DNA of 32,000 bases from Flavobacteriaceae bacterium (GCA_965224465.1 OZ245049.1:4110001-4142000), one strand, 5' to 3'; shown: positions 1-32,000, numbered from the stretch's first letter. Program-made: numbers and translations. Notes: a model not told the origin generated them from the sequence alone.

Positions 1-169
1 TTTTTTTATACCTATGTTTTATGTGGATGCGTTTAGATATTGATTATATTAAACATTTTAGATGAACTTGTATTAATTTCGTTACAAATAGTGACTATGT
101 GGCTTATTTTAATTTATTTGCATAGCCTTTTTAAAAACCGTAAACTTACAAAAACTTAAATACAATTAT

Positions 170-1657
170 ATGGATCCAAAAATCGTTGAGAATAAAGAGT
201 TAAATATTTGGGAAGCATTAATTCCTATTGTTTTTTTAGTAGGAATGTTGGCATTTAACGTGTTAGCTGTTTATGGAGATGATGCACTGAATGGGTCTAA
301 CCAATTTGCCTTGCTTATTGGTGGAGCTGTTGCTGCTATTGTTGGGTTTTTTAATAAAGTTCCTTATCAGAAAATGATGGATGAAGTGGCAGATAACTTG
401 AGGTCTACTACAGGAGCTATTTTAATTTTACTTTTTGTCGGTGCTTTGGCTGGAACCTGGCTAATTAGCGGGGTGATACCATCTATGATTTATTATGGAT
501 TAAAAATTTTAAATCCAACGATATTTTTACCTGCAACCGTAATTATATGTGCTATAATTTCTATTGCTACGGGGAGTTCTTGGACTACTTCCGCAACTGT
601 AGGGATTGCATTGATAGGGATAGGTAAAGCCTTAGGGATTCCTTTGGGGATGGTGGCAGGAGCGGTGCTCTCGGGTGCTTATTTTGGAGATAAAATGTCT
701 CCTTTGTCCGATACTACAAATTTAGCTCCAGCCATGGCTGGGACAGATTTGTTTACTCATATTAGATATATGGTTTATACAACCGTACCTACTATTGTAG
801 TGACCTTGATTGTGTTTGTTGTTATAGGACTTAATTTAGATATTACAGGAACTATTAATAACGAAGCTATTTTGGCATCTATTGATGAAGCTTTTAATAT
901 CAATCCATGGTTGTTTTTGGTTCCTGCAGTAGTGATATTTTTGATTATTAAGAAAACAGAACCATTGGTAGCTCTATTGATAGGAACATTACTAGGAGGT
1001 GTTTTTGCTGTGATTTTTCAACCTGATATTGTATTGAAAGTTGCAGGAGCAGACACGATGACGTTTTCTTCGGCTTATAAAGGAATTATGAATGCCATTA
1101 CCATAGATACCGCTATCGAAACGAGCAATGCTGATTTAAACGATTTATTTGTAGCAGGAGGGATGAGTAAGATGATGAATACGATATGGTTAATTATCTG
1201 TGCCATGGTTTTTGGTGGCGTAATGGAGGCTATAGGTGCTTTGTCCAGAATTAGTAACTCCTTATTAAAAATGGCAGATTCTGTTTTTGGATTGTTTGCG
1301 AGTACAGTTGCCAGTTGTTTGGTGTTAAATGTAACGGCTTCAGATCAATATTTGGCAATTGTTATTCCTGGGAAAATGTTTCAAAAAGCGTATAAAGAAA
1401 AAGGATTGGCGCCAGAAAACCTAAGTAGAGCATTAGAAGATTCTGGTACCGTAACTTCTGTATTAGTGCCGTGGAATACCTGTGGAGCATACCAATCAGG
1501 AGTGTTAGGAGTATCTGTCTTTGACTATGCTTTGTATGCCGTTTTTAATTGGTTGAGTCCATTTATGACCTTGTTGTTTGCCGCATTTCATATTAAAATA
1601 AAAATGTTGGTAGATGATAAGAAAAAAGGAAAGAAACCTGTTCAACCAACGGATTAG
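170..1657 (+). CDS. nhaC: Na+/H+ antiporter, NhaC family
   Basis: 495-aa polytopic membrane ORF with many hydrophobic segments. Sequence pattern (GSSWTTSATVGIALIGIG, SPLSDTTNLAPA) fits my recollection of the NhaC family. Not verified by search. Confidence 0.8.
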   Translation: MDPKIVENKELNIWEALIPIVFLVGMLAFNVLAVYGDDALNGSNQFALLIGGAVAAIVGFFNKVPYQKMMDEVADNLRSTTGAILILLFVGALAGTWLISGVIPSMIYYGLKILNPTIFLPATVIICAIISIATGSSWTTSATVGIALIGIGKALGIPLGMVAGAVLSGAYFGDKMSPLSDTTNLAPAMAGTDLFTHIRYMVYTTVPTIVVTLIVFVVIGLNLDITGTINNEAILASIDEAFNINPWLFLVPAVVIFLIIKKTEPLVALLIGTLLGGVFAVIFQPDIVLKVAGADTMTFSSAYKGIMNAITIDTAIETSNADLNDLFVAGGMSKMMNTIWLIICAMVFGGVMEAIGALSRISNSLLKMADSVFGLFASTVASCLVLNVTASDQYLAIVIPGKMFQKAYKEKGLAPENLSRALEDSGTVTSVLVPWNTCGAYQSGVLGVSVFDYALYAVFNWLSPFMTLLFAAFHIKIKMLVDDKKKGKKPVQPTD

Positions 1658-1849
1658 GTTTTAAATTAAGACATCCCCCATTGAAATATGTTTATAAGAC
1701 AGTTCAAGTACGATTTTTTTAAATTTAGTACGCTTATTTTTTAGTGCTATTTATGAAAAGATGGTTGCATTATTCAATCTCTAATAGTTTTGTCAAGAGT
1801 GGAACGTATACAGTTCATACATCTTGGTCTATAAAAGAAAAATAAAACT

Positions 1850-2668
1850 ATGAATTGTAAAAATTGTAATCAAAAATTAAAGGAAAAAGACTTGTTTTGT
1901 GTAAGCTGTGGAGGGAAAATAGTAACAGCTAGAGTGTCCGTTAAAAAATTATGGATCGAGTTTTCGACAACTGTTTTAGGCTGGGATAATAAGTATTTTT
2001 TCACCTTGAGAATGATGCTGTTTCATCCCCGAAAAGTATTGGAAGAATACCTGTCAGGAACGCGTAAAAAATATGTAAATCCATTGACCTTTTTTGCTTT
2101 GAGTGCTGCGATAGCCTTAATTGTATTTAATGTTTTTGTAGAGGACTATGTAAAAATGGGGAGTTCTATAAATGAATATCAAGTAAAAAAAATCTATAAT
2201 TTTCAAAAAACATTAGAACCGGATGTCGATTTTGAGACGTATAGAAAAAAGGTGTTGCAAGAGAGTGAAAATGGAACAAGAGTTGTGATTAAATATTTCA
2301 ATTTATTTTCGTTTGTACTGTTGCCAATTTATACACTGTTATCATTCTTTGTTTTTTGGAAAAGAAATTTCTTCGGGGAACACTTGGTTGTCAATGCTTT
2401 TGTGCAGGGAACTACTTTTTGGTTTGCGATAGCAGCTTTTGGAGTGGCAATGCTGTTTAATATGCCGTCCGTATTCATGGCTTCAACAGGGTTTGTCATG
2501 TTGTTTTACCTGTACGTGTACGGAACCTTTTATAAACTTAAGATTGGAAAGGTACTCTTGTATTTATTAAAGTTTTTCGGAGTATTGCTCGTTTTTATTT
2601 TTGTTGCTATGCTGCTGCTAGTTATTGCTGGTTTTTTAATTAGATTTGCAAGGGATATGTTGATTTAG
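1850..2668 (+). CDS. DUF3667-like zinc-ribbon membrane protein
   Basis: N-terminal CxxC...CxxC zinc ribbon (CKNC..CVSC) followed by several TM helices. This architecture is typical of Bacteroidota DUF3667 proteins. Confidence 0.65.
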   Translation: MNCKNCNQKLKEKDLFCVSCGGKIVTARVSVKKLWIEFSTTVLGWDNKYFFTLRMMLFHPRKVLEEYLSGTRKKYVNPLTFFALSAAIALIVFNVFVEDYVKMGSSINEYQVKKIYNFQKTLEPDVDFETYRKKVLQESENGTRVVIKYFNLFSFVLLPIYTLLSFFVFWKRNFFGEHLVVNAFVQGTTFWFAIAAFGVAMLFNMPSVFMASTGFVMLFYLYVYGTFYKLKIGKVLLYLLKFFGVLLVFIFVAMLLLVIAGFLIRFARDMLI

Positions 2669-2771
2669 CGTAAATTAGGATTGTCTTTTGGTGTTTTTAT
2701 ATATAGACGATTAGCTGTTCTAAAACGAGTCTTTTCTTTTTTAGTTGTATTCCTTCCCTTTTAGAAAGGCG

Positions 2772-3095
2772 CTATAAATCATTTTTATATCGGGAGACCA
2801 TCTCTTCTTGAGATTCCGCAGGACTACTACCATTTAGTTGTTCTTTTAACATCGTAGCCATTGTAGGGAAATTACTGCGTTTTATTTTGGATTCTTCGTC
2901 CCATAATTTTGATCGCATAAAGGCTTTGGCACAATGCAAAAAGGATTCTTTAATATTTATGAGGATGCAGGTTTTTGGAACGTTTTTTTCGTTTGAAAAT
3001 AAATAATTGAATTCTGTTGTAATACCAAATATATCTCCAAGTGAAGGTTTAGAAATGGAATTATTTTTGAGTTTGTCTAAATCGAAGATACAGAT
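2772..3095 (-). pseudogene. Gene remnant or small ORF of unknown family
   Basis: A 107-codon stop-free frame on the minus strand in otherwise AT-rich intergenic DNA. It has no ATG until codon 60 (MRSKLWDEESKIKRSNFPTMATMLKEQLNGSSPAESQEEMVSRYKNDL, 48 aa, 2772..2918). Its upstream part reads through a partial X repeat (3021-3070). It was too short for the ORF track. Confidence 0.25.
3021..3070 (+). repeat. X element copy A (left-end fragment only)
   Basis: AATACCAAATATATCTCCAAGTGAAGGTTTAGAAATGGAATT is near-identical to 11232-11275 and 31939-31985, and to the reverse complement of 14095-14138. No matching right end lies nearby. Confidence 0.7.
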
Positions 3096-3160
3096 TTAAT
3101 AATAACGTAGTACCTGTAGTTATCCTTTCTTTGAGAAGCTACTGCATAGAGAGAATGAAT

Positions 3161-5128
3161 TTAAATAAACCAGTTCCAAACCAATCCAAAACGAATGGTC
3201 AAGTCACGATATGGATAATTAGGTGCTGAGTAATAATCGCGTCCTGTAAAACTCGCACTAAAATTTTCTACTTTAAAGAACAAACGTGTTCTGCGAATTT
3301 CTGCATTTATAAAGAAATCTAACATGGGGAATGCTCCAATTTTAGTGGCGTTTTGAATAGAAAACTCGCTGAGTAACGGATTGTAATTATCAGCATAGTA
3401 TTTGCTGAAATATTTAAAGGTAATTCCGGTTTGTAAGAACATAGGGTTGCCTTTAAAAACATAGTCAGAAAAATAAAGAGTATTTCTAGTCACAAAAGTA
3501 GGGACATTTAAAATGGCATCATTACTAATAACTTCTTGGTATAAAAAAGTATTGTCTAAGGTGAATTTTCCTACGGTAATGGCTTTATGTGCTTTTATTT
3601 TCAAGTAATTAATACTCCCATTGTATTGTGCTGCTACTTGGTTTTTGTTGAAATAAGTGTAATCATTAATCAAAGAATAGCTAGCCTTTACATCTACAAG
3701 AAGGTCTGAATTAAATTCAAATCCCAGTTGTTGTACCTTTTGATTGTCAAAATTATTGTGCCAATTGTAATTTTTATAATCACTATGTTGTAAAAGAAAG
3801 TTAAAATTAGGCGTCTTACTAGAACTCAAGGCAGTTGCTTTTACTTCATAGAGACTGTCTTTTTTATAACTTGCCACAGCTTTAAAATCATAACCTGTAA
3901 TCGCATCGGTTAATAGAGTCGTAGCTTTTGCTCTAAATTTGAATTTTTGAATATGTGTATCCCAGTCTGCTCCTACAGACAACGCATTGCCTTTAAGTCG
4001 GTTTGGAATGGTTTTGTCCGTCAAATACAAGATTTTATTGTAATGGTAATTGTAGTTGAAAAGATTGGCGGTAGCACGTAATTTACCTAAAACTAAGGGG
4101 GATTTCAATTCAGCATACGCCTGATTGTTCATTTGTTGATATTCGGTATGGTCGTGTATTTTATCTTCATAAGAATCGCCAAAATAGGTGCTCAGTGCTG
4201 CTGTTTGATTAAAGCGGTAATGTTGGGTTTCAAAAGTGAATTGATGTCCGATTTTTAAGCTTGTTTTCGCTTGAATACTGTCGTTCATATTCCCTAAGGT
4301 ATAGTGGTGGTCTAGATAATACCGTTTGCCTTCAAACATGTTATTGGCATCGGTAAAATTAACTTCCATACGTCCACGATCACTAAAGTTCTTGTCGTTA
4401 GTTTTAAAATACCCCATCGATTTCTGGGTCAAACCTCCGTTCTCATCATTGTAAAAATCATAAGAAACAATGTGACCACGAGCGGCATAATTCCCTTTTT
4501 TAGACTGGTAATTAAAAGTTCCTCTAAAATTTCCATGGCTTGTCAACGAGTTCCTGAAATAACCTAAAGAGCGTAATCCTTTGTATTGAATAGAGAAATT
4601 AAACTTTTTAGAAGTGTTTACGGTAAACAAGATGTCTAGCATTTGTCCTTGTTCCATTCCTGTTCTGTACATGACCTCTGTAGTAGCAGTTGGTACTTCA
4701 AAGTAATTGATAGCTGCTACAGGGATGTATTCAAATTGTTTGGCTTCTGCACCTAAACGGGGGTAAATACTACCCTCAGAAAAATCATGTCCTAGTTTTT
4801 GAAAGGTTTGTCCTTGGTTATTGAAAGCGATCAATTCAAAATTATCCTTTCTTAAAATATTGTGTTTGAACTCTTTTTTCAAAGTCAAAGTGGTATCAAT
4901 ATAGGTAGTATCGTTCTGAAAAGAAATGATTTTATAGTCGGTAAAATGAGTTTTCCCACTCAGAGAAACGGTAATTTCATCGTCACTTCCACGAATAGAG
5001 TCTTGGTATTTCTGAATCTCATCGTTAGAATATCCTCTATTTCGTAGCCCTTCTTTATCTATTTTGATTTGAGCATTTGCTGTAAGTAATGTACAGCATA
5101 TTAAAAAAGTACTAAGAAAAAATTTCAT
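3161..5128 (-). CDS. Outer-membrane beta-barrel, putative porin family
   Basis: Signal peptide MKFFLSTFLICCTLLTANAQ, a Tyr/Asn/Phe-rich beta-strand pattern, and a C-terminal ...GLVWNWFI typical of OM barrels. ATG 5128 is preferred over TTG 5155 because a perfect TAnnTTTG box overlaps the TTG. Confidence 0.6.
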   Translation of the reverse strand: MKFFLSTFLICCTLLTANAQIKIDKEGLRNRGYSNDEIQKYQDSIRGSDDEITVSLSGKTHFTDYKIISFQNDTTYIDTTLTLKKEFKHNILRKDNFELIAFNNQGQTFQKLGHDFSEGSIYPRLGAEAKQFEYIPVAAINYFEVPTATTEVMYRTGMEQGQMLDILFTVNTSKKFNFSIQYKGLRSLGYFRNSLTSHGNFRGTFNYQSKKGNYAARGHIVSYDFYNDENGGLTQKSMGYFKTNDKNFSDRGRMEVNFTDANNMFEGKRYYLDHHYTLGNMNDSIQAKTSLKIGHQFTFETQHYRFNQTAALSTYFGDSYEDKIHDHTEYQQMNNQAYAELKSPLVLGKLRATANLFNYNYHYNKILYLTDKTIPNRLKGNALSVGADWDTHIQKFKFRAKATTLLTDAITGYDFKAVASYKKDSLYEVKATALSSSKTPNFNFLLQHSDYKNYNWHNNFDNQKVQQLGFEFNSDLLVDVKASYSLINDYTYFNKNQVAAQYNGSINYLKIKAHKAITVGKFTLDNTFLYQEVISNDAILNVPTFVTRNTLYFSDYVFKGNPMFLQTGITFKYFSKYYADNYNPLLSEFSIQNATKIGAFPMLDFFINAEIRRTRLFFKVENFSASFTGRDYYSAPNYPYRDLTIRFGLVWNWFI

Positions 5129-5152
5129 TGATGTTAAAAATATAGTATTGGA

Positions 5153-5160
5153 CAAAGATA
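5153..5160 (-). promoter_or_regulatory. Candidate Bacteroidota -7 box (TATCTTTG) for the porin-like gene
   Basis: Perfect match to TAnnTTTG on the minus strand, 25 nt upstream of ATG 5128. The motif is short and expected by chance about once per 1.5 kb per strand. Confidence 0.35.
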
Positions 5161-5199
5161 AATTATTTGAACGATAATAAAAGGTTAAAATTGTAGCGA

Positions 5200-5207
5200 T
5201 ATATTTG
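5200..5207 (+). promoter_or_regulatory. Candidate -7 box (TATATTTG) for rnhB
   Basis: Perfect TAnnTTTG 81 nt upstream of ATG 5289. No well-spaced TTG -33 element was seen. Confidence 0.3.
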
Positions 5208-5288
5208 CGTTCTTTGCATCGTTATAATTCCAAGTGGTTTGAAGTCTTAATCTACACATCGCTTATTTTAAATACTGTTTATAAAATT

Positions 5289-5888
5289 ATGAGTCTGAAA
5301 TCTTTTTTTAAATTGAATTGTATTGAAGCAGGTACAGACGAGGCTGGACGTGGTTGTTTGGCAGGGCCTGTTGTGGCAGCAGCAGTAATTTTACCTGTTG
5401 ATTTTAAACATGAATTGTTGAACGACTCTAAAAAACTGACAGAAAAACAACGCAGTTTCTTAAGGCCTATTATAGAAAAACATGCCTTGGCTTGGGCAGT
5501 GGGATATGTATGGCAAGAAGAAATAGACGAAATTAATATTTTACAAGCTTCCATTTTGGCAATGCACAATGCTATAGATAAGCTCTCTTTGGTACCTGAA
5601 CACATTATTGTAGATGGAAATAAATTTAATCCATACAAAGAAATTCCGCATCAAACCATTATTAAAGGAGACGGTAAGTATTTAAGTATCGCGGCTGCTT
5701 CTGTATTGGCAAAAACATATAGAGATGATTATATGGAAAAAATACACCTAGATTTCCCATACTATGCATGGGATAAAAACAAAGGCTATCCTACAAAACT
5801 TCACAGGCAAGGAATTCGTGATCATGGCATCACCAAGCATCACAGAAAAACATTTCGATTGTTACCAGAGCAATTAAAATTATTTTAA
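5289..5888 (+). CDS. rnhB: Ribonuclease HII
   Basis: [25 protein letters not shown] and ASVLAK motifs of RNase HII. ATG 5289 (MSLKSFF...) gives the normal ~199 aa. The TTG 5205 extension in the ORF track is unlikely. Confidence 0.9.
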
Positions 5889-5902
5889 CCCAGTCTCCGC
5901 TT

Positions 5903-5924
5903 CGCAAAGTCTCCCGACTTAGCG
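5903..5924 (+). other. GC-rich hairpin at the start of each array unit (U1 copy shown)
   Basis: CGCAAAGTC-tccc-GACTTAGCG forms a 9-bp stem with one A.A mismatch and a 4-nt loop. The surrounding 30 nt are about 60% G+C by my count, in an AT-rich window. It is present in all 11 units, and U10 has one stem substitution. Confidence 0.6.
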
Positions 5925-5959
5925 ACATTATATTGCTCACATTAGCAAAGAATAAAATA

Positions 5960-6119
5960 ATAAAAGAAGGTTGTGTTATACGAGATCAAGAAAAGATACA
6001 TTTTACAGCTACTGTAATGGATTGGATTGATGTGTTTACAAGGAAATCGTACAAAGATGTAATTATAGAAAGTTTAGAGTTTTGTGTTCATAAATAGGGG
6101 GATGATACTTTATGACTAT
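5960..6119 (+). pseudogene. N-terminal fragment of an IS200/RayT-like HUH Y1 transposase (U1 copy; the same segment lies at about offset +63..+222 of every unit)
   Basis: Translation (M/I)KEGCVIRDQEKIHF(I)TATV(V/M)DWIDVFTRKSYKDVIIESLEFCVHK*, then in the other frame NRGMILYDYV. This fits the beta1-R-helix-beta pattern that precedes the HUH motif in Bacteroidota Y1 transposases, as I remember them (..YF.TF.VV.WIDVFTR..Y.D....SL.YC...KGL.IYAY..M.NH.H). The fragment ends before HUH. The start codon is ATA in some units, or ATG with a 1-bp deletion in others. Confidence 0.55.
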
Positions 6120-7462
6120 GTAAAACAAACAATTTATATCGGTCATTTTGGATTGTAATTGTCCCGCTTCGCAAAGTCTCCCGACTTAGCGACATTATAT
6201 TGCTCACATTAGCAAAGAATAAAATAATGAAAGAGGTTGTATTATACGAGATCAAGAAAAGATACATTTTACAGCTACTGTAGTGGATTAGGCTGATGTG
6301 TTTACAAGGAAATCGTACAAAGATGTAATTATAGAAAGTTTAGAGTTTTGTATTCAAAAATAGGGAAATGATACTTTATGGCTATGTAAAGCAAACTATT
6401 TATATCTGTCATTTTGGATTGTAATTGCTCCGCTTCGCAAAGTCTCCCGACTTAGCGACATTATATTGCTCACATTAGCAAAGAATAAAATAATAAAAGA
6501 AGGTTGTGTTATACGAGATCAAGAAAAGATACATTTTATTACAGCCACTGTAGTGGATTGGATTGATGTGTTTACAAGGAAATCGTACAAAGATGTAATT
6601 ATAGAAAGTTTAGAGTTTTGTGTTCATAAATAGGAGAATGATACTTTATGACTATGTAAAACGAACTATTTATATCGGTCATTTTGGATTGTAATTGCTC
6701 CGCTTCGCAAAGTCTCCCGACTTAGCGACATTATATTGCTCACATTAGCAAAGAATAAAATAATAAAAGAAGGTTGTGTTATACGAGATCAAGAAAAGAT
6801 ACATTTTATTACAGCCACTGTAGTGGATTGGATTGATGTGTTTACAAGGAAATCGTACAAAGATGTAATTATAGAAAGTTTAGAGTTTTGTGTTCATAAA
6901 TAGGGGAATGATACTTTATGACTATGTAAAACGAACTATTTATATCGGTCATTTTGGATTGTAATTGCTCCGCTTCGCAAAGTCTCCCGACTTAGCGTCA
7001 TTATATTGCTCACATTAGCAAAGAATAAAATAATAAAAGAAGGTTGTATTATACGAGATAAAGAAAAGATACATTTTATTACAGTCACTGTAGTGGATTG
7101 GATTGATGTGTTTACAAGGAAATCGTACAAAGATGTAATTATAGAAAGTTTAGAGTTTTGTGTTCATAAATAGGGGAATGATACTTTATGGCTATGTAAA
7201 ACAAACCCGCTTCGCAAAGTCTCCCGACTTAGCGACATTATATTGCTCACATTAGCAAAGAATAAAATAATGAAAGAGGTTGTATTATACGAGATCAAGA
7301 AAAGATACATTTTACAGCTACTGTAATGGATTGGATTGATGTGTTTACAAGGAAATCGTACAAAGATGTAATTATAGAAAGTTTAGAGTTTCGTATTCAT
7401 AAATAGGGGAATGATACTTTAGGTTGTGTAATTTAAACTCTGTCTGCTTATTTTTTTCTACG

Positions 7463-7522
7463 TTTTAAAATAGTTCGATTTTCTCTTCATAAGGCTGCTT
7501 TAAAAATCGAACTATTTTAAAA
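7463..7522. repeat. Perfect 20-bp inverted repeat inside the IS256 element
   Basis: TTTTAAAATAGTTCGATTTT (7463-7482) and AAAATCGAACTATTTTAAAA (7503-7522) are separated by 20 nt. The pair lies between the transposase stop (7542) and the IS end. Confidence 0.8.
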
Positions 7523-7541
7523 TGAGCCCTAGCGGCTAGCG

Positions 7542-8774
7542 TCACGAATTGCTTCCGTTTTTATGTAAATCCAACGTTATTCGATCTTCAAATTTAATAT
7601 ATAATTGTTGAATTGTCAAGCACCAATTATGTAAAGGGTTTGTCCATTTTTTTTCGATATTTTTTGTTGCTAAGTAAACAAGCTTCAATAGTGCCATATC
7701 ACTGGTAAAAGCCCCTTTTGTTTTAGTTACTTTTCTTACCTGTCTATGAAAACCTTCTACTGCATTTGTTGTGTAAATTATTTTTCTGATAGGTTCTGTA
7801 TACTGAAAAAACTGAGATAACTCTTCCCAATTACGGTTCCAACTTTCTAAAACTACAGGGTATTTTTCTCCCCATTTTTCTTCTAATTTCAATAACTCCA
7901 ACTCAGCAATATCTTTATTAACAGCCTTGTAAACAAGCTTTAAATCTCGAATAAATTCTTTTTGGTCTTTGGAAGCTATATACTTTAAAGAATTACGAAT
8001 TTGATGAACAATACACTTTTGAATTTGTGTTTTAGGAAAGACACTCAAGATAGCTTCTGAAAACCCTTTTAAGTTGTCTGTACAGGCAATTAGGATATCC
8101 TTAAGCCCTCTGTTATTAAGGTCTGTCAATACTTGAAGCCAAAAATTTGCACCTTCACTTTCTGAAATATACATTCCTAAAACCTCTTTGATCCCTTCTT
8201 TATTTACTCCTAAAACATTGTAAAGTGCTTTGTGTTGTATTTTACCGTCTACTTTTACCTTGTAATGCATAGCGTCAAGCCAAACAATGCAGTACATCTG
8301 TTCTATTGGACGACTTTGCCATTGTTTTATATCTGGTATGATCTTATCTGTAATTTGACTTAAAACAGTGTGTGATATATCTGTATCATACATCTCTTTT
8401 ATATGACCAGAAATATCGCGTAAGCTCATTCCTAGTCCATATAATCCAATGATCTTATCTGATAAATTATCTGCTAAAATGGTTTGACGCTTTTTTATCA
8501 GAACAGGCTCGAAACTACTATTTCTATCCGCTGGCGTGCTTATTTCAAAACTACCAATACTAGTTTTAACAGTCTTTTTGCCCTTTCCGTTACGTTTATT
8601 CCCTTTAGAACGTTCCTCTTCACTAAGGTGTGATTCCATTTCTGCTTCCAATGCTTTCTCAAGAAATTGTTTCATTAAAGGAGCAAAGGCACCTTCTTTT
8701 CCGAATAAACTTTTTCCTGATAATAATTGATCCAATGCCTTTTTTTCAATGTTGGCTAACTCGTCTTTTGTCAT
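7542..8774 (-). CDS. IS256-family (Mutator-like) transposase
   Basis: 410-aa ORF with the characteristic IS256 layout and motifs (...WLDAMHYKV..., ...ACTDNLKGF..., ...YTTNAVEGFHRQVRKVTK...). Confidence 0.92.
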   Translation of the reverse strand: MTKDELANIEKKALDQLLSGKSLFGKEGAFAPLMKQFLEKALEAEMESHLSEEERSKGNKRNGKGKKTVKTSIGSFEISTPADRNSSFEPVLIKKRQTILADNLSDKIIGLYGLGMSLRDISGHIKEMYDTDISHTVLSQITDKIIPDIKQWQSRPIEQMYCIVWLDAMHYKVKVDGKIQHKALYNVLGVNKEGIKEVLGMYISESEGANFWLQVLTDLNNRGLKDILIACTDNLKGFSEAILSVFPKTQIQKCIVHQIRNSLKYIASKDQKEFIRDLKLVYKAVNKDIAELELLKLEEKWGEKYPVVLESWNRNWEELSQFFQYTEPIRKIIYTTNAVEGFHRQVRKVTKTKGAFTSDMALLKLVYLATKNIEKKWTNPLHNWCLTIQQLYIKFEDRITLDLHKNGSNS

Positions 8775-8850
8775 GTTTTCTGTTTGAATAAAGTTAATAC
8801 TTTTTTTTATTCAGACAGAGTTGAGTTTACAGTCCCATACTTTATGACTA

Positions 8851-9978
8851 GCTGAATTCAACTTATAAACGCAACTTTTTGGTTAAACAATAATTGATTC
8901 ATTACAAATATAGGGTTTTGATATGAAAACCTTTTCCTAGGCCTTCTATTTAATTTTCCTTCCACCTGTTTTATCATCTGCTTAGTTAATATCGAAAAGT
9001 CACTTCCTTTAGGGAAATATTGCCGAATAAGCCCATTTAAATTTTCATTAGATCCTCTTTCCCATGAATGGTAAGGATGTGCAAAATAATAATCGATTCC
9101 TAAAAATTCAGCTACTTTTTTATGTCCTGCAAACTCTTTTCCGTTATCAGCTGTTATAGTGTTTATATACGGTATCCAATCTTCTAAAAGCTCATTAATA
9201 GCAGCTGTTACAACAGAAGATTCTTTAGATGCTATTTTTTTCATCTTTAGCATCCCAGAAGCCCTGTCATTGATTGTAAGAATGGCTTGATGATGATTTT
9301 TTCCAATTATTAAATCCACTTCTAAATCTCCAAAACGTTCTCTTTTCTCCACTATATCTGGTCGTTTTTCAATACTAATTCGATCTTTAATAATACCACG
9401 TGAGTCCTTGAATGCCCCTCGTTTCCTGTACTTCCTTCCTTGTCTTCTTAAATGAGTATAGAGTGTGCCTTTATGCTTCTTATCTTGCCAGATATGCTGA
9501 TAAATACGTTCTACTGAAACAACTTCTTTTCCTTGCTTAGTAAGTATTCCAACCACTTGTTCTGGACTATAATCATCACGTAACAGCTTTTCAACCTCGC
9601 TTCTTATCTTCTCAGTAAACCTAATGTGCTTTCGCTTTTTCTTATGTCTATCCTTCCACTTTCTATGTGCTAATTCGTATTCATAGGAGCCGCTACGAGC
9701 ATCGCAATTACGTTTGCATTCTCTACTTATAGTGCTTTTATGTTTCCCTATAGCCAAGGCTATTTTGGACTTAGAATACCCCTGTGATAACATACAGGTA
9801 ATTGTGTATCTTTGTTCTTTGGTTAAATGTGCCATACTACTTCTTTTTCAGAGACTTGAGGGCGTAAGGTAACTATTCCATCAAAACATGAAGGAGAGGT
9901 GACTCTCTTTCTGTTTTGAAAAATAAACCTTAGAAACTCTCAAATCTAAGAAGTTGCATTTACTACTTGAATTTAAGC
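8851..9978 (-). mobile_element. IS30-family insertion sequence (1128 bp)
   Basis: Imperfect ~27-bp terminal IRs (GCTGAATTCAACTTATAAACGCAACTT versus the reverse complement GCTTAAATTCAAGTAGTAAATGCAACTT). A 2-bp TSD, TA, sits at 8849-8850 and 9979-9980. It is inserted in the same unit U6, 6 bp beyond the IS256 TSD. Confidence 0.85.
8858..9835 (-). CDS. IS30-family transposase
   Basis: 325-aa ORF with an N-terminal HTH (LTKEQRYTI...GYSKSKIA..IGKHKSTISRE) and a DDE core (...DLEVDLI..., ...ITADNGKEF..., ...ERGSNENLNGLIRQYFPK...). Confidence 0.92.
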   Translation of the reverse strand: MAHLTKEQRYTITCMLSQGYSKSKIALAIGKHKSTISRECKRNCDARSGSYEYELAHRKWKDRHKKKRKHIRFTEKIRSEVEKLLRDDYSPEQVVGILTKQGKEVVSVERIYQHIWQDKKHKGTLYTHLRRQGRKYRKRGAFKDSRGIIKDRISIEKRPDIVEKRERFGDLEVDLIIGKNHHQAILTINDRASGMLKMKKIASKESSVVTAAINELLEDWIPYINTITADNGKEFAGHKKVAEFLGIDYYFAHPYHSWERGSNENLNGLIRQYFPKGSDFSILTKQMIKQVEGKLNRRPRKRFSYQNPIFVMNQLLFNQKVAFIS

Positions 9979-9980
9979 TA

Positions 9981-11232
9981 TGTAAAACAACCCGCTTCGC
10001 AAAGTCTCCCGACTTAGCGACATTATATTGCTCACATTAGCAAAGAATAAAATAAGGAAAGAAGGTTGTGTTATACGAGATCAAGAAAAGATACATTTTA
10101 TTACAGCCACTGTAGTGGATTGGATTGATGTGTTTACAAGGAAATCGTACAAAGATGTAATTATAGAAAGTTTAGAGTTTCGTATTCATAAATAGGGGAA
10201 TGATACTTTATGACTATGTAAAACGAACTATTTATATCTGTCATTTTGGATTGTAATTGCTCCGCTTCGCAAAGTCTCCCGACTTAGCGACATTATATTG
10301 CTCACATTAGCAAAGAATAAAATAAAGAAAGAAGGTTGTATTATACGAGATCAAGAAAAGATACATTTTATTACAGACACTGTAGTGGATTGGATTGATG
10401 TGTTTACAAGGAAATCGTACAAAGATGTAATTATAGAAAGTTTAGAGTTTTGTGTTCGTAAATAGGGGGATGATACTTTATGGCTATGTAAAACAAACCC
10501 GCTTCGCAAAGTCTCCCGACTTAGCGACATTATATTGCTCCCATTAGCAAAGAATAAAAGAGGTTGTATTATACGATTTCAAGAAAAGATACATTTTATT
10601 ACAGCCACTGTAGTGGATTGGATTGATGTGTTTACGAGGAAATCGTACAAAGATGTAATTATAGAAAGTTTAGTGTTTTGTGTTCATAAATAGGGGAATG
10701 ATACTTTATGACTATGTAAAACAACCCGCTTCGCAAAGTCTCCCGTCTTAGCGACATTATATTGCTCACATTAGCAAAGAATAAAATAAAGAAAGAAGGT
10801 TGTATTATACGAGATCAAGAAAAGATACATTTTATTACAGACACTGTAGTGGATTGGATTGATGTGTTTACAAGGAAATCGTACAAAGATGTAATTATAG
10901 AAAGTTTAGAGTTTTGTGTTCGTAAATAGGGGGATGATACTTTATGGCTATGTAAAACAAACCCGCTTCGCAAAGTCTCCCGACTTAGCGACATTATATT
11001 GCTCACATTAGCAAAGAATAAAATAAGGAAAGAAGGTTGTATTATACGAGATCAAGAAAAGATACATTTTACAGCTACTGTAATGGATTGGATTGATGTG
11101 TTTACAAGGAAATCGTACAAAGATGTAATTATAGAAAGTTTAGAGTTTTGTGTTCATAAATAGGGGGATGATACTTTATGACTATGTAAAAACAAACTAT
11201 TTATATCGGTCATTTTGGATTGTAATTGGTAT
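9981..11232 (+). repeat. Tandem array, right block (last 11 bp of U6, units U7-U11)
   Basis: Unit starts are at 9992, 10262, 10499, 10726 and 10963, with lengths 270, 237, 227, 237 and 270 bp. Removing both ISs and one copy of each TSD rejoins U6 as a 232-bp unit (7207-7421 + 8845-8850 + 9981-9991). U11 runs into an X right terminus. Confidence 0.97.
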
Positions 11233-11233
11233 A

Positions 11234-11394
11234 ATACCAATTACATTTCCAAGTGAAGATTTAGAAATGGAATTGTTTTTTGTTTTAGCTAGGCAAGAAA
11301 TCTAAGGATAGCCATAGCTATCGTTCTATTTTTTAACAACGCTGGAACGTAAAACAAACTATTTATATCGGTCATTTTGGATTGTAATTGGTAT
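11234..11394 (+). repeat. X element copy B (full-length, 161 bp, MITE/REPIN-like)
   Basis: Terminal inverted repeats are ATACCAATTACATTTCCAA (11234-11252) and TTGGATTGTAATTGGTAT (11377-11394). The element has no coding capacity and contains an internal short hairpin, GATAGC-cata-GCTATC. Confidence 0.75.
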
Positions 11395-11425
11395 AAGAGA
11401 TCACTACTAAATACTATTTCAAAAA

Positions 11426-11433
11426 TAGATTTG
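11426..11433 (+). promoter_or_regulatory. Candidate -7 box (TAGATTTG) for the NdpA-like gene
   Basis: Perfect TAnnTTTG 47 nt upstream of ATG 11481. Confidence 0.3.
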
Positions 11434-11480
11434 TAAATGATAGATATTTAAGTGAAATTTGCTTCCTAAAATTTAGTATT

Positions 11481-12533
11481 ATGATTAAAAGAGGTCGTGC
11501 ACAAATATCAAAATTTATCATTCATAAAGTAGGGAATAAATTCAATAGTTCCACCAATGCTTTTTCGGACAAAATATTAGAATTTGATCAGGAGACTTAT
11601 GAAATGATGTTGCCTTTTTTATTAAAACCTTTTACAAATGTAGCGGAGAGTTTTCGTTTTAATCATCATGCAGACATTTCGTTGAATGAGATAAATAGTT
11701 ATACCAAACAAATGTTTGAGGACGGTGATTCTTTTGTGGAGGTTTCTCAAAACATGGTGAATCATTTATTTGAACAGTCTAATTCTGCTCAAATAAAAAG
11801 AGGAGATGTGTTGGTTGTGTTTTTTGAAGATGTAGAATATAGAGATGTTATGACTACCGCTATTGGGATTTTTAAAATAGAAAGTAAAACTAGTTTTTTT
11901 CAGACCTATATGGATGATGAAAATTTCGAGATTATGCTTCAGCAAGGGATCAGCACCAAGCGTATAGATAAAGGATGTTTGATTATTAATTCTACGGATG
12001 ATGAAGGGCGTACCGTGCTATGTGTGGATAATAACAATTACGATGCACAGTATTGGTTAAAGAATTTTTTGAATGTTAAATATGCGGATGATGCCAATCA
12101 GCATACAAATACGTATATAGAAATGTGTAAAGATTTTTCTGATCAGGTAATTCAAGAAGAATTTGGATTGCATGAAAAGAATAAATTTTTGGCGAGTACT
12201 GTAGATTTTTTCAGTGAAAACGATCACGTGAATATCAACGAGTTTAAAGAGGAAGTGTTTGAACCAGAGAGTGGACGTATGGAGCTTTTTGAAGAGTATA
12301 AAAAGCAGTATGAGGAAGCAAATGACGTAGTTGTTCGCAACGATTTTGCCATTTCAGACGTTGTTTTGAAAAAGCAAAAGACAAAGATGAAAACGGAAAT
12401 TAAATTAGATACCAACATCCAAATTAAATTAGACATCAATGCTCCTGATGCGTATACAGAATATATTGAGCAAGGTTTTGATGAGGATAAGAAAATGAAG
12501 TTTTACAAGGTGTTCTATAACGAGGAAAAGTAG
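11481..12533 (+). CDS. Nucleoid-associated protein, NdpA/YejK-like (NA37 family)
   Basis: 350-aa acidic protein. Its N-terminus, ..ISKFIIHKVGNK......FSD..L.....YEMMLPFLLKPF, fits the conserved Bacteroidota nucleoid-associated protein family as I remember it. Confidence 0.6.
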   Translation: MIKRGRAQISKFIIHKVGNKFNSSTNAFSDKILEFDQETYEMMLPFLLKPFTNVAESFRFNHHADISLNEINSYTKQMFEDGDSFVEVSQNMVNHLFEQSNSAQIKRGDVLVVFFEDVEYRDVMTTAIGIFKIESKTSFFQTYMDDENFEIMLQQGISTKRIDKGCLIINSTDDEGRTVLCVDNNNYDAQYWLKNFLNVKYADDANQHTNTYIEMCKDFSDQVIQEEFGLHEKNKFLASTVDFFSENDHVNINEFKEEVFEPESGRMELFEEYKKQYEEANDVVVRNDFAISDVVLKKQKTKMKTEIKLDTNIQIKLDINAPDAYTEYIEQGFDEDKKMKFYKVFYNEEK

Positions 12534-12586
12534 TTAATTTAGGTTTTGAAGAAACTTAAAAACTGCGTGTAATAAAATTTTAAAAG

Positions 12587-12637
12587 AGGAATACGTTGTG
12601 TATGATGTAAGTCGTAGCAATGTATTCCTTTTTTTTA
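12587..12637 (+). terminator. Rho-independent terminator downstream of the NdpA-like gene
   Basis: AGGAATACGTTG (12587-12598) pairs with CAATGTATTCCT (12618-12629). That gives a 12-bp stem with one G.U pair and a 19-nt loop, followed by TTTTTTT. Confidence 0.6.
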
Positions 12638-12783
12638 TGGGTTCTTGTTTTGTTTTAAAATCCTGTTCTTTATCTATTAAGTTGACTTTAAGCCTTGGTA
12701 AAATTATTTTGAGAAGGCGAGGTGTTGTCTCGTTTGTTTTACGTAATTTCCTACTTTAATTTTTAAATAAACTTACGTACACC

Positions 12784-13707
12784 TTGAGCGAAGAAAGAAC
12801 CCCTAAAAAGGCATTGGTTATATCAGGAGGAGGCAGTAAAGGCGCATTCGCAGGAGGCGTGGCTAAATTCCTCATTGAAGATAAGAAAAACGACTACGAA
12901 ATAATTATCGGTACCTCTACAGGTAGCTTGATGGTAACACATTTAGCCTTGAAAAAGATAGATGAATTGTATACTATTTATTCCAATATTAAACAGCGAA
13001 CTATTTTTAGTAACAATCCATTTTATGTGAGAAAAGTAGATGGAGCACAGGTAGTGGGTGTGCGACACTTAAATACCATTTGGAACTTTATGAATGGTCG
13101 TAAAACATTTGGAGAAAGTAAAAATTTACGAAAGTTTATCAAGAAGAAAATAACAGAGGAATATTTTGATGCTGTAAAATCTTCAAAAACTGATGTGGTA
13201 GTTACTGTTTCTAATTTAACGTCCAATGTGGTGGAGTATAAATCGATTAACGACCATAGTTATACCGACTTTTGTGATTGGATTTGGGGCTCGTGTAATT
13301 ATGTGCCTTTTATGAGTTTGTTACATAAAAACGGCTATGAATATGCAGATGGTGGTTTTGGTGCTTTGGTGCCTATAAATGAAGCCATCAAAAGAGGAGC
13401 TACAGAGATAGATGTTATTATATTAGAAACCGAAACAGAGCATTTGAGTCGGTTGCCATCTACAAGTCCGTTTTCTTTATTATCTACAGTAATTGAGTTT
13501 ATGTTAGACCAAGTGGAACGTCAAAATGTGGCGATCGGTAAATTGGAGGCAAAAACAAACAATGTCCAACTCAATTTATATTATACACCTACGGTTTTGA
13601 CAACCAATTCCTTGGTGTTTAATAAAAAACAAATGGCTTCTTGGTGGAAACAGGGCTATGCTTATGCTAAAAAGAGAGAAGAGAATTTGAGTAATGAGTT
13701 GAAGTAG
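12784..13707 (+). CDS. Patatin-like phospholipase
   Basis: The motifs are the oxyanion GGGSKGAFAGG, the nucleophile elbow GTSTGS (GxSxG), and the catalytic DGG (YADGGFG). The TTG start is needed to retain the Gly-rich loop. Confidence 0.85.
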   Translation: MSEERTPKKALVISGGGSKGAFAGGVAKFLIEDKKNDYEIIIGTSTGSLMVTHLALKKIDELYTIYSNIKQRTIFSNNPFYVRKVDGAQVVGVRHLNTIWNFMNGRKTFGESKNLRKFIKKKITEEYFDAVKSSKTDVVVTVSNLTSNVVEYKSINDHSYTDFCDWIWGSCNYVPFMSLLHKNGYEYADGGFGALVPINEAIKRGATEIDVIILETETEHLSRLPSTSPFSLLSTVIEFMLDQVERQNVAIGKLEAKTNNVQLNLYYTPTVLTTNSLVFNKKQMASWWKQGYAYAKKREENLSNELK

Positions 13708-13884
13708 TTTTAGCGATTCTTACTTCTTGTTTAGGAGGGTGTTTTATACTTAAAAATATCGTTTACCCCATATTGAGAATTAAATTCTCCGTGGGTTGCC
13801 TCGGAATAGAACATCGTTTTTCTGAAGTGTCTCTTGTGTCCTTTGGGCGTGCTGTTGATTGTTCAATAGTCTAAGCGATACAAT

Positions 13885-13913
13885 TCCCCTATAAATTTAT
13901 TCCATTTATAGGG
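13885..13913. other. Perfect 11-bp stem hairpin between convergent genes
   Basis: The hairpin is CCCCTATAAAT-ttattcc-ATTTATAGGGG. No adjacent T-run is present, so its function as a terminator is uncertain. Confidence 0.4.
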
Positions 13914-14028
13914 GAGTCAATATCATGGTGAGGTTTTTTCTCGGGACTACTTAAAATAGTACTTTTTTTAGAATACATTTAGGATTCAACTTTAATCCAA
14001 ACAGGACCCTTTTTCTTTCCTGAGAATT

Positions 14029-14138
14029 ATACAATTACAATCCAAAATGACAGATATAATTAGTTTATTATATGCTCTAGCGTTGTTAAAAAACAATTCT
14101 ATTTCTAAACTGTTACTAGGAAATGTATTTGGTGTTAT
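14029..14138 (-). repeat. X element copy C (internally deleted, ~110 bp, inverted orientation)
   Basis: The reverse complement reads AACACCAAATACATTTCCTAGTAACAGTTTAGAAATAGAATTGTTTTTTAACAACGCTAGAGC...TTATATCTGTCATTTTGGATTGTAATTGTAT. Both ends match copy B, and the internal ~50 nt are missing. One terminus overlaps the lipB stop codon (14135-14137). Confidence 0.7.
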
Positions 14139-14830
14139 TTTATAATTTCAGCATCAAACAAAGAAGCGAAGTGATGTAAAATCTTTCCTTGTACTTCGTC
14201 GATGTCTACTTTTTTATTTAGCTCGGCTTCCATAGATGTAACTGCTTTTCCTTTGATTCCACAAGGAATAATATTGTCAAAATACCCTAAATTTGTGTTG
14301 GCATTGAGTGCAAATCCGTGCATTGTTACCCAGCGACTTGTACGAACTCCTAGGGCGCATATTTTGCGAGCAAATGGGGTTCCTACATCTAGCCAAACAC
14401 CAGTTTCACCTTTACTACGCTCACTTTTAATGCCGTATTCAGCAAGTGTTAGAATAATAGATTCTTCTAATAAACGCAGGTATTTGTGGATGTCAGTAAA
14501 AAAATTATCGAGGTCAATAATTGGATATCCTACTATTTGACCAGGTCCGTGATAGGTGATGTCTCCACCTCTATTTATTTTGTAAAAGGTAGCTCCTTTT
14601 GCTTTTAATTGTGCTTCGTTGAGTAATAAATTACTAATATCTCCACTTTTTCCAAGGGTGTATACATGAGGGTGTTCTACAAATAAAAAATAATTTGGGG
14701 TAGTGTCTTCTGTGTTGTTTTTACGATTCGAGATTTTAATGTCTATTATTTTTTGGAATAATTTCTCTTGGTATTCCCAAGTTTCGTTATAATCTTTCGA
14801 ACCTAAATTTTGAAGTTGTACTTGTTGCAT
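14135..14830 (-). CDS. lipB: Octanoyltransferase (lipoyl(octanoyl) transferase)
   Basis: 231 aa with the LipB pattern: ..VEHPHVYTLG.., INRGGDITYHGPGQ, and the C169-type PCG in IIPCGI. Confidence 0.88.
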   Translation of the reverse strand: MQQVQLQNLGSKDYNETWEYQEKLFQKIIDIKISNRKNNTEDTTPNYFLFVEHPHVYTLGKSGDISNLLLNEAQLKAKGATFYKINRGGDITYHGPGQIVGYPIIDLDNFFTDIHKYLRLLEESIILTLAEYGIKSERSKGETGVWLDVGTPFARKICALGVRTSRWVTMHGFALNANTNLGYFDNIIPCGIKGKAVTSMEAELNKKVDIDEVQGKILHHFASLFDAEIIK

Positions 14831-14836
14831 AAATAC

Positions 14837-14995
14837 TTAGTTTTTAGGATTGTTAATAATTACTAAAGCGGCTATTACACCAGGAACCCAACCACATAGT
14901 GTGAGTAAAAAAACAATGATGATAGATCCGCAGCCTTTACCTAAAACGGCAAGAGGAGGAAATAAAATAGCTAATAATACACGCCAAAAACTCAT
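14837..14995 (-). CDS. YqaE/Pmp3-family small membrane proteolipid
   Basis: MSFWRVLLAILFPPLAVLGKGCG...GWVPGVIAALVII is a 52-aa two-TM protein. ATG 14995 is preferred to the longer ORF-track start. Confidence 0.7.
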   Translation of the reverse strand: MSFWRVLLAILFPPLAVLGKGCGSIIIVFLLTLCGWVPGVIAALVIINNPKN

Positions 14996-15072
14996 AATAA
15001 GGTTATTTTTAGAATTACTAATATTTTCCAAAGGTCTAAAAAATAAAATCATTTTCCAACGTTATAAATATG

Positions 15073-15080
15073 TACTTTTG
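15073..15080 (+). promoter_or_regulatory. Candidate -7 box (TACTTTTG) for the gldA-like gene
   Basis: Perfect TAnnTTTG 14 nt upstream of ATG 15095. Confidence 0.3.
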
Positions 15081-15094
15081 TAAAAAATCATCAC

Positions 15095-15988
15095 ATGTTT
15101 GTAAATGTTAAAAATATAGTTAAGAAATACGGCAATCAAATTGCTTTAAACCAGGTGAGTTTTTCTTTAAAAAAAGGAGAAGTTGTGGGGTTTTTAGGGC
15201 CTAATGGAGCGGGTAAATCTTCTATGATGAAAATTATTACAGGCTTTATTGAAGCGGATTCTGGAGAGGTTTTAATTGATGATGTAATAATGACAAGTGA
15301 GACTACGGATGTAAAAAAACAAATTGGCTACCTTCCAGAACACAATCCATTGTATTTAGAAATGTATGTACGTGAGTATTTATCATTTTTGGCAAATATT
15401 CATAAGTTGAATAAAAAAGAGGTGGGAAAAGCCATTGATGCTGTTGGATTGAAATCTGAATCATCTAAAAAAATAAAGCAATTATCTAAGGGGTATCGCC
15501 AACGTGTAGGTTTGGCTGCTGCGATTATGCACAATCCTTCCGTGCTTATTTTGGACGAACCTACTACGGGATTAGATCCCAATCAATTGGTGGAAATTAG
15601 AAACTTAATTAAAGAATTAGCCAAGGACAAAGTAGTGCTCTTGTCTACTCATATTATGCAGGAAGTCGAAGCGATGTGCGATCGCGTTATTATCATCAAT
15701 AAAGGAGCAATTGTAGCAGATGAAAGTTTGTCTACTTTGATAGAACAACAGGTTCAATTATTGGAAGTGGAGTTTGATAGGGATATTTCGATGGAAGATA
15801 TTCACGAATTAAAACATTTAAAACAAGTGAATAATTTTAGTGGTTTTTCTTGGGTATTGACATTTAATACCAGTATGGATATGCGTGCTTCTGTGTTCGA
15901 TTTTGCGCATGATAAAGGGTTTAAGATCCTCCAACTTACATCTAAAGATAAAAGTTTGGAGAGTCTGTTTTCTGCCTTGACTACTTAA
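15095..15988 (+). CDS. gldA: ABC transporter ATP-binding protein, GldA-like (gliding-motility associated)
   Basis: Walker A GPNGAGKS, signature LSKGYRQR, and Walker B LILDEPT. Its length (297 aa) and IGYLPEHNPLYLEMYVREYL resemble flavobacterial GldA from memory. The ABC ATPase call is secure, but the gldA assignment is less so. Confidence 0.6.
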   Translation: MFVNVKNIVKKYGNQIALNQVSFSLKKGEVVGFLGPNGAGKSSMMKIITGFIEADSGEVLIDDVIMTSETTDVKKQIGYLPEHNPLYLEMYVREYLSFLANIHKLNKKEVGKAIDAVGLKSESSKKIKQLSKGYRQRVGLAAAIMHNPSVLILDEPTTGLDPNQLVEIRNLIKELAKDKVVLLSTHIMQEVEAMCDRVIIINKGAIVADESLSTLIEQQVQLLEVEFDRDISMEDIHELKHLKQVNNFSGFSWVLTFNTSMDMRASVFDFAHDKGFKILQLTSKDKSLESLFSALTT

Positions 15989-16724
15989 AAATTAGGCGTC
16001 CTTTATAATGTTCTTTTACAGTTACAATAGGGGGTTTGTTGTAGCAGTATACATTGCCAAGACGGTAAATGTCTCCTTCAATTTTGTCTGTAGCATATAC
16101 ATGCATGTCGTTGGTTGAAGTGTTGTTAACCACAACGTTTTTGGCAATTAAATAGCGACCTAAAAATCTAGGGTCACTATCCGAAAAAAGGACATTTAGA
16201 TTGTCAGTAGTTCCCTTTACCTTGATGGTAGCAATTCCATTTGCCCACACTCGAATGTTTTTTGATTTTACAGATATGTCGAAATCTCCTATAGGTAAAT
16301 AATCAAATTTATCTCCTGTAACATGTATAAAAAGACTTGGGTATTCCAAGGTGTTTAAAGATGTGATGGTGTTTTGAGAGGAGTTTCTAACTTCTACTAA
16401 GTTGGGAGAGGTTACGGTTACTACTGTAATGTTATATTTACGTAAAAAATTACAATCATTTTCGTTGGTTAGTATCAACCTGTCCCCATCTATAGTGCCG
16501 TAAATTTCTGGCATTAGGTTTTCTCCAGTCTTTATTTCAACCTTTTGTGTGGCGCCATATTTTAAGACCAAACGAATATTTTTTTGTACAGTTACTCTTG
16601 TGAAAATGGGCAATTCCATTTCTTGACTTATGATAGTTCCTGCTTTTTGAAAGCAGTCTCCTGTGTTTTCTTTATCGCAACCAGTAAGGTTTACTAAAAG
16701 GAGTAGTATGACTATTTTTTTCAT
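15981..16724 (-). CDS. Lipoprotein with DUF2807 / head-GIN (beta-helix) domain
   Basis: Lipobox LLLLVNLTGC after ATG 16724, followed by repetitive beta-strand segments (..V.V.G.......V..). The stop overlaps the convergent gldA end by 8 nt. Confidence 0.5.
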   Translation of the reverse strand: MKKIVILLLLVNLTGCDKENTGDCFQKAGTIISQEMELPIFTRVTVQKNIRLVLKYGATQKVEIKTGENLMPEIYGTIDGDRLILTNENDCNFLRKYNITVVTVTSPNLVEVRNSSQNTITSLNTLEYPSLFIHVTGDKFDYLPIGDFDISVKSKNIRVWANGIATIKVKGTTDNLNVLFSDSDPRFLGRYLIAKNVVVNNTSTNDMHVYATDKIEGDIYRLGNVYCYNKPPIVTVKEHYKGRLIFK

Positions 16725-16740
16725 GATTTCTTTTTCTTTT

Positions 16741-17850
16741 TTAAAAACGTACCCCCAGTCCAAACTCTAAAGCTTCTGCTCTAAATAGATTTACTCTAAG
16801 AGTGAGTTCTGTAAAAATATGATTATTTATTTGATGTTTGAAGCCAAGGCGTTCGTACATATTGGTGACATAATGCGTGGGGTTATAGGCGTAATATCCT
16901 ATTTGAGTGATGAAAGCAAAAGTATCCATATGGAGTTCGTGTCCAATAAATATCCCTGCTCTGAGCTTCTTATTTGTGACCAAGTTTTCTCCTTCGTTTT
17001 TGTTTTGATACTTGGCATATCTTGGCATAAAATTGGAATAAAAAAGATCTGTTCCTGCGGTGATGCTTGAATACCAGTTTATTTTTTTAGAGACATAGCC
17101 TGTTAGTGTATAAAAAGAATACAAGCCGCTATTGATAATTTTGGATTCGTTTACTCCTCCTCTAAAAACTAGGTTATAAGATAGATGCTCCTTTTTAAAA
17201 GGTTCGATATTAGTTATAAAGGAATCCGTTTCTAATGTCTTTTCACTAAAACTGTAATTGATTCCTGCATGTGCAGCTATGGTGTTTAGTCCTAGATTTG
17301 GGTTGTTAAATGCGGCATTGGAATAGTGATACAATCCCACTCCTGCTTCAACTCCCCAGTTGCCAATAATATGCGGGCGTAAATAATCTAATTTGATAAA
17401 ACCAGCAAATAAAATAGGAGAACCTATAGCGTAATTATTTGGGTTTGTAACAGCGTTGTATTGACGTGTAATATAAGCAAGCCCTGCGCCAGTTACTAAT
17501 TTAAAATGATTGGGGTTGTTTCTTTTGTTTAAGAAAAACGAATACTGTCGTAATACAGAATATGCCTTGCCGAGAACATTAGAATTTAAGTCCTCATACA
17601 ACAGCGAAAATCCTTTTTCGGGTCTGTTGTATAGATGCTTGAATGCTTCGTTTTTATGGCGTGTTGTGTTCCAAGAAATCAACATTCCAGAAATGTTTCC
17701 GTCTATGGCAACGGCAAGTTTTTTATCGTGCTCAATCAATTGTCCATAGATCGCATCAATTTGTACATTGTTTTGTGCGTACGAAATTAATTGTCCAGAT
17801 AGAAAAAAAAGAGCAAGTAGTTTTTTTATGTTTTTATTCATTTTACGCAT
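16741..17850 (-). CDS. PagL-like acyloxyacyl hydrolase / OM beta-barrel (paralog 1)
   Basis: It has a signal peptide ending ..SYAQ and a C-terminal LGVRF. It is paralogous to the next gene. The family call is from memory of flavobacterial 'acyloxyacyl hydrolase' annotations. Confidence 0.45.
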   Translation of the reverse strand: MRKMNKNIKKLLALFFLSGQLISYAQNNVQIDAIYGQLIEHDKKLAVAIDGNISGMLISWNTTRHKNEAFKHLYNRPEKGFSLLYEDLNSNVLGKAYSVLRQYSFFLNKRNNPNHFKLVTGAGLAYITRQYNAVTNPNNYAIGSPILFAGFIKLDYLRPHIIGNWGVEAGVGLYHYSNAAFNNPNLGLNTIAAHAGINYSFSEKTLETDSFITNIEPFKKEHLSYNLVFRGGVNESKIINSGLYSFYTLTGYVSKKINWYSSITAGTDLFYSNFMPRYAKYQNKNEGENLVTNKKLRAGIFIGHELHMDTFAFITQIGYYAYNPTHYVTNMYERLGFKHQINNHIFTELTLRVNLFRAEALEFGLGVRF

Positions 17851-17856
17851 TGCTAA

Positions 17857-18966
17857 TTAAAATCTTATTCCGCCACCAAATTCAACAGTTTCAGCATTGG
17901 CACCATGAATTTTTAAACGAATTGCAACAAACCACTTATTGTTTATATAGCGTTTTAATGCGAGGGCTTCATAAACTTTACTTTGATAGAAGAACTCTGT
18001 TTTTAGGTAATAACCTACCTGAGCTTCTACAGAAAATTTATTTACAATGCGTTCATATCCTATAAAACCACCAATTCTAATATTGGAGAGGTGCGTGAGT
18101 TTGTCTGGGTTGTTTACGTTACTTATATTGTAATAATCTTCTAGGAAAGGGGAGTAGTAGACGTCAGAACCGATTTGGATGGCAGATCTTTTATTGAATC
18201 GTTTGTCGGCATAGACAGAGAATACAGCAAACCCTTTCATACCGCTTCCTATAAATTCAGATTCGTTTACGCCTCCACGAATCGCAATATTCAATTTGAT
18301 AGGTTCACGCTGTTTTTGATTGATACTACTTGGAATTAATTCAAAAGGAGCTGGAGTTTCATCCAGTTGGTAATTCACACCAAGTGTGGCTGCCCATGTA
18401 TTAATTCCGTTGTTGGGAGATTTTACATTGGCATTGGAGGCGTGAATAAAAGTGATTCCTGCATTTAAGCCCAAACGGTCTAATATGTTTTCGCGTTGGT
18501 AGTACAATTTAAAATAGGTGCTAGAACCCAATGCAGATCCGAAGGCAATATTTTTATTGTTTTTCACCTTGTCGTACGGATTGGTATTGTAAGAAATACC
18601 AAAGCCTGTACGGAGAATCAGTTGGTTGACTTTTTTACGATTCAATAGGTAAAAATTATAATGCCCATAAACAGCATATAATTTCCCTAAAATATCGTTT
18701 TTAAAATTTTGATAGGAGAGTGAAACTCCAAAATCGGGGTAGTTATAATGAGAAGCCCAGTCTTCTGCTCCATAATTTTTTTGATTCCAGCTTAATAAGA
18801 GGCCTTCAGGATGTCCTTTAATGAATACATAAGAGTCTGGACTATGCGCAATAATATTCCCGTAAAAGTACTCAGCTTGCACATAACTAGGTTTTCTGCT
18901 GGTAGTTTGAGAATACCCCACAGAAACAATATGCATTAATAATAAAATTAGTATTGTTTTTTTCAT
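17857..18966 (-). CDS. PagL-like acyloxyacyl hydrolase / OM beta-barrel (paralog 2)
   Basis: It has the signal peptide MKKTILILLLMHIVSVGYSQ and a C-terminal GGGIRF. It is the same length (369 aa) as its neighbour and collinear with it (LLSWN, GVSLSYQN, GVNES motifs). Confidence 0.45.
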   Translation of the reverse strand: MKKTILILLLMHIVSVGYSQTTSRKPSYVQAEYFYGNIIAHSPDSYVFIKGHPEGLLLSWNQKNYGAEDWASHYNYPDFGVSLSYQNFKNDILGKLYAVYGHYNFYLLNRKKVNQLILRTGFGISYNTNPYDKVKNNKNIAFGSALGSSTYFKLYYQRENILDRLGLNAGITFIHASNANVKSPNNGINTWAATLGVNYQLDETPAPFELIPSSINQKQREPIKLNIAIRGGVNESEFIGSGMKGFAVFSVYADKRFNKRSAIQIGSDVYYSPFLEDYYNISNVNNPDKLTHLSNIRIGGFIGYERIVNKFSVEAQVGYYLKTEFFYQSKVYEALALKRYINNKWFVAIRLKIHGANAETVEFGGGIRF

Positions 18967-18979
18967 ATCGGGGGCAAAT

Positions 18980-21900
18980 CTATGAATTTAATTTAAATTG
19001 ATAACCACCTTTTGTTAAGGTATCTATAAATTCGTTCGTAATATCTATTTTACGAGTTCTACTTGGCATGTCTAAACTTATTTTTTCTGTAGTCTCATTG
19101 ATAACGATGTGTAAGCTCTTTTGCCCTTGATAGGTGCTTATAATCTCGTTTAGTTTAGTAATCAGCTCTTTGTTAATCTGTTCTAAATTAAAAGAAATGG
19201 TTATTTTTTTAGAGAATTCACCCAAAATGTCTTGTAATAAATGAACGTTCGTAAACATAAAACGGACATCTCCATTGTTCCATCCTGGTTTAACAAATAC
19301 TTTTAGGTATAAAAAAGCATTGGGTATTAGGAAATGTTTGTGTCGTAAATATTCTTCCCCAAAGATTCTGAATTCATGTGAGCCAGAATAATCTTCGATA
19401 AAAAACGCCCCCCATCCTTTTCCGTTTTTAGAAACTCGGTGTTGGACTTCGGTTACAATTCCACCAATAGATAACTCCTGATTTACGAGTGATGCTGGGT
19501 TTGACAAAACACTTAAAGGGGTAGGGCAGAAGTACTTGATTTCGGTTTTAAAATCGTCTAAAGGATGTCCTGAAATATAAATTCCAACCACTTCTTTTTC
19601 CTTAGATAGCTTTTCCATAACGCCCCATTTTTCACAATCAGGAATAATAGGTTCTGGAATTTGAACATCTGAGTGTTCTCCAAACATGGAGATTTGTGCT
19701 GAATTTTTACTTTCTTGAAATTTATTTCCAAAACGCATGGCTTTTTCTAAAAAGGTAGAGTTTCCGTCTACCGCCATGTATTGTGCCCGGTGTGTTTCTG
19801 TAAATGAGTCAAAACCTCCTGCAAGTAATAGTCCTTCAAAAGCGCGTTTATTTGCGGCTCTTAAATCTATTCTTTTTGCCAAATCAAAAACAGACTTGTA
19901 CTTTCCATCTTCTTTTCTGTTGTTAATAATAGTCATGATGGCTCCATTTCCAACACCTTTGATTGCTCCCATACCAAATCGGACAGCGCCACTGTCATTT
20001 ACTGTGAATTTTAAAGAAGATTCGTTGATGTCTGGCCCCAGTACTTTGAGTCCCATTCGTTTACATTCTTCCATAAAAAAGGATACCTTTTTAATGTCGT
20101 TCATGTTATTTGAAAGTACTGCTGCCATATATTCTGCAGGGTAATGTGCTTTTAAGAAGGCTGTTTGGTAGGCGATCCAAGCATAGCATGTAGAGTGCGA
20201 TTTGTTAAATGCGTAAGATGCAAATGCTTCCCAGTCTGTCCAAATTTTCTCTAATTTATCTTCGTTATGCCCTTTTGCTTTGGCATTTTCAATAAACTTA
20301 GGTTTCATTTTTGCCAGTACTGCAATTTGTTTCTTACCCATCGCTTTACGTAATACATCGGCTTCTCCTTTTGTAAAGTCTGCCAATTTTTGCGAGAGTA
20401 GCATCACTTGCTCTTGGTATACAGTAATACCGTAGGTTTCTTTCAAGTATTCCTCCATATCGGCCAAATCGTATTCGATTTCTTCAATACCGTGTTTACG
20501 ATTAATAAAAGAAGGGATGTATTCAATAGGTCCTGGTCTGTACAAGGCATTCATGGCAATTAAATCGTCAAAAACCGTTGGTCTTAATTCGCGCATGTAT
20601 TTTTGCATTCCTGCGGATTCGTATTGGAAAATACCGACAGTTTCTCCACGTTGAAAGAGTTCGTAGGTTTTTACATCTTCCAAGTCAAATTCCTCAGGGT
20701 CTAAATCCACACCGTGCTTTTCTTTGACCAAGGCACAGGCGTCTTTTATTAGAGTCAGTGTTTTTAATCCCAAGAAGTCCATTTTTAACAAGCCTGCATC
20801 TTCTACTACAGAGTTGTCGAACTGGGTCACATACATGTTGGAATCCTTAGCGAGGGCTACTGGCACAAACTTGGTAATATCGTCGGGTGTAATAATCACC
20901 CCACAGGCATGAATCCCTGTGTTTCTTACAGATCCTTCTAGTACAAGGGCTTTGTTAATTACTTCTGCATCTAGTCCGTTTCCTTCTGAAATTCTTTTTA
21001 ACTCGTTTATTAATTCAATTTCCTCAGACCTAAATTTTTCTTTTAGTCCTTTATCATCCAACCCGAAAATTTTGTTCAGTTTGGTCATTTCGGGAATTAA
21101 CTTTGCAATCCTGTCGGCTTCAAACAAGGGTAAATCTAATACACGTGCTGTATCTCGAATAGAAGATTTGGCGGCCATGGTGCCGTAAGTGATGATTTGT
21201 GCTACTTGATTTGAACCGTATTTTTCAATTACATAGTCCATTACGCGCCCACGTCCTTCGTCATCAAAATCAATATCAATATCGGGCATGGATACACGTT
21301 CTGGATTCAAGAATCGCTCAAAAAGTAATTTGTACTTTAAGGGATCTATATTGGTAATCCATAAACAATAAGCAACTACAGAACCAGCAGCAGATCCCCG
21401 ACCAGGACCTACACTTACGTTCATTTTTCTGGCAGCACGGATAAAATCTTCAACAATTAGAAAGTACCCAGGATATCCTGTTTTTTCAATTACTTCGAGT
21501 TCGAAATCTAAGCGTTCTATTACTTCTTCGCTCAGCTCTTCACCATATCTTATTTTTGCTCCTTTAAAGGTAATATGTCTTAAAAAGGCATTTTCACCAC
21601 GTTTTCCTCCGTCAACGAGGTCTTCTGCGTGTTCAAATTCTTTACCAATATCAAAGGCAGGTAATAATACCGATCTTGCCAAGGTGTAAATTTCGATTTG
21701 GTCAACAATTTCCTGAATATTGCTAATTGCTTGAGGAACATCTTTAAACAGCGTTTTCATTTCTGAACTCGATTTAAAGTAGTATTCGTCGTTTGGCAAT
21801 CCGTATCTATAGCCTCTACCACGTCCTTTAGGAGTGGCTTGTTTTTCACCGTCTTTTACACAGAGTAAAATATCATGAGGTATGGAATCTTTACGTTCTA

Positions 21901-23347
21901 GGTAGAAGGTGTTATTGGTAGCAATTAATTTTACGTCATGTTTTTTTGAAAACGAAATCAGTGTTTTATTTACTCGATCTTCGTCCTCCTGACCATGACG
22001 CATGATTTCTATATATAAATCTTTGCCAAATTGCTCTTTCCACCAAAGCAACGCTTCTTCGGCTTGTTTTTCACCTACATTTAGGATTTTGTTAGGAACC
22101 TCTCCATACATGTTCCCTGTTAATACAATAACATCTTCTTTGTATTGTTCTATAATTTTTCGGTCAATTCGTGGAATATAATAAAATCCATCTACAAAGG
22201 CAATGGAAGACATTTTTGCAATATTATGGTATCCATTTTTGTTTTTTGCAAGCAAGACAACTGCATATCCATTGTCTTTTACCTTTTTGTTGAGGTGGTC
22301 TTCACAAATGTTAAATTCACATCCAACAATAGGTTTTAATATTTTTTTAGTTGGTTTTTTTCCTGCTGCTATAAGTGCTGCATTGTCTGCTTCAACCGAT
22401 TTATTGTAGTTTAAAACAGCGGTTACAAAATGAAAAGCTGCCATCATATTTCCGCTATCCGTTAAGGCAACAGCAGAATGCTTGTTTTTTACCGCAGCGT
22501 TTACCATGTTTTTAATTTGCATAGTAGACTGCAAAATGGTAAACTGTGTATGGTTGTGTAGATGTGCAAATTCGGCTTTCTCTAGCAAAGCAATATTATC
22601 CGATAGATTAATGTCTTCGGTAATGCTTTCAGATTGCTGAATTTTTTTGGCTATTTTCTCACTTTGTTTTTTAAGGTTGACATGTTTTAAGCCAATTCCT
22701 TGAATGGTATTTGGGTTTTTTGCTTTATAAGTTTCTAGGAAACCTTCGCTCGCTAGTAGTTCGTCCTCTGTAAAATTATGGGTACGAATCAATTCTAAAA
22801 AACAACGCGTAGTTGCTTCTACGTCGGCAGTCGCGTTATGTGCTTCTGAAAACGGAGTTTGAAATAGAAACTCATGTAGTTCTGTTAGGGTAGGAAGTTT
22901 AAATTTCCCTCCTCTACCTCCAGTAATTTGACATAAAGTAGCAGTGCGTTCGGTACAGGTGTCTAATATAGGAAGTTTGTTTAATAGCGATTCCACTCCA
23001 GCTCTGTGGAATTCACAGCCCATAATATTTAAATCAAAACGTACATTTTGACCTACAACAAAGGTGGTTTTGCCTAGAGCTTCGTTAAAACGGTCTAATC
23101 CTGTACGTAAATCAATCCCTTGTTCTAATGCCAATTCGGTAGAAATACCATGAATTCTTTCCGCATCATACGGGATGTTATAGTCTTCAGGGATGATTAG
23201 GAAATCATCATGTTCTATCAGGTTTCCAAAGGTATCGTGCAGCTGCCAAGCTATTTGCACACAGCGAGGCCAGTTGTTTGTGTCTGTAATTGGAGCATTC
23301 CAACTCTTGGGTAAGCCCGTAGTTTCTGTATCAAAAATCAGGTACAT
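18980..23347 (-). CDS. dnaE: DNA polymerase III alpha subunit with an N-terminal DnaQ-like 3'-5' exonuclease domain
   Basis: 1455 aa. The DEDDh motifs are FDTETTGL and HNATADVEAT. These are followed by the PHP domain (HLHNHTQFTILQS), the pol III alpha core (..GLLKMDFLGLKTL..) and an OB-fold tail. Confidence 0.93.
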   Translation of the reverse strand: MYLIFDTETTGLPKSWNAPITDTNNWPRCVQIAWQLHDTFGNLIEHDDFLIIPEDYNIPYDAERIHGISTELALEQGIDLRTGLDRFNEALGKTTFVVGQNVRFDLNIMGCEFHRAGVESLLNKLPILDTCTERTATLCQITGGRGGKFKLPTLTELHEFLFQTPFSEAHNATADVEATTRCFLELIRTHNFTEDELLASEGFLETYKAKNPNTIQGIGLKHVNLKKQSEKIAKKIQQSESITEDINLSDNIALLEKAEFAHLHNHTQFTILQSTMQIKNMVNAAVKNKHSAVALTDSGNMMAAFHFVTAVLNYNKSVEADNAALIAAGKKPTKKILKPIVGCEFNICEDHLNKKVKDNGYAVVLLAKNKNGYHNIAKMSSIAFVDGFYYIPRIDRKIIEQYKEDVIVLTGNMYGEVPNKILNVGEKQAEEALLWWKEQFGKDLYIEIMRHGQEDEDRVNKTLISFSKKHDVKLIATNNTFYLERKDSIPHDILLCVKDGEKQATPKGRGRGYRYGLPNDEYYFKSSSEMKTLFKDVPQAISNIQEIVDQIEIYTLARSVLLPAFDIGKEFEHAEDLVDGGKRGENAFLRHITFKGAKIRYGEELSEEVIERLDFELEVIEKTGYPGYFLIVEDFIRAARKMNVSVGPGRGSAAGSVVAYCLWITNIDPLKYKLLFERFLNPERVSMPDIDIDFDDEGRGRVMDYVIEKYGSNQVAQIITYGTMAAKSSIRDTARVLDLPLFEADRIAKLIPEMTKLNKIFGLDDKGLKEKFRSEEIELINELKRISEGNGLDAEVINKALVLEGSVRNTGIHACGVIITPDDITKFVPVALAKDSNMYVTQFDNSVVEDAGLLKMDFLGLKTLTLIKDACALVKEKHGVDLDPEEFDLEDVKTYELFQRGETVGIFQYESAGMQKYMRELRPTVFDDLIAMNALYRPGPIEYIPSFINRKHGIEEIEYDLADMEEYLKETYGITVYQEQVMLLSQKLADFTKGEADVLRKAMGKKQIAVLAKMKPKFIENAKAKGHNEDKLEKIWTDWEAFASYAFNKSHSTCYAWIAYQTAFLKAHYPAEYMAAVLSNNMNDIKKVSFFMEECKRMGLKVLGPDINESSLKFTVNDSGAVRFGMGAIKGVGNGAIMTIINNRKEDGKYKSVFDLAKRIDLRAANKRAFEGLLLAGGFDSFTETHRAQYMAVDGNSTFLEKAMRFGNKFQESKNSAQISMFGEHSDVQIPEPIIPDCEKWGVMEKLSKEKEVVGIYISGHPLDDFKTEIKYFCPTPLSVLSNPASLVNQELSIGGIVTEVQHRVSKNGKGWGAFFIEDYSGSHEFRIFGEEYLRHKHFLIPNAFLYLKVFVKPGWNNGDVRFMFTNVHLLQDILGEFSKKITISFNLEQINKELITKLNEIISTYQGQKSLHIVINETTEKISLDMPSRTRKIDITNEFIDTLTKGGYQFKLNS

Positions 23348-23626
23348 GAAGTCTAAATATTTTTAGTGTAAAATGAGGGTTTAAAATTAACCATTTTGAA
23401 ATTGATAGCCTTGATTGATGTAATAATTTTATCAACAGCTTTACTTCTGTCTAAATAGACTCATACCAAATAAGAGATTAGATCACTTGTTTTAAAGGTG
23501 TTAATTGTGTTTTTAAGGCAGGTTTTTGTGAATTGTACGTGTTTAGATGAGAAACCTAACATAGGTCATAGTTCTTAAAATGACCTTGTCGTAATTTTAA
23601 CATGTTAAATAGGTAAAAGTGGATGT

Positions 23627-24073
23627 ATGGATACATGTAATAAGAATCAAAATTTAATTTCAGACAGGCTTTTTAGAACAACAGGAGTTATAGAATCGGT
23701 AGATGGAGGTTTTGCGAAAGTGCGATTAAAGTCAAATGCTAATTGTGATGGTTGTAAGGCGCAATCTGCTTGTGGAGTAGATAATGGGGATAAAATTGTA
23801 CATGTAGCCTTGGATGAATCATTAGATTTAAACACGCTAATTACCGTAGGAATAGATAAAAAGAAAGGTTTAATAGCCGTTGTATATGCTTATGTGTTTC
23901 CTTTTTTATTGTTGCTAACCACGTTACTTATAGGATCTGTTTTCTTATCAGAATCAATGGCGGGACTGTTGTCCTTAGCAGTATTGATTCCTTATTATAT
24001 ACTGCTTTATTTTTTGAGAGCAGCGTTTACCGAAAAATTTAGAGTTTCATTATTAAATCAAATTAAGAACTAA
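23627..24073 (+). CDS. rseC: RseC/MucC-family (SoxR-reducing system) membrane protein
   Basis: 148 aa with an N-terminal Cys-containing soluble domain (..CDGCKAQSACG..) and two C-terminal TM helices. It sits directly upstream of rnfB, and its stop overlaps the rnfB ATG (TAATG). Confidence 0.65.
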   Translation: MDTCNKNQNLISDRLFRTTGVIESVDGGFAKVRLKSNANCDGCKAQSACGVDNGDKIVHVALDESLDLNTLITVGIDKKKGLIAVVYAYVFPFLLLLTTLLIGSVFLSESMAGLLSLAVLIPYYILLYFLRAAFTEKFRVSLLNQIKN

Positions 24074-25074
24074 TGACAGTGTTGTATAGCGTTTTATTAT
24101 TGGTGATGTTGGGCGTTTTTGCGGCACTCATCTTGTATGTTGTTTCTAAAAAGTTTTATGTATATGAAGATCCGCTGATCGAAAAAGTAGAAGATGTATT
24201 GCCTGGTGCAAACTGTGCTGGTTGTGGTTCTCCAGGCTGTAAGTCATTTGCTGAAAATTTAGTAAAAACCGAAGATATATCTGATTTGTTCTGTCCAGTA
24301 GGAGGGAACAATACCATGAAAGCAGTGGCAGAAATATTGGGAAAAGAAGTGACGGAACAAGCACCTACTGTAGCAGTGGTTCGCTGCCAAGGAGGATGTG
24401 ATGTACGTCCTAAAACTAGTGAGTTTCAAGGGCCGTTATCTTGTAGTATTTCTACCTTATTATATGGAGGGGAAACAGATTGTGAATATGGGTGTTTGGG
24501 AATGGGTGAATGTGTAGATGCTTGTGAGTTTGACGCCATGTTTATGGATGAAAAAACGGGTTTACCTGTAGTTATTACGGATAAATGTACTTCTTGTGGT
24601 GCTTGTGTTAAGGCATGTCCAAAAGATATTATTGAAATGCGTCCTAAGAAAAAACGTGACTTAAAAATATTTGTTAGTTGCATGAATCAAGACAAAGGAG
24701 GGATTGCACGAAAAGCGTGTAACGTTGCCTGTATTGGATGTAATAAGTGTTTTGATATTTGCCCTAAAGATGCCATCACTATGGAAAATATGTTGGCTTA
24801 TATTGATCCTGATCTATGCACCTTGTGTAGAAAATGTGTACCTATCTGTCCTACCAATTCTATTTTGGAAACCAATTTTCCTCCGCCAAAAATAAAGAAA
24901 GATGATGCTAAAAAACCAGTAAAGAAACTAAAAATAATAGCGAAGGATAAAAATGATGATGGCGTGGTTGTAAAGGTAAAACCAACAATTAAAAAAGAAC
25001 CAATATCGGCTGTTAATAAAATGGAAGCTATGGTTGAAAGTGTAACCTCAGAAAAAACAGAAAACAATGCTTAA
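24073..25074 (+). CDS. rnfB: Rnf electron-transport complex subunit B
   Basis: N-terminal TM helix, CAGCGSPGC cluster motif, and ferredoxin motifs CTSCGACVKACP, CIGCNKCFDICP and CTLCRKCVPICP. It also has a Lys-rich C-terminal tail of about 60 aa. Confidence 0.85.
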   Translation: MTVLYSVLLLVMLGVFAALILYVVSKKFYVYEDPLIEKVEDVLPGANCAGCGSPGCKSFAENLVKTEDISDLFCPVGGNNTMKAVAEILGKEVTEQAPTVAVVRCQGGCDVRPKTSEFQGPLSCSISTLLYGGETDCEYGCLGMGECVDACEFDAMFMDEKTGLPVVITDKCTSCGACVKACPKDIIEMRPKKKRDLKIFVSCMNQDKGGIARKACNVACIGCNKCFDICPKDAITMENMLAYIDPDLCTLCRKCVPICPTNSILETNFPPPKIKKDDAKKPVKKLKIIAKDKNDDGVVVKVKPTIKKEPISAVNKMEAMVESVTSEKTENNA

Positions 25075-26395
25075 AACATTTCCAAAAGGAGGTGTGCATC
25101 CTCCAGAAAATAAAATTACGGCTTCTAAAAGTATTCAGAAATTACCGTTGCCAAAAACAGTACACGTTCCTGTGGCACAACATATAGGTGCACCTGCTCA
25201 GATAATAGTAGCACGTAAAGAGAAAGTGGTTATCGGACAAGTAATAGCCAAGTCTGGTGGTTTTGTGTCTTCTAATATTCATTCGCCAGTGGCGGGTGTA
25301 GTCACCAAAATTGATAAGATTATAGACAGTAGTGGGTATAAAAAAGACTGTATTGTGATTCGTGTTGACATGAAAGACGAAAGTAATTTAGCCGTCGAAG
25401 AATTTCCTATAAAACATGAAATAAGTCAAACCCCCAAAGAGATTGTAAAGATAATTGCTGATTATGGAATTGTAGGTTTAGGAGGAGCAACGTTTCCTTT
25501 GCATGTGAAATTAGCCTTAAAACCGGATCAAAATATAGATTGTTTGTTGATAAATGGGGTGGAATGTGAGCCTTATCTAACAGCCGATCATCGATTGATG
25601 CTCGAAAAAACAGAAGAGATAGTTATCGGTATCAAAATTTTGCTAAAAGCTTTTGGAATTAACAAAGCAATCATTGGAATTGAAAACAATAAGAAAGATG
25701 CTATTAATGCATTGAAAGAATTTTGTGTAAACGAACCTGAAATACAAATAGCTACCTTAAAAGTGAAATATCCGCAGGGAGGTGAAAAACAATTGATCAA
25801 AGCTATTTTAGGTAGAGAAGTGCCTGTGGGGGGATTGCCTTTAAATGTGGGAGTGGTTGTGCATAATGTAGGGACTGTTTTTGCAGTATACGATGCCGTA
25901 CAAAACAAGAGACCTTTAACCGAGAGAGTGGTAACAGTGACAGGGAAATCTTTGGAAACTTCGGGGAATTTTTGGGTGAAAATTGGGACACCGATTTCTG
26001 ATTTAATTGCAGCTGTTGGTGCACTTCCAGAGGATACTAGAAAAATTATAAATGGAGGACCAATGATGGGTAAAGCCATTAAAAATACCAGCATCCCTGT
26101 TACTAAAGGAACTTCTGGTATTTTGTTGATTTCTGAGAAGGAAGCGAGCAGAAAAGAAGTTCAAAATTGTATTAGATGTGCTACCTGTGTATCTGTGTGT
26201 CCTATGGGATTGGAGCCAAACTTATTGATGAGCTTGACAGAGAAAACAATGTTTGAACAAGCGGCATCCGAAGATATTATGACCTGTATAGAATGTGGTT
26301 CTTGTAGTTATGTATGTCCTTCTAATCGTCCTATTTTAGACCATATTAGATTGGGAAAAACAATTGTTAGAAAATTAGACCTTTTAAAGAATTAA
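25067..26395 (+). CDS. rnfC: Rnf complex subunit C
   Basis: 442 aa. The GLGGATFP nucleotide-binding-type loop and the two 4Fe-4S motifs CIRCATCVSVCP and CIECGSCSYVCP are present. It overlaps rnfB by 8 nt. Confidence 0.9.
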   Translation: MLKTFPKGGVHPPENKITASKSIQKLPLPKTVHVPVAQHIGAPAQIIVARKEKVVIGQVIAKSGGFVSSNIHSPVAGVVTKIDKIIDSSGYKKDCIVIRVDMKDESNLAVEEFPIKHEISQTPKEIVKIIADYGIVGLGGATFPLHVKLALKPDQNIDCLLINGVECEPYLTADHRLMLEKTEEIVIGIKILLKAFGINKAIIGIENNKKDAINALKEFCVNEPEIQIATLKVKYPQGGEKQLIKAILGREVPVGGLPLNVGVVVHNVGTVFAVYDAVQNKRPLTERVVTVTGKSLETSGNFWVKIGTPISDLIAAVGALPEDTRKIINGGPMMGKAIKNTSIPVTKGTSGILLISEKEASRKEVQNCIRCATCVSVCPMGLEPNLLMSLTEKTMFEQAASEDIMTCIECGSCSYVCPSNRPILDHIRLGKTIVRKLDLLKN

Positions 26396-26397
26396 TA

Positions 26398-27408
26398 ATG
26401 AGTATTCAGAAAAATATAATATCCGCTTCACCGCATGTACATTCGGGTAAAGCATTAAATACGGTTATGTACGACGTTGTCATAGCCTTGATTCCTGCAT
26501 TTTTGGTGTCCATTTATGTGTTTGGTGTCCCCGCGTTAATTACATCGGCAGTTGCAGTGACATCTTGTTTGTTATTTGAGTATGGGATTCAACGTTTTAT
26601 AATGAAAACCAAAACCTCTATTACAGATGGATCGGCATTAATTACGGGATTGTTACTGGCATTTAACCTTCCTTCCTCTATTCCTCTTTGGATGATTGTA
26701 GTTGGGAGTTTGGTAGCCATTGGTGTGGCAAAATTGTCTTTTGGTGGATTGGGGTTTAATATTTTTAATCCTGCGATTGTTGGGCGTGTGTTCTTACTTG
26801 TTTCGTTTCCTGTTCAAATGACGAGTTGGCCAAGTGCTAGCCCAGGTGAAATGCCTTTAAGTGATGCGGTTTCTGGTGCGACCCCTTTAGGGATTGTAAA
26901 AGAAGGCTTAATGTATGGAGAAACTATGTCGGATCTCGCTGCAAAAATCCCGTCAAATATTGATTTGTTTTTAGGGATGACAGGTGGTTCTTTGGGAGAG
27001 ATTTCTGTATTAGCACTGCTTTTAGGTGGTGTGTATTTAATCATTCGGAAAGTCATTACATGGCATATTCCTGTAGCTATGTTAGGGAGTATGATGTTGT
27101 TTTCAGGAGCGTTTTGGTTGTATGATCCTGAGCTTTATGCAAGTCCGTTATTTCATCTGTTGGCAGGGGGAGCTGTACTAGGCGCCTTTTTTATGGCAAC
27201 GGATATGGTAACGAGTCCTATGACAACCAAGGCAATGTTAGTTTTTGCTGCTATGATAGGGATTATTACCATGATTATTAGAATGTTTGGAGTGTATCCA
27301 GAAGGAGTTTCGTTTGCGATTTTAATCATGAATGCTTTTGTTCCATTGTTAAATAAGATGCTGAAACCGAAACGTTTTGGAGCTAAAATAACTGCTAAAT
27401 TTGTGTAA
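26398..27408 (+). CDS. rnfD: Rnf complex subunit D
   Basis: A polytopic 336-aa protein with the NqrB/RnfD-type FMN site context FFMATDMVTSP. Confidence 0.9.
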   Translation: MSIQKNIISASPHVHSGKALNTVMYDVVIALIPAFLVSIYVFGVPALITSAVAVTSCLLFEYGIQRFIMKTKTSITDGSALITGLLLAFNLPSSIPLWMIVVGSLVAIGVAKLSFGGLGFNIFNPAIVGRVFLLVSFPVQMTSWPSASPGEMPLSDAVSGATPLGIVKEGLMYGETMSDLAAKIPSNIDLFLGMTGGSLGEISVLALLLGGVYLIIRKVITWHIPVAMLGSMMLFSGAFWLYDPELYASPLFHLLAGGAVLGAFFMATDMVTSPMTTKAMLVFAAMIGIITMIIRMFGVYPEGVSFAILIMNAFVPLLNKMLKPKRFGAKITAKFV

Positions 27409-27411
27409 ATC

Positions 27412-27990
27412 ATGAAGAAAAAAGAATCAACTTTTATAAATATGTTAGTGGCATTATTTATAGTGACTTTAATTTCAGGACTGGCTTTGTCTTCTGTTAA
27501 TATTGCTACGGAAGGTCCTATTGCAGAAGCGAAATTAAAACGTAAGGTGGCCGCCATAGAAATGGTAGTCCCTTCTTTTGATAACAATCCTGTAGCGGAA
27601 ATGAAGACCGTTTTTAAAGAAGGATTTAAAGATAGTGTTGAGGTGTATATAGCGCGTAGCTCTGGAAAGTTTGTTGGTGCTGCTGTGATTGGAATGAGTT
27701 TAAAAGGATTTAATGGATTGATCAAAGTGATGGCAGGTTTTAATCCTGATGGTACAATCAAAAACATTCAAGTGTTAGAACAAAAGGAAACTCCGGGACT
27801 GGGAACAAAGATTAAAAGCGAGAAATTTATTCAACAATATGTAACTAAAAATCCGACATCTTTTAATTTGAAACCTAAAAAAGATGGTGGTCAGGTAGAT
27901 GCTTTGACTGGTGCAACTATTAGTACACGTGCTTTTAGCGAGGCGGTACAACAGGCGTATGATGTGTTTGAAAATTTAAAAAAGGACTAG
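27412..27990 (+). CDS. rnfG: Rnf complex subunit G
   Basis: A single N-terminal TM helix plus an FMN-binding domain with DALTGATISTRA. Confidence 0.88.
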   Translation: MKKKESTFINMLVALFIVTLISGLALSSVNIATEGPIAEAKLKRKVAAIEMVVPSFDNNPVAEMKTVFKEGFKDSVEVYIARSSGKFVGAAVIGMSLKGFNGLIKVMAGFNPDGTIKNIQVLEQKETPGLGTKIKSEKFIQQYVTKNPTSFNLKPKKDGGQVDALTGATISTRAFSEAVQQAYDVFENLKKD

Positions 27991-27994
27991 GAAT

Positions 27995-28594
27995 ATGGAA
28001 TCAACTGTAAATAAAAAAGAAACATTTTTAAGAGGGATTATTTCCGAGAATCCTATTTTTGTGATGTTGTTAGGGATGTGTCCTACACTTGGTGTTACAA
28101 CTTCGGGGTTTAATGGTTTAGGGATGGGAGTTGCAACTGCTTTTGTGCTTCTGATGTCAAATATTGTAGTGTCACAAGTAAAAAATCAAATTCCAAGTAA
28201 GGTGCGTATTCCAGCATTTATCATCATTATTGCATCTTTTGTAACCATTGTAGAAATGGTGCTTGAGGCGTATATTCCATTTTTATATGAGCAATTGGGA
28301 ATTTTTATTCCCTTAATTGTAGTCAACTGTTTGATCCTAGGTAGGGCAGAAGCTTTTGCATCGAAAAATAATTTGTTAGATTCAATTATTGATGCTTTGG
28401 GAATGGGATTAGGGTTTATTATGGCCTTAACCCTGTTAGGAACGGTCAGGGAAATTTTAGGAAGTGGAAGTATTTTCGGATTGTCATTTGTACCTGAAAA
28501 CGCCAGTACATTTATCGTGTTTATCTTGCCTCCAGGTGCATTTATTGCACTGGCATATTTATCAGCAATATTTAATAAAATACCTACAAAATAA
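27995..28594 (+). CDS. rnfE: Rnf complex subunit E
   Basis: A six-TM protein with LLGMCPTLGVT and ...VNCLILGRAEAFA, paralogous to RnfA. Confidence 0.88.
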   Translation: MESTVNKKETFLRGIISENPIFVMLLGMCPTLGVTTSGFNGLGMGVATAFVLLMSNIVVSQVKNQIPSKVRIPAFIIIIASFVTIVEMVLEAYIPFLYEQLGIFIPLIVVNCLILGRAEAFASKNNLLDSIIDALGMGLGFIMALTLLGTVREILGSGSIFGLSFVPENASTFIVFILPPGAFIALAYLSAIFNKIPTK

Positions 28595-28600
28595 GACATC

Positions 28601-29176
28601 ATGGAGTATATTTTAATTTTAATATCAGCGGTATTTGTAAATAACATAGTACTTGCTCAGTTTTTAGGGATTTGCCCGTTTTTTGGGGTTTCTAATAAAG
28701 TCTCTACCTCAATTGGAATGTCAGGTGCAGTGCTTTTTGTAATGACAATTGCCACAATGGCTACGTATTTATTACATCAATATGTATTAATACCTGCAGG
28801 ATTGGAGTATCTGAGAACCATTACATTTATCCTTGTGATAGCCGCCTTAGTGCAAATGGTAGAGATTATCTTAAAAAAAGTGAGTCCACCATTATATCAA
28901 GCCTTAGGGGTGTTTTTACCTCTAATTACAACAAATTGTGCCGTATTAGGAGTGGCTATTTTGGCTTTAGGTTTGGAAGATGTAAGTTTACTAAAAGCTG
29001 TTTTTTATGCCATTGCAAATTCTATTGGTTTTGGATTGGCATTGATTATTTTTGCAAGTATTAGAGAACAAATGGAATTGGCAGAAGTACCTAAAGGGAT
29101 GAAAGGAGTGCCAATTAATTTAATTATTGCAGGTTTGTTGTCTATGGCTTTTCTTGGTTTTACAGGATTGGTATAG
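28601..29176 (+). CDS. rnfA: Rnf complex subunit A
   Basis: A six-TM protein with FLGICPFFGVS and ...TTNCAVLGVA, and the last gene of the operon. Confidence 0.88.
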   Translation: MEYILILISAVFVNNIVLAQFLGICPFFGVSNKVSTSIGMSGAVLFVMTIATMATYLLHQYVLIPAGLEYLRTITFILVIAALVQMVEIILKKVSPPLYQALGVFLPLITTNCAVLGVAILALGLEDVSLLKAVFYAIANSIGFGLALIIFASIREQMELAEVPKGMKGVPINLIIAGLLSMAFLGFTGLV

Positions 29177-29292
29177 TTGTGGAGCTAAAAGCAGTGTCGT
29201 TTAGATACTTAAGGGAAGGTCTCTTTTTTTCTTTGAGTTTTCTTTTTTAAGAAAATAAGATGTGTTTGATATGATGATTCAGATTATCTTCA

Positions 29293-29300
29293 TATATTTG
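29293..29300 (+). promoter_or_regulatory. Candidate -7 box (TATATTTG) for rpsP
   Basis: Perfect TAnnTTTG 50 nt upstream of ATG 29351. A TTG lies 24 nt further upstream (29266-29268). Confidence 0.4.
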
Positions 29301-29350
29301 CACACTTAAAATTAATAATCAAGGTCGCGTACCTTAAAATTTAACACAAA

Positions 29351-29926
29351 ATGCCAGTAAAAATTAGATTACAAAGACACGGTAAAAAAGGAAAACCTTT
29401 TTATTGGGTAGTAGCTGCAGATGCACGCGCAAAAAGAGATGGTAAATACTTAGAGAAATTAGGTACTTACAATCCAAACGTTAACCCAGCAATTATTGAC
29501 TTAGATGTTGATGGAACTGTAAAATGGTTAAAAGACGGAGCGCAACCTACAGATACTGCAAGAGCAATCTTGTCGTACAAAGGAGTTATGCTAAAATATC
29601 ACCTTGCAGGAGGAGTAAGAAAAGGAGCTTTAACAGAAGAGCAAGCAGCGGAGAAATTCCAAGCTTGGGTAGATGCTAAAGCAGGAAAAATTACTGCAAA
29701 AGAAGATGGATTAGCTAAAAATGTTGAGGAAGAAAAAGCGAAAGCTTTTGCTGCTGAGCAAAAAGTAAACGAAGACCGTAAGGCTGCTGCTGATGCAGTA
29801 AAGAACGAAGCTATTAAAGTTGCTGCAGACGCGAAAGCTGCTGCTCAAGCTGCTGTTGCCAAAACTGAAGAAGCGAAGGAAGAAGCTCCAGAAAGTATTG
29901 ACGACGCACAAAACGCTGCTGAGTAA
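29351..29926 (+). CDS. rpsP: 30S ribosomal protein S16 with an Ala/Lys/Glu-rich C-terminal extension
   Basis: MPVKIRLQRHGKKGKPFYWVVAADARAKRDG... is the canonical S16 N-terminus. About 100 aa of low-complexity tail follow. Confidence 0.93.
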   Translation: MPVKIRLQRHGKKGKPFYWVVAADARAKRDGKYLEKLGTYNPNVNPAIIDLDVDGTVKWLKDGAQPTDTARAILSYKGVMLKYHLAGGVRKGALTEEQAAEKFQAWVDAKAGKITAKEDGLAKNVEEEKAKAFAAEQKVNEDRKAAADAVKNEAIKVAADAKAAAQAAVAKTEEAKEEAPESIDDAQNAAE

Positions 29927-29951
29927 TTCGTACACAAAAAAAATATCGAGG

Positions 29952-30482
29952 ATGCATAAAAAAGATTGTTTTTATTTAGGCAAAATCGTTAGAAAACACA
30001 GTTTTAAAGGTGAGGTGGTTATTAAATTAGACACTGATGAACCTGGACTGTACCAAAATTTGGAATCAGTTTTCGTCCTTCTGGGCGGAAATTTGATTCC
30101 TTTTTTTATTGAGGAATCTTTGTTGCAAAAGGGGAATCAATTAAGGGTGCGGTTTGAAGATGTTGATAGCGAGGCTGATGCCGATAATATTTTAGGAAGT
30201 GGTATTTATATGCCATTGACCATGTTGCCAAAATTAGAAGGAAATAAATTCTATTTTCATGAAGTGATTGGTTTTGAAGTGGAAGATGTAAATTTTGGAA
30301 ACGTAGGGGTTATTGATGGGATTAATGACAGTACTGCGCAGCCACTTTTTGAAATTAAAGAGGGTGATATAGAAATTTTAATTCCAATGATTGATGAGTT
30401 TATTGTGAAAATAGACCGTGAAAATAAAAAAGTAGTAGTCAATACCCCAGAAGGATTGATTGCCATGTATAAAGATATTTAA
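29952..30482 (+). CDS. rimM: Ribosome maturation factor RimM
   Basis: MHKKDCFYLGKIVRKHSFKGEVVIKLDTDEP... fits the RimM N-domain and PRC barrel. ATG 29952 is used. The first 44 codons in the ORF track overlap rpsP out of frame and are rejected. Confidence 0.85.
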   Translation: MHKKDCFYLGKIVRKHSFKGEVVIKLDTDEPGLYQNLESVFVLLGGNLIPFFIEESLLQKGNQLRVRFEDVDSEADADNILGSGIYMPLTMLPKLEGNKFYFHEVIGFEVEDVNFGNVGVIDGINDSTAQPLFEIKEGDIEILIPMIDEFIVKIDRENKKVVVNTPEGLIAMYKDI

Positions 30483-30491
30483 TTGCAGTAG

Positions 30492-31202
30492 ATGAAGCCG
30501 TTTGATTTTAAGGAGTTTAGCGTATCACAAGATAATACAGCCATGAAAATTGGTACAGATGCCGTACTTTTGGGGGCTTGGACATGTATTGATGATGCCG
30601 TGTTTAGTGTTTTAGATATTGGAGCTGGTACTGGGATTCTTGCGCTGCAAATGGCGCAACGATCGGATGCAGAACTGATTGATGCCGTAGAAATAGAAGC
30701 GAACGCTTATGAGCAATGTGTGGCTAATTTTGAGCAAAGTGATTGGGGAAATCGATTGTTTTGTTACCATGCTTCCTTAGAAGAATTTGTGGATGAAATA
30801 GAAGAACCGTATGATTTAATTATCTCAAACCCTCCTTTTTATACCAGTACTTATAAGGAATTAGAGCAAGCCCGTGCTATGGCAAGACATACGGAAAGTT
30901 TGTCTTTTGACGAATTGCTAAGTGCCTGTGCTGAAATGCTTACCGAAAATGGGCAATGTGCCTTTATAATACCTTTTGAACAAGAAGCTGCTTTTTTAGA
31001 AATAGCTAAAAAGAATGCCTTATTTCCCTGTAGAATTACCCACGTAAAAGGAAGAGAAGGAGCTGCTATTAAACGCAGCCTTCTACAATTATCTTTTGCT
31101 AGGTGTAAAGTACAAGCAACAAATTTAACGATAGAAATAGAACGCCACGTTTATACTAAGGAATATATTGATTTAGTGAAATCATTTTATTTGAAAATGT
31201 AA
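30492..31202 (+). CDS. tRNA1(Val) (adenine37-N6)-methyltransferase-like SAM-dependent methyltransferase
   Basis: FSVSQDNTAMKIGTDAVLLGAW, the SAM loop DIGAGTG, and the catalytic NPPF (ISNPPFY). Confidence 0.75.
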   Translation: MKPFDFKEFSVSQDNTAMKIGTDAVLLGAWTCIDDAVFSVLDIGAGTGILALQMAQRSDAELIDAVEIEANAYEQCVANFEQSDWGNRLFCYHASLEEFVDEIEEPYDLIISNPPFYTSTYKELEQARAMARHTESLSFDELLSACAEMLTENGQCAFIIPFEQEAAFLEIAKKNALFPCRITHVKGREGAAIKRSLLQLSFARCKVQATNLTIEIERHVYTKEYIDLVKSFYLKM

Positions 31203-31207
31203 GGGTA

Positions 31208-31759
31208 TTATACATTTTCAGCTTTTACATACCCCCAGTTTTCTCCGGATTTAATACGCCATAGCTGCATTTCAGAAACTCCAAATTGCTTTGCTAATAT
31301 TTTTAATCTTGTTTTTCTATTTGGGTCGGCAAGTTTTCTTTTTATAAGCTTTACCGTGGTTTCTGATAGTTTAGAATATTTTGGTTTTCTAAATTTATTA
31401 TCAGGATTCATCGTGTGATGTAAAGATAATTCGGCTTGAGTAGCCCATTTTAAATTGATGGTGTTGTTATTGAATTTTTGAAAATCTAAGTGAATCACAA
31501 ATTTTGCTTTTTCTGGCTTGTCCAGAAATAATTGTGCCACTATTTTATGTACATATCTACTGGTAGTTTTTCCAGATGTACGCCTAGCATGAATGGTTTT
31601 ATAACCATTAACTTCGCTGCCCTTAATTAATGTACCATGGATTAAATCAAATTTAAATGATTTGATACGTCCGTAATTTGAAAATTCATAACGTTCATTT
31701 TCGTTCCAATCTTCTTCGCGATATGATTTCCATAATTCAGGAAAGTTAAAATATTCCAT
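31208..31759 (-). CDS. Free-standing NUMOD4 / HNH_3-type homing-endonuclease-like protein with a C-terminal HTH
   Basis: The NUMOD4-like segment is W..NERYEFSNYGRIKS. The HNH_3-like segment is NGYK...VHKIVAQLF...VIHLDFQKFNNNTINLKWAT. The C-terminal HTH-like segment is ILAKQFGVSEMQLWRIKSGENW. Calls are from memory of the domain consensus. Confidence 0.55.
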   Translation of the reverse strand: MEYFNFPELWKSYREEDWNENERYEFSNYGRIKSFKFDLIHGTLIKGSEVNGYKTIHARRTSGKTTSRYVHKIVAQLFLDKPEKAKFVIHLDFQKFNNNTINLKWATQAELSLHHTMNPDNKFRKPKYSKLSETTVKLIKRKLADPNRKTRLKILAKQFGVSEMQLWRIKSGENWGYVKAENV

Positions 31760-31939
31760 TTAGAGTTGTTTTAGGAAAAGGTTGCTCAATATATTTTTGG
31801 GGATCAAGCCACCATTACTGTTTGTGTTTGGCAATTTACAACCACGGATTAGTAAATAACATGATATTTGTTGGAACACTTAAATTAATGGCTGAAATAT
31901 TCGTGGTTTGTAAAATCAACGTTAAATAATTGCGAAATA

Positions 31940-32000
31940 ATACCAAATACATTTCCAAAGTGACGGTTTAGAAATGGGATTATTATAGCTAGGCGAAAAA
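31940..32000 (+). repeat. X element copy D (left end, runs off the window)
   Basis: ATACCAAATACATTTCCAAAGTGACGGTTTAGAAATGGGATTATTATAGCTAGGCGAAAAA is collinear with copy B (11234-11300), including the TAGCTAGGC segment. Confidence 0.7.

Follow-up and report, generated by a model that had tools for sequence, protein, structure and literature searches.

Introduction

How did eleven copies of the beginning of a transposase gene come to lie head to tail between rnhB and ndpA in a marine flavobacterium? The route by which REP sequences multiply is still debated, and to our knowledge their local amplification has a single mechanistic model, derived from in vitro experiments with one E. coli enzyme. 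This model, devised for the amplification of BIMEs, involves nicking, extension and strand transfer, and predicts that the nick site is fixed and the point of rejoining variable; it was published along with strand transfer by the E. coli TnpAREP in vitro (Ton-Hoang et al., 2012, PMC3333891), and the underlying HUH chemistry has been summarized (Corneloup et al., 2021, PMC8266576). REP clusters have been described as 'reiterated in tandem with flanking DNA of variable length' (Di Nocera et al., 2013, PMC3733652), and arrays of up to 12 REP-containing units, some of them beside RAYT genes, are present in Pseudomonas fluorescens SBW25 (Bertels & Rainey, 2011, PMC3116915).

In this study, a 32 kb stretch of flavobacterial DNA containing the array (the window, by which the whole of the analysed DNA is meant) was examined together with related loci from genome and metagenome scans that were queried with a 22-nt REP core.

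Results

Organization of the array

The array consists of 11 head-to-tail units of 227–270 bp each, spanning positions 5897–7421 and 9992–11232 (Table 1). The array and its coordinates had been proposed in the initial annotation of this DNA and were upheld by an alignment of the 11 units and by Tandem Repeats Finder, which returned arrays at 5895–7206 (period 270, 4.9 copies, 95% matches), 6970–7421, 9992–10498 and 10262–11197. In the alignment, units 1–11 measure 267, 266, 270, 270, 237, 215 (unit 6, truncated by an IS element), 270, 237, 227, 237 and 270 bp, and the first of them starts 8 nt after the rnhB stop codon, as had been claimed. Each unit runs from a REP hairpin through a leader to RayT codons 1 to ∼56, with or without 33 nt from the right end of a MITE. 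The units fall into three length classes and differ from one another by 1–14 substitution or indel events over 219 columns; variants are common to non-adjacent units (1 and 11, 8 and 10, and 2 and 6), which gives a mosaic pattern.

Two other readings of the repeat were ruled out, in agreement with the initial annotation. A repeat protein is incompatible with ORFs of only 52–55 aa per unit that are closed by a common TAG, no frame spanning units, and a CRISPR array, with repeats of 24–48 bp and unique spacers of similar size, is incompatible with units that abut without spacers and are repeated over their entire 227–270 bp. Likewise, the unit is not rRNA or tRNA: tRNA genes are absent from the 32 kb window, and an Rfam search with one unit was empty at gathering thresholds and stayed so when relaxed to E ≤ 1.

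Unit 6 is interrupted by an IS256-family element, flanked by the 8 bp target duplication ATACTTTA (7414–7421 and 8837–8844), and by an IS30-family element, flanked by the 2 bp target duplication TA (8849–8850 and 9979–9980). Both target duplications are intact. When both elements were excised in silico, unit 6 was restored exactly, and the continuity that had been asserted for the array without its IS elements was thereby confirmed.

The tail of the 270 bp units, called X in the initial annotation, is real and corresponds to the right end of a 162 bp MITE that is unrelated to the RayT element. A complete 45-nt MITE right end closes unit 11. Besides the full copy listed in Table 1, further MITE copies occur in the window at 14032–14138 (minus strand), ∼3015 and 31928, and the hairpin at the junction of the two MITE ends has a folding energy of −12.5 kcal/mol.

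Table 1 Features of the array and its surroundings in the window
Feature	Position	Strand	Basis
rnhB (RNase HII), left flank	5205–5888	+	Pfam RNase_HII E = 2.9e-41; stop 5886–5888
Array part 1, units 1–5	5897–6163, 6164–6429, 6430–6699, 6700–6969, 6970–7206	+	TRF, unit alignment, tblastn
REP hairpin, unit 1	5902–5925	+	T-CGC-A-AAGTC / TCCC / GACTT-A-GCG-A; ssDNA fold
REP core starts, units 1–11	5904, 6171, 6437, 6707, 6977, 7214, 9999, 10269, 10506, 10733, 10970	+
Array part 1, unit 6, first 215 nt	7207–7421	+	TRF, unit alignment, tblastn
IS256-family element in unit 6	7422–8836	−	Transposase 7542–8774; Pfam Transposase_mut E = 5.4e-98
Unit 6, 14-nt piece ATACTTTATGACTA between both IS elements	8837–8850	+	Sequence; direct-repeat family D5
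IS30-family element in unit 6	8851–9978	−	Transposase 8858–9835; Pfam HTH_38, weaker sub-threshold rve and HTH_32
Unit 6 tail TATGTAAAACAAC	9979–9991	+	Sequence
Array part 2, units 7–11	9992–10261, 10262–10498, 10499–10725, 10726–10962, 10963–11232	+	TRF, alignment, tblastn
MITE, 162 bp, full copy; terminal inverted repeats ATACCAATTACA... / ...TGTAATTGGTAT	11233–11394	+	Repeat families D4, I1, I2, I22; alignment A1
ndpA-like nucleoid-associated protein gene, right flank	11481–12533	+	Pfam NA37 E = 2.5e-39

The REP hairpin

The hairpin occupies unit positions 6–29 in all 11 units and folds as single-stranded DNA with −7.1 kcal/mol (z = −4.0). The 17-mer GCAAAGTCTCCCGACTT has 11 matches in the window, on the plus strand only, against ∼0.07 expected by chance. 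There is one REP per unit, always on the plus strand; the units contain no inverted REP pair, and in the 32 kb window the motif is confined to the array, with no inverted copy. In relatives it is dispersed: the scans yielded 55 loci from related genomes and from metagenomes (Flavivirga, Algibacter, Formosa, Polaribacter, Mariniflexile and related MAGs), in most of which two inverted copies converge at a distance of 47–110 nt. The closing pair of the hairpin covaries across loci (CG 17, GC 12, AU 2 and UA 1). In 106 distinct REP copies, position frequencies give (C)CCGCT-N-C upstream of the stem, and the GTAG tetranucleotide is absent 5′ of the hairpin; judged by these features, the flavobacterial motif is an atypical class of REP. 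A scan for σ70 promoter-like sites found no excess, and no intrinsic terminator-like site was seen; promoters of Bacteroidetes depart from the σ70 type that the scan covered, which limits its value.

Identity and decay of the transposase fragment

By tblastn, RayT residues 1 to ∼56 were found eleven times in the window, once per unit, with 62–72% identity in most units to the same residues of an intact 199 aa homologue from Flavivirga aquimarina (L007). Residues 77–199 had no match anywhere in the 32 kb, and there is no intact RayT gene within the window. Pfam gave no match to the 55 aa fragment alone, so that the family assignment needed a full-length relative. All 40 protein matches to the fragment belong to Flavobacteriaceae or metagenomes, and those that are long enough contain PF01797. 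L007 scores 101.5 bits against the NCBIfam model NF047646 'REP-associated tyrosine transposase' (cutoff 80) and 28.5 bits against Pfam Y1_Tnp (cutoff 23), whereas it reaches only 20.1 bits with the IS200/IS605 TnpA model NF033573 (cutoff 55). Furthermore, its gene is bordered by inverted REPs (281+ and 977−), as is the truncated copy L001 (3560+, 3833− and 3975−). Because of these scores and ends, the family was assigned as REP-associated and an IS200/IS605–PATE reading was rejected. The initial annotation had left the choice between an IS200/IS605 and a RayT type; the latter, of the RayT/REPIN kind, is the one that stands, and a related intact Y1 transposase does exist in Flavivirga. In a sequence search of the PDB, TnpAREP of E. 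coli (4ER8) was matched only marginally (E = 0.37), and this was not counted as evidence.

By homology, the window copy is the remnant of a pseudogenized REP-associated tyrosine transposase, and the array unit can be recognized as the 5′ end of a dead REP/RayT (TnpAREP, REPtron-like) element. The composition given in the initial annotation, a hairpin, a leader and a decayed HUH transposase, was thus borne out; however, the fragment stops before the HUH motif and contains neither it nor the Tyr motif, so that the term HUH applies by homology alone. All units carry the same lesion, a TAG together with a +1 frameshift, and amplification therefore postdates the death of the gene.

The site in relatives

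In four contigs of relatives, whose NdpA is 91–93% identical, the gap between rnhB and ndpA is only ∼100 bp and the site is empty. Several differently decayed transposase copies are present in related genomes (L001, L003, L015, L025 and L053). Because of this empty site and these copies, the gene behaves like an IS and not like a single-copy, vertically inherited, domesticated gene. The AGTCTCC just upstream of unit 1 was considered as a partial REP and dropped; from an empty site (L028), it is probably ancestral flank.

REP-anchored duplications at other loci

Tandem duplications of 14–88 nt that contain the REP were found in seven to eight independent loci of other Flavobacteriaceae. With the window included (L001/L014, L008/L024, L011, L035/L046, L041/L048, L050 and the window), the unit sizes are 14, 15, 16, 18–25, 29, 61, 88, 237 and 270 nt. 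Their left boundary is fixed at 6 to 9 nt upstream of GCAAAGT, the outer boundary of the REP, apart from one start at 4 nt that is due to a substitution, and their right ends are variable. In the window, the 270-type junction lies 9 nt upstream and the 237-type 7 nt, so that the former is displaced outwards by 2 nt. No common dinucleotide, such as CT in E. coli, was seen where the variable right-hand junctions end. Copy number varies among near-identical contigs: the 88-nt array of NORP129 has three units in L024 and four in L008, and L035 and L046 also differ in iteration number. In the NORP129 MAG, an 88-nt unit of REP plus leader occurs in an array and also alone ∼1.8 kb away, with nearly the same endpoint. 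All of the examples outside the window come from MAGs or metagenomes, three of them reproduced in independent assemblies; the seven loci from cultured isolates contain no tandem REP duplication. Tandemly repeated transposase 5′ fragments of the length seen in the window were absent from the other fetched loci. Several of the short partial duplications start with CC and have their endpoint within the loop of the hairpin (TCCC), and slippage at CC microhomology could explain those.

Discussion

Proposed origin of the array

We consider it probable, with moderate confidence, that the array arose by amplification of the 5′ end of a dead REP/RayT element, seeded by a duplication anchored at the REP and then reshuffled by recombination. 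A REP/RayT element would first have inserted between rnhB and ndpA, and its gene would have been inactivated through loss of the start codon and conversion of codon 46 to TAG with a +1 frameshift. The gene would then have been cut after about codon 56 and fused to the right end of the MITE via GTAA microhomology, and a segment that starts at the REP outer boundary and stops either at the MITE end (270 bp) or slightly short of it (237 bp) would have been duplicated head to tail. Most likely, we infer, a RayT acting in trans made a nick at the outer boundary of the REP in single-stranded form, a host polymerase extended the freed 3′-OH through the REP and adjacent DNA, and one unit was added when the new 3′ end was linked to the 5′ end that the enzyme carried. 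Action in trans is assumed because the window holds neither an intact RayT nor an inverted REP. With at least two copies in place, homologous unequal crossing-over and gene conversion would have changed the copy number and produced the mosaic of variants, and the two IS elements would have entered unit 6 later.

The principal alternative is that a chance illegitimate duplication of the dead locus was followed by RecA-dependent unequal crossing-over, with no transposase. Mosaic variants and near-identity of non-adjacent units are typical of unequal exchange and gene conversion, the window has no RayT gene, and the 237 bp form could equally have arisen from the 270 bp form by a single, simple 33-nt deletion. 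However, recombination alone leaves unexplained why the unit boundary coincides with the outer boundary of the REP and why the 14–88 nt duplications at other, independent loci have the same fixed left boundary. Each such junction would arise at random with a probability of ∼3/L, where L is the unit length in nucleotides, so that the joint probability is very small, and we regard this account as rather unlikely. The initial annotation had proposed amplification of a dead locus by unequal crossing-over; later recombination and amplification after gene death are both retained here, and recombination as the sole cause is considered less likely.

Y1 elements of the IS200/IS605 type enter the DNA beside a fixed target, which is not duplicated. 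The second proposal in the initial annotation was serial integration, in which a mobile, non-autonomous unit of 237–270 bp, extending from the REP to the MITE end, repeatedly re-enters a target beside the REP. That mode of insertion and the solo 88-nt unit near the NORP129 array are in its favour. The window unit, however, has neither a second REP nor a right-end hairpin of the family, so that no right end is defined for excision; moreover, the scans of genomes and metagenomes gave no solo 270 bp unit, and partial REP duplications of 14–25 nt cannot be insertions of an element. Serial integration is thus improbable. The first and second proposals of the initial annotation are not mutually exclusive, and the data speak for seeding at the REP followed by recombination.

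A functional array, in which the 11 hairpins or leaders serve as RayT decoys, as barriers to transcription or replication, or as unit-length RNAs, is very improbable. REPs act elsewhere in termination and mRNA stability (PMC3333891), and functions for ordered REP arrays have been floated by Bertels and Rainey (PMC3116915). Against this, the site is empty in the closest relatives, substitutions and indels accumulate in the units, two IS elements are tolerated, Rfam is blank at E ≤ 1, and neither promoter-like excess nor a terminator-like site was seen in a scan for σ70-type sites, from which Bacteroidetes promoters differ. The third proposal of the initial annotation is thus unsupported, and the array is most probably without function. 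Finally, tandem repeats of ∼95% identity are hard to assemble, yet inflation of one or a few copies by mis-assembly is the least probable account of all, since the units are individually distinguishable and one of them contains two different IS elements, each with its correct target duplication.

Comparison with known systems

The statement in the initial annotation that no described class of element resembles the array was too strong, since REPs, REPINs and BIMEs that are reiterated in tandem along with the DNA beside them have been described (PMC3116915, PMC3733652, PMC3333891). The junctions in the window and at related loci fit the TnpAREP model, because the left boundary is fixed and the right ends vary. 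Like the E. coli TnpAREP REPtron (PMC3333891, PMC8266576), the relatives have a Y1 HUH gene bordered by inverted hairpins; in both systems the hairpin stem is interrupted by a mismatch, and local head-to-tail reiteration varies in copy number, between strains there and at other flavobacterial loci here. In contrast, E. coli BIMEs have a REP/iREP pair and units of tens of base pairs, whereas here there is one REP per unit of 227–270 bp, which includes the 5′ third of a transposase pseudogene together with part of a MITE that is unrelated. GTAG is the conserved 5′ motif in E. coli, as against (C)CCGCT here, and a single domesticated gene there is opposed to a multi-copy, decaying, insertionally polymorphic family in a host of the phylum Bacteroidota. 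The ordered head-to-tail arrays of SBW25 also include flanking sequence, but their units are ∼184 bp with two REP types and no transposase coding sequence, and they are part of group 2/3 RAYT systems of gammaproteobacteria, in which the REPs are tagged with GTAG (PMC3116915). IS200/IS605 elements and PATEs are alike in their Y1 HUH enzyme, hairpin ends, single-strand chemistry and lack of target duplication; the left- and right-end hairpins of IS200/IS605 are, however, distinct and on the same strand, whereas here the ends are inverted copies of one motif.

Among Y1 enzymes, subclass 2.6 (Bertels group 5, mostly Bacteroidetes) has the signature NH[LIV]H / WQ / YIH[QN]NP / SS and a mean length of 179 aa (Quentin et al., 2018, PMC6006769). 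L007, with NHIH, WQ, YIHLNP and SS in 199 aa, appears by motif inspection alone to be close to this subclass, differing by an L where Q or N is expected in the Y motif; subclass 2.4, in which insertions of REPs within the gene have been noted, is also a candidate (PMC6006769). Tandem arrays are not mentioned in that work, in which the word 'tandem' has no occurrence. What is novel here is the unusual length of the units and the new bacterial group, local amplification of hairpin repeats being known in E. coli and Pseudomonas.

Significance

These loci provide natural junctions, fixed on the left at the hairpin and variable on the right, so that the pattern predicted by the model is now seen in another phylum and for a REP of an atypical class. 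For the Bacteroidota RayT family, a concrete cleavage site is predicted at the outer REP boundary. Amplification, or recombination seeded by it, may multiply several hundred base pairs of neighbouring DNA. More tentatively, flavobacterial RayT enzymes may carry out the duplication in vivo, by a nick at the REP boundary, primed synthesis and rejoining at an arbitrary downstream point. If so, the array and the 14–88 nt iterations would give the TnpAREP amplification model, put forward from in vitro work, its first footprint in vivo, and the reaction would amplify hundreds of base pairs of adjacent DNA, gene fragments included. For annotation, eleven short 'hypothetical' ORFs are explained as repeated pseudogene fragments.

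Structure of the array and its units

The tandem array reported in the initial annotation was recovered by Tandem Repeats Finder, with periods of 270, 233 and 237 and 92-96% matches. Alignment of the units gave lengths, from the first to the eleventh, of 267, 266, 270, 270, 237, 215, 270, 237, 227, 237 and 270 nt, where 215 nt is the IS-truncated length of unit 6, and 11 copies of the 17-nt hairpin core are present in the window, on the + strand only, against about 0.07 expected by chance. Taking out both IS elements restored unit 6, as the claimed continuity of the array implies. Because the units differ pairwise by 1-14 events and contain two distinct IS insertions, the sequence argues against an assembly artefact. 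The two elements are separated by 14 nt within a single unit, share one orientation and are each flanked by a target duplication of their own; the A/T-rich unit end may be a local insertion hotspot for IS elements.

The unit anatomy matched that first described (hairpin, leader, about 55 codons and an optional X tail). From 5' to 3', each unit consists of the REP hairpin (CCGCTTCGCAAAGTCTCCCGACTTAGCGA), a leader of ~35 nt and a remnant covering codons 1 to ~56 of a Y1-transposase homologue, followed in the 270-bp units by the X tail. Folded as single-stranded DNA, the hairpin T-CGC-A-AAGTC / TCCC / GACTT-A-GCG-A has an energy of -7.1 kcal/mol (z = -4). The remnant is dead in all units, with a mutated start codon or a 1-nt deletion after it, and a TAG at codon 46 with a +1 frameshift is common to all; this TAG ends the sole ORF of each unit, of 52-55 aa. 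The label of decayed HUH transposase applies by homology alone, as the fragment ends just short of the HUH motif; transposase residues 77-199 had no match anywhere in the 32 kb by tblastn.

The 33 nt of the X tail derive from the right end of an unrelated MITE, 162 bp long and bounded by terminal inverted repeats (ATACCAATTACATTTCC... / ...GGATTGTAATTGGTAT). At least four copies of this MITE are present in the 32 kb, of which one has a 47-nt internal deletion and two are visible as left halves only, one of the latter being truncated at the edge of the window; the family could not be linked to any transposase. Two MITE ends adjoin at 11210-11256, giving a hairpin of -12.5 kcal/mol. The tetranucleotide GTAA is common to both sides of the gene-to-MITE junction, which suggests a microhomology-mediated deletion.

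Coordinates of features in the window and in related loci (L numbers, loci fetched from other genomes and metagenomes)
Feature	Location	Strand	Remarks
Tandem arrays	5895-7421; 9992-11197		Tandem Repeats Finder
IS256-family element	7422-8836		in unit 6; 8-bp duplication ATACTTTA
IS30-family element	8851-9978		in unit 6; 2-bp duplication TA
MITE, full copy	11233-11394		directly 3' of array
MITE copy	14032-14138	-	
MITE copy	about 3015-3080		
MITE copy	31928-32000		
S16-Flavobacteria ribosomal-protein leader RF03138	29311-29345	+	46 bits; upstream of ORF at 29351
NORP129 88-nt array	L008 1137-1417	-	4 full units
NORP129 88-nt array	L024 5626-5818	-	3 full units
REPIN locus in two metagenome samples	L035 1040-1260; L046 1780-2160		
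Disrupted RayT gene	L001 3800-3990		right-end REP copy in place of gene's middle
Disrupted RayT gene	L003 2123-3496		~885-nt insertion with REP between residues 72 and 109
Disrupted RayT gene	L053 3032-3461		codons 3 to ~95 cleanly deleted
Two REP-bounded elements	L041 400-1400	-	~250 bp each, 607 bp apart
Two REP-bounded elements	L048 6200-7200		~250 bp each, 607 bp apart
Heptanucleotide microsatellites	L026 9897-9925; L001 4020-4210; L008 about 3370-3440		

Assignment to a REP/RayT-type system

The 55-aa reconstruction of the remnant matched 40 proteins, the named ones being from Flavobacterium and Flavivirga; as all are only 31-97 aa long, they represent fragments or pseudogenes. A scan with the 22-nt hairpin core found 22 loci in public genomes and 33 in metagenomes, and those with titles are all from Flavobacteriaceae, mainly marine (Flavivirga, Algibacter, Formosa, Polaribacter, Mariniflexile and several MAGs). 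Flavivirga aquimarina (L007) carries, at about positions 330-926, an intact 199-aa gene with the hairpin motif at its left and the reverse complement at its right. The encoded protein passed the NCBIfam model NF047646 'REP-associated tyrosine transposase' (101.5 bits; cutoff 80) and scored 28.5 bits against Pfam Y1_Tnp (cutoff 23), whereas it failed the IS200 model (20.1 bits; cutoff 55). Its motifs NHIH, WQ, YIHLNP and SS resemble, by inspection only, those of Y1 subclass 2.6, which is found mainly in Bacteroidetes and is flanked by atypical secondary structures (Quentin et al. 2018, PMC6006769).

Outside the window, the motif occurs mainly in convergent inverted doublets with a spacing of 47-110 nt, an arrangement like that of REPINs or BIMEs. 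Conservation of the REP begins at (C)CCGCT, 7-9 nt upstream of the GCAAAGT core, and a GTAG tag is absent; the base pair that closes the stem shows covariation (CG 17, GC 12, AU 2, UA 1). The model scores, the inverted flanking motif, the doublets and the missing GTAG together indicate a system of the REP/RayT type whose REP is atypical; of the 'IS200/IS605- or RayT-type' option named earlier, the RayT half stands and the IS200 half falls.

Related genomes (L001, L003, L015, L025, L053) contain several copies in different states of decay, and the behaviour of the family is closer to that of an IS than to that of a domesticated gene. Its RayT genes are often broken in characteristic ways (L001, L003, L053), recalling the 'REP insertions within tnpAREP genes' reported for Y1 subclass 2.4. 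In the interior of the ~250-bp elements in metagenome loci L041 and L048, the RayT N-terminus is still recognizable in degenerate form; these elements look like MITE-like internal-deletion derivatives of a whole REP-rayT-REP unit, implying that this unit was itself once mobile.

Duplications anchored at the REP boundary

In the MAG NORP129, 88-nt units composed of the REP, the leader and the first codons lie downstream of a 15-nt partial REP, and a solo unit is located 1.8 kb from the array, across an intervening gene. The two arrays are on near-identical contigs of this one MAG (L008, L024), and differ in unit number either because copy number varies at the strain level or because the region is duplicated. 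Partial REP duplications were found elsewhere, of 16 nt (L001, L002, L014) and of 14 nt (L011), together with duplications of 29 nt (L050) and, at a right end, of 61 nt (L041, L048). At the REPIN locus present in two metagenome samples, the partial-REP iterations at the outer end measure 21 and 19 nt in one and 18, 25 and 25 nt in the other (L035/L046).

In every case, the match between the inner and outermost copies extends 6-9 nt upstream of the core, apart from one that stops at 4 nt through a substitution and one that reaches 11 nt by chance. As the inner copies match only this far, the duplicated segment always starts at the outer boundary of the REP and stops at a variable point, and the 270-type and 237-type junctions of the window, at 9 and 7 nt upstream, obey the same rule. 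Random duplications would place the junction anywhere in the unit, so the observed pattern speaks for site-specific breakage at the boundary of the REP. Microhomology of CC in the loop with the start of the REP could also account for several of the short duplications.

Proposed mechanism and comparison with known clusters

HUH enzymes yield a 5'-phosphotyrosine and a free 3'-OH, the latter being able to act as a primer for synthesis or to resolve the covalent bond (PMC8266576), and TnpAREP of E. coli performs cleavage and strand transfer in vitro (Ton-Hoang et al. 2012, PMC3333891). In the model proposed by the same authors, a nick beside a REP is followed by host-polymerase extension of the 3'-OH, and one tandem BIME unit is gained when the new 3' end is joined to the Tyr-bound 5' end (PMC3333891). 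A fixed left and a variable right boundary are a prediction of this model, and the agreement leads us to propose that the first duplication or duplications in the window were made by a RayT acting in trans by the nick, extension and joining route. Variants are spread in a mosaic over the units, with similarity between units 1 and 11, 8 and 10, and 2 and 6; this indicates subsequent unequal crossing-over and gene conversion, with the IS insertions coming later still.

No described class of such elements had been recognized initially; however, reports from Pseudomonas (PMC3116915, PMC3733652) and E. coli (PMC3333891) describe REPs, REPINs or BIMEs that are reiterated in tandem along with their flanking DNA. 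In contrast to those clusters, the window array has an atypical REP without GTAG, only one REP in each unit, and a long unit that includes a third of a transposase pseudogene and a MITE fragment. The host group, Flavobacteriaceae, is new, as is the evidence for a fixed boundary across loci.

Insertion site and function

The nearest NdpA homologues (91-93% identity) are on four contigs of relatives, in all of which the rnhB-ndpA gap is ~100 bp and holds no array, REP or MITE. This empty site shows the whole 5.5-kb block to be an insertion specific to the source lineage; the block starts no more than ~3 nt from the outer boundary of the REP. Heptanucleotide microsatellites (CCATTCA, AGTCATT/CAGTCAT, TGGTGAC) fill intergenic regions in close relatives, and one sits at the empty rnhB-ndpA site itself.

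The array had also been read as possibly functional. Nothing supports this: close relatives have an empty site, the units are decaying and the array tolerates IS insertions; furthermore, no Rfam match to a unit was obtained even at E<=1, and neither promoter-like nor terminator-like sites were in excess in a scan of limited relevance for Bacteroidetes.

The window NdpA shares ~70% identity with Lutibacter proteins and 93% with the NdpA of an uncultured North Pond MAG, and the RF03138 leader fits a Flavobacteriaceae origin.
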